From the NCBI RefSeq assembly GCF_000007005.1, contig NC_002754.1: a stretch of 64,000 bases of DNA; one strand, 5' to 3'. The position numbers and the translations under genes are program-made. The notes under the pieces are model-generated. The model ran no database searches, was not told the DNA's origin, and saw only the letters and a list, made by a program, of their open reading frames with translations. Below, piece by piece: positions 1 through 64,000 of the stretch; the first letter of the stretch is position 1; every line of letters starts with the position of its first letter. Source of the stretch: Saccharolobus solfataricus P2 (lineage in GTDB: Archaea > Thermoproteota > Thermoprotei_A > Sulfolobales > Sulfolobaceae).

Positions 1-882
1 GGCATGAAGATTAAGGGAGGTAAATAGAATATAATAGACTCCTATGAATAGTACTGCAATGATTATACCTAGTAGTGAATTATACTTTACTTTCTTCATC
101 TCTCCGCTCCAAGATGCTGGTAAATTATACCATACGTAATAATACCATACTACTGGAATTGCTAGTAATGCTCCATAAAATGGAGATACAAAATTTAAGC
201 CGTTTGAAGTAGCAGTGGATATCACTTCGTTATACGCATTACTTACCCCAGTAAAAGATGATAACGCATCAGAGAATTGTGAAGGAGTTATTAACGCTAA
301 AGCCACGAATGTTACTATTGTTGAGAGTATTGATACAATACCAGTTATAAATACAAAACTCCAACCATATTTTCCTATTGAGGCTATAATTGCTCCAATA
401 ATCAATATTATTATGCCTATTATTACACTTCCTAGAGTTGTGGTAAAAAATGAGCCTAAGTTTATTAATGTTTGGTTATTGTAAAAGACCCCTAAACCAC
501 TAAATAAATAAGCAAACCATTGTGCTCCTAAATAACTATATAGCCCTAAGGATAGTGCAAAGGCCACCCATAAGGCCCAATAATTGACAAACGCCACCAA
601 TGGATGTGACGATCTAGCTTGAAATACGTAATCCCCACCTGACCTAGGGGTGGAGACAGACGCTAAGTAAAAAAGAAATGCCATTCCTAAGGTCGGTAAT
701 AGTGATATTAAATATGATAAGGTCCAATTTGCACCCGGCGCAAGATATAACCATGAAACTATTAATATAGGTATTCCACCCGTTACTAGTCCAAATGTAG
801 CGAAAAAGGACGCCCAAGGACTAACTTCCCTTACTAAACCAGAAGATTGTCTTATGAAAACAGATTGGCTCTTATCTGGCAT
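1..882 (-). CDS. APC-family amino acid/polyamine permease, N-terminal part (runs off window start)
   Basis: Not in the ORF track. Manual translation from ATG at 882 gives [36 protein letters not shown]...PRSGGDYVF..., open to base 1, hydrophobic. The N-terminus is paralogous to the permease at 2890 (FLRESSGLVRE). Confidence 0.85.
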
Positions 883-1143
883 TTTAAGTAATGTGGTATA
901 TAAAAGTGCTTAAAAATCTTACTACTATCAAATTTTTAGAATATTTAAATTCACGAGCACTTGGTTATCTTTTTTCAATGAGGATACATAACTTAGCAAA
1001 TGGAAAACTTAAATTACTATCTTCAGTTTTTATTTAATATTCTTCACGATTACTATATTTTCACTAATAACGATTGTACTAGTTTAAACTGTATCTGTTT
1101 TAGAAATTATTACAACTTTATAGATTCTTGTCAAGAAGAGCGC

Positions 1144-1443
1144 TTAGACTGTAACACATTTGCATAACTTTTAAATACTTTTAATCATTTCACAATATGA
1201 TCTTTATTATGATTATGTTTATATATTATTTCCTCTACATTATAAATTGATGAACTCCATACTGATGACGGGCTATGCTCACGAGGTATTGGGGGCGACA
1301 AATACGGATGGGAGGGTAGTGGTGTTTCCCTCGACTAGCCCCAATGAGTTGAGGGTGAGTGTGTATGAGCCCTCAAGAGGGGTGCCCGTGGCGGAATTAG
1401 AAGTGGTTAAAAGTAAGCAGAAGTTACGCCACGGGTAAACACT
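1144..1443 (+). mobile_element. 300-bp non-autonomous element, copy 1 (structured 3' half, TnpB omega-RNA-like)
   Basis: Identical to 56993-57292 except at 2 positions (1256, 1405). Flanks are unrelated, with no TSD and no TIR. Stems include TTGAGGG/CCCTCAA and CCCGTGGCG/CGCCACGGG just before the GGGTAAACAC end. Confidence 0.75.
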
Positions 1444-1491
1444 AAATATCGGTAGCTGATCATTTTTAAACAGTGCTAGATAAGTTAGTAT

Positions 1492-2814
1492 ATGGAAGAA
1501 AATTTAGACAGTAGTGTATTGGAAGCTCCAATAATTAACGTAACTCCACCAGGTTCTAAATCACTTAAGTTGTTAAAAGACCAAGAAGAGTATGAAACTT
1601 CAGCTATAAACTACCCTAAGTACTTTAAGATAGCAATAGATAAGGCTCAAGGTTCAACAGTAACTGATGTTGATGGTAATGTGTATATAGATCTGGTTAC
1701 CGGTATATCTGTTGTCAATCTAGGTCATAATAATCCCTTTGTGAGGAAGAGAGTTCAAGAACAGTTAGAAAAGGTTTGGCACACATTAGAGGTACCTACG
1801 GAAATTAGGGTTAACTTTAGTAAAAAATTATTATCAACTCTAGGAATGAGAGCTAAATTATTATTTACTACAACTGGGGCAGATGCGGTGGAAGCTGCAG
1901 TAAAGATAGCTAGATTCATAACTGGAAAGAAGACTATAATTGCATTTGAGGGGTCTTATCATGGAATAACTGCCGGTACTTTGGGTCTCACCGGTGCTAA
2001 TAGATTTAAGGAATTTCAGCCATTTTTTGATGATAGAGTAGTAAAGTTTCCATATCCATATCCTTATAGGTGCCCATTCAAAGACTGTCTGAACGAGACA
2101 TTAAGCTTACTAGACTATGCAATGTCAAATCCGGGTTATTTAGGAGGAGATGTAGCTGGTATATTAGTGGAGCCAATACAAGGAGAAGGTGGCTATGTAG
2201 TTCCACCTAAGGGTTTCCTTAAAGGCCTAAAAGAACTAGCTGAAAAGTATTCAGTACCACTAATAGTAGATGAAGTACAGACTGGTGTGGGAAGGACTGG
2301 AAAAATGTGGGCTTATCAGTGGGAAAATATTGAACCGGATATAGTGACAATTTCCAAAGCAATAGGTGAGGGAATACCAGTTTCAATGGTAGCATATAGG
2401 GAAGACTTTGATAAACTACCAACTGGGTTTCACCTCGGTACCTACAGAGGAAATCCCTTAGGACTTGCAGCCGGGTTAGCTTCTTTAGAATTCATAGAGA
2501 GTCATAACATCCTTTCCAGAGTTGAGAGATTGGGTAGGAAAGCCTTAGAATTATTGAAAGAAGTTCAAAATCCACATGTAGGCGATATAAGGGGTTTGGG
2601 CTTTATGATAGGAATAGAGTTAGTTAAGGACAGTAAGGAACCATGGAGCGAAGGAACAAAGGTAGTTATAGAACGAGCGTTAAAGAGAGGGTTGTTGGTT
2701 TATAAGGCAGGTAGATGGGACAACGTAATAAGGTTAATGCCACCATTAACTATCCCAGAGTCATTACTTGATAGGGCAATAGAAATTTTAAAGATAATAC
2801 TTAACACACTTTAG
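1492..2814 (+). CDS. gabT: Class III PLP aminotransferase (4-aminobutyrate/diamine aminotransferase-like)
   Basis: Motifs DVDGNVYID, EPIQGEGG, DEVQTGVGRTG and SKAIG (PLP lysine). Substrate not determinable from sequence. Confidence 0.8.
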   Translation: MEENLDSSVLEAPIINVTPPGSKSLKLLKDQEEYETSAINYPKYFKIAIDKAQGSTVTDVDGNVYIDLVTGISVVNLGHNNPFVRKRVQEQLEKVWHTLEVPTEIRVNFSKKLLSTLGMRAKLLFTTTGADAVEAAVKIARFITGKKTIIAFEGSYHGITAGTLGLTGANRFKEFQPFFDDRVVKFPYPYPYRCPFKDCLNETLSLLDYAMSNPGYLGGDVAGILVEPIQGEGGYVVPPKGFLKGLKELAEKYSVPLIVDEVQTGVGRTGKMWAYQWENIEPDIVTISKAIGEGIPVSMVAYREDFDKLPTGFHLGTYRGNPLGLAAGLASLEFIESHNILSRVERLGRKALELLKEVQNPHVGDIRGLGFMIGIELVKDSKEPWSEGTKVVIERALKRGLLVYKAGRWDNVIRLMPPLTIPESLLDRAIEILKIILNTL

Positions 2815-2889
2815 CATTTTTTTAAAAAATGTATAATTGTTTGTGTGTTAAAGCTTATTATTCTTATTTAACTCTAGATACATGGATGC

Positions 2890-4452
2890 TTGATGGAGAA
2901 GTCTAAAAAGGGAGCATTCTTAAGGGAATCATCTGGATTAGTAAGAGAATTTGGTATCCTAGACGCCCTATGGTTTAATATAGCTTTACTTGGTTTGCTA
3001 TTTTCAACATATTACGTTGCCTCCACTGGACCTCTAGTTGGTGGAAATCCTTTATTAGGTTTACTACTACCTATAGTTGGATTTTTCCTAGTGGGAATTA
3101 TATTTTCATACGTTGGCTCTAAGGTTCCTAGAGTTGCAGCTGATTATGTTTATGTGAGTAGAAATTTGCATCCCGCACTAGGTTTCGTAGGTAACGCTGG
3201 ATACTTTTTGGCTACTGTACCCTTATTTATGGGAATAACTGGAATAACACTACAAACATTTGGTCTAATACCCTTACTAACAATCTTAGGCTACTATACT
3301 CATAATCCTTCTCTGATAGTAGTAGGCTCGCAAATAGATAGTAATCCATATTTGATAATGGTGATAGGTGCAGTTGAGATAGTTATCATGTCCTTAATTC
3401 CGATCTTTGGAAATAAAGTATATAGAGCTTTCCAATGGATAGCAATACCTTTAGCTTTAATAGCTGCTATAGGAATGATAATAGTAGAGGCATCAGTTCC
3501 GCACTCTTTAGCAATAGCTAGATTAAACAACTTTGCGTCGGTTTATGCAAATGTATCAAACCTATATGCAAATGTAACGTCATCTAATGCTCCAGTTCCC
3601 GCTTATTATAATATCTATAACATTATTTCATTAAATCCAGTTTACGTAGTAGGATTCTCCTATATAATTAACACTATCTATGTAGCAGGTGAAGTAAGGA
3701 ATCCAAAAAGAAGTATGCCAATAAGTATCTTAGGAACACTGATTATAACTGGGTTCATATTTACGGCTGCGTTAGCCCTTGAATATAACCAGTTTGGATA
3801 CGACTTTACCACTAAAATGATGTATCTAAGTATAGTTCAAGGTACTCTGCCAATACCGACTCCATATCTAGATTTACTGGAGGGCATAGCAAGTGGGAAC
3901 ATCGTATTGGGTGTACTCTTTGCCTTAGCTAGTATAGTACAACTACTAATGTACTTATCTGCAGCGTCTTTCGTAGGAAGTAGATTACTATTCTCTTACG
4001 CTATGGATAGAATTATGCCAGATTTTGTAGGCGATGTTAGCGAAAAAAGGCATGTTCCCATTAAGGCAATAATCCTTTCAATGATAGCTGGACTCATTGG
4101 GTTAACAGTGTTTACATTACCTGTCACCTCAGCGGGAGCGTTTTTACTCTCTAGTGTTGCCGTTGCAATACTAATGCTATTTCCGATGGCAATATTATCA
4201 ATAGCAGTACTGAAGACGGAGAAGAATGAAAACAAGATAAGAATTATTGCTGCGTTATCTATAATTTATCTAATTTACACATTTTATCAGTATCTAACCG
4301 TCCCCGCTATAGGTGCAGATTCCATAGTAGGCTATGGCATACTCGCTGGTTCAATAGTAATATTGTTTATAATATTCTATGTGGCTAAATTTATAAGAGC
4401 TCGTCAAGGAATTGATTTCAACCTAATTTTCAAGGAGATTCCTCCTGAGTGA
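2890..4452 (+). CDS. APC-family amino acid/polyamine permease
   Basis: 520 aa, about 12 hydrophobic segments, with AGEVRNPKRSMP and SRLLFSYAMDRIMP APC motifs. Confidence 0.88.
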   Translation: MMEKSKKGAFLRESSGLVREFGILDALWFNIALLGLLFSTYYVASTGPLVGGNPLLGLLLPIVGFFLVGIIFSYVGSKVPRVAADYVYVSRNLHPALGFVGNAGYFLATVPLFMGITGITLQTFGLIPLLTILGYYTHNPSLIVVGSQIDSNPYLIMVIGAVEIVIMSLIPIFGNKVYRAFQWIAIPLALIAAIGMIIVEASVPHSLAIARLNNFASVYANVSNLYANVTSSNAPVPAYYNIYNIISLNPVYVVGFSYIINTIYVAGEVRNPKRSMPISILGTLIITGFIFTAALALEYNQFGYDFTTKMMYLSIVQGTLPIPTPYLDLLEGIASGNIVLGVLFALASIVQLLMYLSAASFVGSRLLFSYAMDRIMPDFVGDVSEKRHVPIKAIILSMIAGLIGLTVFTLPVTSAGAFLLSSVAVAILMLFPMAILSIAVLKTEKNENKIRIIAALSIIYLIYTFYQYLTVPAIGADSIVGYGILAGSIVILFIIFYVAKFIRARQGIDFNLIFKEIPPE

Positions 4453-4458
4453 ACTAGT

Positions 4459-5367
4459 ATGGCTAAAGATATTAAATTAATGTTTGTTACTGACATTCAC
4501 GGTTCTGATATTGTTTTTAGAAAAGCCATAAACGCAGCACATATGTTTAAAGTTAATTATCTTGTTTTTGGAGGTGATCTAGTAGGTAAAGGAGTTGTCT
4601 TATTAAATAAAAAGGTAGATGAGTATCTCACCCTTGACAATAAATTAATAACTAAGGAAGAGGTAGAAGAAATAAAGAGAAATGGTTATTATATATACAT
4701 ATTGGAAAATAGAAAAGGAATGGAAGATTTTAATGAGGTCACTATAAACAGAATTTACGTTGATTTAGTAAGTCAACAACTAAATAGCTGGTTTAAGATA
4801 GTTAGAGAAAGATTAGAAGAAACCAAGGTCATTTGGAATTTGGGGAACGATGACCCTTTTTTCGTTGATGATATTTTTAAAAATAACGATATCGAAATTA
4901 AGGAGATAATTGAGATTGATACTTCAAGTTCTCCCTTATTTATGCTTAATTACGCACACACTAATGAAACACCATATAAATCCTACAGAGTAGCACCAGA
5001 ATACATCATATATAATAAGGGACACGAAATGTTAAAAAAGATTAACGAAACAAAAAATGTAATATTTAATTTTCATGCTCCGCCATATAATACAAGATTG
5101 GATAACGCATATGTTAATGGTCAGTGGATTCATGTAGGCTCTAGATCGGTTAGGGAATTAGAAGAGAAATTCCAACCATTATTGGGATTACATGGGCACA
5201 TACACGAGTCCTCAGCCATTGATAAAATTGGTAAAACACTGGTAATAAACCCTGGAAGTATGTATAGTGAAGGAGTGCTCAAATACGCGATAATTACGAT
5301 AAGCAAGGAAGTTAAAGGAATATCCGTAGGATATAGGATAAAAGGTTACGTTTTATCTCAAGGTTGA
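4459..5367 (+). CDS. Calcineurin-like metallophosphoesterase (Icc-related)
   Basis: Metal-binding motifs DIHG, GGD, GNDD, HAPP and HGHIHE. Starts 6 bp after the permease. Confidence 0.85.
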   Translation: MAKDIKLMFVTDIHGSDIVFRKAINAAHMFKVNYLVFGGDLVGKGVVLLNKKVDEYLTLDNKLITKEEVEEIKRNGYYIYILENRKGMEDFNEVTINRIYVDLVSQQLNSWFKIVRERLEETKVIWNLGNDDPFFVDDIFKNNDIEIKEIIEIDTSSSPLFMLNYAHTNETPYKSYRVAPEYIIYNKGHEMLKKINETKNVIFNFHAPPYNTRLDNAYVNGQWIHVGSRSVRELEEKFQPLLGLHGHIHESSAIDKIGKTLVINPGSMYSEGVLKYAIITISKEVKGISVGYRIKGYVLSQG

Positions 5368-6491
5368 CTCACCAAGTATTTTATTAGAATTGGATCAACT
5401 ATTCTATAAATTCCCCTTCCTTCCTTTTCAACTAAGCCATAATTCATTAATTGTTTTAGACCCCTAGTTACAGTCAATAAATCCAGACCTAAGTCTTTAG
5501 GACTTCCAGCTCCTCCTAAGCTGGCCAAATTCTTTAAGACAGCTCTTGCCGTTGGGGATAATCTCTTCAAGTCATTCTCTAACGCTGTTACTAAGTTTAT
5601 GTCTTTGACTAACGAATTTATGACTTCATTAGCACTTCTTTTTTCAGTTACAATTTTTATTCCAACCAAGTTGAGCCATGCAGGAAATCCATCCACTTGA
5701 TCTACAATTAGCTCTATTTCCTCGCTCTTTACGTCCAAATTATTCACCTCAAATCCTTTTCTTAAGAATTCTATTGATGTCTTCCTATCAAATGGGTTTA
5801 CTTTCATTAAGTAGAAGAATTGATAGAAAGGTTGATTTCTTGAGCTTAATAATTCCATCATCATTCCAATAAGAGAACCAGAAATTACGTATGTTACATT
5901 TTTATGGAACTGCCATTTACTTCGCATTATGTGGAATATCCCAGGTATTGATTGTTTGGCTAAGCGTAAATATTGAAATTCATCAATTGCAATAACGACT
6001 CTTTGCAAACCAAATTTCTCTGAAAGTATTTGAGGTAGATCTAGCGCGTCACGGAATTCTTTTTCTAAATACTTTTTCTTCTCTGCCTTATCTAAAGTCA
6101 ACTCTATTGTAGAATAGAGTTCTGGTATGTTGAAAGTTACCTTTACTTGTCCCAGTAAATCCCTTAACTGCTTCAGATAGCTTTTTCCTTTTTCCAATAT
6201 TATCTTATAATTAGCTTTAGAGTAAATCGTACTCGTAACACTAGTGATATAAGCTGAAAGAAATTCCGCAAAGTCAAATCCCTTTTCTCCTCTAACGAAT
6301 TCCTCTGCCGAAATCAAGGAATATGGAAATGACGAGTGTTCAAGGGATGCCAAAAGAAGTGAAGTTTTACCTATTCTTCTTGGTCCTATTAAACCTACGG
6401 GTTGGCCTAATTTATACAATCCTAATAAAGATTCTATTTCCTTTTCTCTACCGAATGGATTATTTGTTGGTCTCCCGTAAATGAACCACAA
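5358..6491 (-). CDS. Archaeal AAA-type ATPase with C-terminal winged-helix domain
   Basis: Walker A GPRRIGKT, Walker B IAIDEFQ, ISGS motif. The C-terminal SPTARAVLKNL...TRGLKQLMNYGLVEKEGRGIYRIVDP is wHTH-like. TTG start. Confidence 0.85.
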   Translation of the reverse strand: MWFIYGRPTNNPFGREKEIESLLGLYKLGQPVGLIGPRRIGKTSLLLASLEHSSFPYSLISAEEFVRGEKGFDFAEFLSAYITSVTSTIYSKANYKIILEKGKSYLKQLRDLLGQVKVTFNIPELYSTIELTLDKAEKKKYLEKEFRDALDLPQILSEKFGLQRVVIAIDEFQYLRLAKQSIPGIFHIMRSKWQFHKNVTYVISGSLIGMMMELLSSRNQPFYQFFYLMKVNPFDRKTSIEFLRKGFEVNNLDVKSEEIELIVDQVDGFPAWLNLVGIKIVTEKRSANEVINSLVKDINLVTALENDLKRLSPTARAVLKNLASLGGAGSPKDLGLDLLTVTRGLKQLMNYGLVEKEGRGIYRIVDPILIKYLVSQP

Positions 6492-6528
6492 TTTACTGGT
6501 ACCAGTAATTTACTGGTACCAGTAATTT
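6492..6528. repeat. Tandem 17-bp repeat, each unit containing the perfect 16-bp palindrome TTACTGGTACCAGTAA
   Basis: The sequence TTTACTGGTACCAGTAA occurs twice, followed by TTT, filling the gap between the speB stop and the ATPase start. Confidence 0.95.
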
Positions 6529-7444
6529 AAAGATTTAATGAAAGTACGCTCATTCCTTCATAGATGATATTTGCGGCCAACATTGCTGTAATTTCGCTCA
6601 TATCATATGGTGGCGCAACCTCTACAACATCAAATCCAACTAGCTTATCAAATCTTAACTTTCTAACTATTTCAATAATTTCAAAACTGGTGAGGCCTCC
6701 AACTTCAGGTGTACCAGTCCCGGGAGCAAATGCCGGATCTACAACATCTATATCAATTGAGACGTGTGTTGGACCAGATAGGGAATTTATCTCTCTAATT
6801 ACAGTGTCTAAATTATACTTTAAATCTCTAATTGTAAAGCTCCTAATTCCCAATCTTTCCTTATCCCTCAGATCTTCCTTTGAGAAAGTTGAGGCTCTAA
6901 TCCCTCCTTGTACCGCTTCTTTAATTAGGCCTTCCTCGATTGCTCTCCTCAACCACGTGCCATGTGTATATTTCTTTCCCCAATAGGAATCCCAGAAATC
7001 GTAATGAGAATCAAAGTGTACGATATTTATTTTCCCAAACTTTTTATATAAGGTCCTTAAAATGGGTAACGTAATCGAATGATCTCCACCAGCAATAAAA
7101 GGTACTAGATTTTTCGATGATATTATTTCGTAGAGGCTAGTTTGTATTGCGTTCATTGTGTCTTCAATATACCCTGGAATAACATTTATATCTCCCATAT
7201 CACAAGCGTTAAGCTTATCAAAAGGATAAGTATCTAAGAATTGATTATAGGGTCTTAACAATCTAGATCCTTGCCTTATTCCCATAGGTCCAAATCTGGC
7301 TCCAGGTCTGTAAGTTACAGCGTCATCAAAAGGTATTCCTAAAAATGCAGCCTTTATCTCCTCATTTTTTTCACAAATTGGTAACCTACCAAAGGTAGAA
7401 ATTTGTGTGAAACGTGGAGATTTTAACGCGTCTAATTGTCTCAT
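6527..7444 (-). CDS. speB: Agmatinase (ureohydrolase family)
   Basis: Motifs GGDHSIT, HFDSHYD, SIDIDVVDPAFAPGTGTP and DVVEVAP. Confidence 0.92.
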   Translation of the reverse strand: MRQLDALKSPRFTQISTFGRLPICEKNEEIKAAFLGIPFDDAVTYRPGARFGPMGIRQGSRLLRPYNQFLDTYPFDKLNACDMGDINVIPGYIEDTMNAIQTSLYEIISSKNLVPFIAGGDHSITLPILRTLYKKFGKINIVHFDSHYDFWDSYWGKKYTHGTWLRRAIEEGLIKEAVQGGIRASTFSKEDLRDKERLGIRSFTIRDLKYNLDTVIREINSLSGPTHVSIDIDVVDPAFAPGTGTPEVGGLTSFEIIEIVRKLRFDKLVGFDVVEVAPPYDMSEITAMLAANIIYEGMSVLSLNL

Positions 7445-7887
7445 GATTACTATATTTTATTCTGCTCATACTTGAAGTTAACGTTGAAAGATGGACTAAC
7501 TCACGCTTTGTGGTCTTATTGGATTTTCACAAAGACTTAAGAGGTATTGCAAAGCTAATGGGCATGGGTTACAATTCTGTTATTTTAGTATAAATCGTAT
7601 AAAGTATTCGTTTATTTCCAAATTCAACATATGATTTAGATTTTGAAAAAAAGAAGATGCCGCAATTCCTTAGTCTTTTCCCAAAAATTTGGTTACGCAA
7701 TTGAAACATTTGACGAAAGTGAATTAGAGGAATTTAAACTGAGTTTCGAATGAATGAAATTATGCTTATATTCAGCTAAATTGAAATAAAAACTATAATA
7801 TAATAGTTTAGTGTAAAGTTACTTAATAGACCAATTAAGTAGTTTGTTTATCTAATTTTAAGAAGTGTGCGGAGGGAAAAATTTTAT

Positions 7888-8209
7888 CTTAACGGGGGTT
7901 AAGGGATCTTCCGCCCCCTTCCTCAAGGGGATGGATAGCCCCCTTATATAAAAGTTTTTTAACTAATCTAAATCATATATTTCTTACATGATAGTTACCA
8001 ATGGAGTAAGCGTCACCGAGACGCCTTGGTTAAAGCGAGGGTCAATGAGGTACGCCTCTGCTCCAGACAGTAGCCCCAAAGGCGGTAACAGTGTCATGGT
8101 TAATGAGTTTCGTTCGGGGTCGGAACGACCCTTAGTGTGGAGCTCTGCCCTCTACCGCTGGCAAGGTGGGGGTATGAGGCAGGAAGCCTTGTAGGGCAGG
8201 GTAGTTCAC
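7888..8209 (+). mobile_element. Non-autonomous IS200/IS605-derived element (~322 bp, SMN1-like) retaining the tnpB 3' end/omega-RNA scaffold
   Basis: Left-end hairpin (CCCCTT-CCTC-AAGGGG inside GGGGTTA...TAGCCCC) and right end GGGTAGTTCAC. The 3' ~100 bp is homologous to the tnpB element ends at 60345-60463. No transposase. Left boundary uncertain by a few bp. Confidence 0.8.
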
Positions 8210-8486
8210 TCGTATGTCTTGCCCTTAATAACGGTAATTTTCACCTCACATGGTATGTCTTTCGTAATTTGTGTATTGTCAGTACCTCTTGGTAGATAGC
8301 TTAATCTCGTTGAAGCTCGTATCTGACTTCCTACGATGTTGGAATTCATATCTGCTATAGAAGTTTTCTACTAAACTGTAGTATTATATGTCCAAATATT
8401 TTTCCATATAGAAGATTATCCAGATTAATCTATTAGAATTTGATTAATTTTACACTATTATTATTTACACTATTATTAGGTAATTT

Positions 8487-9146
8487 TTACTTCTTGGTGT
8501 TAACTAACATCTTAGCAGTATTGAATATTTCAATCAGCATATTTATAGTTAATCTGCCGGTCTTCATGTTCCTCGGACTTGGATGATAACTTCCTACTAA
8601 CCATATTATTGACATATCTGGTTTTACAACCTTCACTAAAGCACCGTGATAAAATCTAACGTTAGGAACATTATAGCCAATTTTCTTAAAAACGTAAATG
8701 AGGGAATCCCACGCAATTTTACCCAATGCTATATAGACCTTTGTGTTTTTTAGTATTCTTACCTCCTCTTCCAAGAATACTGAACAGTTAATTATCTCGT
8801 CCTTATTGGGTTTATTTTGTGGAGGTGCACATTTCACTGCAGAGGTTATATAAACGTTAAACAGTTTCAAGCCATCATCTTTGGATACTGAAAATGGTTG
8901 ATTTGAAAGTCCAACTGCATATAATGCGTTGGCTAGATTGTTTGAACTTTCATCCCCGGTAAACATTCTTCCAGTCCTATTTCCTCCGTTTCCTGCAGGA
9001 GCTAAACCTACAATTACTATTTCTGCATCAATTTGACCGTTTGGTGGAACAGGCTTTTTCCAATAGTTGTCGGGAAAGGATTTTCTATACTGTGTGAGTC
9101 TAGGGCATTTGTCACACGCAATTAGTCTAGATATGAAGTTTTCCAC
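8487..9146 (-). CDS. udg: Uracil-DNA glycosylase, family 5 (Fe-S)
   Basis: Motifs CDKCPRL, GLAPAGNGGNRTGRMFTGD, AVKCAPPQNKP and YHPSPRN. Confidence 0.9.
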   Translation of the reverse strand: MENFISRLIACDKCPRLTQYRKSFPDNYWKKPVPPNGQIDAEIVIVGLAPAGNGGNRTGRMFTGDESSNNLANALYAVGLSNQPFSVSKDDGLKLFNVYITSAVKCAPPQNKPNKDEIINCSVFLEEEVRILKNTKVYIALGKIAWDSLIYVFKKIGYNVPNVRFYHGALVKVVKPDMSIIWLVGSYHPSPRNMKTGRLTINMLIEIFNTAKMLVNTKK

Positions 9147-9183
9147 TAGTGTCTTTTATAATAAAAGGATTTTAAGCTTATAT

Positions 9184-9489
9184 TTATAATTTAGACGTAA
9201 CATACTTGATTATTGTTTTCTTTATAAAATTAACAATTATTAGAGAATTACTATTATCGTCAACTACCTCGCATTCACCATTATCCTTATTACATGTTAC
9301 CCAATAGTTGTCAATCCTTATACCATTTTGTTTGACGTCATTTATAACAGTATTAAATCCGTTATCCTTTCTAATAGTTTCTACTTTGAATCCGAAAATC
9401 TCAGGTCTCTCTACGATATACTTTATGTCAGATATTGAAACTCCCATTAATAAATAGAAACTACATAGGAAAATATAAGCTCTATTCAA
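9184..9489 (-). CDS. Hypothetical protein with N-terminal hydrophobic segment (possibly secreted or anchored)
   Basis: 101-aa ORF with an ATGA overlap with the upstream gene. Confidence 0.6.
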   Translation of the reverse strand: MNRAYIFLCSFYLLMGVSISDIKYIVERPEIFGFKVETIRKDNGFNTVINDVKQNGIRIDNYWVTCNKDNGECEVVDDNSNSLIIVNFIKKTIIKYVTSKL

Positions 9490-9770
9490 TCTGATAAAAG
9501 AGATTCATTAACGTTATATGCATAAATACTATCACTAACTTTTATCACTTTTATGTTATTATCGCTTATAGGTATTTCATAGGTTACACTATTATTATTT
9601 CCTTTTTCACCAAATATTATTGAGTTTTCATTAACCTCTCCGCAGTAGACCTTTGTTTGGGTGTCGCAAATTGCCACAAATACGAATTTTCCATTGTTAC
9701 AAATGCTTAGAAAGGATTGGCACTCTCTTTTATCTTTAGTTAAGGTGCCTAGTATTGCAGAATAATCCAT
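9486..9770 (-). CDS. Hypothetical protein
   Basis: 94-aa ORF with an ATG start, coupled to the next gene. Confidence 0.6.
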   Translation of the reverse strand: MDYSAILGTLTKDKRECQSFLSICNNGKFVFVAICDTQTKVYCGEVNENSIIFGEKGNNNSVTYEIPISDNNIKVIKVSDSIYAYNVNESLLSD

Positions 9771-9949
9771 AAATTAGTATTTTTAATAAGATTTAAAAAG
9801 CATTATCACTAATAATACCAGTAACAAACAATAAGTATAGATTGCTCTTATAGGACATAGTTAGTTTAATCTTGTGTATTACCGTTTAAATGTTTAATAG
9901 ATATTTTCTTAATAAACGTTTAAATTTATTAATGTCTATATTTACTGTG

Positions 9950-10564
9950 ATGAGGTTAGTTGTTTCTTGCATGGATAGGAGATTAAATTCCTATATCAAG
10001 AAAAAATACCAGGATGCAATAGTTCTTAGAAATGCTGGGGCTAACGTTAATTCACTCTTAATGTCACTAGAAAAGTTCAACAATAAAGTTGATGAAGTCA
10101 TTCTCTTGCCCCATACTGATTGTGGGGCAATGAAAGTCGTTTATTCCTCCTTAAAAGAAGGAAAGAAGATAACGTCGCTTGTCGAGGAGAAGTTAGTAAG
10201 TCAATTTAGCTCAAAGAAATTTAGTTCCCTTTCAGAATTAGAAAGATTAAATATGGAGATTCAAGAGGAAAATCTGAAAAGAATATTTGGAGATAAAGTA
10301 AGAGCTGAGTTAGTAGATGTGAACAAGATAGAAATACCTCCTTCTAATGATCCTTACATGGTTTATGTGACTGTTCCTTCTCAGTTAGTAAGGCTGAGTT
10401 CAAATATTTATCATATTTCAGCTGAGGATAAAGAAATCTGGGATAGTTTAGATATAGCGGTTTATGCTATGAATATAACTAAAATTATAAGCCAGAACGA
10501 CAAATTGGCTGAAAAGATAAGAAACATGTATCCTTCAGTTACCGTCTCTACTGCTTCTTTCTAA
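9950..10564 (+). CDS. Beta-carbonic-anhydrase-fold protein with C-terminal extension
   Basis: Zinc ligand motifs SCMDRR (CxDxR) and HTDCG (HxxC), plus RNAGA. The ORF track starts at 9890; ATG 9950 is preferred because a TTTAAA box lies about 25-30 bp upstream. Confidence 0.8.
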   Translation: MRLVVSCMDRRLNSYIKKKYQDAIVLRNAGANVNSLLMSLEKFNNKVDEVILLPHTDCGAMKVVYSSLKEGKKITSLVEEKLVSQFSSKKFSSLSELERLNMEIQEENLKRIFGDKVRAELVDVNKIEIPPSNDPYMVYVTVPSQLVRLSSNIYHISAEDKEIWDSLDIAVYAMNITKIISQNDKLAEKIRNMYPSVTVSTASF

Positions 10565-11108
10565 TGTAGTTAAAAGATTCTATTACTACTGAAGCAGGAT
10601 CCTCAAACGCCGATAACGATAAGTGAAAATCATCTACAAGTGAAGCGGAGTAAAGAATTGATTCAATTACTGCCTCTTTGGGTATATTAAGCTCCTCAGC
10701 CACTTGTGAAATTTCCTTTCCCTCATAAAGCTTATTTAGAACATCCACTACTTTCGTGCTAGAATTTTTTATTTTAGGATCATATTTACTACTATTATTG
10801 TCATCATCCTTATCTATGAAAGTGTAGTTTGTAGGTCCTAATTTTCTCTTTAATCGTCTAGGAACTTTTGGCTTAACTTTCTTATAATATTTTAATATTT
10901 TCATTACGTCGATGGCGTATTTTATGCACTCCCTAATTTGTTTAAAGTTTATTTGATTGTAAAACGCCTTTGAAACTTCATCAAATGTTTTATCTTTTGC
11001 AAGTTCATATAGTACGTTCTCTGGTCTAATTAACGTTCCCGCTATAAAAGGTCTCCCAAAATGGATATCCTTATATACTATGATATAATCATAACCTGGA
11101 AGCTCCAC
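10548..11108 (-). CDS. Tandem DUF433-domain protein
   Basis: Two repeats: IHFGRPFIAGTLIRPENVLYEL...IRECIKYA and DPKIKNSSTKVVDVLNKL...EAVIESILYS. Confidence 0.7.
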   Translation of the reverse strand: MELPGYDYIIVYKDIHFGRPFIAGTLIRPENVLYELAKDKTFDEVSKAFYNQINFKQIRECIKYAIDVMKILKYYKKVKPKVPRRLKRKLGPTNYTFIDKDDDNNSSKYDPKIKNSSTKVVDVLNKLYEGKEISQVAEELNIPKEAVIESILYSASLVDDFHLSLSAFEDPASVVIESFNYIRKKQ

Positions 11109-11145
11109 ATGAAATCTTTTGCTTTCTCGTTTATTAAGATTTATA

Positions 11146-12459
11146 TTATAGTATTGGGTATAATTTTAGAAATTCCTCGGTATGTTTTATAGCTTTATAA
11201 TAGTCATCTATCTTAATGTTTTCATTGGGTGCATGAGCATTTGAGTAATATCCTCCAGCACCTATTGCGCTAACTGCATCCCTTATCCCTAGCTTATACA
11301 CAAACAACCCCATGGGTTGAGTGCCGGCTGAATTAGGAATTACTTGTGGTTCAGTACCATATACTTTTTTAGCGGATTCTATCATTGCTTTGACTACTGT
11401 AGAGTTAACCGAAGTTCTAACAGGATATTCAAAGCCATGTGCTAATATCTCCCCATTGAAACCAGCCTTTTGAAGGTGTTTTTTCAGTAACTCGAAAACT
11501 TTATATGGATCTTGATTAGGTACTAGCCTAAAATCTAATTTTGCAAATGCTCTATGTGGTACGATAGTTTTGCTACCCTTTCCAGTATACCCGCATTCGA
11601 ACCCATCAACATTACATGTTGGGTAAGTTAGTAATGCCTCAGCAATCTTTTCCTTTTCATTATACTTTAATTCCTTAAACCCTAACGCCTTCTTTAATTC
11701 CTCTACATCGATATCGTATTTCTTTATTAGCTCTCTTTCCTCTTCTGTTAATTCTCTCACGTCATCATAAAACCCTTCAATTAACACTCTTCCTCCCATG
11801 TCTACCAATGTAGATATTATCTTAGCTAGATCTATGCATGGATTTCTGACTAATGGTGCATTAGAAGAGTGTAGATCTTTAGTTCCATAGTCAAGAACTA
11901 GTTCAACGTATAATAATCCTTTTACCCCTAGTACTATTTGTGGCCTTCCTTTGGGGTCTAAGCCAGCTCCCTCCATTATGACTGAGTCTGCCTTCAGTTT
12001 ATTTGTATTCTTTTCGATATAGTCCTCCAAATTCACACTACCTATTTCCTCTTCTCCCTCGTAAAGTAACTTCACGTTAACATTTAATTCGTTCTTATCT
12101 AGTAAGTGTTTAATAGCAAATAGTCTTGCCATTAATGTTCCTTTATTGTCAGAGGCTCCCCTAGCGTAAATTCTATCATTTTCAATTGTTGCTGAAAAGG
12201 GCGCTCTTTTCCACTCACTTATTGGATCCACCGGTTGGACATCATAATGGTTGTAAATAAGTAGTGTCTTTTTGGCATTAACGTTAATTTCAGCGTATAC
12301 TACGGGATGACCTTTAGTCTTCTCAAGATTCGCCTTTACACCTAATAACTTCTCAACAGTTTCCTTAAGATAGTTTGCTGTTTCATCTATTCCCTCTCCA
12401 GTTGCAGATATGGAGGGTTTCTTTAGAAATTCAATTAAAGTATAAAGTTCCTCGTCCAC
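11146..12459 (-). CDS. M20/M25/M40-family metallopeptidase/deacylase
   Basis: Motifs HYDVQP, ARGASDNKG, EGEEEIGS and AHAPNENI. Confidence 0.9.
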   Translation of the reverse strand: MDEELYTLIEFLKKPSISATGEGIDETANYLKETVEKLLGVKANLEKTKGHPVVYAEINVNAKKTLLIYNHYDVQPVDPISEWKRAPFSATIENDRIYARGASDNKGTLMARLFAIKHLLDKNELNVNVKLLYEGEEEIGSVNLEDYIEKNTNKLKADSVIMEGAGLDPKGRPQIVLGVKGLLYVELVLDYGTKDLHSSNAPLVRNPCIDLAKIISTLVDMGGRVLIEGFYDDVRELTEEERELIKKYDIDVEELKKALGFKELKYNEKEKIAEALLTYPTCNVDGFECGYTGKGSKTIVPHRAFAKLDFRLVPNQDPYKVFELLKKHLQKAGFNGEILAHGFEYPVRTSVNSTVVKAMIESAKKVYGTEPQVIPNSAGTQPMGLFVYKLGIRDAVSAIGAGGYYSNAHAPNENIKIDDYYKAIKHTEEFLKLYPIL

Positions 12460-12588
12460 TATAAACTAATATATTCTGCCTTTTTAAGTGTGTTGGTTAG
12501 AATTTTGAAATGGTTAGTCATAAAGTTTTTATAATTATATTTATTGGCATATATATAACTTTATAAACCAGCTCTGCTACTATATAAT

Positions 12589-14097
12589 ATGGTTCTAAGA
12601 ACTGGGGAAGAGTACGTTAATGCAATTAGGCATAGAAATAAGGTTGAAATTTACGTTATGGGGAAGGAAGTAAAGGATGTAACAGAGCATCCTTTCTTAA
12701 AGCCTTCAGTACTTGCATTTAAAGCAACTTATGATGCAGCCCATGAAGAGGATAGTGAATCTTTAGCTAGAGCATGGAGTTCCTTCATTAATGAAGAGGT
12801 AAATAGATTCACCCATATCCATAGATCTCCAGAGGATTTGGCAGCTAAGGTTAAACTTCTGAGAAAGATCAGTCATAAAACGGGAGCGTGTTTCCAAAGG
12901 TGTGTAGGGTGGGACGCTCTAAATGCAATATACGTTACCTCTAGACTAATGGCGGAAAGGGGTAAAAAGGAGTATTATGAGAGATTTGTGGAATATTTGA
13001 AATATGTACAAAAGAATGATGTAGCGTTAGCTGGAGCCATGACCGATGTTAAAGGTATAAGAACGTTGAGACCTCATGAGCAACCTCATGCTTATTTAAG
13101 AGTAACCCAGGTTACTAAAGACGGTATTTACGTTTCTGGTGCTAAGGCGAATATAACTGGAATAGGAGCTGCTGAAGAAATTGTGGTTATGCCAACTAGA
13201 GCGATGAGTGAGAAAGATATGGATTTTGCGGTAGCTTTTTCTATACCATTAGATACTGAGGGTATTAAAGTTATAATAGGAAGGCAAGTTAATGATGGGA
13301 GAAGGTTAGAAGAAGGGGAGATAGATGGATTACCCTACCGTACCAATCATGAGGGCTTGGTAATATTTGATAACGTCTTCGTTCCAATGGAAAGAGTGTT
13401 TATGTTAGGGGATTGGCAGATGAGCGGAATCCTAGTTGAAATTTTCAGCTCTTATCATAGGCAAGGTTATGGAGGTTGTAAGTCGGGATTGGGGGATGTG
13501 ATAATTGGTGCAGCATATAATTTAGCTAAGCAAATTGGAGTCGAAAAAGCTCCACATATTCAGAATAAGCTAAATGAAATGGTTTTATTGAATGAGAACA
13601 TGTATGGAAGTGGCATTGCTGCCAGTCTAGATGCAGTTAAGTTATGTGAAGATGGCTGCTGGTGGGTTAATCCCATGTTTGCAAACGTTACTAAGCAATT
13701 AGTCACGAGATTTCCTTATGAAATTACTAAGTTTTCAACTGATATTGCAGGAGGTATAATAGGTACTGCTCCAAGTGAGTGGGATTTGAAAAACCCTAAA
13801 CTTAAACCATATATTGAGAAGTACCTACAAGGTATGATGGACTATAGTACGGAAGATAGGCTAAGAATGGTAAGATTATTAGAAAATGTAGGCTTTAGTG
13901 TGGCGTTTCTAATTGAATCGGTTCATGGAGCAGGTAGCCCAGAAGCTCAGAGAATTGCCATAAATAGGGTCTACGACTATGAATATGCTGAGAAGATTGC
14001 TAAATACTTGTCGCAAATAGAGAAGAGAATTGACTTTAAAGAAAATGCAGAGCCTTGGAGGAAGACAGACACGGAGAAGATAGCTAGTAGTGGCTGA
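12589..14097 (+). CDS. abfD: 4-hydroxybutyryl-CoA dehydratase (HpaB/AbfD family)
   Basis: Fe-S and catalytic motifs [22 protein letters not shown] and ESVHGAGSP are retained. Confidence 0.85.
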
Positions 14098-14348
14098 ATC
14101 CTTTTTCATGTTAATAGAGATCTTTTTATTTCCATTTTTCTTATTATTTTTTAGTGATTCCAATCCAATAGAGGCGATGCACGAAGGGTTGGTTGATGTT
14201 AAGCAGAGATCTGAGTCCAGTGCAGTTAGGTTTGAAAGAGTCTCATGACTCACCTTTAGGGCTAAGTCCCTATACTCGATTGAACATAAAATGATTGGAA
14301 TGAAAGTGAAGGGACAAACTGATCAAAAATAAATAAGTAAAAACGTTT

Positions 14349-15101
14349 TTATGCTATATTTATGTACGCATACATAAGGTCTCTTTCAGTAACTATTCCT
14401 ACCAATTTTTGATTTTCCATAACTAGTAGTGTACCTATTCTCTTTTCTATCATTAATTTAGCCGCATTCAGTATACTATAATATCTGTTTATAGTTATTG
14501 GATTTTTAGTTCCAGCATCTAGAACTTTTCCTATATTTTTATTTTTAGCTAGATATTTGACTATATCAGCTGCAGTAATTATACCAACGAGCCTGTTATC
14601 TTTGCTAAACACTGGCAGTCTCCTCACGTTATTCATCACCATTAGTTTGGCAGCATCCATTATTGTGTTCTCCTCACCTATGGATATTATGTTACTTGAC
14701 ATTACGGAATCTACTAATCCAGAGAACATTGAGGACGCTATCAGTTTCAAAATCTCTCTTTCGGTAAAAATACCCACGATAACGTTATTATCAACTACTG
14801 GAATTCCTCCAATATTGTTCATTAACATTATCCTAACTACATGATTGACATCATCATTAGGCGAGACAATAACTAAATCTTTACTCATTATATCCTTTAC
14901 CTTTAAATCATATATATTAGTCCCATATTCGCTGAAAGAAGCAACAACATCCCTAGTAGAAACAATTCCAATAGGCTTTTCCTCCTTTAAAACAACAATT
15001 CTACCAGATGGATTATTGGAAAGTATATCGATAGCCTCCTTTAAGGAGGATTCTGGGAAAATAGTTATTACAATAGGGTTAGCTATATCAATCACTTTCA
15101 T
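14349..15101 (-). CDS. CBS-domain protein (four CBS repeats)
   Basis: Repeated motifs IGIVSTRDV, VGIFTEREI, VGIITAADI and VGIVTERDL. Confidence 0.9.
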   Translation of the reverse strand: MKVIDIANPIVITIFPESSLKEAIDILSNNPSGRIVVLKEEKPIGIVSTRDVVASFSEYGTNIYDLKVKDIMSKDLVIVSPNDDVNHVVRIMLMNNIGGIPVVDNNVIVGIFTEREILKLIASSMFSGLVDSVMSSNIISIGEENTIMDAAKLMVMNNVRRLPVFSKDNRLVGIITAADIVKYLAKNKNIGKVLDAGTKNPITINRYYSILNAAKLMIEKRIGTLLVMENQKLVGIVTERDLMYAYINIA

Positions 15102-15134
15102 ATGTAATATATTGTCATGATAGTTAAAAAACTT

Positions 15135-15668
15135 TCAAATAACAACTCTTGTGCTTTTCCCTACCTTCTCCACATTTCTCAATAATTCCCTATAATCGCT
15201 TACAAAGGTAAAATTGTGCAATTTCATGTTTATCTCATAATAACCCTCTCTATCCTTAGCCTTGATCATCAGCCTATCGTTCCTATAACTTACACTATAG
15301 TAGAGTGAGCTTGAGGACAACGTTACTTCACTATCCCCATATTTTGAAATTGGGTTTTCTACTAAAATAATAGATCTTATTTCAAAAAGTGTTTTCGATA
15401 ATATTAGTTCCACAAAGCCTTCGATGTCCTCCTTTTCAGAAACGAATATTGCTATGGAACTAGTAGCTGAGAGAAACGGATCATTTCTCAACGCGTAATC
15501 CAAATTCTCGAATAAGTGAATGCTATTTAAGCCGTCTAATGGGAAGTTCCACAACTCCTCATAACTAGCCATATAAGGTCTTCCATTAACTATAGCCCTT
15601 ATTTTGAAATTATATGATGAGCATACAACATTAGCTGGTATCCTTTTCCTATCGTCAAGACAGTACAT
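15135..15668 (-). CDS. Hypothetical protein
   Basis: 177-aa ORF with an ATG start and no recognised motif. Confidence 0.65.
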   Translation of the reverse strand: MYCLDDRKRIPANVVCSSYNFKIRAIVNGRPYMASYEELWNFPLDGLNSIHLFENLDYALRNDPFLSATSSIAIFVSEKEDIEGFVELILSKTLFEIRSIILVENPISKYGDSEVTLSSSSLYYSVSYRNDRLMIKAKDREGYYEINMKLHNFTFVSDYRELLRNVEKVGKSTRVVI

Positions 15669-15775
15669 CTTTAATCATAATATTTCTTATCTACTTATAT
15701 CTTAAATAATGATTATAGTCTAGTTGCCTTATTTAGATAATGACTTATATAGCTGTTTAACCTTTCTTGTTAGTT

Positions 15776-17512
15776 ATGAAAACACTTGGATTCATCTCAA
15801 ATCAGATAACATCAGCCCTAATTGATTTATCTTCAATTGTTTGGTTTCCAGTTCCTAAGTTCGACTCCCCGTCAGTGTTCACTAGGTTGTTAGATGAAGA
15901 TGGAGGAGAGTTTTCTATATTACCAGAAGGACAAGAAATAATAGCTGTTAAACAAGAATATGTTTATCCATTAGTATTAATGACTGCCATACGTACTAAA
16001 CAAGGCGAAATAAGTATTACTGATCTCATACCATTGGGTGAAACAGTAATTATAAGAAAGGTTGAATCGGAAATTCCTTTTAAGGTCGTGTTTAAACCTA
16101 GATTCTATTATTCTCTATACAAGCCCATAATCGATGGTAATAGATTTGTAAATCCAAGAGGAAGGGATTGTATGGCGTTTCTTTACGACTTTTCGGGCGA
16201 GGTCAAAAGATCTGGAAATTATGTTTGGAATTTTAGTAATGGGAAAGGATATTTAATAGCCAACTATGCCTCTGACGTTAAACATGGGGTTTTCAGTGAA
16301 AGGGGTTCAACGTTAAATGCCATATATGAAAGATCGTTTGAAAATACGATAAACTATTGGAAAAGTATTGATGTGAAAGACGCTAAATCATTTAATGACC
16401 TTTATAAGGCATCCATATATACAATGCTAGGCTCTATTTATGCGCCTTCTGGAGGAGTAATTGCAGCTCCTACAACTTCTTTACCAGAAGTTGAAGGTGG
16501 AAAGAGAAATTGGGATTATAGATTTGCATGGGTAAGAGATTCTTCGATCATAGCTGAAGCCTTGTTAGAAGCTGGATCCATTGTAGAAGCTAGAAGAATA
16601 ATAAACTTCTTACTTTCGCTCATAAATTTCTCGTCAAAGCCATTTTACTATCCCCTATATACGATAGAGGGCACAATTCCTCCCCCTGAGAGGGAATTAC
16701 GATGGCTATCTGGATACAAGAACTCTAAACCAGTAAGAATAGGAAACGGAGCTTCTTCTCAGATTCAATTAGATATTGAAGGATTTTTCATTTCGGCTCT
16801 TTATAAATATGTAAAGATGACTAATGATCAAGTGTTTCTGAAAGACGTTTTTAGTAAAGTGAAGTACATTGGGGATTGGATATCAGAGAATTGGAGCTTA
16901 AAAGATTCTGGTATTTGGGAGGATAGGGGGAGTCCTCAACACTATACTCACTCTAAAATTATGATGTGGATAGCACTAGATAAAATAGGGAAACTAGCAA
17001 ACTTAATCGGATATGCGGACATTTGGGCTAAAGAGAGGGAAAAGCTTAGAAACTGGATATTCACTAACTGTGTAAAGAACAATTATTTTATCAGATATTG
17101 TGGGAATACTGATGACGTAGATTCATCATTATTATCAGCACCATTGTATGGGTTCATTGAAGTTAGTGATAGTACATTTATTAATACACTAACGAAAATC
17201 GAAAACGATCTAAAAACCGACGTATTTGTGAAAAGATACAAAACTGATTTCATGGGAGAAGCTAAACACCCATTTTTGTTGACTACAGTGTGGCTTGCTA
17301 GAGTTTATATGAGATTAGGAAAAATAGATAGTGCTATAGAAATCTTGAATAAGATCAATAAGGTTTCAAGAGAACTACATTTAGTAGGTGAACACGTTGA
17401 TGTGGAAAAAGGGGAGTTTACGGGTAACTTTCCTCAGATTTTTGTTCATGCGCAATTGGTAATTGCAATAAAAGAGCTTAACGACACGTTAACTGATAAA
17501 AATATTATATAG
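15776..17512 (+). CDS. Glycoside hydrolase family 15 (trehalase/glucoamylase-like)
   Basis: Motifs AAPTTSLPE, RNWDYRFAWVRD, SGIWEDRG, GEHVD and GNFPQ. The ORF track starts at 15767 (TTG); ATG 15776 is preferred. Confidence 0.9.
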   Translation: MKTLGFISNQITSALIDLSSIVWFPVPKFDSPSVFTRLLDEDGGEFSILPEGQEIIAVKQEYVYPLVLMTAIRTKQGEISITDLIPLGETVIIRKVESEIPFKVVFKPRFYYSLYKPIIDGNRFVNPRGRDCMAFLYDFSGEVKRSGNYVWNFSNGKGYLIANYASDVKHGVFSERGSTLNAIYERSFENTINYWKSIDVKDAKSFNDLYKASIYTMLGSIYAPSGGVIAAPTTSLPEVEGGKRNWDYRFAWVRDSSIIAEALLEAGSIVEARRIINFLLSLINFSSKPFYYPLYTIEGTIPPPERELRWLSGYKNSKPVRIGNGASSQIQLDIEGFFISALYKYVKMTNDQVFLKDVFSKVKYIGDWISENWSLKDSGIWEDRGSPQHYTHSKIMMWIALDKIGKLANLIGYADIWAKEREKLRNWIFTNCVKNNYFIRYCGNTDDVDSSLLSAPLYGFIEVSDSTFINTLTKIENDLKTDVFVKRYKTDFMGEAKHPFLLTTVWLARVYMRLGKIDSAIEILNKINKVSRELHLVGEHVDVEKGEFTGNFPQIFVHAQLVIAIKELNDTLTDKNII

Positions 17513-17534
17513 ATAAGAGAGTAAGATTAAATTA

Positions 17535-18728
17535 GTGATAAGGCCAGAGTTATGCATAAGATGTAGAGGGGCAAAGTATCTTTGCGGTCTTTCATACTGT
17601 CCAATCATAGTTAATACTAAAACGGTAAGAGTAAATTTCAAGGAGGTATATGGTTCTTCCCCACCATCCGTCTTTGTAGGTAGATTTAGTTATCCCAAAA
17701 TTACAGTTTATCCCTCTGCCCCACCAATTTTAGGGGATACGAGTAAGTTTGAAGATTCCAAATATTGGCTCAATGCTGACTTAAGTGAGTTCTTATCAAT
17801 GAGGCTTTCCTTAGTGAGAGGTGGTGTCAAATATCACAAAGATGATGCAAGACTACCAGATAGGTTTTTACTAGATATTCAGAGTATAACAATATCATCG
17901 AGACCAGTTGAATTGGATTTAAGGCTGAAGAGAATACCTTCTGGAGGTATTTTAGATGAAAGTCTGCCACCTCTAGGTCCTTCAGCACCATTGGAAAAGC
18001 TTGAGATAGCCACATTGCCTCCTCCCTTAGCAGTAGTAGAGAAGGTTTATGTTGATAACGATATGAGGGCAAAAGATGGTATAATGAAATTATATAATGC
18101 AGGGATTGACGTAGAAAAAATATCCAGGATATTAAGTATTGGTGGAATTGGAAAGGAAAGAAAATTAGTACCTACTAGATGGAGTATAACAGCAGTGGAT
18201 AAGGCTATTTCCGATACTCTAATTGAGAATATAAAGAATTATGACACGATAGACAAGGTTGAAGTTTATTTCAGAAAATATAATAAGAATCTTTTCATCG
18301 CAATTCTTCTTCCTAGAGATTGGAGCTTTGAATGGGGAGAAGCCTGGTATCCTGGAAGTACCTGGAATAAGTTTGGCAACTATGTTGATATAGAAGTGGA
18401 TAACGAAAGGTATCATGGTAGATCTGATTATCCAGAAATAGGCGGTTGTTATTATGCTTCTAGATTAGGTGTGACGGAATTCTTGGCAAGCAGAAAGAGA
18501 CAAGCCACTGCAATATTATGGAGGGAGATATATGAAGGATTTAACTTGCCAGTAGGTGTTTGGTTTGTTAGGGAAAACGTTAAGGAAATGTTTAAAGGTA
18601 AGCCAGTAGTATTTGACGACATAAGTACTGCCTTAAATTTCGTTAAAAGATTATTAAGATCTGATTTAAAGCAGTGGTTAAGTAAGTCATTACTCTCCTT
18701 TAATACCATTGATAAGTGGTTAAAATGA
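17535..18728 (+). CDS. nreA: Nre-family DNA repair protein
   Basis: N-terminal CIRCRG...CGLSYCP zinc motif, GSSPPSVFVG, LVPTRWSITAVD, GGCYYASRL and a C-terminal PIP-box-like TIDKWLK. Confidence 0.85.
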   Translation: MIRPELCIRCRGAKYLCGLSYCPIIVNTKTVRVNFKEVYGSSPPSVFVGRFSYPKITVYPSAPPILGDTSKFEDSKYWLNADLSEFLSMRLSLVRGGVKYHKDDARLPDRFLLDIQSITISSRPVELDLRLKRIPSGGILDESLPPLGPSAPLEKLEIATLPPPLAVVEKVYVDNDMRAKDGIMKLYNAGIDVEKISRILSIGGIGKERKLVPTRWSITAVDKAISDTLIENIKNYDTIDKVEVYFRKYNKNLFIAILLPRDWSFEWGEAWYPGSTWNKFGNYVDIEVDNERYHGRSDYPEIGGCYYASRLGVTEFLASRKRQATAILWREIYEGFNLPVGVWFVRENVKEMFKGKPVVFDDISTALNFVKRLLRSDLKQWLSKSLLSFNTIDKWLK

Positions 18729-19501
18729 TTGTAAAGTCCATTAGGGTGAAATCTGCTTTAAGTAAATCTGGATTGAAAGAGTTAAACTATAGTCTAAATC
18801 CTTATTTAGGTTGTGTATTTTCTTGCCCCTATTGTTATGCCCCCAATTTCACTCCAGATAGGGAGGCTTCAGAAAATTGGGGGAAAGTTGTAGCCGTTAA
18901 GGAGAACTTGCTTGAGGTTTTAGAGAGAGAAGTGAAAATCTATAAGAGGGGAGTAGTTGGGATATCTACAATAACTGATGCTTATCAACCGATAGAGGCT
19001 TTAAGAAAGCTTACTAGGGAAAGCCTAAAGATATTATTAAAGAATGGTTTCAGAGTTTCAATTCAGACTAAGTCACCCTTAGTTTTAAGGGATATTGACG
19101 TACTCTTAGAATACAAGGATAGAGTTGATGTTGGATTTACAGTTACTAGTTTAAATAATAAGTTAGAACCTAACGCACCTCCAGCTAAAGGTAGATTAAG
19201 AGCCTTAGAGGAACTCAGTAATGAAGGGCTGGAAACTTGGATTTTCCTAGGACCTATTATTCAAGGTGTAAATGATACTGAGGTAGAGAATATAATTCGT
19301 GAAATTTCAAATATCAAAGCAAGGGTAATTTTCGATAGTTTTCATTACTATAGGGGGTTAAAATTTAAGGAGGGTTCTATACATTGGTGGGTTAATTTGA
19401 AGAATAAAATATTAGAGAATTGTAAGAGGTACAGTATAGAGTGCCATGAACAAAGTGAGGACTGGATTTATGAAAAAAAGAGATATTATAAAACCTTTTA
19501 G
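18725..19501 (+). CDS. Radical SAM protein, spore photoproduct lyase-like family
   Basis: LNPYLGCVFSCPYCYA (CxxxCxxC), STITDAYQPIE and IQTKS. ATGA overlap with the nre stop. Confidence 0.88.
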   Translation: MIVKSIRVKSALSKSGLKELNYSLNPYLGCVFSCPYCYAPNFTPDREASENWGKVVAVKENLLEVLEREVKIYKRGVVGISTITDAYQPIEALRKLTRESLKILLKNGFRVSIQTKSPLVLRDIDVLLEYKDRVDVGFTVTSLNNKLEPNAPPAKGRLRALEELSNEGLETWIFLGPIIQGVNDTEVENIIREISNIKARVIFDSFHYYRGLKFKEGSIHWWVNLKNKILENCKRYSIECHEQSEDWIYEKKRYYKTF

Positions 19502-19503
19502 CC

Positions 19504-19842
19504 TTATATTCCGGCTACTTCTCTTAATGTTTTGAATATTTGATTGAAATCTGCCTCAGCAAGTTTAACAAACACTCCATAATTTCCCATTACGCATACT
19601 GCATACTCTCCTGCAGCTACAGCCCACCCTAAAAACGGAGTCCATCTCATTCCAGAAATTTTCGTGAAAGACTCTGCTTCCACAGTTCCCATTAAAGTGT
19701 TAGCTGCCACCATCTTTGCTACCATCTCAGCAATCTCTTTAGACATCGGTCCCTTATACTCTACAAGTTTCCCATCCGGTGTATATTGTCCAGCTGCTAT
19801 TGCTCCTTTTAATTGCATTAGTTTATCGAGCTTTTCACTCAT
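19504..19842 (-). CDS. DUF2173-like (roadblock-related) protein
   Basis: 112 aa with GAIAAGQYTPDGKLVEYKG and GWAVAAGEYAVCVMGNYGVFV. Confidence 0.7.
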   Translation of the reverse strand: MSEKLDKLMQLKGAIAAGQYTPDGKLVEYKGPMSKEIAEMVAKMVAANTLMGTVEAESFTKISGMRWTPFLGWAVAAGEYAVCVMGNYGVFVKLAEADFNQIFKTLREVAGI

Positions 19843-20049
19843 TTTTTATACCTCTACTAAATATTAGATAAATCATTTTAATAAATTTTATGATTAAACA
19901 TTATAAAAAATCATAATATATCAAGTTTTATCTTATTTATTTTCTCTAGGGTTTAACTAAATAGCATATGAAGTCGTCCTAAAAGTCACATCGATAAAAT
20001 ATCATAAAGTTTAAATATTAGTTTATTTTTACTAAAAATTAAGATAAAA

Positions 20050-21321
20050 TCATCCTTCCTCTAGATATCTAAATATCCACGAAGCAAATAAGAGTATTAT
20101 CCCCGCTGTTATAAAATCTATACCGTAGCTGATATAGTGCGTGATATAACCTGACAAAAGCGATCCTAGAAATAACGATATCCCTACTACAGTACTGTAA
20201 ACTCCGAGCCCAGTTCCTTGTCTCCTCTCCCCAACAATTTTGAATATTAAGGTAGTAGATGAGGAGTAGAAAATTGCATAGGCAATTCCAGCTGCCAACG
20301 GATAAAATATTAACCCAGATATAAATATTGGTATACCTAAAAATAATTGAGCAAATATACCAAGTACAACATAAGATACTCCTCTTAGGATAAGTGAAAT
20401 GTGTGCTAATCCTTTTTCATCTTTACTTTCAAGTAGCATTGAGGATATTCTAAATCCTAAAATTTGAAATACCATACCGACGCTTATTACAGCCAACACC
20501 TCAGATTTATTTAACCCTTTCACGTACAAGCCAGCTGGATAAACTGTATTGAATATTCCACTACTTATGTAAAATAACACTATTCCTAGATACAGTAAAG
20601 GAACGTAATTAATGGGTTTCCTAAATAATCTAGTCATGGAGAACATTTTGAAGTGATGAATATTAGGTAAATGAAGGAACATCATTGGCAAGTGTCTCAT
20701 TCTAGTTAAAAATGACTCTTTATGGTGTATGATAGCAGTCCTTTCAAAAGTAATTATAGGTTTAGGTAGTATCTTTATGCTTGCTATTAACGTAGCTAAT
20801 ACTGAAAATCCCAATATTTCCTCTATTTGGTCAATTCTTAAGAGAATTACCAGAAAAGTCGAAATAACTAATCCCAGCAAGACACCTATGGAGGAGAATA
20901 AGGAGAACCTTGAGAAAAGAGAACCCCAGTGTTTTTTCTCAACGGACTCCATTATTAATAAATTGAACGGTGTAGCTGACGCAGTACTCATAAATGTGAT
21001 TAAAGCGTAGTTTAAGGTGACTAGTGAGATACTGTTCATGAATGGCATAAAGACAAGTGGGATTGAAACCCCAGCTAGGCTTAACAATATTTGTTTCTTT
21101 CTATCCATCCTGTCAGCCATAAATCCCCATAATATTGAAGCTGGAATTAGAACAGCGTTACTTAGGGATATGGCGTATGCTACGTTAATCGCATTTCCTC
21201 CAAGCGAGAGAATCTGTAACGTTACTAATGTTGACAATGGTCCCGTTGAAGCGTTATAGGGTATTATTAGATACATCCATCTGGTATCCTTATACTTAAT
21301 CATTACTTGTTTTAGCCACAA
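20050..21321 (-). CDS. MFS transporter
   Basis: About 12 TM segments and a motif A-like WGFMADRMDRKK. Confidence 0.88.
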   Translation of the reverse strand: MWLKQVMIKYKDTRWMYLIIPYNASTGPLSTLVTLQILSLGGNAINVAYAISLSNAVLIPASILWGFMADRMDRKKQILLSLAGVSIPLVFMPFMNSISLVTLNYALITFMSTASATPFNLLIMESVEKKHWGSLFSRFSLFSSIGVLLGLVISTFLVILLRIDQIEEILGFSVLATLIASIKILPKPIITFERTAIIHHKESFLTRMRHLPMMFLHLPNIHHFKMFSMTRLFRKPINYVPLLYLGIVLFYISSGIFNTVYPAGLYVKGLNKSEVLAVISVGMVFQILGFRISSMLLESKDEKGLAHISLILRGVSYVVLGIFAQLFLGIPIFISGLIFYPLAAGIAYAIFYSSSTTLIFKIVGERRQGTGLGVYSTVVGISLFLGSLLSGYITHYISYGIDFITAGIILLFASWIFRYLEEG

Positions 21322-21458
21322 TGTAATGTTTAAAAATTTTATTGTAAAGTTTAACGAGCAATATATCCTTGGTTAAGTTTAAATTTTTTAAATATAGGAA
21401 ACAAGAGAATGCTCAGAGACAGAAAATAAATTTAATCCCAGTCCGAATGTGAAAGTGT

Positions 21459-22247
21459 ATGAAAATAAAAAAGGGAGATACTGAAGCTGAAATTTTAACA
21501 AAAGGTGCCTATCTTTATTCGTTTAAAATTGGAAATAGGGACATGATATTAAGAGGAGATTTGGAGAGACCTACAAGGGGTGGTATGGCAATCCTAATAC
21601 CATTTGCAAATAGAGTGAAAAATGCCGAATATGTATTTGAAGGAGTAAAATACACTTTACCTCAAAATAGAGAGGGAAACGCAATACATGGATTAGTCAT
21701 GGACAAGGAGTTCAACGTTATAGGAAAAAGTGAGGATAGTATCAGCTTGCAATATATTCTAGAACATGAAGGATATCCTTCCAAGCTCGATTGTGTTATA
21801 ACCTACAAGGTTTTCAAATACGGACTTAGGATAAAGATAGTTGTAAGAAACGTAGGAAATAAAAGAGCACCATTAACGGTTGGTGCACATCCATACTTTA
21901 TTACGGCAGATGATTGGAGAATAGTAGTGGAAAAGGAGGAAAGTATAAAGAAGTGCATAAGTTTCAATAAAATTCCTACTGGGGAATTGGTAAAGACTAA
22001 ACTTGAACACACTGATTACGATGACTGTTTCTTGATAAGTGGAGGTATTCAGCTACATTCATCCTATTCAAAAGTGAGAATTACAAGAAGAAACATGCCA
22101 TTTGTACAAATATATACTGGCGTAAGAGGCTCAATTGCGATAGAACCCATGAGCGGTGCCCCAGATGCATATCATAATGGTTTAGGACTTAAAATATTAG
22201 AACCAAATGAGAGCTCATATTTTGCGTTTGCGTTTCGTTTCCATTGA
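21459..22247 (+). CDS. Aldose 1-epimerase family protein
   Basis: Motifs LIPFANRV, NAIHGLV, GAHPYF, YDDCF and AIEPMS. Confidence 0.88.
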   Translation: MKIKKGDTEAEILTKGAYLYSFKIGNRDMILRGDLERPTRGGMAILIPFANRVKNAEYVFEGVKYTLPQNREGNAIHGLVMDKEFNVIGKSEDSISLQYILEHEGYPSKLDCVITYKVFKYGLRIKIVVRNVGNKRAPLTVGAHPYFITADDWRIVVEKEESIKKCISFNKIPTGELVKTKLEHTDYDDCFLISGGIQLHSSYSKVRITRRNMPFVQIYTGVRGSIAIEPMSGAPDAYHNGLGLKILEPNESSYFAFAFRFH

Positions 22248-22318
22248 ATATATTTATACATCGGTAATCTTCTATATAAATCAATAAGGTTTATATTTTA
22301 AAATTATATAGTAGATTT

Positions 22319-23128
22319 ATGCCCTATGCAGAAGAAATGGAAGTGAAAGCTAGTAGATCTCAATTACTGTCATTCTTTATAGACCCAGTGAGATTTGCTG
22401 GAATATTAGGTCACCTGATGATTGTGAATATATTTGATAAGGCCGAAAGTAAATTCGTAACAATGGGTAGTCTAAAAAAGCCTGAAAATAAGTTCAAAGT
22501 TCTTTATTTAATCGGAGATCCAGAATCACGATTAATAACGTTTTCAGGTATAATGGAGGGACCTACACTTACGTTTAATACCATTACATATAAGGGAGAA
22601 GGAGATAATGGGAAATTAACGTGGAGGATAGATCTTATCTTAACAGAATTAGGTAAACTAACAAGAATGAAAGTTGCTGCAGATGTTAAGCAAAGCTATG
22701 GTTTTCTAGATAGAGTCAGAATAGGAGATTTTGATTTTGCAACGCATTTAGTAAAAGAGCATGTAATACCATTTGTTAAATTTTATTTTAAGCCCTCTAT
22801 CTTGGAAGAAACTCCAGTCCTCAATGAGGTATTTAGATTTAGAGGGAGTGTTGAAGAGGTTATATTGAAATTAAGAGAGGTTATAGTAAATATTAAACAA
22901 GGAGGTATAATTATTCTTGGAGATGATTATAATATAATAACATCCATAGTCAATGGAGAAGTCTCTCATGCTCAGATAAATAATATGGATGTACCTGGAA
23001 GTGAGGTTTTTGCATATCTACTTAAGGCGAGCGGAAATGTAGAATTAATAGCCTATGATATTTCCTTAGATGACTTGATATTTAAGAACTTAAAAAGAAG
23101 ATTGGAGGAAGTGAAAGCTAAATCATGA
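22319..23128 (+). CDS. Hypothetical protein (possible SRPBCC/CoxG-like N-terminal domain)
   Basis: 269-aa ORF. The fold guess rests on pattern only. Confidence 0.6.
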   Translation: MPYAEEMEVKASRSQLLSFFIDPVRFAGILGHLMIVNIFDKAESKFVTMGSLKKPENKFKVLYLIGDPESRLITFSGIMEGPTLTFNTITYKGEGDNGKLTWRIDLILTELGKLTRMKVAADVKQSYGFLDRVRIGDFDFATHLVKEHVIPFVKFYFKPSILEETPVLNEVFRFRGSVEEVILKLREVIVNIKQGGIIILGDDYNIITSIVNGEVSHAQINNMDVPGSEVFAYLLKASGNVELIAYDISLDDLIFKNLKRRLEEVKAKS

Positions 23129-24163
23129 TGTTTTTTGCGTAATTACGCAAGAAGCAGCGCTACTAATTAATCTAGGTGCAATTTGCTCAGTGATCAAATA
23201 TACCTCATAGTCCTTTTCTTTGGACAAGTACTCGACGTTAAGGTCAGAGAACACTAATATGTCAAATCCCTGCTTACTGATGACGTAAATTTCATCATTA
23301 CTAACTATGTCCGTAGGTACTACATTCCCTATTTCCTTTATCATTTCAATTTCGTAGGTGCCACTTCTATCAACCACCCTGAAGGTTTTAGAGTAGTTTA
23401 AGCTAGACATTAGTATGTAAACGTCTTTACCGAATCCTTCTCGAGTTAAATTTTCATACGCTCTTAGAACATCGAGTAGTATATTTCCAGCGACATTCCA
23501 GTCAGAACCTGTAATTTTCAAGCCGATTTTTAGAGGAGATAACGGATGATTTTTTAATAATAAATAATTCTCCATCTTAGCAAAAGATTTTCCAGCTAAT
23601 ACGGCTGTTCTTCTCGAATCGCTCTTCTGACCCAAATAAAATTTTACTTGAGAATTAATTAACGGAACTTCATAGAGTGATGCACTTTTGCTTTGAATTA
23701 TATCTCCGGAATCCTCTTTTATTTCTGATAAAGGTATGGTGGTAAACTCATATTTTATTGTATTTCCTATATTCCTCATTATTCTACTCGACACAATTCC
23801 CTCAGTTATCCAGCTCACTATATGGTCTTTGGAAATCTCCTTACTACTAGTTGGAATTAAAGGAAAATCCTTGGTTTCACCAATCAGTTTTGAAGCTTCT
23901 TCCCATCCCTTTTTAAAATAACTGAAATCCTCTGGAGAAACTTGATATAGTAGTCTTAGGAATTCTCCAAAATGAGTCATTTCCTCTTTAGTTATGTCTT
24001 CATGTACTTTTCTTAATTTCTCGTCATCAATATATTTATTTTGTTGTAGATAAAAATTTATAGCATCTATTTCTGCAGCTATTGCATTTCTTATAGCTCT
24101 GACTGATTCCTCTTTATCAAATTTTTCTTTTCTAGTTAAAGTTGAGGGATCATTAGAGAACAA
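23123..24163 (-). CDS. Ferritin-like (Flp/EncFtn) domain fused to a family 1 encapsulin (linocin M18/HK97-fold) shell
   Basis: N-terminal AIAAEIDAINFY...EEMTHFGEF ferroxidase helices, followed by a ~240-aa encapsulin-like region ending in YLITEQIAPRLISSAASCVI. Confidence 0.82.
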   Translation of the reverse strand: MFSNDPSTLTRKEKFDKEESVRAIRNAIAAEIDAINFYLQQNKYIDDEKLRKVHEDITKEEMTHFGEFLRLLYQVSPEDFSYFKKGWEEASKLIGETKDFPLIPTSSKEISKDHIVSWITEGIVSSRIMRNIGNTIKYEFTTIPLSEIKEDSGDIIQSKSASLYEVPLINSQVKFYLGQKSDSRRTAVLAGKSFAKMENYLLLKNHPLSPLKIGLKITGSDWNVAGNILLDVLRAYENLTREGFGKDVYILMSSLNYSKTFRVVDRSGTYEIEMIKEIGNVVPTDIVSNDEIYVISKQGFDILVFSDLNVEYLSKEKDYEVYLITEQIAPRLISSAASCVITQKTS

Positions 24164-24397
24164 AACTTAGCACCCATTACTCTATAAGCGTTTACGTATA
24201 AAAGTTATAAAGTCTCTTTGGCTTTATCTACAATTGCACTCATTAGCTAGTTTGTAGATTTTTATCAGATATTTAAGAATCATTACTAACTTAAATTGTA
24301 CACTTTAACATTGACCGAAATGGAGATAATATAGTGATCTAGTGTAAAAATATTCAATAGGTAAATCAAGCAAATACTCACTCTCTTTTCCCTTATA

Positions 24398-25747
24398 TTA
24401 AAGGGCGAGGTTTTCTGTCTCATTCCTTGTAGGTGTTTGATATTGATCGAAAAGGATCTTTAATCTCTCTTCTAATAGGAAGACGTCACCATTCAATATT
24501 TTCACAACTTCTAGCGTAGGGATATTTAGTGTGTAAATGTTATTAATATTAGTAGCGGTGTTTGTTATTACGAATCTTCCCCTAACCTTATATACTTTCT
24601 TATCATGTTCCACTTCCTCAATTTTGCTTAACAATTTCAATTCCTCATAGTTATATAAGCTTCCGTCATTTGAAAATACTACATCTCCCAAGTATACTTG
24701 ATCATCCACAATGAAGAATAAGCCTACTACAATAGACTTTCCGTCAACTTCAATTCTCTTTCCTCTTGGATGAACATAGCTTATTCCAAACTCTTTACTA
24801 ATATTGGATAGTAACTCTCTAACCTTCTTTTCAAATTCCTTAGCGTCAACTTCTGGATTCCTTAGACTTGTATATTTTCTCAATTCACTTCTAATACAAT
24901 CTATGTTATTTTTCTCACAAACTTTTTCTACCTTATCCATCTCATTTCGTATGAACTGTAATATTGAACTGACATTAGTTATCTCTTTACTATTCCATAG
25001 TGTTATAATTATTGGTAGAATGTCCTCTGTTAGATCTTTACAATAGGCTTCTACAATTTCCTTTATGTCCTCACTTGTTAACGCGTCATCTAGAGGAATT
25101 CTGCTCTCCTCTATTCTCCTTCTTATTGCTAAATCAGAAACCTTGCTGTAAACCTCAGTAGGCATTGCCATAATTATCGGTATATCAAGTCCTGCGTTAA
25201 TTAGCCTGTGTATTAGACTTAAGTGATAATCCCTTATTTCATCAATTAAAAGTACTAGCTTACTCAAATTCTTCATATCTCTTAACGCATTAATCATTCC
25301 GTCGAAGTTTCTTTCATAGCTCAAACAATAAACCCTTAGAAAGGGATTATTATATTTATTGCAAATTTTTAGCAACCAATCCTCAAATTTAACTCCCATC
25401 AATCTTTTCCAAAAAGAATATCCAAGCTTACCCTTTATCTTCTGCAGTTCAAGTAAAGCCTTTTCCCTCAATTCGAATTGAGTAGTCTTAGTCCAGAATT
25501 CCTCATCTATACTTTGTTTATTAGCTAAGTCTAAGTAAATTGATAAGTTATCAGTTTTTGTTATTTCCTCTATTTTCTTAAGTAACGTAGTCTTTCCCAT
25601 ACCAGGTTGTCCAACAACTGATGCCACTTCGTTATTTCTTACTATTTCTAGTGTCTTTTCTAAATATTTTCTATATGTTGGACCTACCAGTATAATGCTT
25701 CTAGATGACCATGTAGTTACAGTTACTCTTGGTATCTCACAAACCAT
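24398..25747 (-). CDS. P-loop ATPase (AAA+/STAND-like) of unknown function
   Basis: Walker A GQPGMGKT and Walker B LVLLIDE. Starts 2 bp after the upstream gene. Confidence 0.8.
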   Translation of the reverse strand: MVCEIPRVTVTTWSSRSIILVGPTYRKYLEKTLEIVRNNEVASVVGQPGMGKTTLLKKIEEITKTDNLSIYLDLANKQSIDEEFWTKTTQFELREKALLELQKIKGKLGYSFWKRLMGVKFEDWLLKICNKYNNPFLRVYCLSYERNFDGMINALRDMKNLSKLVLLIDEIRDYHLSLIHRLINAGLDIPIIMAMPTEVYSKVSDLAIRRRIEESRIPLDDALTSEDIKEIVEAYCKDLTEDILPIIITLWNSKEITNVSSILQFIRNEMDKVEKVCEKNNIDCIRSELRKYTSLRNPEVDAKEFEKKVRELLSNISKEFGISYVHPRGKRIEVDGKSIVVGLFFIVDDQVYLGDVVFSNDGSLYNYEELKLLSKIEEVEHDKKVYKVRGRFVITNTATNINNIYTLNIPTLEVVKILNGDVFLLEERLKILFDQYQTPTRNETENLAL

Positions 25748-25749
25748 AT

Positions 25750-26250
25750 TTATCTCCTCCTCTTAACTATTCCGTAAGTAACGCCTCTTCTCGTAAATCC
25801 CTCATCACCTCCAGCTATTAAATCGTAATTTTCCTCTACATATTTTCTAAATTTTGAGTAAAACTCTTCCTTAGAAAGTCCTAGTTCTATCCTTATTCTC
25901 TCCAATGGCGCATATCCTAAAGAATCCCTTATCCTATCATAAGCCTCATCAAAATCCTTAGATGAAAAACTCTTTGATTCAACGAATTTCTGTAATAGGT
26001 CAAGCATTTTATGAATCTCATCCCTTAGTATTTTCAACTCGTCTTCTATGTTTATACTATCTAGCGGTTCAAAAGTGATTTTACTCCCATTTTCAACTCT
26101 TCTTATTTTTCCCTCCTTCTCTAACTCCTCGAGTACATGTATGAGGTTTCTATCCTTAAACTTCCTCTTAATCTTAGATAATGAGACCGGTTTCTGTGAA
26201 TCCTTATATTCACTCAATATAAGAGCAAAGACGTCATCCTTGCCAATCAT
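25750..26250 (-). CDS. Winged-helix/coiled-coil protein, cotranscribed with the ATPase
   Basis: N-terminal wHTH-like VSLSKIKRKF...LEELEKEGKIRRVENG, a central coiled coil, and a C-terminal HTH-like LERIRIELGLSKEEFY. Confidence 0.7.
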   Translation of the reverse strand: MIGKDDVFALILSEYKDSQKPVSLSKIKRKFKDRNLIHVLEELEKEGKIRRVENGSKITFEPLDSINIEDELKILRDEIHKMLDLLQKFVESKSFSSKDFDEAYDRIRDSLGYAPLERIRIELGLSKEEFYSKFRKYVEENYDLIAGGDEGFTRRGVTYGIVKRRR

Positions 26251-26487
26251 GTTAAAGGTTTTGGTTCTAAAATGTTCATAAGGCTTACAGCCCTTAATAC
26301 TGACTTTAGGAGTTTAAAAGAAGTCACGCAATTAGAACGTATTCATAATTATTTTATTTGATTCATAAGACTTCCTAGTTACTTTTTGTAACTTATCTAA
26401 TGATTGGCTATGAAGAATATATGTATATATGAAGAGAGAATCTACATAATATATCTATATTAGTATTAAAAATGAAACAAGATTTTC

Positions 26488-27654
26488 TTAATAAACTAAA
26501 GCCTTAATTGTGGCACCAATTTCTGTTGACGAACTTAATCTAATCCAAGTTGTAGGCTTATCGATAATATTTATTCCACGCTTTAATACCACGCTATCGC
26601 TAACTTCATCATTAATATCAGCCTTTAATTGTAATTCAGCTTCTCCGTTAACTGATACGATTAGTCTATTGGCATTAGGAACATAATACCACTTACTCTC
26701 CCTTCCCTTGAATTTCCCTCTTAGCTCACCATAACTCCTAGGATCAAAGATAAAAGTATCAACGTATTCTACCCAAATTTCATGTGTATAGCCCTCTTTC
26801 CCAGTATCGATCCTAGTGGTATAGGTATCTCTGAAGGATACAAAAAACAATTTTGGTTTTCCGTCTGGTTCGGTAGTGTAATGAGGATGTCCAACTTGAA
26901 CGAATGAGTCATCTAAACCTAGAAGTGGCATTAGTGAACCTTGAAGAAAACTAACTTTGTTAACATCTTCTGTCACATAAAGCTCATCTAAATTAGGTCC
27001 AATGAACGATTGTAACATCCATTTTGAAACAGTATTCATTTCAATGAAGATTTGAAACCTAGGGATAAGTGTGAAGTCTAATACATCATTACTCCTAGCC
27101 CAAGCTCCAATATCCCCTAAATCCTCAACTCTCACCTTTTCCAAATCGTCGACGCTTCTTACCATATATAACTTAACACCAGAAGAATCAGCATTAGGAG
27201 CTACTGCAAATGCGTCATGCATATTTCTATATGCTCCGGTTGGTCTTATAGGAAAGCCAGAGTCCTTCTTTAAGTCCTTAATTAAAAGTTTATATCCCTT
27301 TAGTTTCCACTCTTGATCGAATGCAAAGAAATAGACATCATTTCCATGTGTAGAAGTGATGTAGAACTCGTCTCTAGCCTCATTGTAAAATCCCCTTATT
27401 CCATTGTTACTATAGTCAACTTGCATTGGGAAATCAGATGGTAAAATCTTCTTAATACCACTAAAGTCAACGTTTAGACTCCTATCTATTGGCGCTACGA
27501 ATCCTTCACGTTTTAACCCTTTTAGATCACTCCAACCAGTGAAGAGGAACCAGTGCTTGTCTCTTTTACTATCATAGATTACGTATGGGGTTCCTACTCC
27601 ACCTTTAATATCGCTAAAGGGAGATTTTGGGGGAAGAATTATTGGTCTGATCAT
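26488..27654 (-). CDS. Hypothetical protein, possible beta-propeller glycosidase-like fold
   Basis: 388 aa, beta-rich, with TPYVIYD...HWFLFTGW and QVGHPHY. Confidence 0.6.
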   Translation of the reverse strand: MIRPIILPPKSPFSDIKGGVGTPYVIYDSKRDKHWFLFTGWSDLKGLKREGFVAPIDRSLNVDFSGIKKILPSDFPMQVDYSNNGIRGFYNEARDEFYITSTHGNDVYFFAFDQEWKLKGYKLLIKDLKKDSGFPIRPTGAYRNMHDAFAVAPNADSSGVKLYMVRSVDDLEKVRVEDLGDIGAWARSNDVLDFTLIPRFQIFIEMNTVSKWMLQSFIGPNLDELYVTEDVNKVSFLQGSLMPLLGLDDSFVQVGHPHYTTEPDGKPKLFFVSFRDTYTTRIDTGKEGYTHEIWVEYVDTFIFDPRSYGELRGKFKGRESKWYYVPNANRLIVSVNGEAELQLKADINDEVSDSVVLKRGINIIDKPTTWIRLSSSTEIGATIKALVY

Positions 27655-27710
27655 ACTGAAAAATAACCTTTAAAGAATAAAATTTTTTTATTATATATGT
27701 TATAACTCTT

Positions 27711-28253
27711 CTATTTATCATTGCCCAAAAGATGTCTTCTTACAAATATTCTAATATCCTTAACCTTTTTGAGAGATTTCAAATTCGTTACAATACTATC
27801 AACTTTTGCATTATCCTTTTCTCTAATATTTATACTCTCAGCCTCACTTCTCCCTAACTGATTTAAATAATACAATCTTTCTTTTTTTAGAATTAGACTC
27901 TTTTTTGATAAGGTATGTAAACGAGAATCTATTCTTGGACTATATACAAAATATCTTTTATTCCACTTAATTGAAAAAATCGGGTTTTGTATATTGTAAT
28001 ATCTGGATAAATAGTCGTAAAGTAAAAATGAGAGTACGAAAAGTCTAGTCTTGTCAATCCCTCCCCCATACTTATATATTGTAAACAACGTTAGGGAGTC
28101 AACGGTCATGTGATAAGCTACTTCTTGTTCTTTACATAACTTTTCTACGTTACTTTCTGCTAATAACTTAAGAATATAATAGAGAGAAACCCAAGACCCA
28201 TATATTTCGATTTCGTCCAAAGCCTCCTTTAAGAGTTGTTGTAATCTATTCAT
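27711..28253 (-). CDS. Hypothetical protein (wHTH-like C-terminal half)
   Basis: 180-aa ORF whose ATG overlaps the GH15 stop (TAATG). Confidence 0.65.
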   Translation of the reverse strand: MNRLQQLLKEALDEIEIYGSWVSLYYILKLLAESNVEKLCKEQEVAYHMTVDSLTLFTIYKYGGGIDKTRLFVLSFLLYDYLSRYYNIQNPIFSIKWNKRYFVYSPRIDSRLHTLSKKSLILKKERLYYLNQLGRSEAESINIREKDNAKVDSIVTNLKSLKKVKDIRIFVRRHLLGNDK

Positions 28254-30007
28254 TAAACTAACCTCTCTTCTAGTTCCACTATTGCCACTATTAATCCTGC
28301 ATGGGGAAATGCTTGAGGAAAGTTACCCCTAGGTTCGCAAGTGTTCTGATCTAAGTGTTCAGCGAGTAATAATGATGATGTAGAACAGTTAATTAGCTTC
28401 TCAATTACTTTTTTCGCTCTGTCTACTTCTCCTAATCTAATATAAACCCGGCTTAACCATGTCGAGACTAGGGCAAAAGGATGTTTTACATTTCCCATAA
28501 AGTCATCCTTATATCTTAGTAATAAACCATCTGAAATCATTAAATCCCTCTCGATCTTCTCAAATGTCCTCAAAAATCTAGGATCTTTAGCATCTATAAA
28601 GCCGTATAGCGGTAAGGTAAGTAAAGCAGAATCTACTGAATTACTCCCGTAATATCTCGTAAAATAACCTAACTTTTCTGAATATCCGTTATCAAAAACG
28701 TCCTTTTTAATTTCTTCAGCAACATTAATCCATTCCTCAGCTTCATTTTTATATCCCAATTCATTTGCAAGTTTGCTAGCCCTATCGAGAGCTACCCAAT
28801 CCATAACCTTAGTGTGCGTGAAATGCTCCTCTACTCCTCTTTGTTCCCATAAATCAGTACTCTTCCATTTCCAACTCTTCTTAGTCCATTCCGCTATTGC
28901 CTCTATGGCCCACCATATTTCACTAATATATTCTGAATCTTTACTTGCATTATAATATTCGTATAGTGCATTCATATAAGCACCTTCAACATCCATTTGT
29001 ATTTGCATATACGCTGCATTTCCAACTCTTACCGGAAACGATTTTTTATGACCTTTTAGCCAATCTAGGATTTCCTCTGCTGGTGGCGCTGTTCCATCTA
29101 TTGTATAAAGTGGATGATCAAAACTTTTAGACGAAGGATCTATCATAGCAGTTAGGAATCCTATTATATCCCTGGCCTTTACCAATAATCCTGCTTTTAT
29201 TAACGCTTCTGCAGAGTACGAAGCATCTCTAACCCATACATATCTATAATCCCAATTTCTCGACCCGCCGATTATCTCTGGAAGAGAAGTAGTTGGAGCT
29301 GCTATAATTCCTCCTGATGGTTCATAAATTAAGCCAAGAAGTACTAACAAAGATCTATAATATGCATCTACATACATGTTAACCTTTTTAGCGTTCTCTA
29401 ACCTTCTTCTCCAATATCTTATAGCCTTATTTAAGGCTTCATACGGTTCAGAATAAACAAAGCCCTTATTACTGAACAGACCATATCTCAAATCCTTCGA
29501 GTAAAGCAAGTATATATAACCTTTACCCTTTTTCAAAACGAATTCAGTATCATCAATAGGTATGTATTCCCCACCTATTAGTATTTCCACGCCCTCTTTG
29601 GATTTAGGATTTCTAAATATCAAGCCTCTTCTAGCTTTAATTATAGCTGGTGTTATAAGGCCGTATTCAAAGAATGGCTTTATCTCTACTTTCAGATCTA
29701 TTTCACTTTCATAAATTCGTATAATCCCTGCTAACGATAAAGGTAAGAAGTCCGTTACTTCAGCTTTACCCTCCTCGCTTTTGAAGATAGTTCTTAGAAT
29801 CAATGTATTTTCAATATAATCTTCATGAATTACCTCATATTTTTCATCTACCGGACTTATACTGAAATACCCTCCTCTTTCTTCATCCAGAATTTTTGTG
29901 AAAATTGATGAAGAATCAAATCTAGGTAATGGTAACCATTCAACACTGCCATTTTTTATTAAAGCTGAGGTGATACCGTTCGAAAGAAATTCGTAATATC
30001 TTGTCAC
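28253..30007 (-). CDS. Glycoside hydrolase family 15 (trehalase-like), second paralog
   Basis: Motifs AAPTTSLPE, RNWDYRYVWVRD, DLWEQRG, AEHLD and GNFPQAF. Confidence 0.9.
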   Translation of the reverse strand: MTRYYEFLSNGITSALIKNGSVEWLPLPRFDSSSIFTKILDEERGGYFSISPVDEKYEVIHEDYIENTLILRTIFKSEEGKAEVTDFLPLSLAGIIRIYESEIDLKVEIKPFFEYGLITPAIIKARRGLIFRNPKSKEGVEILIGGEYIPIDDTEFVLKKGKGYIYLLYSKDLRYGLFSNKGFVYSEPYEALNKAIRYWRRRLENAKKVNMYVDAYYRSLLVLLGLIYEPSGGIIAAPTTSLPEIIGGSRNWDYRYVWVRDASYSAEALIKAGLLVKARDIIGFLTAMIDPSSKSFDHPLYTIDGTAPPAEEILDWLKGHKKSFPVRVGNAAYMQIQMDVEGAYMNALYEYYNASKDSEYISEIWWAIEAIAEWTKKSWKWKSTDLWEQRGVEEHFTHTKVMDWVALDRASKLANELGYKNEAEEWINVAEEIKKDVFDNGYSEKLGYFTRYYGSNSVDSALLTLPLYGFIDAKDPRFLRTFEKIERDLMISDGLLLRYKDDFMGNVKHPFALVSTWLSRVYIRLGEVDRAKKVIEKLINCSTSSLLLAEHLDQNTCEPRGNFPQAFPHAGLIVAIVELEERLV

Positions 30008-30371
30008 GTGAGTAGTAAGGAATTTACCCTAAAAAATTTAGTCTTAATTGTTGAAAGTTAAATTAATCTGGAGAAGCCCATGACTAAACTAGTGTTTGCT
30101 ATATAGATGAGAGGAAGTTTTCAGAAAATAACCTATGGAGGAGAGTTAATATAAGCTAGTATATTTGCACTAGTGTGGTTTTTGAGAGAATTACTACTAT
30201 ATTGCAATTGTGGAGTTTATACGTCAATTTCTTTCCACTGCTTATCAAATGAGAGTTGGAGAATCAATGACGAGAGAAGGATGAATTGATTTAGAATAGA
30301 ACCTCATTGGTAGGTGAGGAGATACGTTTTTCAAGATAAATATATTATGAATAAACGCGAAATGAAATAGT

Positions 30372-31685
30372 ATGATTAGCGTTGCTATTAATACCCAAAC
30401 ACCACCAATAAGATTTTCATTAACCTATAGAGATTTACTGGAAAAATATGGCTACTTAGAGCCTCCAATAGATCTTAACCTACTAAGTAATGATGATTAT
30501 CACATTTCAGTTGGTGGAGTAGCTAAGATGATGCTAAGTCTCATAAAAACTAGAGCCTTCTCGAAATCCAGATGGGTCTCATTGGGACCAGGTTATCCTC
30601 CATCAGTGAAAATGGAAGAAGCAGAAGTTTATTTTGTTGACCTAGATGCTAAATCATTGGCAAACTATACCAGATTTAAAGAGGGACTTTATAACGAAAG
30701 CCATGGATTAAGTAAGTACAATCTTGTTGGAGAAGAATATATAGCCTATGCAAATTATAACTGGCTTTCAGCTCAAAAATTGCTGGAATTTTATAACGAT
30801 ACGGATATTTATTTTATAAATGATTTCCAGCAACTGTTGGTAGGAGGGATAATAGGACCTTCAGCCCCAGCAGTTCTATGGTATCATATACCCTTTGTAC
30901 CAGAAAACCTAAGTAGAAAATTAAAGGAATTTCTAATTAAAGCATTTGAGAGCTTCGATTTGGTAATCTTAAGTACTAAAAGGGACTTGGAGGGTCTTGT
31001 AAGAACTGGAGCTAAGGTTAAAGTTAAACAAATTTACCCGTTCATTGACCCCTCCAGCTATAAGACAGTGGGAAGAAAAGAAATTCAATACATCGAGGAT
31101 AAGTATCAACTGAAAAGCGATGATAAGGTAATTTTAGTTGTAGCAAGAATGGATCCAATGAAAAGCCAAGACTTAGCGATTTCAGCCATAAAAAATGTTG
31201 ATGCCAAATTGGTACTGGCAGGAGATGGTAGTTTTACTAGTAAGACGCTAGGACACGATAAGGGAAGTATGTGGGTTAGTAGGCTAAAGGAGTTAGCTAG
31301 GAGCTTAGGAGTAGAAAATAAGGTAGTATTCACTGGATATGTACCAGATGAAGAATTATTCGCGCTTTATCAGAGGGCTAACGTAGTTCTTTTACCCTCC
31401 AGAATAGAAGGATTCGGACTAGCAGTATGTGAGGGTTGGGTTTATGGGAAGCCTGCTGTTGTAAGTAGTGGTGCCGGTATAAGTGAGCTTATTATAGAGG
31501 GAGGTAACGGCTTTGTATTCAAGTCCGGAAACATTGATGAATTAGCTGAAAAACTTAAGTTAGCGCTGAAAGATGAAAAGGTAGGTTCATTGGGAAAAGA
31601 GACCGTTAAGAAGTGTTCAGTAAGTAATGCTTTAAATGAACTGAAGGAAGGGTTTGAGATAGCATCAGAAGAATATAAGAAATAG
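30372..31685 (+). CDS. GT4-family glycosyltransferase (possible trehalose/trehalose-phosphate synthase)
   Basis: Motifs [14 protein letters not shown] and [10 protein letters not shown]. Divergent from the GH15 gene. Confidence 0.85.
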
Positions 31686-31688
31686 TTT

Positions 31689-32588
31689 TTAGGGATTATT
31701 GAGCATGGATTTTAGCTTTTCCCACAAGTTGTCTATATATTGTTCTAAAATTTTTATTTGCTCATCAGTTAATTTCTTAAATCTTCCTTGTATGCTTAGA
31801 AAGTCTCTTATAGGTCTTCTAGTCCTCCTATCAAGACAATGTAAACTTTCTGAACTAATGTTTAACTTTCCATTATAATACTCAAATAGAGGCCAGTAGC
31901 AAGTTTGCACTGCTAATTTTGCAACCTCAACGGTCTTTGAAGGATCAAATAGCCAACCATAAGGGTCTGGAGTTAAAACATGAACGTATCTAAAACCTTC
32001 GACTTGCCTAGCCTTTTTTAACTTCTCTATATAATCATGCGGATATCCTACAGATGCAGTAGCCACATAGGGTACATTATGCGCTATCATCAATAGTGGT
32101 AGATTTTTCTTATTTTCCTTTTTTCCCTCTGGAGTTGTTGTGGTTATTGCACCAAACGGAGTTGATCCACTTCTCTGCCCTCCACTATTCATATATGCCT
32201 CGTTGTCCACAGTAAGGTAGAGTATATTGTCATTTCTCTCAGCAGCACCACTTAGTGAGGCGAATCCTATATCAGCACTTCCTCCATCTCCAGCCCAAAC
32301 CACTATAGTGACGTTTTTACCTTTTTGTTTATACGCCCTAGCCAAACCAGCTGCTGTAGCTGGACCAGCTGCAAAAGCAACGTTAACTGTAGGGAAGTTG
32401 TAAGCATTATAAGGCGCATTTCCTTGTATTACCGAGGAACATCCAGCAACTACTACTAGAACTACATCTTTACCTAATCCCATTCCTAGCATTCTCATTG
32501 CCATATTTTCTGGACAACCAGGACAAGCAGAAGTTCCTGATAAGATACCGTTATGCTTATTCAATATCTCTCGGAGTCCTAAGCTCAA
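31689..32588 (-). CDS. porB: 2-oxoacid:ferredoxin oxidoreductase beta subunit
   Basis: Motifs ACPGC, GCSS, WAGDGG and DNEAYMNSGGQRS. Confidence 0.9.
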   Translation of the reverse strand: MSLGLREILNKHNGILSGTSACPGCPENMAMRMLGMGLGKDVVLVVVAGCSSVIQGNAPYNAYNFPTVNVAFAAGPATAAGLARAYKQKGKNVTIVVWAGDGGSADIGFASLSGAAERNDNILYLTVDNEAYMNSGGQRSGSTPFGAITTTTPEGKKENKKNLPLLMIAHNVPYVATASVGYPHDYIEKLKKARQVEGFRYVHVLTPDPYGWLFDPSKTVEVAKLAVQTCYWPLFEYYNGKLNISSESLHCLDRRTRRPIRDFLSIQGRFKKLTDEQIKILEQYIDNLWEKLKSMLNNP

Positions 32589-33759
32589 TTTTCCCTACCT
32601 CCTTTGGATAATACCAAATTACGTCATCCTTTAGGCCTTCTACAAACTTGTTAAATATATATACGAGATCGTTTTTGTTAACTGTAACACCACCCAATCC
32701 ACTTACTACACCTTTTATTTGTGGTACAACATTCGAGATTGTAGACTTTATTTCAACATAAAGCGGACCTCCACCTCTGCCAAAGCTCGTACTCCTATCT
32801 AACACTAGGACCGCCTTTTTATCCTTTAATGTATTTCTTATCTCTTTCTCACTCCAAGGTCTAAGATACCTTATTCTTAACATACCTATTTTTATTCCCT
32901 TCTCCCTTAATGTGTCCACAGCCTCCATTGCATCTCCTGCCCATGCTCCCATTAAAACTACTGCGTAATCAGCATCTTCTAGTTTATACGATACGTTTAG
33001 AGTGGAATAATCTCCCAGTGGATTAATCTTCTTATTGTATTCTCTTCCTATTTCCTTTATTACATCCTCTGAGTTTCTCAGCGCTAGATCTATTGATTCC
33101 CTTAATCTCATATAGCCCTCAGGAGGAAATATATTACCCATACCTACCGGATCTTCTGGATCTATCACATACGGTTGCCTTCTTGGAGGTAAGAAGTCAT
33201 CAACTTGATCCTGATCGGGTATTAGCACATTAGTCTTAGTATGTGAAAGGATAAATCCATCCATACCGATCATCATTGGTAGGAACACTCTTTCGTCTTC
33301 TGAGATCCTAAATGCTTGTAAAGTCAGATCTAATGCTTCTTGTGGATTACTCGCAAATGCCATTATCCATCCACTATCTCTCTCGCTCGTAAAGTCCGTG
33401 TGCTCATTCCATATGTTCCATGGAGCTCCTACGGCTCTAGTACCTACAACCATCACTACTGGTACTCTACTCCCAGCAACCCACCACACCATTTCGTGCA
33501 TGTAAAGTAGACCCTGGGATGCGGTAGCAGTAAAGGCCCTAACACCGCCTAAGGCAGCACCAAACGTTGCAGCCATTGCAGAATGTTCACTCTCGACTCT
33601 CACTATTTCGGTTTCAATTTCACCTTTAGCTCTCATCTCTGCCAATTTCTCAATTATTGTGGTTTGTGGTGTTATTGGGTATATTCCAGTAACTCCTACT
33701 CTCGCTAGTTTTACGCCTAAGGCTACAGCCTCATTTCCGGAAATAATTTTTCTAATCAT
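32557..33759 (-). CDS. porA: 2-oxoacid:ferredoxin oxidoreductase alpha subunit
   Basis: Motifs SGNEAVA, YPITPQT, ESEHSA and TASQGLLYMHE. Confidence 0.9.
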   Translation of the reverse strand: MIRKIISGNEAVALGVKLARVGVTGIYPITPQTTIIEKLAEMRAKGEIETEIVRVESEHSAMAATFGAALGGVRAFTATASQGLLYMHEMVWWVAGSRVPVVMVVGTRAVGAPWNIWNEHTDFTSERDSGWIMAFASNPQEALDLTLQAFRISEDERVFLPMMIGMDGFILSHTKTNVLIPDQDQVDDFLPPRRQPYVIDPEDPVGMGNIFPPEGYMRLRESIDLALRNSEDVIKEIGREYNKKINPLGDYSTLNVSYKLEDADYAVVLMGAWAGDAMEAVDTLREKGIKIGMLRIRYLRPWSEKEIRNTLKDKKAVLVLDRSTSFGRGGGPLYVEIKSTISNVVPQIKGVVSGLGGVTVNKNDLVYIFNKFVEGLKDDVIWYYPKEVGKIELRTPRDIE

Positions 33760-34040
33760 TGTTCACTCACCATACTTATAGCCTTCACTGGACATACATT
33801 CGCACAAACTCCACAACCTTTACAATACTCGTAATCAACTCTTACTTTACCGTTGCTTGGCACTATTGTAGATTCTGGGCAGAACATAAAACACGCTTTA
33901 CAGCCTATGCATTTACTATAGTCAACTACAGGCTTTACTATCCTCCATGCTCCGGTTCTTCCTCCAGCACCCTTATTAGGTCTAGTTATTGGAAAGTACT
34001 GATATTCAAGCAGTGACATACTCGACACCAACTTGTCCAT
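33756..34040 (-). CDS. porD: 2-oxoacid:ferredoxin oxidoreductase delta subunit (2x[4Fe-4S])
   Basis: Motifs TGAWR, CIGCKACFMFCP and CKGCGVCANVCP. The true start may be the internal ATG (MSLLEY). Confidence 0.9.
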   Translation of the reverse strand: MDKLVSSMSLLEYQYFPITRPNKGAGGRTGAWRIVKPVVDYSKCIGCKACFMFCPESTIVPSNGKVRVDYEYCKGCGVCANVCPVKAISMVSEQ

Positions 34041-34560
34041 AGGCTAATCTTGCACCTTTTATGTTGAGTTGAGCTACTTTACCATCAAATTCCTCTTCTA
34101 TTGCTTTCTCAAGTGAAGACAGTTTAGGCATTCCCATTACCCTTATTAGGGCTCCCAAGATAATTACGTTCACCATGGGCCATCCTGATTTCACCAAACC
34201 TAAATCTGTCGCAATTTTGGTTGCATTAACGTAAAAAGTTCTCCACCTAAGATCTGGTTTAGAAGGTGAATTTAATAATATTGTGGAAGTATCTTTTAGT
34301 CCTCTGAATAAACTCCTTGATATTTGGATAAGGGAATTGTCTATTACTACTAAGTAATCTGGTTCTTCAACTGGAGAAGTTACCCTAATAGGCGTATCGG
34401 ATATTCTACAATAAGCCTCTATCTCTGCGCCTCTCCTTTCTGCTCCATAAATGGGAAAAGAAGAAGTATAAAGATTTTCATACCCTGCAGCTTCAGCTAA
34501 TAGCTGGGAAGCCGTTACAACACCTTGTCCACCCCTACCGTGGAATCTTATTTCGAGCAA
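34006..34560 (-). CDS. porG: 2-oxoacid:ferredoxin oxidoreductase gamma subunit
   Basis: Motifs EIRFHGRGGQGVVT and YGAERRG. Confidence 0.9.
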   Translation of the reverse strand: MLEIRFHGRGGQGVVTASQLLAEAAGYENLYTSSFPIYGAERRGAEIEAYCRISDTPIRVTSPVEEPDYLVVIDNSLIQISRSLFRGLKDTSTILLNSPSKPDLRWRTFYVNATKIATDLGLVKSGWPMVNVIILGALIRVMGMPKLSSLEKAIEEEFDGKVAQLNIKGARLAYGQVGVEYVTA

Positions 34561-34623
34561 TAAATGACCACCTATTAGAACTGTATACTCTTCATCATTT
34601 AAAAAACTTACTATAAAAAATGT

Positions 34624-35820
34624 TTAAACTTTAGGTAAGCCGTAATATACAACTTTTTCATAAAACTCTCTCCTATGCGTTACTTCAGAAACAATATTTA
34701 TAATTTCAGTTATGATGATAATTTCGGGGAAAACAATAGAAATTAGTGATATAACTATTGAAGCGACATTAAGGCTCATTCTAACGTTTGACCTTCTATT
34801 ATTAGAAATTATTTCTATTACAAGAGTTATTATTAATGGAATAATAGTTGTTAAATTGTGACTGAAAAAGTACACAATTGGGAGAGACATCGTAAAGATA
34901 CTCCCTATGAACGAAACTGGAGTATCAACATTATACCATGATGGTCTACTTTTCAACATATAGATCATAATACTGGAAATTACTCCAACAGTCAGAAATA
35001 ATATGGCAGGGTAATAAAATAGAGGTTCGGCAATACTCAAAATATAGAATAATATTGCTATCGATGAAAATAATACCTCTCTGCTTAACCAAGAGGTTTT
35101 CAAGTTATAAATAACTCTATAAAACCTATCAGTTTTCCTAGCGTGATTTACAGATAAAAGCAATGAGGCTACTAGTAAGATAACACTCACAATACTCCAG
35201 AGAGGTAATTTAAAAAGGGAATAACCTAACGCGAATTCACTTCCAATCGTAAAGGCTAATAGTCCTAAATAATTCTCCTCTTTCTTAGTATGCAACACAC
35301 TTGCATTGAGAGTTTCCTTTGATTCTGGTTGTTTTATAACAATTCTAGGTTTAGTTATTTCCGAGGGTGGAAGATAATTTACTTCTGCTTCTCCTTTTTC
35401 TATCCAACCGAATGCTAACGCACCAGTAGGACATGCCTCAACACAGTATGGTATTCCCTTTCCCTCCGCTAAACGGTCATAACAAAAGTGACATTTGCTC
35501 ATGACTCCCTCATTATTGAATTTTAACGCTTCATATGGGCACGCCCATGTACAAAATCCACACCCTATACATTTATCATCCCTTATTCTGACTATCCCCA
35601 TTTCGTTCTTCTCAATCGCATTGGCGGGGCATACTTGCATACATGTCGGATTATCGCAATGATTGCAAGCAATAGAAAGTGCTGTTTTACTCTCACCATG
35701 GGTCATTACTATTAGACTTCTCCAGTTAAGGTCCCCGTAAGCTTTATTACAAGCATCTACACAAGCGTTACAAATTATGCACTTATTGTGATCAAATATA
35801 AATCCCAGTTTCCTTTCCAT
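34624..35820 (-). CDS. DmsB-like 4Fe-4S subunit fused to a DmsC-like membrane anchor
   Basis: Four Cys clusters (CIICNAC, CNHCDNPTCMQVCP, CIGCGFCTWACP, KCHFC...CVEACP), then TM segments with SWLSRE. ATG 35820 is preferred over the track start at 35853. Confidence 0.85.
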   Translation of the reverse strand: MERKLGFIFDHNKCIICNACVDACNKAYGDLNWRSLIVMTHGESKTALSIACNHCDNPTCMQVCPANAIEKNEMGIVRIRDDKCIGCGFCTWACPYEALKFNNEGVMSKCHFCYDRLAEGKGIPYCVEACPTGALAFGWIEKGEAEVNYLPPSEITKPRIVIKQPESKETLNASVLHTKKEENYLGLLAFTIGSEFALGYSLFKLPLWSIVSVILLVASLLLSVNHARKTDRFYRVIYNLKTSWLSREVLFSSIAILFYILSIAEPLFYYPAILFLTVGVISSIMIYMLKSRPSWYNVDTPVSFIGSIFTMSLPIVYFFSHNLTTIIPLIITLVIEIISNNRRSNVRMSLNVASIVISLISIVFPEIIIITEIINIVSEVTHRREFYEKVVYYGLPKV

Positions 35821-35886
35821 ATGATAATATCTCGTAAGATAGGTTAATAACATTAGCTTTATATCGATATAAATTGATCAAATTTT

Positions 35887-36135
35887 ATGGAAACACCATT
35901 TTACAAATACGCACTAATGAGGAATTTCATAAGAGAGGCAATTGAACACGAACCTATAGAGAATTTTGTAAAGGAAAAATTAGCTAGCGACTTGGAAATG
36001 AAAAGTAGATTTTGTAATGAAGATGATAATACTTTAAAACAATTAATAAGTGAAGTTATCGAATATGTCACTTTAGGTAAGGGGAAGGGAAAAGAGGATG
36101 AAATACTTAACGCAATAATTAGCTCATGTCATTAA
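35887..36135 (+). CDS. Small hypothetical protein
   Basis: 82-aa acidic helical ORF with an ATG start, convergent with the Mo-hydroxylase gene. Confidence 0.6.
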   Translation: METPFYKYALMRNFIREAIEHEPIENFVKEKLASDLEMKSRFCNEDDNTLKQLISEVIEYVTLGKGKGKEDEILNAIISSCH

Positions 36136-38407
36136 TTAGCTGCAATACATACTCAGGGGTTATTGGTATTTCAACCCTATTGATAGGTTTCTTCACTATA
36201 TCCTCTAAGGCATTAATAATTGCAGCTGGAGGTACAGTTGCTCCTCCTTCAGCAACGCCTTTGGTCCCTAGTGGTGTGAAAGGTGAGGGGTTTATCATAT
36301 GCTGTATCTCGAAATTAGGTACCTCTTCTGCTGAAGGAATCCAATAATCTGCAAAAGAGGTTTGCTTTGGAATTCCGTTTTCATCGTATTCCACTTTTTC
36401 TAAGAGTGATGCTCCTATCCCCATGGTAGTACCTCCCATTAATTGCCCATCGACTATCATGGGGTTTATCATAGTTCCGCAATCACTTAATATCACGTAC
36501 TTGAGGATTTTTATAAACCCTGTATCCTTATCGACCCTAATTACTATACCGTGCGCATTGACACCATAGGTTGTAGAGAAATTCACTCTTCTCTTCTCGT
36601 CTGCAATATTCACGTTATATGAATTGATAGTGACCGAAACATCTAATCCGATCTCATCTCCTATCAAATACGATCTGTTATATATCATATTAACGGCTTC
36701 CTTAACATTAATTGATCTGTTACCTATTTTTACTGTTCCATTATCTATTTTTACATCATCCTTTTCTACGTTAAACATCTTGGCTAAATACTCTCTCATT
36801 TTTTCCTTTAATTTTAGGGAAGCAATGTAAACAGCTGAAATACCTACTACAGAGAACCTACTACCGTAAAATCCAGTACCTGGCGGACCGGCAGTATCAC
36901 CTAAGATGACCTTTACATCCTCAATTGGTATACCTAGAACATCAGCAACCACTTGGGATATTGCAGTCTCATGTCCAGTACCCATAGTATTAGTTGAAAG
37001 AAACACCGTAACATCACCTCCGCTATCTATCCTCATGTAAACTCCTTCATAATAGGGTGTTCTAGGCTTGTTAACTACTAGTGTTTGGAATGCTAATGAA
37101 GATCCAGGTTCTAAGGCGAATGCTATTCCAACTCCCGTGTACTTATCCTTATCCTTAACTTCTAGTTGGCTTATGAGTTTCTTTAATGCCTCTCTGTAAT
37201 TCCCACTGTCGTATATTGCACCGGTTATGTGTTCATAAGGAAGTTTATCGATGAAATTCTTCGTTCTTAATTCTATCTCATCAATGCCATTTACTTTGGA
37301 AATACTTTTCACAAGGTTTTCTAAAACTAGCACTGCCGGTGGGATTCCCAATCCCCTATATGCCCCAGTCGGAGGTTTATTCGTAACTACTCCAGATACT
37401 CTAAACTTGAGGTATTTCATCTTATACGGTCCTACTAGTTGGTATATTTGTCTGAGAATCGGTAAGGGTTGGTAGGTATGTAAATACGCTCCAAAGTCTT
37501 CCACTAGGTCAACTATTGCTCCCAATATTTCATCCCCCTTAAATAGAATCTTGGCAGTGTAATGTCTATCTGGCCCGTGGATTGCAGAAATTACATGCTC
37601 ATATCTAGTCTCTATATACTTTACTGGTCTTCCAGTTAATATCGAAGCTAGGGCGGTCATAGCTAGAGGTTTCAGGAAAATTTTTCCACCAAATCCCCCT
37701 CCAGAATCTGGGACGATAATTCTGACTTTAGATCTAGGAATATTGAAGATAATGCTTAGGGCTGTCTTAAAGACTTGCGGAACTTGCGTATTTGCATATA
37801 TTGTCAAGTTTCCGCTAACCTTATCGAAGTCAGCTATAACCCCATTGGTTTCAAGAGGCGCCGGCAAAATCCTATTATATCTAAACGTCTTTTCTACGTA
37901 GTGGTAATCCTTTGGTTCCTCTCCATATTCGAAAATATCACTATACACAATGTTAGAGCCAAGTTCCTTATGAAGAATAAGTGAATTAGGTTCTATCGCC
38001 TTGAATGGATCAGTTATTGGTTCTATAGGTTCATAATCCACATCAACCAGTTCTAAGGCATCGTAAACCTCATATCTATCCCTACCTAGCACTAACGCTA
38101 TTGGTTCGCCAAAATACTTAGCCTCTTCCTTGGCTAAAATATATTCCTTAGGTGCTCTCTTAGGATCAGGTATGAAAAAATTAGGTAATGGCGAAAATTC
38201 CTTCGTATCTTCAAATGTTATTACGTTAAATCCTCTTTCCTCGGCTCTTTTGGGATCAAGCTTAAATTTAGCCCAAGCGTAATTCGACCTTAATACTGCC
38301 ATGTATTGCATATTTGGTAAGTAAATGTCGTCTATGTATCTACCTTTTCCAGTTAAAAATCGTAAATCTTCAACTCTCTTAACTGAACTACCAATATACA
38401 CGGTCAC
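36119..38407 (-). CDS. Xanthine dehydrogenase-family molybdopterin large subunit (CutA/CoxL-like, not form I CODH)
   Basis: Motifs SGGGFGGK, AYRGLG, GHET, INPMIVDGQLMGG and KGVAEGG. The active-site loop is not AYRCSFR. Confidence 0.88.
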   Translation of the reverse strand: MTVYIGSSVKRVEDLRFLTGKGRYIDDIYLPNMQYMAVLRSNYAWAKFKLDPKRAEERGFNVITFEDTKEFSPLPNFFIPDPKRAPKEYILAKEEAKYFGEPIALVLGRDRYEVYDALELVDVDYEPIEPITDPFKAIEPNSLILHKELGSNIVYSDIFEYGEEPKDYHYVEKTFRYNRILPAPLETNGVIADFDKVSGNLTIYANTQVPQVFKTALSIIFNIPRSKVRIIVPDSGGGFGGKIFLKPLAMTALASILTGRPVKYIETRYEHVISAIHGPDRHYTAKILFKGDEILGAIVDLVEDFGAYLHTYQPLPILRQIYQLVGPYKMKYLKFRVSGVVTNKPPTGAYRGLGIPPAVLVLENLVKSISKVNGIDEIELRTKNFIDKLPYEHITGAIYDSGNYREALKKLISQLEVKDKDKYTGVGIAFALEPGSSLAFQTLVVNKPRTPYYEGVYMRIDSGGDVTVFLSTNTMGTGHETAISQVVADVLGIPIEDVKVILGDTAGPPGTGFYGSRFSVVGISAVYIASLKLKEKMREYLAKMFNVEKDDVKIDNGTVKIGNRSINVKEAVNMIYNRSYLIGDEIGLDVSVTINSYNVNIADEKRRVNFSTTYGVNAHGIVIRVDKDTGFIKILKYVILSDCGTMINPMIVDGQLMGGTTMGIGASLLEKVEYDENGIPKQTSFADYWIPSAEEVPNFEIQHMINPSPFTPLGTKGVAEGGATVPPAAIINALEDIVKKPINRVEIPITPEYVLQLINDMS

Positions 38408-39600
38408 ACCTTATATCCAATGAATTTATTATAGAGGAACCTTGCCGCGCTTATTCTTTGAATATCGTTTGTCCCTTCATATGTTTTCATAATTTGTAAA
38501 TCTCTTAACATTCTCTCCAGTCCGGTAGATGTAGTAACACCGTAACCCCCATATACACTCATAGCCCTTAATATAATCCTCTCAGCAGATTCCGTGGATA
38601 TAAATTTAGCCAATGAAGCAGCAACAGTGTATTCGTTTTCTTTCCCATTTCTAAACAGCGTCCCAGCCCAATATGTTATTAGCCTAGCTACCTCCAAATC
38701 TGCTAATGATTCAGAAACTTTAGTCTGTACTAATTGAAATTCTGCTAGTTTCTTTTCGAATGCAGATCTTTGAAGTGAATAATTAATCATTTTCTCCAAA
38801 GCGGCTTGTCCAATCCCTAATGCTTGTGAAGCAACTATGGTTCTAGCAAAATCAAAAGAACTTACTGCATATTTAAATCCATTACCTTCCTCTCCAAGTA
38901 GATTTTCAGTCTGTACTTTTACATCTTCCAATAAAATCTCGGCAGTATGCGAAGATCTTAGCCCAGTAGTTTCAATTCTACTCACTGGTTTTACAGCATC
39001 CTTCTCTACAACAAACATCGAAATTCCTTTCCATCTAGCCTTAGGATCTGGAGGTGAAGTTCTAGCGGCTATTAAGTAATAATCCGCAATATCGCCATTG
39101 GTTATGAAAATCTTCCTGCCATTTATTACATATTCGCCATCTAATTTCTTTGCAGTTGTCTTTATACCAGCTACATCTGAACCAGCTACTGGTTCAGTAA
39201 CAGCAAATGCTGCTACTTTATCTCCATTGGCAACTGGTATTACATATTTTTTCTTTAGTTCTTCATTTCCAAATCTGGATAACGCATAAATAAACATCCA
39301 ATTTATTAATAGAAATGTGCTGAAAGAGGGCCAAATTCTAGCTATTTCCTCTGTTGCTGTAAGTAAGGACAAATAGTCCGCACCTTGTCCCCCTAAATCT
39401 TGGCTTGCAAATAATCCATATAGACCTATTTCCTTAGCCTTTTGCTTAGCCTCTAAGGGGATATCTAATTCTTTTTCACCTCTTTCCACATACTTCGCCA
39501 ATACATTTTCAGCAAAATCCCTAACTGCACTTCTTAATAATTCATGATCTTGGGTTATTTCTACTTTAAAATCCTCCAAGGACTTAAAAGGAAATACCAT
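38404..39600 (-). CDS. Acyl-CoA dehydrogenase
   Basis: Motifs FAVTEPVAGSD, GRKIFITNG, YSLQRSAF and YEGTNDIQR. Confidence 0.92.
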   Translation of the reverse strand: MVFPFKSLEDFKVEITQDHELLRSAVRDFAENVLAKYVERGEKELDIPLEAKQKAKEIGLYGLFASQDLGGQGADYLSLLTATEEIARIWPSFSTFLLINWMFIYALSRFGNEELKKKYVIPVANGDKVAAFAVTEPVAGSDVAGIKTTAKKLDGEYVINGRKIFITNGDIADYYLIAARTSPPDPKARWKGISMFVVEKDAVKPVSRIETTGLRSSHTAEILLEDVKVQTENLLGEEGNGFKYAVSSFDFARTIVASQALGIGQAALEKMINYSLQRSAFEKKLAEFQLVQTKVSESLADLEVARLITYWAGTLFRNGKENEYTVAASLAKFISTESAERIILRAMSVYGGYGVTTSTGLERMLRDLQIMKTYEGTNDIQRISAARFLYNKFIGYKV

Positions 39601-39625
39601 TAAAATAAAATCGTTTTTATCATTA

Positions 39626-40489
39626 TTATTTTTTCCCTAGCTTACTCAACATAGCTTTACAGAAATCAATCGCGTTGCCTACAACCAAGTAATCTGCATT
39701 TTCAAGTATTGGGGCGTTTTTATCAATATTAACAGCAACTATAATTTTCGAATCCCTTATACCAGCTATATGCTGAGGCTGACCAGATATTCCCAAGGCT
39801 ATATACAATTTTGGCCTAATTCTTAAACCGGATAAACCTATTTGTCTATCTTCTGAAACCCAATTGAGCTCGGCAGCCACTGGTCTGCTTCCACCAACTG
39901 CTCCACCTAATGCCTTTGCCAATTCTTCAGCATATTTTACGTTTTCCTTAGATCCAATTCCTCTTCCCACACCAACTACAATATCTGCAGTAGCTAAATT
40001 AACTCCAGAGGAAGTTGATTTCCTACCGACAATTTTAACCCTACCCTCTTTCAATTGAACCTTCTCTACACTGGGCTGAAGTTCCTTAGGTTGTAATTGC
40101 GTATTTGCAATAGTTATGACAATTGGTAACTCGCTCTCTAGAGTAACTAACCCCATTCCACTATAGGCTACTCTATTTAACGTGACCTTTTTATCTTCAA
40201 CCTTTAGTGAGACTACATCAGTAGCAATAGGTAACTTTAACCTCCCCGCTACTCTTCCAGCTATTGCCCTATCCCTTCTCACATTTCCAGTTAGTATTAC
40301 ATCTGGAGATAGTGAAGATATTAAATCCACAATACCATCTTCATCTATTTTATCAATAATGTATAGTTTATTTACGAACTTAACATTCTCATTGTCGGAT
40401 ATTCCTATTACTTCTCCCCCGAAGCTTTGAGCTACAGCTGCCGCCATTCTCAAGAATACCGGACTTTCCGAGAACACTACAGTTTTCAT
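39626..40489 (-). CDS. etfA: Electron transfer flavoprotein alpha subunit (FixB)
   Basis: Motifs GVGRG, GGSRPV, QIGLSG and GISGQPQHIAG. Confidence 0.92.
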   Translation of the reverse strand: MKTVVFSESPVFLRMAAAVAQSFGGEVIGISDNENVKFVNKLYIIDKIDEDGIVDLISSLSPDVILTGNVRRDRAIAGRVAGRLKLPIATDVVSLKVEDKKVTLNRVAYSGMGLVTLESELPIVITIANTQLQPKELQPSVEKVQLKEGRVKIVGRKSTSSGVNLATADIVVGVGRGIGSKENVKYAEELAKALGGAVGGSRPVAAELNWVSEDRQIGLSGLRIRPKLYIALGISGQPQHIAGIRDSKIIVAVNIDKNAPILENADYLVVGNAIDFCKAMLSKLGKK

Positions 40490-40490
40490 A

Positions 40491-41219
40491 TTAGATCACC
40501 CCATCAGACTTTAAATATTCAATTAATTTATCAACAGCTTTATTAATATCGCTCTCTTCAATAACTATTCTCTTTCTATTCACAATCATTGGTTTAATTT
40601 CCCTTATTCTAACCTTAGATTGTGCGTCGAATTTAACTTCTTTAACTGGTTTCTTAGACGATTCCATGATTTGCTTAACGCTGGGAATTCTGGGAGTATT
40701 TATTTCGCCACCAACACTAACAATTATAGGCAAACTTGATTCTACAGTCTCAAGATAGCTTACCATTCCCCTATCTGCCACAACCTTGTTTCCCTCGATT
40801 TTTAGTGATTTTACGTTAGAAATATAAGGTAGGCCAAGGAGTTCGGAAACATAAGCTGGTAAGGCCGAAGTTCCGCTATCAGTTGTCATTTCTGAAAACA
40901 ATATTATATCTGGATTTAGGGTCTTCACATTTTCAGCTATCGCCATAGCGGTAACGTAAACGTCCGGATCTTTAACTAATATTGCTATTACTTCATCAAC
41001 TCCCATAGCTAAAGCTTCCCTAATGCTCTTTCTATCGTTATTGCCTACTGTAATACCAGTAACCTTACCTCCGAACTTTTCCTTTAACCGTATAGCCTCT
41101 TCAATAGCGTTCTTATCATAAGTGCTTACCTTCAATGGAGCGTCAGTATTTAGTTTATCTCCCACAACCTTAATCATTTGATCGTCCGGAACTATCTTAA
41201 AACCAACAATAATGTTCAT
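40491..41219 (-). CDS. etfB: Electron transfer flavoprotein beta subunit (FixA)
   Basis: Motifs KIVPD, YDKNAIEEAIRL, REALAMGVD and EINTPRIPS. Confidence 0.92.
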   Translation of the reverse strand: MNIIVGFKIVPDDQMIKVVGDKLNTDAPLKVSTYDKNAIEEAIRLKEKFGGKVTGITVGNNDRKSIREALAMGVDEVIAILVKDPDVYVTAMAIAENVKTLNPDIILFSEMTTDSGTSALPAYVSELLGLPYISNVKSLKIEGNKVVADRGMVSYLETVESSLPIIVSVGGEINTPRIPSVKQIMESSKKPVKEVKFDAQSKVRIREIKPMIVNRKRIVIEESDINKAVDKLIEYLKSDGVI

Positions 41220-41315
41220 ATTTTAATTTCAGATTGACTATTTATAAAACTAGTCACAATTTCTGATATTTTAAGCAAAACTTTTTAGCGTTAAAAAGAA
41301 ATATAATGTGAGATT

Positions 41316-43199
41316 ATGACCTTGCTTCCAATAATAATTACAATTACTATGCTTCTGGCAATGTTTTACGTAATTTACGAAGTGGAAAAGTGGATATCAA
41401 TAAGGAGAGTGCTATTAGCGCTGTACGTTGAAGGAATGATGTTAATAATGAATATAGGCGCTTACCTTTATCTACTCAGTAATAATCCCTTCTACTTTTT
41501 GATAACCAATTCCGCATATATGATTTTCGGACTATATCCATTACTTAACATAAAAGAAGTGAAAAAGAGACAGTTTATATATGGTATATTTGCATTATTT
41601 ATGGTAATTTCTGAAATAACAATGGGAGCATTAATATATACTTTAGAAACCTCAACCCCAGCTAATATAGATACGTCGATTGAGAATATATATTTCGTGA
41701 GTGTAATGGTAGTTGAAATGGTGTTTACGCTAATTCTATCCTTTAGAAATATTAACAAGACATTAAGGAACTATTTAATAGGTTTATTACTTTTAATGCC
41801 CTGGTTTCCTCAAATATTTCCATCAGTAAATTTACCAATATGGCTTTCCGCTATTATAATGATAGGAGATACAATATTAATTTACGATTCTCTTTATAGT
41901 CAGAGATTAAGGGCATCCCAAGAGACGTTTACAACAATTGAACTAATAATTATTTTCACTTTAATGATGATAGGGGAGTTCTTCTTCTTCCTCTATAATA
42001 CCTTACTAGTTTTCGATATATCAATGATAATAGGAATGATATGGTTCATTTATAGAGCTCTGGCTGGACCAAACTCAAGAAAAGGGAATTACACTAAGAA
42101 TCCTATATTGGCGTTTACAATAATCTTCCTTACATTCGTTATGGAATTCTTCATGGGCGGGGTATTAGATTTTGTTGAGGGAATCTTTTCACCTGGAGTT
42201 TCTGGATTTATAAATAGTCTAACACTGCCATGGGAACCCTTAACAAATCCGATAAACACATTATGGAATTTCATAAACATAGTTGGATCTGTTCTAGGTT
42301 CGATGTGGTTTTTGATAATGATGGGAATAGAAATGGGATTCCTAGCGTTTAAAAAGATGTTAGAAATGAGGGTTAGGGAAGTAAGGATTAGGATGAGTTT
42401 AATGATCCTAGCATACGCGTTATATACGATTTACATACCAATGTTTAGCCCAATTTCAGATCACTTACCCTATTTACCTTATATGTGGTCAATGGGGATT
42501 GGAACTTTAGGAGGAGTTTCAAATTCCGTACTCTTAGGACTTATAGGAACTTATGTAGTTTACGCACTTCTCTCTTTCTTATTTGGATCTAGAAATTTAT
42601 GTGCCATAAGTTGTACTGCACCCTTAATGTATCAAGGTACCTTTTATGACTCACTTAAGGTTTATAATAGGACGTCGAAGCTAGGAAGAAAAATGATGAC
42701 GTCAAGACTATCAAACTGGTTCAAAATTGTAACGCTCAGCATTTCAATATTGGTATTAGTGGCTTCCATTATATCTTATCTTAATTCGTTAGGCATAATT
42801 AATTTTACAATATTCGGCGCTGATATTACAGTTCTAATATATTTCATTTGGTTTGATATAATCTGGTATCTCCTATTCATTTCTATACCATTCTTAGGTA
42901 CATTTGCGTGCATTAATACTGGATATTGTTATTGGGGCGTGTTTAATCAAGCCGTTAGTAGTATAGGTTTATTTAGACTAAAGGTTAAGGATCCAATGAT
43001 ATGCGTTAATTGTAAAACAGTAGATTGTGCATCTGCTTGTCCAGTTGGGATTACAGATATGAGAGGATGGTTTATAAAGAAGGGAGAGTTTAAGTCGTTT
43101 AAGTGTGTTGGATTAGGGGAATGCGTGAACGCCTGTCCATATGACAACATTTTCTTTTACGATGTGAGGCACTGGATAAAGGAGCGGTTTAAACACTAA
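41316..43199 (+). CDS. Polytopic membrane protein with C-terminal 4Fe-4S binding domain (NapH/FixG-like)
   Basis: More than 12 hydrophobic segments, then NLCAISC, CINTGYC, CVNCKTVDCASACP and CVGLGECVNACP. Confidence 0.8.
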   Translation: MTLLPIIITITMLLAMFYVIYEVEKWISIRRVLLALYVEGMMLIMNIGAYLYLLSNNPFYFLITNSAYMIFGLYPLLNIKEVKKRQFIYGIFALFMVISEITMGALIYTLETSTPANIDTSIENIYFVSVMVVEMVFTLILSFRNINKTLRNYLIGLLLLMPWFPQIFPSVNLPIWLSAIIMIGDTILIYDSLYSQRLRASQETFTTIELIIIFTLMMIGEFFFFLYNTLLVFDISMIIGMIWFIYRALAGPNSRKGNYTKNPILAFTIIFLTFVMEFFMGGVLDFVEGIFSPGVSGFINSLTLPWEPLTNPINTLWNFINIVGSVLGSMWFLIMMGIEMGFLAFKKMLEMRVREVRIRMSLMILAYALYTIYIPMFSPISDHLPYLPYMWSMGIGTLGGVSNSVLLGLIGTYVVYALLSFLFGSRNLCAISCTAPLMYQGTFYDSLKVYNRTSKLGRKMMTSRLSNWFKIVTLSISILVLVASIISYLNSLGIINFTIFGADITVLIYFIWFDIIWYLLFISIPFLGTFACINTGYCYWGVFNQAVSSIGLFRLKVKDPMICVNCKTVDCASACPVGITDMRGWFIKKGEFKSFKCVGLGECVNACPYDNIFFYDVRHWIKERFKH

Positions 43200-43282
43200 G
43201 TAGATTTTTTATTCATACTTAACTTTTTTACAGACTATCAAAAGATAACTTTTTATTATATAAAGTATAAAAGAGATATAGT

Positions 43283-44260
43283 ATGCCGTTAAAGACATAT
43301 GATACAATAATAGTTGGGGCAGGGATTGCTGGATTAAGTGCGGCATTATATTCTTCAAGACAAAAACTATCAACGTTAGTACTTTCAAAAGATCTTGGTG
43401 GACAATTAACGTTAACTGATTTAATAGAAAATTATCCAGGGATAGAGTCAACCGGAGGGTTAACTCTAGCGCAAAAGATTGAGAAACAAGCTAAGAAGTT
43501 CGGAGCGGAATTCATTTATGGAGAGGAAGTTAAAGAGATCGCACAAGAGTCGGATTTATTCATAATAAAGGGTATTAAAGGTGAATATGCTGGAAGGGCT
43601 CTAATTTTAGCGTTTGGTAAAACTCCAAGGGAAATTAATGTACCAGGTGAGCAAGAGTTTAAAGGGAAAGGGGTATCATACTGTGCAATATGTGATGCAG
43701 CATTCTTCAAGGGTAAGCCAGCGGCTGTAATAGGCGAAGGTGAACCTGGAATAGAAGCTATAGAATTGTTATCAAATTACGCAAACCCAGCATATTATAT
43801 TACCTCATCTTCTTATCTAGCAGGTGAGGAGGAGATTGTAAAAAATGTAGTGAATAAACCCACAGTTAAAATATTAACATCTTCAAGAGTCTTAGAAATA
43901 AGAGGGAATAGTAAGGTTGAAGAGTTAGTGATAAAGAGAGGGGATGAAATATTACAATTGAAAGTAGATGGTGTGATAATAGAGATGGGCTATACTCTTA
44001 AAACGGAGTTTCTAAAAGGATTTGTTGAGTTAAATGAGAAAGGCGAGATAATTGTGGATGAGTTAGGAAGAACGAGTAGGGAGGGAGTATTTGCAGCTGG
44101 TGATGTTACTCAAACACCGTATAAGCAAGCAGTTGTAGCTGCTGCTGAGGGAGTTAAGGCTGCATTGTCAGCCTATAACTATATTAGAAGTAAAAGAGGT
44201 CTTCCGCCAGTTACCGTAGACTGGAAAGCAGAAAAGAAGAAGGTTAGCTTTAGACTCTAA
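43283..44260 (+). CDS. trxB: Thioredoxin reductase
   Basis: Motifs [16 protein letters not shown] (CxxC) and GVFAAGDV. Confidence 0.92.
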
Positions 44261-44290
44261 CTTTTTATCTTTATCTTTTAAATATTATTG

Positions 44291-45646
44291 ATGCAAACGT
44301 ACTTTGTTCCTTTAGCTGTTGATCAGAATTATAATGAGATAAATTTTCATAAACAAATTGCAATCTCCTTGTTGAATTTAGACCTTGAGAAGAAGGAGAA
44401 AGTAGTAAGGGCATCAATTATAGGATGGCCTCTGTTAATAAAAAAGACTGAACAAGGATTTCTAGTCTTAGATCAAACTTTGAGAGTTTCCTCAAGAATA
44501 TTAAAGTATATCTACCCACCATTCAACGATGTTGCTTCAGAATTTTCCTCGATGAATGATTACACAACATTCGTTTCTAATTTGAAGAAGATAAATTTGA
44601 AGCGTGTAAGCTCCAATGAAATAACATTAATTGGTTTGCTAAATATCGAAATTGACAAATTACTTAAAGTCGCAAAGAATAGTGTAAACGCAAATTATCA
44701 ATTATTTATGTTAGATTCCAAACTTAGCGACCATGATGTAAAGGTGATTAAGGATACCTTGATTAGCTTAAAGGCTGAAGCTATATTTACAATAACGTCG
44801 TTAGAAAGCCTGGTGAAGGAAGTGGATGATGTTAGGGTAAGGATAAAAAAGGGCTATGCCAGTAAGTTAGAGGCGACTACGAAAAAATATAATGAGTTAA
44901 TTGAAAATAAGAAAAAGGAGATTGATAACGAGGTTCAGAAAGCCAATAGTGAGATATACAATGAAACAAACAGTGAGATTAGCTCTAGAATCTCAAGACT
45001 TACTGATATTACAACAAGGCATATTGTTGTGAGTTTGAAGTATGAAGGGGGAATTGTAGGGAGAGATGAATTCGAGAATTCCAAGAACGAGTTTGAAAAT
45101 CTTTTGAATGAATTTAGGCAAATAAAAGATTCAGTTGCTGGGAAATATTTGGAGAAGATTAAAAATTTAAGAAAAGAACTTGATTCCTTGTATTCCGAAA
45201 GGAATTCAGAGATAGAGAATATAAATAAATTAATGAAAGATCTGGACAACGTGACAAATGATTTTAAGAATGATGCGAATAAGGTTAAAGAGAACATTGA
45301 GAATTTCATAAAGTATATAGAGTCTTTCTATAATACTAAGTTAGATATGGCTGAGGACAGTACTTTAGTCATACCATTCCTAATAGCTAAAACAAATACT
45401 GGAAATACTTTGGTTGTGCAACCTCAAGTTTATAAGGGAAAGACTAGGGGCATTTTAGGCAAGGTTTTCAAGAAGTCTGATTTATCGGAGCCGTTATTAA
45501 ACCTTCAAGTATTTACCGAGTATTTAAAGACTATCGATATAATTGATAATGTTAAGATACATTCTATACAAATAAATAATGCATTAAAGGAAATTAATGA
45601 TGAAGGTTGGAGGAGCCTTGATTCCCTCGAGGAGATTTACGCATGA
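44291..45646 (+). CDS. Long coiled-coil hypothetical protein
   Basis: ~450 aa with an extended K/E/N-rich heptad region between globular termini. Confidence 0.7.
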   Translation: MQTYFVPLAVDQNYNEINFHKQIAISLLNLDLEKKEKVVRASIIGWPLLIKKTEQGFLVLDQTLRVSSRILKYIYPPFNDVASEFSSMNDYTTFVSNLKKINLKRVSSNEITLIGLLNIEIDKLLKVAKNSVNANYQLFMLDSKLSDHDVKVIKDTLISLKAEAIFTITSLESLVKEVDDVRVRIKKGYASKLEATTKKYNELIENKKKEIDNEVQKANSEIYNETNSEISSRISRLTDITTRHIVVSLKYEGGIVGRDEFENSKNEFENLLNEFRQIKDSVAGKYLEKIKNLRKELDSLYSERNSEIENINKLMKDLDNVTNDFKNDANKVKENIENFIKYIESFYNTKLDMAEDSTLVIPFLIAKTNTGNTLVVQPQVYKGKTRGILGKVFKKSDLSEPLLNLQVFTEYLKTIDIIDNVKIHSIQINNALKEINDEGWRSLDSLEEIYA

Positions 45647-46242
45647 GCTGCTCTTGGCGATAAGATTAAAATGCGTCTAATTACTAATAAGTAGTAAAAT
45701 ATTATCAACAATGCTACATATATGGCAAGATCAATATAGAAAGGTAAGGGAATAAGATAAACTAGTATCAATAACAATGGAATAAAATAGAATAACCCCC
45801 TATATTTTGAAACCCTAGAAGTTCTGTACTTGGGATATGATATTACATTGATGAAATTTGAGAGTACTACCAAATATATTAAGATAATGTATGGATCATA
45901 GGCGTCATTAAGATATCCCTCTAAACCATCTTGAACTCTCTTTATTTCGCCGACTTCAGTGTTACTATTAGTAAAGATTTTTACGATATTTTCATATCCT
46001 CTCTTGAAAGCGACTAGTTGTGGTCTGCTTACAACAAAATTAAATATACTATACTGAAGATTAAAATTTTTAATCTCGCCTATCTTAGAATTGTACTGAT
46101 AGATCTCATAAGAATCTAACCCTTCACGTTTCAGCAGAAAGTTATAGTTACCCTCAACTCTTATCTGATTTCTTTCAACTTTAACAGTACACAGTGTTAA
46201 ACCTTCTGAACTTATTGTGCCATTAGAGTATTTAAATATCAT
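45637..46242 (-). CDS. Hypothetical membrane protein (beta-rich N-terminus, C-terminal TM helices)
   Basis: 201-aa ORF, convergent with the coiled-coil gene and overlapping it by 10 bp. Confidence 0.65.
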   Translation of the reverse strand: MIFKYSNGTISSEGLTLCTVKVERNQIRVEGNYNFLLKREGLDSYEIYQYNSKIGEIKNFNLQYSIFNFVVSRPQLVAFKRGYENIVKIFTNSNTEVGEIKRVQDGLEGYLNDAYDPYIILIYLVVLSNFINVISYPKYRTSRVSKYRGLFYFIPLLLILVYLIPLPFYIDLAIYVALLIIFYYLLVIRRILILSPRAAHA

Positions 46243-46261
46243 TAAAAATCTACTAACTGTG

Positions 46262-46447
46262 CTAGAATATTAGCTTTCTCCTCTTCCTTGCGTAATTTAG
46301 GACATATTTTCTAGACAATAAGAACTTCTTACTCTTAAAATAAAAATAATACGCCTTGTAGACTTTTGGTAACCTAACATGGTAAAGACGAGATTTATAA
46401 CCCATGTAATAAAATAGCATTCTAGGATAATAAGGATTAGTTAGCAT
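46262..46447 (-). CDS. Possible small basic Tyr/Lys/Arg-rich protein
   Basis: 61-aa ORF in an intergenic gap with an ATG start. No homology recognised. Confidence 0.3.
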   Translation of the reverse strand: MLTNPYYPRMLFYYMGYKSRLYHVRLPKVYKAYYFYFKSKKFLLSRKYVLNYARKRRKLIF

Positions 46448-46653
46448 TGTGAGGATGACTATTTTTCCTATTTTAGACTGCTTTGTTGTTAAATTGAATA
46501 CTTTTATATTAAATACTAATATATTTATTTCGATAGATGATCAGATATTTAATTTAGATCTGTAATAATCCTTAAATCCTTATAAAAATTCGATAAATCT
46601 ACAAAGTAACTTTAAACATAAACAATATAAACGATTATCCAAAAGGTAATACT

Positions 46654-47580
46654 ATGGCTTTAAACGAAAGAAGAGTAATAGCACTCATCTTAACTGTAGT
46701 ATTAGCTGGAATAGCACTCGGCGGTGGTGTTTTCGTACTATCCAGCGTATTTAAGATAATACCTGCTGATTATCTACTCTATATTTACGCTGCAATTTGG
46801 TTTATAGTTGCGGTTATTGTTTCGTACTTTATAGGCTCTCTTATTAGGAATAGATTAGGAGATGTAATAGGTTACGATAACGCTAGCAGTATTTCATTTG
46901 TAGTTAGACTAATTGGATATATCATAGCATTCGTAGGATTCTTTGTACTAATTAGGGTAAGTTTGGGTACTGCGTTAGCTGCTGGTGGTTTCGCGGGATT
47001 AGTGTTAGGTTTAGCTGCCCAAGACGTTCTTGCCAACATATTCGGCGGGATAATGATAGTGATTTCTAGGCCATATAAGGTAGGAGACAGAGTGACGGTA
47101 TCAACGTGGCAATATGGTTTATTAGCTCCAACCTATCCTCCAAAGTTCTTCTCTAATGATTTTTTGATCCCAGGTTACACCGGTACAGTAACAGACATTT
47201 CATTACTTTATACTACAATATTTACAGACGACCAGATTCCAGTAAAGATACCTAATAGTATAATGATTCAAGCTGCAATTTTCATTCATAATGGGGAGGA
47301 GAAAAGGAAGGTCAGAACTAAGTATGAAGTCTCCAAGGATATAGATCCAGATGTTTTAATTAACGTTCTTAAGGAAAAAATAAAGAAACTGGATTTCGTA
47401 ATCGAAGAACCTTCAATTAAAGTGCTTGAAACTACATTAAACACATACATTTTAGGAATAGATACGATCTGTAAAACTATATATGAAGAACCTCCAAGAA
47501 GCGAAATACTAAAAATAGTTATGAGGACAGTAAGAGAACTTCAAACTAAGACCGCAGCTGCCAGTGACTATAATAGATAA
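46654..47580 (+). CDS. mscS: Small-conductance mechanosensitive channel
   Basis: Motifs GLVLGLAAQDVLANIFGG, RPYKVGDRV, GTVTDISLLYT and KIPNS. Confidence 0.9.
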   Translation: MALNERRVIALILTVVLAGIALGGGVFVLSSVFKIIPADYLLYIYAAIWFIVAVIVSYFIGSLIRNRLGDVIGYDNASSISFVVRLIGYIIAFVGFFVLIRVSLGTALAAGGFAGLVLGLAAQDVLANIFGGIMIVISRPYKVGDRVTVSTWQYGLLAPTYPPKFFSNDFLIPGYTGTVTDISLLYTTIFTDDQIPVKIPNSIMIQAAIFIHNGEEKRKVRTKYEVSKDIDPDVLINVLKEKIKKLDFVIEEPSIKVLETTLNTYILGIDTICKTIYEEPPRSEILKIVMRTVRELQTKTAAASDYNR

Positions 47581-47606
47581 AAGGGCTCTACTTAATATTT
47601 TACCAA

Positions 47607-48839
47607 ATGTTTACGATAAGAAATGCAAAACTGCTAGATGGAAGGATTGTAGATGTTGGAATAGAAGGCGAGAAGATAGTTTGTCTAGGGGAATGTGAAG
47701 ATAATGACGAATTAATAGATGCTGAAAATAAATTAGTAATCCCACCATACTTTAACATGCACTTCCATTTAGATAGTGCTTTTACTAAAGCTGTAAATAA
47801 AAGCGGTACATTATGGGAAGGAATAAGGATATGGCAAGATATAAGGAATAAGATAAGCGAGGATGAGGTAGTTAGAAACGCGCTAACTGCGGTAAAACTA
47901 TTCGTGGCATACGGTACTCTTTGGATAAGGTCACACGTTGACATTACTGAGAGATCCTTCAAACTATTAAGAGCTATAAATAGGGTTAAGGATGAGAGTA
48001 GGGATATAGCTGATATACAAATTACCGCATTCCCCCAAGACGGGATATTTACCGAAAAGGGGAATGACGAACTTCTTAGAAAGGCTTTAGAAAATGGCGC
48101 AGACAATGTTGGGTTAATTCCTCACAATGAAATTACTAGAGAGGATGGTTTCAAGTCAATTAAATATGCATTTGAGCTAGCCAAGGAATATAATAAGGAC
48201 GTTGATGGACATATCGATGAAACCGATGATCCCAATTCAAGATATTTAGAAGTGTTGGCAAAGGAAACAATAAATAATGAATGGTACGGAAGAGTTACCG
48301 CTGGTCATGTTACTGCGATGCATAGTTGGGATTCAGCATATAGGTTCAGAATTTTACCGTACGTTGCGAGGGCTGGAATAACTGTAGTGCCAAATCCTTT
48401 GATAAACGTTGTTCTCCAAGGGAGATTTGATGGGTATCCTAAAAGGAGAGGAATGGCTCCCATAAAGGAAATGCTATATGCAAACGTTAACGTTACATTA
48501 GGTCATGATTGTATTATGGACCCTTGGTATCCCTTAGGAATAGGAAATATGTTACAAGTTCTCTTTATGGCTATCCATTTGGATCAAATGATGGGTATTA
48601 ACGAGTTGGTTTCCTCAATCAACTTGATAACTTTTAATGGAGCTAAAGCTTGGAGAGTAAAGAACTATGGGATTGAAGTTGGTAATGAGGCGAATTTGCT
48701 AGTAACTGATGCTGATGACGTTATAGATTTGATTCGTTTCATGTGGCCTCCTAGATTTGTGATAAGGAAGGGAAAGGTGATAGCTAAGGAAGGTAAGTAC
48801 GTCCTATTCAAAGGCAAATGGGAGAGGATAAAAGGTTGA
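47607..48839 (+). CDS. codA: Cytosine deaminase-type amidohydrolase
   Basis: Motifs HFHLD, IRSHVD, GHIDE, AGHVTAM and GHDCIMDPWYPLG. Confidence 0.85.
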   Translation: MFTIRNAKLLDGRIVDVGIEGEKIVCLGECEDNDELIDAENKLVIPPYFNMHFHLDSAFTKAVNKSGTLWEGIRIWQDIRNKISEDEVVRNALTAVKLFVAYGTLWIRSHVDITERSFKLLRAINRVKDESRDIADIQITAFPQDGIFTEKGNDELLRKALENGADNVGLIPHNEITREDGFKSIKYAFELAKEYNKDVDGHIDETDDPNSRYLEVLAKETINNEWYGRVTAGHVTAMHSWDSAYRFRILPYVARAGITVVPNPLINVVLQGRFDGYPKRRGMAPIKEMLYANVNVTLGHDCIMDPWYPLGIGNMLQVLFMAIHLDQMMGINELVSSINLITFNGAKAWRVKNYGIEVGNEANLLVTDADDVIDLIRFMWPPRFVIRKGKVIAKEGKYVLFKGKWERIKG

Positions 48840-48876
48840 GTTATAGTTTTATTAACTTACTTTCATAATTCGGATT

Positions 48877-49503
48877 ATGGATGTGAGTGTATTCCTTGCC
48901 GCATTAGGAATATCCCTTCTTGAACTAACTGAAGCTGGTGCAATAGCTGCAATATATCATAATATTTACAAGAACAATTTACCATTTATTTACGCCGTAT
49001 TGGGTGTTGCTATCGTTCTCATACCAACGTTTACTTTAGGTAAGTTAATTTATTTGGTTCCCTTAAATTACGTACTTTTAGCATCAGCGGTGATTCTATT
49101 CTATTTTGGTTATAGACTGATAAGGAGTGCAAGGAGATCTTTTAAAGGGATTAAGAAGAAGGGAGGAGAAGAAAAGGAAGAGGGATTATCTGTGGTATTT
49201 ACAGTTTCTGCGATTGAAGGACTGGAAGCATCATTAGTCATTTTAGCCCTTATACCTCAAAGTTATTCATCAGCAGTAATGGGTGCAATACTAGCTTCAG
49301 TTTTAGTGGTTATCTTAACGGCAATACTAAAATCGCAAGTGGCTAGAATTAGATTACCTCATTTGAAATTCGTTCTCTCTGCGTTACTCTTTAGCTTAGG
49401 TACCTTATGGATAAGTGAAGTTGTCTTTGACATACCAGATCTTATACTACCATTATTCTTCCTAGCCTATTTGGGAATAAATTACGTTATAATAAAGATT
49501 TAA
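48877..49503 (+). CDS. Uncharacterised membrane protein with internal repeat (COG4280/GDT1-like)
   Basis: Two homologous halves (SLLELTEA / SAIEGLEA) and about 6 TM segments. Confidence 0.7.
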
Positions 49504-49508
49504 TAATT

Positions 49509-50423
49509 TTATTCTTCTTTTACTAAATAATTCCTTAACACTCCTATCTTGCTTATCTCCGCCTCAATTGTATCGCCCGGTTTCAAGAATTTTCCAGTAG
49601 CTAATCCAACTCCAGGCGGAGTTCCAGTAGATATTATATCTCCAGGTTTTAATGTTATACCATTTGACAAATACTCGATTATCTCATCAATCTTAAATAT
49701 CATGTCCTCAGCGTAAGCGTCTTGCCTAACTTCCCCGTTAACTCTTAAAGTCAACCTCAATTCATAAGGGTTTGGAATTTCATCCTTGGTAACTATCCAC
49801 GGTCCCATTGGTGCTCCAGTGTCCATACCCTTACCGTGAACCCACCTCATACCATAGGGCATTTCTGATGGAAATTGTCTATCCCTATAACTAATATCGT
49901 TGAACACTGTATAACCAAATACGTAATCAAACGCTCTTTCTCTCTTTACATACTTCCCTTGTTTCCCAATTATAACTCCTAGCTCAATTTCGTAATCAAC
50001 CTTATTTGATGCTTTCGGATACAGTATAGGTTGATTATGACCGATTAACGCGTTTGAGAACTTAGTAAAAATGTAAGGTTCCTTTGGAGGTTCATTATTA
50101 GTCTCCTTGCCGTGAGCCTTGTAATTAACAGCCAAGAGGAAAATCTTCTCTGGATTAGTAATAGGTGGATAATAGAAAATCTTCTCTGGATCATAAGACA
50201 CTTTGTCCTCCTTACCCCTTAAACTATCCAAAACACTCTTTATCAGTAAGATTGAGCCATTTCCACCTTCAATTAAATCCTTAGTATCGTAAAACCAATT
50301 TGGGGGCTTAGCGTCATATAATAGTTCATAAGCCTTTACTAGGTCAATGACCCTACCGTTCTCATAAACACCAACTCTCTTAAATTCGTTAGGATTTGGA
50401 GAGAATAATAGGATTTTAACCAT
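49509..50423 (-). CDS. Fumarylacetoacetate hydrolase-family protein
   Basis: Motifs [28 protein letters not shown] and [14 protein letters not shown]. Confidence 0.92.
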
Positions 50424-50454
50424 AGGTAAAACTCCTTATTTTTAATATAAATAA

Positions 50455-52050
50455 CTATCTTTTCATTAACAATCTAGAAGGTATACTATTAGGGCTAACG
50501 TGAACTCTTAGAACTGTTGGACTCTTGAGAGATAATCCAACGGCCTCTTCTACACTTTTCTTAAGGTCTTTCCTATCCTTAACCTCAATTACGTTAACCC
50601 CAATCCCTTCCACAACCTTAGTGTAATCTATTTGAAATACATCAGTTGTAAAAGTATTTCCATATCTCATTTTCTGATTTAACCTTAGGAAGTGCTGTAC
50701 ACCATCCTCTACTAAAACTGTTAAGAAGTTGATCTTATACTGTGCTGCAGTAATTAGTTCATTAAAACATCCTTGAAATCCTAGATCTCCTATAATACTC
50801 ACTATTTGCCTCTCTGGAGATGCAATTTTACCCCCTATGCTAGCTGGAATAGCAGATCCCATTGCGTTAAAGATAAGCGAATTAAAGTATGAGTTCGGTT
50901 TATACACTTTTATATCCATTGCCATAACTTGATTTGTCCCTGCATCAGAGATGATAACCCTATCTTCACTTAACGTCTCATCTAAAACTTTAGCTAAGTA
51001 ATCATGAGTTATTTCACTTGTGTTATCAACTATATCGCTGTTCTTTTCCTCCACTTTATAACTCCATTTAGGCAAATTAACCTTCTCAACGATCTCCTCT
51101 AGAAAAGCTTCGGCACTTGCTTTTATAGTAACTTCTGCATTTATTGAGGTGTTAAATACGTTAACGTCCGGATCCACGTGAAGTATCCTATCCGGCAATT
51201 TAATGCTCCATCTACTAGTTTCGAGATCGTTAAATGATGTCCCTAGTGCTATGAGGCAATCCCCTGGTATCTCCTTGAGGTTAAATATTGTTCCAGCATA
51301 TAAGGGATGATTCTCCGGAATGCTTCCCTTACCCCTTATTGTGGTGAATACGGGAATCCCTAATTTTTCAATGTAGTTCAAGATGTTCGATCTAGACGCA
51401 CCATAACCTAATAGTAGAATTGGTTTAGAACACTCACTCAAGAAATTTAACGCTTCCCTTACTTCCTCTTTCGTAGGATAAATTAATGTTCTATTAACCT
51501 TCTTAATCTTATAATTCTCAAAATCACCTTTCTCTTCCAATACATCGACCGGAACCTCAATGTAAACCGGTCCCATCTTATCTTCGAGAGCTATTTTAAA
51601 AGCCCTTTCCATTATAATTGGCACATCTTCTGGAGAGTAAATTCTAAATGATGCCTTAGTTGCTTGTCTGGCCATTTCTAACTGTAAGTCGTAATAGCCA
51701 GAATCGTGAAGTTGTCTCCTATGTCTATATTTAAATTCCTTATTGAGGGAGATAAGGACAAGAGGAGAACCTTCAGAATAAGCGCCGACCAGAGCAGTTA
51801 AAGAATTAGTAAAGCCAGGACCATTTACTGATAAGAAAACTCCCACATTTCCCTTTAATCTAGCATAATAGTCTGCCATTATTGCCCCTCCGTATTCTAA
51901 TCTAGGCATATAGTATCTAATTTCCCCTCTACTTACCCTTTTTCTGAGCTCCTCGTATAATGATAAACCATGGGTTCCAGGTATCCCGAATACGTCGGTA
52001 ACTTGAGAAGAAATCGTATCAATTAGAAGCTCGGACGTAGTTTTGCCCAT
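50455..52050 (-). CDS. ThDP-dependent enzyme, acetolactate synthase large-subunit-like
   Basis: Motifs VFGIPG, catalytic Glu (RLEYGG), GPGFTN, MGSAIPASIG and GDLGF. Confidence 0.85.
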   Translation of the reverse strand: MGKTTSELLIDTISSQVTDVFGIPGTHGLSLYEELRKRVSRGEIRYYMPRLEYGGAIMADYYARLKGNVGVFLSVNGPGFTNSLTALVGAYSEGSPLVLISLNKEFKYRHRRQLHDSGYYDLQLEMARQATKASFRIYSPEDVPIIMERAFKIALEDKMGPVYIEVPVDVLEEKGDFENYKIKKVNRTLIYPTKEEVREALNFLSECSKPILLLGYGASRSNILNYIEKLGIPVFTTIRGKGSIPENHPLYAGTIFNLKEIPGDCLIALGTSFNDLETSRWSIKLPDRILHVDPDVNVFNTSINAEVTIKASAEAFLEEIVEKVNLPKWSYKVEEKNSDIVDNTSEITHDYLAKVLDETLSEDRVIISDAGTNQVMAMDIKVYKPNSYFNSLIFNAMGSAIPASIGGKIASPERQIVSIIGDLGFQGCFNELITAAQYKINFLTVLVEDGVQHFLRLNQKMRYGNTFTTDVFQIDYTKVVEGIGVNVIEVKDRKDLKKSVEEAVGLSLKSPTVLRVHVSPNSIPSRLLMKR

Positions 52051-52075
52051 AAATTATTTTTATAATCCCTATAAA

Positions 52076-53125
52076 TTAATCTAATGCTTTTCGAATCAAG
52101 TAATTATAATATTTCTCAGAACTCTTGTCCCAATCATAATTTAAAGACTCTTCATAACTACTTTTCCATAGTTCCTTAATCCTTTTCTCATCCTCTATTA
52201 ACTCATTTATGATCTTACTCATCGCTTCAATATCCTTATAATTTACTATATACCCATTTACACCATTCTTTATGATTTCCGGCAAAGATCCCTTATTATA
52301 GGCAATTACCGGGGTTCCACATGCATTAGCCTCGACTGTAACCATACTCCAACCCTCTATGAATGAGGTTACTATTACAATCCACGCTGACTGATATAGT
52401 CTTATCTTATCCTCCTCACTAACCCTCCCAAGATATTCACCATTAATAGTCTTGATTTTCTGCACTACTTCATTTTCTAGATCTCCTCCCCCAGCCATAA
52501 CCAGTTTAGCCTTGACTCTCTTAGCAACGTCGATTGCATCTAATGGGTTCTTATATTTCTTTAATCTTCCTATCCAAAGTATAGTTGGCTCGCTTGCTTT
52601 CTTGCCCGGTCTGTAAATGTTATGATCAATTCCATTATGAATAACCTCTATCCTATCCTCTTTAGCCTTCAGCCTCTCCACCAAATCCCTTTTAGTGGTG
52701 TTAGAAACTGCAATAATACTCTTATAATTGCTTACACTCCGCTCAGAAAAAGCTACAGCCCTAGCCATGATTGGGTTTAACTCGTATTTTACTACATCTT
52801 GATGGACGTGATGGACTAATGCAATTGCATTCTTATTTACTAGATATGAATAGAACGGTACAGCATGGGCAACACTGTCAATTACAATCTCATGTCTCCT
52901 TGCTTCTATTGGTGCATAAAGATGTAAGGTAATTGAATTTCCTCTCCTTATTATTCTGATATTTTCAATTTCCTCCTCCTTAGGTAATCCCTTTATCTCT
53001 TCAGAAAGCCACGTCACGCTAACTCCTTTCTTAACCAATCTCCTAGATATCTCGTAAATTACTTGTTCAGCTCCTCCAGCCTTCCTGTGCCTTAGATCTC
53101 TGTGATTAGTTATTAATAAATCCAC
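52076..53125 (-). CDS. GT4-family glycosyltransferase
   Basis: Motifs GGAEQV, IHNGID, GRLKKYK and EGWSMVTVEANACGTP. Confidence 0.9.
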   Translation of the reverse strand: MDLLITNHRDLRHRKAGGAEQVIYEISRRLVKKGVSVTWLSEEIKGLPKEEEIENIRIIRRGNSITLHLYAPIEARRHEIVIDSVAHAVPFYSYLVNKNAIALVHHVHQDVVKYELNPIMARAVAFSERSVSNYKSIIAVSNTTKRDLVERLKAKEDRIEVIHNGIDHNIYRPGKKASEPTILWIGRLKKYKNPLDAIDVAKRVKAKLVMAGGGDLENEVVQKIKTINGEYLGRVSEEDKIRLYQSAWIVIVTSFIEGWSMVTVEANACGTPVIAYNKGSLPEIIKNGVNGYIVNYKDIEAMSKIINELIEDEKRIKELWKSSYEESLNYDWDKSSEKYYNYLIRKALD

Positions 53126-53142
53126 ATTTGAAAATCAAAAAC

Positions 53143-53412
53143 CTATCCATATTTATAGCTTATACCTCCTTCTGGGAAATGAAACTTTATTGCACCATAT
53201 GGGCAAGCTACTAATGCCGCACCGCATTCTAAGCATCTCTCATAGTGTACCACAATTCTTCCATCGGGAGAAGGCTCATACGTTCCAGCAGGGCAAACTT
53301 TAGTGCAAGGCTTATCTTTGCAAGTTAAACATATATCAGTATTTACCTCTATATGGGTGGTCTTATCTACATTATACTTATTTAAAGACAACCTTTTCAG
53401 AAGATCCATCAT
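53143..53412 (-). CDS. fixX: Ferredoxin-like protein FixX
   Basis: Motifs CTKVCPA and YERCLECGA. Overlaps the fixC stop. Confidence 0.88.
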   Translation of the reverse strand: MMDLLKRLSLNKYNVDKTTHIEVNTDICLTCKDKPCTKVCPAGTYEPSPDGRIVVHYERCLECGAALVACPYGAIKFHFPEGGISYKYG

Positions 53413-54632
53413 ATAAATAACCTCATGATATCAGTTAGCATTTTCGTAGTATTTACGTTTTCGCTTTTACTTTCTTTAATTAAGACGTTTATAGGCCTCT
53501 CCTTTCCATCACTTGTTACTGTAAACAATTGGCCCAGCACATTACAAATGACCTTAGGATATTTAGTGAAAATCTCCTCCTCATTTAATACGCTAAAAGA
53601 CCTTAAGGCGGTCTTCATATCCTTTAGTACGAAAGATTCTTTGAGCATCTCGTAATAGATATCAGTTCTACTATAATCGTTAAGCTCCTTAATCTTCTTA
53701 GCTGACTTTCCAGCAATAATTCCAGAGCCCATTGCTAAATCCATTCCTCTAATGTTGAATCCGTCGTTTATTAGAAATCCAGCTGCATCGCCTACTAAAA
53801 TTAAATTCTTATCGTAGATTTTACCTATCTTATCATAACCGTAATATGGAATCAAGTGTGCAGAGTATTCTAGGATACTCCCGCTTAAGCCCAACGACTC
53901 TCTAAATCTCTCTACAATTTCATGCGAAGGTATATTAGAATTATATAACGACTCAACTTTTATCGTAACGCCTACGGATAATGTATCTTTATTAGTGTAA
54001 ACGAAACCTCCTCCTTTCAAATTTCCTATCAATCCCACTATGGTTCTAGCCTCACCCTCATCATCATCCATATCGGGTTTAATGTCTAATACCTCTTTAA
54101 CTCCTAACATTAACGTCTTGGGCTCTAATTTTTTAACTCCTAAGAATCTGGAGACTGGAGCTGTAATTCCACCAGCATCTATAACTAAAGGTGCCTTAAG
54201 TTCACCTCTATTAGTCTCTATTACCACATAATCGTTTTCCCGCCTAGCATTAGTAACCAGTGTTGAATAAGATATTAAAACTCCCTCATTTTCAGCCTCT
54301 TTAGCTAGCCATTGGTCAAATTTAGCCCTCAATACAGTATAGCTATTTCTAGTTTTATGCCGGAACGAAAAAGTAATCTTTTTTTCTTCTTCACAATAGA
54401 TCTCGTAAGTTTCATTAGTTACCGGTCTCTCTAATGGTGCTCTCTCCAGTGCATCGGGAAATAATTGTAATAATGCGTGAGTGTACATTCTTCCTCCAGA
54501 AACGTTCTTACTTCCAGAATATTCTCCTCTTTCTAATACAATAGTTGATAATCCCTCTCTGTTTGCAGTAATAGCAGCGGAAAGCCCAGCTAGTCCTCCA
54601 CCTACTATTATAACATCAGCGTCGAAGCTCAC
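53409..54632 (-). CDS. fixC: FixC-like FAD-dependent ETF:quinone oxidoreductase
   Basis: Motifs GGGLAG, GSKNVSGG, EYSAHLIP, VGDAAG and RGMDLAMGSG. Confidence 0.88.
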   Translation of the reverse strand: MSFDADVIIVGGGLAGLSAAITANREGLSTIVLERGEYSGSKNVSGGRMYTHALLQLFPDALERAPLERPVTNETYEIYCEEEKKITFSFRHKTRNSYTVLRAKFDQWLAKEAENEGVLISYSTLVTNARRENDYVVIETNRGELKAPLVIDAGGITAPVSRFLGVKKLEPKTLMLGVKEVLDIKPDMDDDEGEARTIVGLIGNLKGGGFVYTNKDTLSVGVTIKVESLYNSNIPSHEIVERFRESLGLSGSILEYSAHLIPYYGYDKIGKIYDKNLILVGDAAGFLINDGFNIRGMDLAMGSGIIAGKSAKKIKELNDYSRTDIYYEMLKESFVLKDMKTALRSFSVLNEEEIFTKYPKVICNVLGQLFTVTSDGKERPINVLIKESKSENVNTTKMLTDIMRLFI

Positions 54633-54651
54633 AATATTATATTTTGAAAGG

Positions 54652-55008
54652 TCATATATATGTGTTTGGCTTTCCTATATTTACTTTTTTTATCATGTTT
54701 AATAATATTTCATTTCCGTTACTAATTATGTATAGGGTATGGAGTATTAACGCTTTTAATTTGTTTTCCCTACATATTCTCATTTCTTCCATACTTCTCT
54801 TAACCATGTCCATAAATGGCGAATCGTCTCTGTGTAAAAAATCGTTACTACTTTTAAATTCCTTTATTTCTTTCTCTATTTCAGCTAACAAGTCTATTAT
54901 CTTATCTTGGTCCTCATAGTCCTTTGCTATTAATAATAACTCATTACCAGCTTCAATCACATTACCTTCATTAAGTTTATCAATAACCGCTACCAGCTTT
55001 CCAAACAT
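54652..55008 (-). CDS. Hypothetical protein
   Basis: 118-aa helical ORF with an ATG start. Confidence 0.6.
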   Translation of the reverse strand: MFGKLVAVIDKLNEGNVIEAGNELLLIAKDYEDQDKIIDLLAEIEKEIKEFKSSNDFLHRDDSPFMDMVKRSMEEMRICRENKLKALILHTLYIISNGNEILLNMIKKVNIGKPNTYI

Positions 55009-55035
55009 AAAAAATAACTCGAATTCGTTCCTTAT

Positions 55036-55455
55036 TTACTTAACTACTACTACGGGAACCTTAGACTCCTGGACAATTTTATTCGATACACTACCTAGGA
55101 ATATGCGTTGAACCTTTGATAACCCTCTACTCCCAATTACTATTACGTCAATTTGGTTATCTGTAGCAAACTGTAAAATGGAATTTGCAGGATCTCCTTC
55201 TACCGTTATACCTTCAGCGTTGACGCCTTTACTTTTAGCTTTTTCTATCGCTCTTTTAACGTCCTTTTTAGCCCTTTCCTCCAAGCTCTTAGTAGCTTCC
55301 AATGGTGGTAGTATCCCAGTGTTATAAAATAATGTAAGGTCTATCACTTCTACTACAAAAAGCCTAGCGGAAAACTTGCTAGCTAATTCTATCGCAAAAT
55401 CTAAAGCCCTTTCTGCGTTTTCCGAACCATCATAACCTACTAAGATTCTCTTCAT
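55036..55455 (-). CDS. Universal stress protein
   Basis: Motifs ILVGYDGSENA and IVIGSRGLS...LGSVSNKIV. Confidence 0.92.
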   Translation of the reverse strand: MKRILVGYDGSENAERALDFAIELASKFSARLFVVEVIDLTLFYNTGILPPLEATKSLEERAKKDVKRAIEKAKSKGVNAEGITVEGDPANSILQFATDNQIDVIVIGSRGLSKVQRIFLGSVSNKIVQESKVPVVVVK

Positions 55456-55489
55456 AGATACTTATTTGATTATATAATTTTAAAATTAA

Positions 55490-56368
55490 CTAAGACCAAG
55501 GTCTCATCGATTTCAAAGACGATACAAACTTATCTAGAAAATAACTCTTCTCTCTAAAATGCTCATCTATTGCCCTCCAATCCTCTTCTGACAATCTCCA
55601 ACCCATTGCACCAGCATTTTCCTCTATATGGGGTATTTTAGAGGCTTTCACTATTGGTATCAAACTGTTTTTACCAGTAATATACCAATTTAAGGCTACT
55701 TGAGTTGCAGTCTTATTGTACTTCTTACCTATATTAGCTAAGAACTCATTCCTAGCTAATATTCCATTTTCCAATGGTGTATACGCCATATACATCAGTC
55801 CATTTTTCTCCGCGTAAGCTAAAGCCCTCCTCTCATCACTTCTACTTAGCAAACTATAGTGATTTTGAATTGCGACAATTTCATACTTACTGACACACTC
55901 TCTGGCGCTCTCTATTTGGTCCACATCGAAGTTACTGAGCCCAAAAAACCTTATTACACCATCATCTACCAGTTTCTCAAATGCCCTTATAGTCTTGCAA
56001 ATCGGTACTCTTGATGGAGCGTGAAGTAAATAAAGATCTATGTATGTGCCTAGTCTTCTTGAACTATTTTTAGCTGACTTTATTACATTATCATAGTCAG
56101 CATGACTAGGCCAAACCTTAGACACTATAAACAATTCTTCTCTGCTAAATTCCTTGATCGCTTCACCTACCAATTCCTCAGCGTGACCATTACCGTACAT
56201 TTCAGCAGTGTCGATAACTCTTAGTCCTAGTTCTATTGCCCTACGAATCGCACCTACCCATTCATTGTCTCTGTCATGAGAGGAGTACCAATAACCTCCC
56301 CCAATCCTCCAGGTTCCAAAAGCTAGAGGTGATACTGTAAAGTATTTAAATTTCTTAACGTCTTCCAT
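55490..56368 (-). CDS. Aldo/keto reductase
   Basis: Motifs IDTAEMYGNG, IVSKV, DLYLLH, GLSNF and AYTPL. Confidence 0.92.
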   Translation of the reverse strand: MEDVKKFKYFTVSPLAFGTWRIGGGYWYSSHDRDNEWVGAIRRAIELGLRVIDTAEMYGNGHAEELVGEAIKEFSREELFIVSKVWPSHADYDNVIKSAKNSSRRLGTYIDLYLLHAPSRVPICKTIRAFEKLVDDGVIRFFGLSNFDVDQIESARECVSKYEIVAIQNHYSLLSRSDERRALAYAEKNGLMYMAYTPLENGILARNEFLANIGKKYNKTATQVALNWYITGKNSLIPIVKASKIPHIEENAGAMGWRLSEEDWRAIDEHFREKSYFLDKFVSSLKSMRPWS

Positions 56369-56631
56369 AAATATACCTTAAATTCGTTCCTTTTAAAAAT
56401 TGTCTTCTAATGCATATCTTGTCTATACTTTCTGAGACTTTAAAGGACAAACTCTCTTCCTAATATACGGAAAGGTCTTTATGTAATTTTGGAAACGTTG
56501 TTGCCCTTTAGACTATAAGCAAATATAATATTTGAAGAAAGGGGGATAAAAACAAGCAATTTAACTTAGCTAAATATTATTATAAAACCTAAACCTTTAA
56601 CTGACTATCAAGTGGTGATGAAGAGGAAGTG

Positions 56632-56785
56632 ATTCAAGTCTCCTTTGCGAATTGCAATTTGTAAATAATACTGTTGTAAAAATGTTAATATTGGTAGTCA
56701 TGCATCTCCGCCAGTTAGTCGTCTTCAATTAGTTAATTTCGTAGTAATCTTTAAAATAAACTGAATTCACAATGGCTAACTGAAT
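56632..56785. repeat. 154-bp perfect inverted repeat, left arm
   Basis: The reverse complement matches 58359-58512 at all 154 positions (checked by hand). Confidence 0.95.
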
Positions 56786-56992
56786 CTCCCTAAAAAGCTT
56801 CTAATGTAGTGTTATCGGGAGGCTATAGATAAAAATCCGAAAAATAATAATTACGCACTAATTTTAAAATTTTCCAGTACAGTATTATAGTAGGAAAATG
56901 GAAATTTCTAATTAAGTAGGTTTCCCTATATTATGATATTCCACTGGTGTGAGCAAGCTGTTAATAGAAGTAGAAGGATGATGGACTACTGT

Positions 56993-57292
56993 TTAGACTG
57001 TAACACATTTGCATAACTTTTAAATACTTTTAATCATTTCACAATATGATCTTTATTATGATTATGTTTATATATTATTTCCTCTACATTATAAATTGAT
57101 GAACCCCATACTGATGACGGGCTATGCTCACGAGGTATTGGGGGCGACAAATACGGATGGGAGGGTAGTGGTGTTTCCCTCGACTAGCCCCAATGAGTTG
57201 AGGGTGAGTGTGTATGAGCCCTCAAGAGGGGTGCCCGTGGCGGAATTAGAAGTAGTTAAAAGTAAGCAGAAGTTACGCCACGGGTAAACACT
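56993..57292 (+). mobile_element. 300-bp non-autonomous element, copy 2
   Basis: 298/300 identical to 1144-1443. Confidence 0.75.
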
Positions 57293-57367
57293 CGCTAAAT
57301 GTAATGTATCTTTACTTCAAGAAAGGAAACACATTTGTATAGTAGCTTCTGATTTTTTAAGAAGATT

Positions 57368-57808
57368 TTACTTATTCCTTTTCTCTTCATATAACTTCTT
57401 TGCATATTCCAATATTTCCTCAGCAATTTTAATTGATTGTTGACCATCATAAGCTGAATAGAGTAGTTCAGGAGGAGTATTAGTTTCTTCATCACCATAC
57501 ATTGATAGTTCCCTTTCTTTCCTTAGGGATCTCGAGTATGAGGCAAAAATATCTATCTTTTCTTTAAACCATTGTGGAAATTTGTCTGTATTATTTTTTA
57601 ATATTGGACCTACATCATGAAATTTGGGTGGTTCTATATTAACCAATCTAAGACATGCTTTAAGAGAGAGCTCTACAGCTTCTTGACAAAGTCTTACTAC
57701 AATGTTATATTTCTTTCTTTCATATTCTGTTTTAGCTAAATCTAATCTTTCTTCAGCTTGTGTAATATATGAAAATGCTAAGGAATCAAAGTTCAACCGT
57801 TTCACCAA
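57368..57808 (-). CDS. HEPN-domain protein (toxin-like partner of MNT)
   Basis: QAEERL...YNIVVRLCQEAVELSLKACL, HDV and RELSMYG are typical of the COG2250-type HEPN. Confidence 0.85.
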   Translation of the reverse strand: MVKRLNFDSLAFSYITQAEERLDLAKTEYERKKYNIVVRLCQEAVELSLKACLRLVNIEPPKFHDVGPILKNNTDKFPQWFKEKIDIFASYSRSLRKERELSMYGDEETNTPPELLYSAYDGQQSIKIAEEILEYAKKLYEEKRNK

Positions 57809-58310
57809 ACCCTGAATCCTTTTTAAGTATCCAATACCATCTCTTACCCATCCTTACTCTCTCAGCACCTAATTCCATAAGCCTCCCCTTTAATTTTTGC
57901 AATATCTTAGTGAAGAATTGGTCCTTATCGTAGAGAATTACAGCGTCATATACCATATCTAGATAAAGAGGTGAAATCTTTCCCGCTTCCTCGGGAGTTT
58001 TAAGAATGGGAGAAAGTGATATGTAATAACCCTTACTCCAATACTCATCTAAATTTAACTTATCCTCGACCTTGGTCTCAAACAATCTAATTCTTTTAAG
58101 TATACCGTCCATAGGTAAATTATCTATAACTATCAATAAATCTACATCACTATCGTTTCTATTATCTCCCCTAGCAACGCTCCCATAAAGTACTACCGAT
58201 ATCAGATCATCTTTAAATTCCTCTCTCATTATTTTGACCATGTCATTGAGCAACTTAGCATAAGGCTCCTTAATCATATGATATATAAATCCTAAAAATC
58301 TAATAAACAT
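57786..58310 (-). CDS. Minimal nucleotidyltransferase (MNT) antitoxin-like protein
   Basis: LYGSVARGDNRNDSDVDLL (GS-X10-DXD). Overlaps the HEPN start. The true start is probably the internal ATG (MIKEPY). Confidence 0.88.
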   Translation of the reverse strand: MFIRFLGFIYHMIKEPYAKLLNDMVKIMREEFKDDLISVVLYGSVARGDNRNDSDVDLLIVIDNLPMDGILKRIRLFETKVEDKLNLDEYWSKGYYISLSPILKTPEEAGKISPLYLDMVYDAVILYDKDQFFTKILQKLKGRLMELGAERVRMGKRWYWILKKDSGFGETVEL

Positions 58311-58358
58311 GTCGTTTTATACTTAAAACGAAATCATAGTGGGATTATATTTATGGTT

Positions 58359-58512
58359 ATTCAGTTAGCCATTGTGAATTCAGTTTATTTTAAAGATTAC
58401 TACGAAATTAACTAATTGAAGACGACTAACTGGCGGAGATGCATGACTACCAATATTAACATTTTTACAACAGTATTATTTACAAATTGCAATTCGCAAA
58501 GGAGACTTGAAT
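58359..58512. repeat. 154-bp perfect inverted repeat, right arm
   Basis: Exact reverse complement of 56632-56785. Confidence 0.95.
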
Positions 58513-58647
58513 TGTCCTATAGTTATAAATTCACTTTTCCTTTTTATTTCGCCTAACCCTTAAATTTTTCTCGATATTAATCTATATGATTTATCTCAAA
58601 TTCAAAATTATCTGTGGGCGATTCATGTTTCCATTGCGAATTGTAAT
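58486..58647. repeat. 162-bp segment bounded by imperfect 27-bp inverted repeats (MITE-like)
   Basis: ATTGCAATTCGCAAAGGAGACTTGAAT (58486-58512) versus ATTCATGTTTCCATTGCGAATTGTAAT (58621-58647): 23/27 complementary. No TSD found. Confidence 0.6.
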
Positions 58648-58936
58648 ATTCTCTATGAATTAGGCTAATTCTAAAATAGATAATAGTAGTTTTCTGAAAA
58701 TGATCCCTAATAAATGATGTTAAAAGTTTGTTCCATTTAGGATATATAATATTTAGACTATACCCTTTTAATATTTATAATTATTAGAATCTTCTTGAAG
58801 AGAATCTACGTAAACATTTAAGGCAAAAGGCATTCAAGATAACTTTACCTAAAAATACTATAGATTAAGAAACACTCCTCAATAGCTGATAAGTCAGAAA
58901 TACTTTTATAATCCTTGTTTTCTTTATGTTTATGAT

Positions 58937-59012
<76 letters not shown>

Positions 59013-59143
59013 TTGTTACTAAAGAAAGGATAGCCACAAAATTTATCTCTACTAGTTTTTGGGTGGCGAATAATCTCACTGGTAAGAGATAAATAGCTAG
59101 TTATAAAAGAATTTTTACATATCAGTGGGAGATTTCATTTATA

Positions 59144-60463
59144 ACAGACGGGGGTTCAAAGGGGGCGGAAAACTTCTCTTTGAGATGAATCCCTTTGTAG
59201 AAAAGTTAAAAATAGGAAAATAACGAAATACACATCAATACCCACCTTAGGGTTTCGCTTCCGTGCATACACTGACGAACAAACCCTTAGGGCGTTAAAG
59301 GCCCAGTTGAAGTTAGCGTGCGAAATCTACAACACCTTAAGGTGGGCAGACATATACTTTTACCAAAGGGATGGGAAAGGACTAACACAAACTGAGTTAA
59401 GACAGTTGGCTCTAGATCTGAGAAAACAAGATGATGAGTATAAGCAAGTCTACTCGCAAGTAGTTCAACAAATAGCTGACCGTTACTACGAAGCTAGACA
59501 GAGGTTTTTCGAAGGTTTAGCACGTTTCCCGAAAGAAAAGAAACCTCACAAATACTACTCCCTAGTCTATCCCCAGTATGGTTGGAAAATACTTCAAGTT
59601 AGAGAAATAAGAAAAGGCAAGAAGAAACTAATAACGCTTAAACTATCAAATCTTGGTACGTTCAAGGTAATAGTTCACCGAGACTTTCCCCTTGACAAAG
59701 TAAAGAGGGTAGTAGTGAAGCTAACAAGATCTGAGAGGATTTACATCACTTTCGTAGTTGATCACGAATTCCCCAAGTTACCTAACACTGGTAAGGTAGT
59801 GGCGATAGATGTTGGCATAGAGAAGTTGATCGTAACGTCGGATGGTGAATATTTCCCCAATCTGAGACCTTACGAGAAAGCGTTATGGAAAGTGAAGCAT
59901 CTACACAGAGAACTTTCAAGGAAGAAGTTTCTTTCAAATAACTGGTTTAAGGCTAAGGTTAAGCTTGCTAGGGCTTATGAGTATTTGAAGAATCTAAGAA
60001 CGGATCTTTATATGAAGTTGGGTAAGTGGTTTGCTGAGCATTATGACGTTGTGGTGATGGAGGACATTCATGTTAAGCAGTTGATAGGTAAGTCATTAAG
60101 GTCTCTGAGGAGGAGATTGAGTGACGTCGCGTTCAGCGAGCTTAGAGATTTGATTAAGTATCAGTTGGAGAAATACGGTAAGAAACTCATCCTGGTCAAC
60201 CCAGCATACACTTCCAAAACTTGTGCTAGGTGCGGGTACGTAAAAGAAGATCTGTCTCTATCTGATCGTGTTTTCGTTTGTTCCAACTGTGGTTGGATTG
60301 CAGATCGTGACTATAATGCTTCTCTTAACATTTTGAAGGGTGCGGGGTCGGAGCGATCCTTAGTGCCTGTGGAACTCCGCCCTCTACCAGTACCAGCACT
60401 TCGGTACTGGCATGGCAGAGCTGTGAAGTAGGAAGCTCCCTCATTTATGAGGGGGTAGCTCAC
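59144..60463 (+). mobile_element. IS200/IS605-family tnpB-only (IS1341-type, ISC1316-like) element, copy 1
   Basis: Near-identical to 62567-63892. Left-end hairpin follows TTATA; right-end hairpin CTCCCTCAT-TT-ATGAGGGGG is followed by TAGCTCAC. No TIR or TSD. Confidence 0.9.
59238..60431 (+). CDS. tnpB: TnpB RNA-guided nuclease with start codon ATG mutated to ATA
   Basis: RuvC motifs AIDVG, VMEDI and DRDYNA, plus zinc finger CARCG...CSNCG. The codon equivalent to the copy 2 ATG is ATA (59238-59240). The first alternative start is TTG at 59307. Confidence 0.85.
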
Positions 60464-60480
60464 ATAGTACTAGTGGTAAT
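60340..60480 (+). ncRNA. Predicted omega-RNA/reRNA of TnpB copy 1 (scaffold to 60463, then guide ATAGTACTAGTGGTAAT)
   Basis: TnpB guide RNAs are known to overlap the ORF 3' end and right end. Stems GGTCG/CGATC, CCAGTACC/GGTACTGG and the right-end hairpin are present. Boundaries are approximate. Confidence 0.65.
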
Positions 60481-60536
60481 TTTAAACTAACGGCTCTGCA
60501 TAAATTTTAATATGGTGGTATACCAATATATTATAT

Positions 60537-60782
60537 ATGGAAACAGTTACAATAAAGGTTGATAAAGAGATAGCCGAGCTGATAAAAAAGATGATCTCAC
60601 TGGGAATTGCAAAATCAAAGAATGAAGCGGTTAATATGTTAATTGAATACGGGAGAGCTGAAATAGAGAGGAGAGTTAAAGAAGAGGAGGAAGTGAAGAA
60701 ACTTGTAGAAAAATGGCTCCAAGAGGGTTTTCCATATAAAAACCTTGATACTTCAGATTTAAGGGAAGAAAGATATGGATGA
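60537..60782 (+). CDS. vapB: VapB-type antitoxin (ribbon-helix-helix)
   Basis: METVTIKVDKEIAELIKK...SKNEAVNMLI. Overlaps the PIN gene start. Confidence 0.8.
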   Translation: METVTIKVDKEIAELIKKMISLGIAKSKNEAVNMLIEYGRAEIERRVKEEEEVKKLVEKWLQEGFPYKNLDTSDLREERYG

Positions 60783-61194
60783 GATAAAGTACGTTGATAC
60801 TAACGTTATTCTATCACTGGTTGAAGAAGATGCTAATTTTGAAAGAGCTAGAAAATTAAAGGGGTTAACTAATCTGGTTACTGGAGAGATAACTCAGCTG
60901 GAACTCAATTCTTTTTACTCTAGGAAGTTGAAAGATGAAATAAAGGCAAGAGCTTCAACACTTTACTTACTACAATTTGTGAACGTTAAGGTTATTGAGG
61001 CTGACTGGAATAAACTATTTAGAAAAGCGTTAGATCTTTCCTATAAACTTGAGCTTAAAACCTTGGATGTCTTACAGATAGCCTCAGCATTTCTTTCAGG
61101 TTCAAAGATATTCATTACCTTCGATAAGGAGATTATCAGCAAAAGGGAGATTGTAAAAAAGTACACAGGAGTTAGTGTAGACGATTTAACTTAA
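60775..61194 (+). CDS. vapC: VapC PIN-domain toxin
   Basis: Motifs YVDTNVIL, TQLELNS, LDVLQIASA and FITFDKE. Confidence 0.88.
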   Translation: MDEIKYVDTNVILSLVEEDANFERARKLKGLTNLVTGEITQLELNSFYSRKLKDEIKARASTLYLLQFVNVKVIEADWNKLFRKALDLSYKLELKTLDVLQIASAFLSGSKIFITFDKEIISKREIVKKYTGVSVDDLT

Positions 61195-61217
61195 TATGAC
61201 TCCTCCACGTCCTGAAC

Positions 61218-62409
61218 GATACTCCCAAAAATCACCTCCTTAAAAATAAACCTATAGTATTAGTAAGCGTTTCCTCCAATTTATTTAAATAAATCTCTAT
61301 CTCAGATATATTTTCAATAATTTTTGAAATTAGTGATTTGAAAGTCCTCATTTTCACGTTATCCTTGAGGGTAGTGTACAAGGAGTAAACGAGCACGTCA
61401 AGTAAGAAGATTAACATGCGGAAAATGAACTTTGTTGAACACGTAAAGGGGAGGAACGATTTAACACTCCTATAAGACGTTTCTATCGGATTCCTCACCT
61501 TGTTACTCCAAGACCTTATTCTTGGGTAAATCGAGATTTGTAGCCCTGGCGAAGTAAACAACCTCCTTCTTTTCCTCTTGATCTTCTCCCTACGATACAC
61601 GATCAGCCTAAATTTAACCTGCTCATCCTTACTATGCCTCTTACTATTCGTAACATATTCACCATCAAACTCCTCGTAGATCTTGACATCATCAACGGGA
61701 ACTCCAATAATGTAGTTGAACTGGGATATGAATTTTATCACCTCAACCGTGTAAAATCCTGCATCAAGTGCTATCAGTTTAATCCTAAATCCCATTGCAA
61801 CCACTTGTTCAATCAAGATCTTGACAATCTCATCCTTTGTCATTAACTTGCGGTATGAAGGCGAGTATGAGGATTTTTACCTCGTATTTCGTCGTTGTTG
61901 CGTAGTTCCACGAGTATCCCTTTTCTGAGCTTCCCAAACCTTCTACAAGTTTTCCGTACCAGCTTGTCCAATCTAATGATAGATCCATCTCCTCCACGCC
62001 CTTAAGCGTTTCGAGTGAGATTTGTTTCACTTATTCCAGTATTTTTTCCGCTACTTGTAATCCTTGTTCTTCAACGTAATTCCTCACTGTTTGTGGTGAT
62101 ACGTTGTAAGCTTTGGAAACGTTTTTCCACTGAATCGTTGTGTAATGATGTCGAGACCAAGGTTTTTGTAGCTTCCTCTCCCTTCCTCCCGTGGAAGTTA
62201 ATCATGGAAAGTAATTTATACACTATTTGTTGAATGTTTAATGAGGGAATTGGCATACCGTAAACCCTTATGGTAATACCGATTTTCTCGCTTTAAACCT
62301 TTTTTTTCCAATTTATTGGATTCTTAATGTTGTTATAAATTTGGTTATGTTCAACAAATTTAATATTGCTCAATCAGAATTATTTTTGTAAGATGATTTT
62401 GGGAATACC
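61218..62409 (-). pseudogene. Decayed ISH3-family IS (ISC1200/ISC1225-like) with frameshifted DDE transposase
   Basis: The transposase is split over 62256-62071, 62030-61830 and 61843-61232 (LSMINFHGRKGEE, LDWTSWYGK, LIALDAGFY, RNPIETSYR). Imperfect IR GATACTCCCAAAAATCACC (61218) versus GGTATTCCCAAAATCATC (reverse complement of 62392-62409). Exact IS name not verified. Confidence 0.8.
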
Positions 62410-62549
62410 GAGAAGGGGCGAGACTTTCAACATTTTGTAAGTCAGCATAGGGATCTCATTTTTAGTGAAAATTATGGAATGAATCAAACGTATTAAAAAA
62501 TGAAATTCCCATGGTGAGATGAAGGAAAAAGTTTGTATATATATTGAAG

Positions 62550-62695
62550 TTCTAGTCTATATCAAGGTGAGCTACTCCCTCATAAATGAGGGAGCTTCCT
62601 ACTTCACAGCTCTGCCATGCCAGTACCGAAGTGCTGGTACTGGTAGAGGGCGGAGCTCCACAGGCACTAAGGATCGCTCCGACCCCGATCCACGT
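62550..62695 (-). ncRNA. Predicted omega-RNA of TnpB copy 2 (guide CTTGATATAGACTAGAA)
   Basis: Same scaffold as copy 1, with a perfect right-end hairpin CTCCCTCAT/ATGAGGGAG. Boundaries are approximate. Confidence 0.65.
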
Positions 62696-63892
62696 AAGAT
62701 GTTAAGAGAAGCATTATAGTCACGATCTGCAATCCAACCACAGTTGGAACAAACGAAAACACGATCAGATAGAGACAGATCTTCTTTTACGTACCCGCAC
62801 CTAGCACAAGTTTTGGAAGTGTATGCTGGGTTGACCAGGATGAGTTTCTTACCGTATTTCTCCAACTGATACTTAATCAAATCTCTAAGCTCGCTGAACG
62901 CGACGTCACTCAATCTCCTCCTCAGAGACCTTAATGACTTACCTATCAACTGCTTAACATGAATGTCCTCCATCACCACAACGTCATAATGCTCAGCAAA
63001 CCACTTACCCAACTTCATGTAAAGATCCGTTCTTAGATTCTTCAAATGCTCATAAGCCCTAGCAAGCTTAACCTTAGCCTTAAACCAATTATTAGAGAGG
63101 AATTTCTTCCTTGAAAGTTCTCTGTGTAGATGCTTCACTTTCCATAACGCCTTTTCAAGAGGTCTCAAATTAGGAAAATACTCACTATCTGACGTTACTA
63201 ACAACTTTTCTACACCAACATCTATCGCCACTACCTTACCAGTGTTAGGTAACTTGGGGAATTCGTAACCTTCTACTACGAAAGTGATGTAAATCCTCTC
63301 AGATCTTGTTAGCTTCACTACTACCCTCTTTACTTTGTCAAGGGGAAAGTCTCGGTGAACTATTACCTTGAACACACCTAGATTTGATAGTTTAAGCGTT
63401 ATTAGTTTCTTCTTGCTTCCTTTTCTTATTTCTCTAACTTGAAGTATTTTCCAACCATACTGGGGATAGACTAGGGAGTAGTATTTGTGAGGTTTCTTTT
63501 CTTTCGGGAAACGTGCTAAACCTTCGAAAAACCTCTGTCTAGCTTCGTAGTAACGGTCAGCTATTTGTTGAACTACTTGCGAGTAGACTTGCTTATACTC
63601 ATCATCTTGTTTTCTCAGATCTAGAGCCAACTGTCTTAACTCAGTTTGTGTTAGTCCTTTCCCATCCCTCTGATAGAAATAGATGTCTGCCCACCTTAAG
63701 GTGTTATATACCTCACATGCTAACTTCAACTGGGCCTTTAACGCCCTAAGGGTTTGTTCGTCAGTGTGTGCACGGAAGCGAAACCCTAAGGTGGGCATTG
63801 ATGTGTATTTCGTTATTTTCCTATTTTTAACTTTTCTACAAAGGGATCCATCTCAAAGAGAAGTTTTCCGCCCTCTTTGAACCCCCGTCTGT
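62567..63892 (-). mobile_element. IS200/IS605-family tnpB-only (ISC1316-like) element, copy 2, inverted relative to copy 1
   Basis: Shares ends with copy 1 (TTATA|ACAGACGGGGG ... AGCTCAC) and is 6 bp longer (two extra codons). Confidence 0.9.
62599..63798 (-). CDS. tnpB: TnpB RNA-guided nuclease, intact
   Basis: 399 aa with an ATG start. RuvC D-E-D triad and zinc finger are intact. Confidence 0.93.
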
Positions 63893-64000
63893 TATAATTC
63901 TCCTAGGGGCTCTCCCTCTGCATTATCAACGAGTGCTGAAGCGAGCGTTTTAGCAATTGTTACTGTCTGGTGAGTGTGGACTGCAATTTCGTTCATTTGA
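63892..64000 (-). CDS. 3' end of an unidentified gene entering from outside the window, terminating at the IS junction
   Basis: Open frame QMNEIAVHTHQTVTIAKTLASALVDNAEGEPLGEL*, whose TAA spans the TTATA|A junction. Confidence 0.45.
   Translation of the reverse strand, partial: QMNEIAVHTHQTVTIAKTLASALVDNAEGEPLGEL

Follow-up and report, generated by a model that had tools for sequence, protein, structure and literature searches.

A probable gene-less derivative of an ISC1316-type tnpB element with a conserved omega-RNA 3' core in Saccharolobus solfataricus

Several described systems come close to the element analyzed here. PATEs (palindrome-associated transposable elements), gene-less IS200/IS605 derivatives noted in Geobacillus stearothermophilus, often encode omega-RNAs that TnpB has to use in trans, and IS200/IS605 TnpB systems have been found to cut the empty donor site (10.1101/2023.03.14.532601). 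In Sulfolobus islandicus, an reRNA transcribed from another place is functional with TnpB, UUCAC immediately precedes the guide and the native site flanked by UUCAC is left uncut; TnpB7, which belongs to a different subfamily, needs about 113 nt of RNA derived from the coding sequence (CDS) (PMC11043419). SMN1 and SMN2 of Sulfolobus are described, in the accounts that cite the original work, as 320-bp non-autonomous elements without inverted repeats that are mobilized by ISC1733 (Berkner and Lipps, 2007, as cited in PMC3718332 and PMC3839810). The use by TnpB of guide RNAs from gene-less IS200/IS605 elements has thus already been published, and the element that we describe, hereafter the mini element, is a probable further case.

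We analyzed a stretch of 64,000 nucleotides of S. solfataricus P2 (contig NC_002754.1), referred to as the window. The original prediction had placed at positions 7888-8230 a mini IS200/IS605 element reduced to its ends plus the omega-RNA scaffold, and had read it as an immobilized cassette providing a guide in trans. Our results lead us to redefine its right boundary, its internal organization and its probable role.

Boundaries and family of the mini element

The mini element is located in a 1042-bp spacer that separates an arginase-family gene (6527-7444, minus strand) from a uracil-DNA glycosylase (UDG) gene (8487-9146, minus strand). The flanking UDG gene is identical in LT549890.1 (S. solfataricus P1) and in further genomes in which the gene order is conserved. 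In relatives whose UDG is 84% identical (CP077713/15/17), the same spacer measures 186 bp and does not contain the mini element; an exact empty site was not obtained from these records, the intergenic DNA being too diverged for a base-by-base alignment.

We recovered a family of related elements, widespread in the Sulfolobales, by several routes. A 21-mer taken from the conserved 5' module (Table 1) was found at 31 metagenome loci, 29 of which are minis (some of them cut by contig ends and one, L043, internally deleted) and two of which are CRISPR spacers. A two-anchor pattern of the right end, run on genome contigs, gave three matches in Metallosphaera yellowstonensis, two full-length tnpB elements and one gene-less mini, in addition to chance matches. 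The internal stretch GGAGTAAGCGTCACYGAGACGCCTTGGTTAAAGCGAGGGTC... is common to this M. yellowstonensis mini and to the window mini and is not present in the tnpB elements. Complete minis outside Saccharolobus were found in M. yellowstonensis, Sulfodiicoccus acidiphilus (L068) and Sulfuracidifex metallicus (L065), and the family occupies at least 15 distinct sites across metagenomes and other genera. S. solfataricus P1 itself carries at least three copies, all inserted after TTTAT and all with different flanks, this number being a lower bound since it was reached via gene calls matching the spurious open reading frame (ORF) of the mini.

The family defines the boundaries. Among the readable left junctions, 14 of 16 have a flank ending in TTTAT, and the elements start with CTTAAC or CTTCTC; full-length ISC1316-type elements are likewise preceded by TTTAT or ATTAT. 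The right flanks are unrelated to TTTAT, which corresponds to a fixed 5' target without target-site duplication. The predicted left boundary at 7888 was therefore correct. In contrast, the predicted end at 8230 was not: the element stops at 8209 (...GGGTAGTTCAC), and positions 8210-8230 are flanking DNA, including the would-be guide. In the alignments, the order of the parts is the TTTAT flank, the left end, an AT-rich stretch with TTTAAATA, an invariant ATG, the module and a variable hairpin, followed in the 3' half by the hairpin GGGTCGGAACGACCC, TTAGTGCCTGTGGAG...GAAGCAGGAAGCC, the right-end hairpin, TAGTTCAC and an unrelated flank.

Table 1. Features of the mini element and of the two resident ISC1316-type elements in the window
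Feature	Coordinates	Strand	Remarks
Mini element	7888..8209	+	322 bp; GC 50% vs 36% in the window; covariance model R1, 179.9 bits over 7981-8209
TTTAT target site, presumed TAM	7883..7887	+	Directly 5' of the mini element
Left end of the mini element	7888..7947	+	CTTAAC-GGGGGTTAAGGG..., inner hairpin CCCCTT-CCTC-AAGGGG (7915-7930), then GATGGATAGCCCCCTT
Former tnpB promoter, AT-rich	7948..7990	+	TATA-like TTTTTTAA at 7955-7962, aligned to family TTTAAATA; conserved ATG at 7988-7990
Mini-specific conserved 5' module	7988..8065	+	Predicted long hairpin GGAGUA...UGCUCC at 8003-8064
Variable region	8066..8113	+	Small hairpins differ between subfamilies; 43% identity to consensus
3' core of the omega-RNA scaffold	8114..8209	+	Hairpin GGGTCGGAACGACCC at 8117-8131; ends UAGUUCAC; common to tnpB elements
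Right end, truncated hairpin	8185..8209	+	3' arm GGGCAGGG kept at 8194-8201; 5 nt of the 5' arm/loop deleted; terminal TAGTTCAC at 8202-8209
3' flank, would-be guide TCGTATGTCTTGCCCTTAAT	8210..8229	+	Position inferred from S. islandicus TnpB
ISC1316-type tnpB-only element	62567..63893	-	Apparently intact TnpB at 62602-63798; candidate nuclease supplier
Second ISC1316-type element	59143..60463	+	TnpB 96% identical; ATA replaces the ATG start

The absence of any encoded transposase or nuclease, as originally predicted, was confirmed: the sole ORF of the mini element is one of 68 aa (7988-8194, plus strand), and no Pfam domain was found in 31 relatives of it. No tnpA gene was seen within the window either. 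The stretch 7888-8209 is thus a gene-less derivative of an IS200/IS605 element. It is most probably a non-autonomous, internally deleted form of an ISC1316-type (tnpB-only) element, similar to PATEs and SMN elements, with a proposed trans-guide mechanism.

RNA domains and the former tnpB start

The homology of the 3' part of the mini element to the tnpB element ends of the window, also part of the original prediction, exceeded chance similarity by two methods. With blastn, this part matched the two resident tnpB right ends with E values of 1.7e-9 and 7e-8 over 47-49 nt; the identity between the resident right ends and the S. solfataricus minis was 81-85% over about 47 nt, these minis differing from the resident ISC1316 right ends by a 4-nt gap in TTAGTGCCTGTGGAG and by a different internal helix. 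The 3' end of the tnpB of the virus ATV2 was also matched (70.6%). We then used R1, a covariance model built on the full length of the mini RNA. The Metallosphaera mini scored 288 bits and the complete metagenomic minis 200-292 bits; the window mini had the lowest score (179.9 bits, compared with 203-292 bits) among the complete metagenomic and Metallosphaera minis ending in TAGTTCAC, the S. acidiphilus mini scored 187 bits, and the S. metallicus mini, with 168 bits, was below the window copy. Full-length tnpB right ends obtained 116, 115, 94, 73, and 66 bits, the resident ones scoring 72.8 (62567-63893) and 66.5 bits (59143-60463), and in all of them the alignment was confined to model positions ~128-235. 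What minis and tnpB elements have in common is therefore an omega-RNA core made up of the 3' ~108 nt only. The description of the mini as ends plus scaffold did not hold in this respect, the remainder consisting of a mini-specific module and of the tnpB promoter and ATG.

The structure of this RNA was supported by covariation. In an alignment of 22 distinct copies, RNAalifold predicted 63 pairs, with 98.3% of the cells in standard pairs. We counted 11 compensatory pairs; column shuffles gave 5.4 +/- 1.2 (the observed number was not reached in any of 500) and slid controls at most 4. The compensatory changes are located in the 3' domain, namely in the GGGUCGG hairpin, in the helix formed by columns 166-171/205-210 and in the right-end hairpin, and true C-G to G-C swaps are present in the GGGUCGG hairpin of 8 of the 22 family members. 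The particular difference that had been put forward as structure-preserving (GGGTCG-GAA-CGACCC in the mini versus GGGTCG-GAG-CGATCC in the tnpB ends) does keep the pairing but is a one-sided change from G-C to G.U, not a compensatory one. When eight full-length right ends were aligned, the same helices were predicted in the 3' domain, again with compensatory changes. The window RNA alone folded at -88.4 kcal/mol (z = -2.8), its position is identical to that of the RNA in tnpB elements, and it ends at the right boundary in the kept UUCAC. Rfam gave no matching family, whether the window was scanned in full at gathering thresholds or positions 7700-8400 at E <= 10. Judging from sequence and pairing, the 3' part of the mini corresponds to the 3' core, conserved and structured, of the omega-RNA that ISC1316-type tnpB elements carry.

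The 5' module, of about 80 nt including a hairpin of about 62 nt, was found in four genera (Saccharolobus, Metallosphaera, Sulfuracidifex, and Sulfodiicoccus). No counterpart of it (R1 positions 10-105) was present in the tnpB genes examined. The helices of the module vary so little that covariation speaks neither for nor against its fold, which is a predicted one. We had also considered, by eye, a derivation of the module from the tnpB CDS (CACTGACG...), and rejected it, the alignment score of 18 being close to that of shuffled sequences (17.7 +/- 2.0).

Upstream of the module, the mini resembles the start of a tnpB gene. The full-length elements of Metallosphaera and ATV2 have (A)TTTAAA.../TTATATAC next to the left end and, further 3', ...CTATTAATG, which is the tnpB start. 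The Metallosphaera mini shares with them the left end, TTTAAATA and the stretch to CTATTAATG, and the ATG, corresponding to the former tnpB start, is invariant in every mini of the 22-copy alignment. The promoter stretch and the ATG being common to minis and full-length elements, we conclude that the mini inherited the promoter and start site of tnpB. To judge from its position and from the archaeal TATA consensus, the AT-rich stretch of the mini may still act as a promoter.

The retained promoter and ATG of tnpB, as well as the conserved 5' module, had gone unnoticed in the original prediction.

The presence of a conserved ATG raises the question of a coding function. The mini could be a small leaderless gene, in which translation from the ATG, just 3' of the TATA-like box, would yield a peptide of some 70 aa with a conserved and functional N-terminal part of ~27 residues (MAVTDGVSVTETPWLKRGSMWYASAPF). 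This would fit with the invariance of the ATG across minis and its origin as the tnpB start, and with a frame that runs open through the entire RNA in 19 of the 22 unique copies, the other frames being open over 33-45 codons. Changes in the module also show a mild excess of synonymous ones (18 synonymous and 28 non-synonymous, where a synonymous fraction of 0.235 would be expected, p = 0.013; the corresponding counts are 13/30 and 10/35 in the other frames). However, the changes per codon position (17/10/19) do not exhibit a third-position excess, the frames differ 3' of the module (RSGSERPLV... in S. solfataricus and LGVGTTLSACG... in the others), indel lengths in the minis are not divisible by three, stops occur early in three copies, and the 31 relatives lack Pfam domains. 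Moreover, frames tend to stay open in structured RNAs of high GC content within an AT-rich genome. We keep a functional peptide as a minor and highly unlikely alternative.

The pattern of conservation in the family points to the same RNA domains. The window copy and the other copies (mean) are 88% and 97% identical to the family consensus in the 5' module and 78% and 91% in the 3' core, compared with 71% and 81% in the left end, 69% and 85% in the right end, 48% and 83% in the promoter region, and 43% and 88% in the variable region. At the family level, the RNA domains are the constrained parts of the mini. The comparison of scaffold and remainder across strains that had been proposed has no power at the locus itself: because the copies of the locus are identical in all S. 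solfataricus strains examined, neither selection nor decay after insertion can be measured there, and only the family-level comparison identifies the module and the 3' core as the best kept parts.

Nuclease supply, guide and transposon ends

A candidate nuclease is encoded in the same window. The TnpB at 62602-63798 contains the Pfam domains OrfB_IS605 and Cas12f1-like_TNB and was aligned to ISDra2 TnpB (8exa) over residues 20-369, with the DVG / MED / DRD RuvC motifs and the zinc finger present; its homologues are named ISC1316 family in their source records. The right ends of the resident elements differ noticeably from the 3' core of the mini; compatibility of the resident TnpB with the mini RNA is plausible. 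Loading by TnpB is not assured, since the upstream half of the mini RNA is not homologous to the omega-RNA half embedded in the CDS and TnpB7 of S. islandicus requires CDS-derived RNA.

In the mechanism that we propose, the old tnpB promoter would drive an RNA of about 220 nt running through the right end into the flank. TnpB from full-length ISC1316-type elements would bind, and perhaps trim, the 3' core, and the flank TCGTATGTCTTGCCC... would become the guide. By analogy with the published IS200/IS605 systems, this guide should be directed at the empty site of the mini (TTTAT plus flank), which would be its sole natural target. Cutting of this site would favor re-copying of the mini, such that the RNA would serve the retention of the mini itself, and movement would need a Y1 TnpA acting in trans. 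The idea of a guide in trans is a reasonable one for the mini element.

It had been suggested, instead, that the mini is an immobilized cassette kept by the host and belongs, together with 300-bp repeats, to a dispersed bank of guides directing TnpB at viruses and plasmids. The mini copies are indeed dispersed (at least three in S. solfataricus P1), two of the three P1 copies have a damaged right end, and TnpB can use a guide RNA made elsewhere (PMC11043419). However, the guides are simply whatever flanks each insertion, and that of the window copy (TCGTATGTCTTGCCCTTAAT), which is unique in the window, had no relevant match among 50,697 records of phages and 72,556 of plasmids, nor in any Sulfolobales virus or plasmid searched. 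A single exact 20-mer match in IMG/VR lies in a bacterial phage contig, has no TTTAT beside it and corresponds approximately to chance expectation. The search of the guide against viruses and plasmids that had been called for therefore speaks against a bank. The 300-bp repeats do not fit either: they were not matched by R1, they have neither an IS200/IS605 left end nor TTTAT, and searches of plasmids and phages gave no relatives of them, the similarity to one IMG/VR contig being confined to their last ~20 nt. In addition, the CRISPR spacers recovered with the family target the mini element itself, so that hosts treat the mini as foreign. Together with the presence of the right-end deletion at two loci, discussed below, which speaks against simple immobilization, these observations make a guide bank extremely improbable.

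The transposon ends are informative about mobility. Subterminal left and right hairpins are clear in the family, the latter being of 8-9 bp. As predicted, the left-end hairpin of the window copy is kept and its right-end hairpin lacks the 5' arm. The left hairpin (CCCCTT-CCTC-AAGGGG), however, departs from the family consensus and its fold is weak (z = -0.6), in contrast to that of the Metallosphaera copy L014 (-17.1 kcal/mol, z = -5.2). At the right end, comparison with L058, a copy of S. solfataricus P1 (LT549890.1, ~1.07 Mb) that is near-identical to the window copy and has an intact hairpin, revealed a 5-nt deletion: GCCTTGTCCGTTAGGGCAGGG, read as CCTTGTCC-GTTA-GGGCAGGG, corresponds to GCCTTG-----TAGGGCAGGG in the window copy. 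The right-end DNA of L058 folds into a 9-bp hairpin (-6.0 kcal/mol) and that of the window copy does not form such a hairpin (-3.4 kcal/mol). The deletion should weaken recognition by TnpA.

The third P1 copy, L061 (LT549890.1, ~1.31 Mb, adjoining a cas6 gene), has a consensus-type left end, relative to which a segment of about 16 nt is inverted in the window copy, and carries the same 5-nt deletion at the right end. The occurrence of this deletion at two loci implies either that the deleted form moved or that copies exchange sequence. As the flanks of L061 are different, the immobilization assumed in the original prediction is doubtful; a loss of mobility of the window copy may be suspected from its ends.

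These damaged ends could also indicate that the window copy is an inert relic, decaying, with an RNA that TnpB does not use and with neither movement nor homing, in which case the conservation would only reflect recent descent from active masters. The truncated right-end hairpin, the aberrant left-end hairpin, the lowest R1 score among the complete metagenomic and Metallosphaera minis ending in TAGTTCAC, the promoter region only 48% identical to the family consensus and the identical copy in all S. solfataricus strains examined, hence the lack of measurable selection, are all compatible with such a relic. Yet, over most of their length, the three S. solfataricus copies are nearly the same, without scattered decay. 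The 4-nt gap (TTAG----TGTGGAG) occurs in all three, and this gap, like other departures from the consensus, is a shared subfamily trait and not private damage or decay. The deletion allele is present at two loci, and the best kept parts of the window copy are precisely the module and the 3' core. We find an inert relic rather unlikely, and we retain the trans-guide derivative as the preferred interpretation.

A more speculative extension concerns the 5' module, which is nearly invariant across the four genera and might stand in, as a functional RNA domain, for the half of the omega-RNA that tnpB elements encode within their gene. The minis would then be free-standing guide-RNA genes with a promoter of their own, exploiting TnpB from elsewhere, and the copies with damaged right ends would be fixed guide genes. 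We propose this only tentatively, as a possibility. If true, free-standing guide genes would represent a natural stage in the separation of guide and nuclease on the way from TnpB to CRISPR-Cas12.

Relation to known systems

The principle of guide RNAs provided by gene-less elements being already in the literature, the gain is a good model case and not a new concept. It consists of a defined family of gene-less elements with an omega-RNA 3' core in genetically tractable archaea, for which the analysis establishes the boundaries, the TTTAT target, an RNA model and the natural variants. Copies with intact and with truncated right ends form a natural pair in the same genome. The family could show how much omega-RNA TnpB really needs, and could be used to test whether TnpB homing protects elements without a nuclease and whether the right-end hairpin can be lost without loss of guide function. 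The parts most worth following are the mini-specific 5' module and the pair of intact and truncated right ends.

Compared with the PATEs, the mini has in common the IS200/IS605 ends, the lack of protein genes, a right-end guide-RNA scaffold that would have to be used by a TnpB encoded elsewhere, and a presumed dependence on TnpA in trans. It differs from them in being archaeal, in its derivation from a tnpB-only element of ISC1316 type, in having kept the promoter and start codon of tnpB, and in its ~80-nt 5' RNA module (~62-nt hairpin) without counterpart in the parental gene. With the ISC1316-type tnpB-only elements themselves it shares the left end, the promoter and the target motif, and with their omega-RNA (sotRNA / reRNA) the 3' ~108 nt, the helices and the terminal UCAC; tnpB is missing, and the part of the RNA that is embedded in the CDS has been replaced by the module and the variable hairpin.

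The relationship with SMN elements is more limited. SMN1 and SMN2 are similar to the mini in size (320 vs 322 bp) and in the absence of terminal inverted repeats. Gene-less elements of 321 bp are present on the S. islandicus plasmid pHVE14 and in Acidianus tailed spindle virus (ATSV); they are located after TTTAA, end in GGGGTAGTTCAC, and fit SMN1 as it is described in the publications that cite it. These SMN1-like copies, which are not the SMN1 reference, are 75% identical to the mini over the left ~80 nt and share with it the last 11 nt (GGGTAGTTCAC) and the core motif CCUGUGGAG...GAAGCAGGAA; their internal sequence is unrelated and they scored only 27-30 bits with R1. The targets are also different, TTTAT for the mini and TTTAA for the SMN1-like copies and the IS605-type elements of S. 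islandicus, as are the parents, ISC1316-type and ISC1733, respectively. The resemblance to SMN1-like elements thus holds for the left end and the terminal 11 nt but not for the internal sequence or the target.

Cas12 nucleases are descendants of TnpB, and the CRISPR arrays that store their guides resemble the mini in that the guide DNA is physically apart from the nuclease gene. Unlike these arrays, the mini has a single guide, which is dictated by where the mini inserted instead of being captured from invaders, it has neither repeats nor spacers, and its predicted target is its own empty site.

Variation among copies of the mini element

The copies of the mini element, the gene-less ISC1316-type family, differed in several respects. 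In alignment A4, a left-end segment of about 16 nt (window 7900-7915) read GGGATCTTCCGCCCCC in the window copy and in the Saccharolobus solfataricus P1 copy L058, whereas a further P1 copy, L061, and the rest of the family had its reverse complement, the consensus-type GGGGGCGGAAGAYCCC. The difference between the window copy and L058 on the one hand and L061 on the other is a small inversion within a palindromic stem. The copy in another S. solfataricus-like assembly (L060 1745-1915) had its right flank in common with L058 (2250-2420) but a different left flank (…TTTAA|CTCTAAC in L060), and the genes upstream also differed; the mismatch suggests recombination between mini copies from different loci. 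The L043 copy retained the left end, the promoter and the 5' module and was missing the 3' core between the GGGTCGGAACG hairpin and TAGTTC, which shows that internal deletions are still arising within the family.

At two insertion sites, a right-flank stretch of 16-27 nt, the would-be guide region, recurred about 25 nt upstream of the left-side TTTAT; in L027, for example, GAAGTTGCATAAGAGAAT stood on both flanks of the element. Metagenome contigs L031 and L050 contained a CRISPR array (repeat GAATCCGGCTTGAAGGAATTGAAAG) with a 41-nt spacer identical to the mini 5' module, CCGAGACGCCTTGGTTAAAGCGAGGGTCTATGTGGTACGCC; spacers against the mini element have therefore been acquired by hosts. TCA precedes the protospacer in the mini, in agreement with the TCN motif that one family of Sulfolobus CRISPR systems is reported to use.

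Coordinates of repeats, spacers and related elements
Feature	Position	Source	Remark
300-nt direct repeats	1144-1443; 56993-57292	window	99% identical
163-nt inverted repeats	56632-56794; 58350-58512	window	98% complementary
CRISPR spacer matching the mini	L031 333-373; L050 6003-6039	metagenome contigs
Repeated right flank at insertion sites		metagenome contigs L027/L030/L049 and L042
Internally deleted mini	L043 5483-5630	metagenome contig	minus strand
SMN1-like gene-less element, 321 bp	L006 2508-2828	plasmid pHVE14	after TTTAA
SMN1-like gene-less element, 321 bp	L007 ~2508-2828	Acidianus tailed spindle virus	after TTTAA

Other repeats and the resident tnpB elements of the window

The 300-nt repeats are AT-rich in their 5' half and GC-rich in their 3' half, and they terminate with a long hairpin (CCCGTGGCG...CGCCACGGG) followed by TAAACAC. 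Neither TTTAT nor an IS200/IS605-type left end was present at them, they were not matched by R1, the covariance model of the whole mini RNA, and no relatives were found in plasmid or phage collections. One of them lies, together with a nucleotidyltransferase-domain gene (57786-58310, minus strand), between the 163-nt inverted repeats; the segment may represent a cassette that is either composite or flanked by MITEs.

The two ISC1316-type tnpB elements are mutually inverted on either side of 60464-62566. A tRNA gene (58937-59011) precedes the plus-strand element (from 59143) by about 130 bp. The tnpB of this element has ATA at 59238-59240 where its 96%-identical twin has an ATG start; the first in-frame start listed for it, a TTG, comes 23 codons later, and full-length TnpB may therefore not be produced from this copy.

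SMN1-like elements

Plasmids and viruses are vehicles of SMN1-type elements, as exemplified by pHVE14 and Acidianus tailed spindle virus, whose elements are unannotated in either record. Since both have core motifs in common with the mini (GCCUGUGGAG...GAAGCAGGAA, the right-end hairpin and TAGTTCAC), SMN1-type elements probably carry the TnpB guide-RNA core as well.
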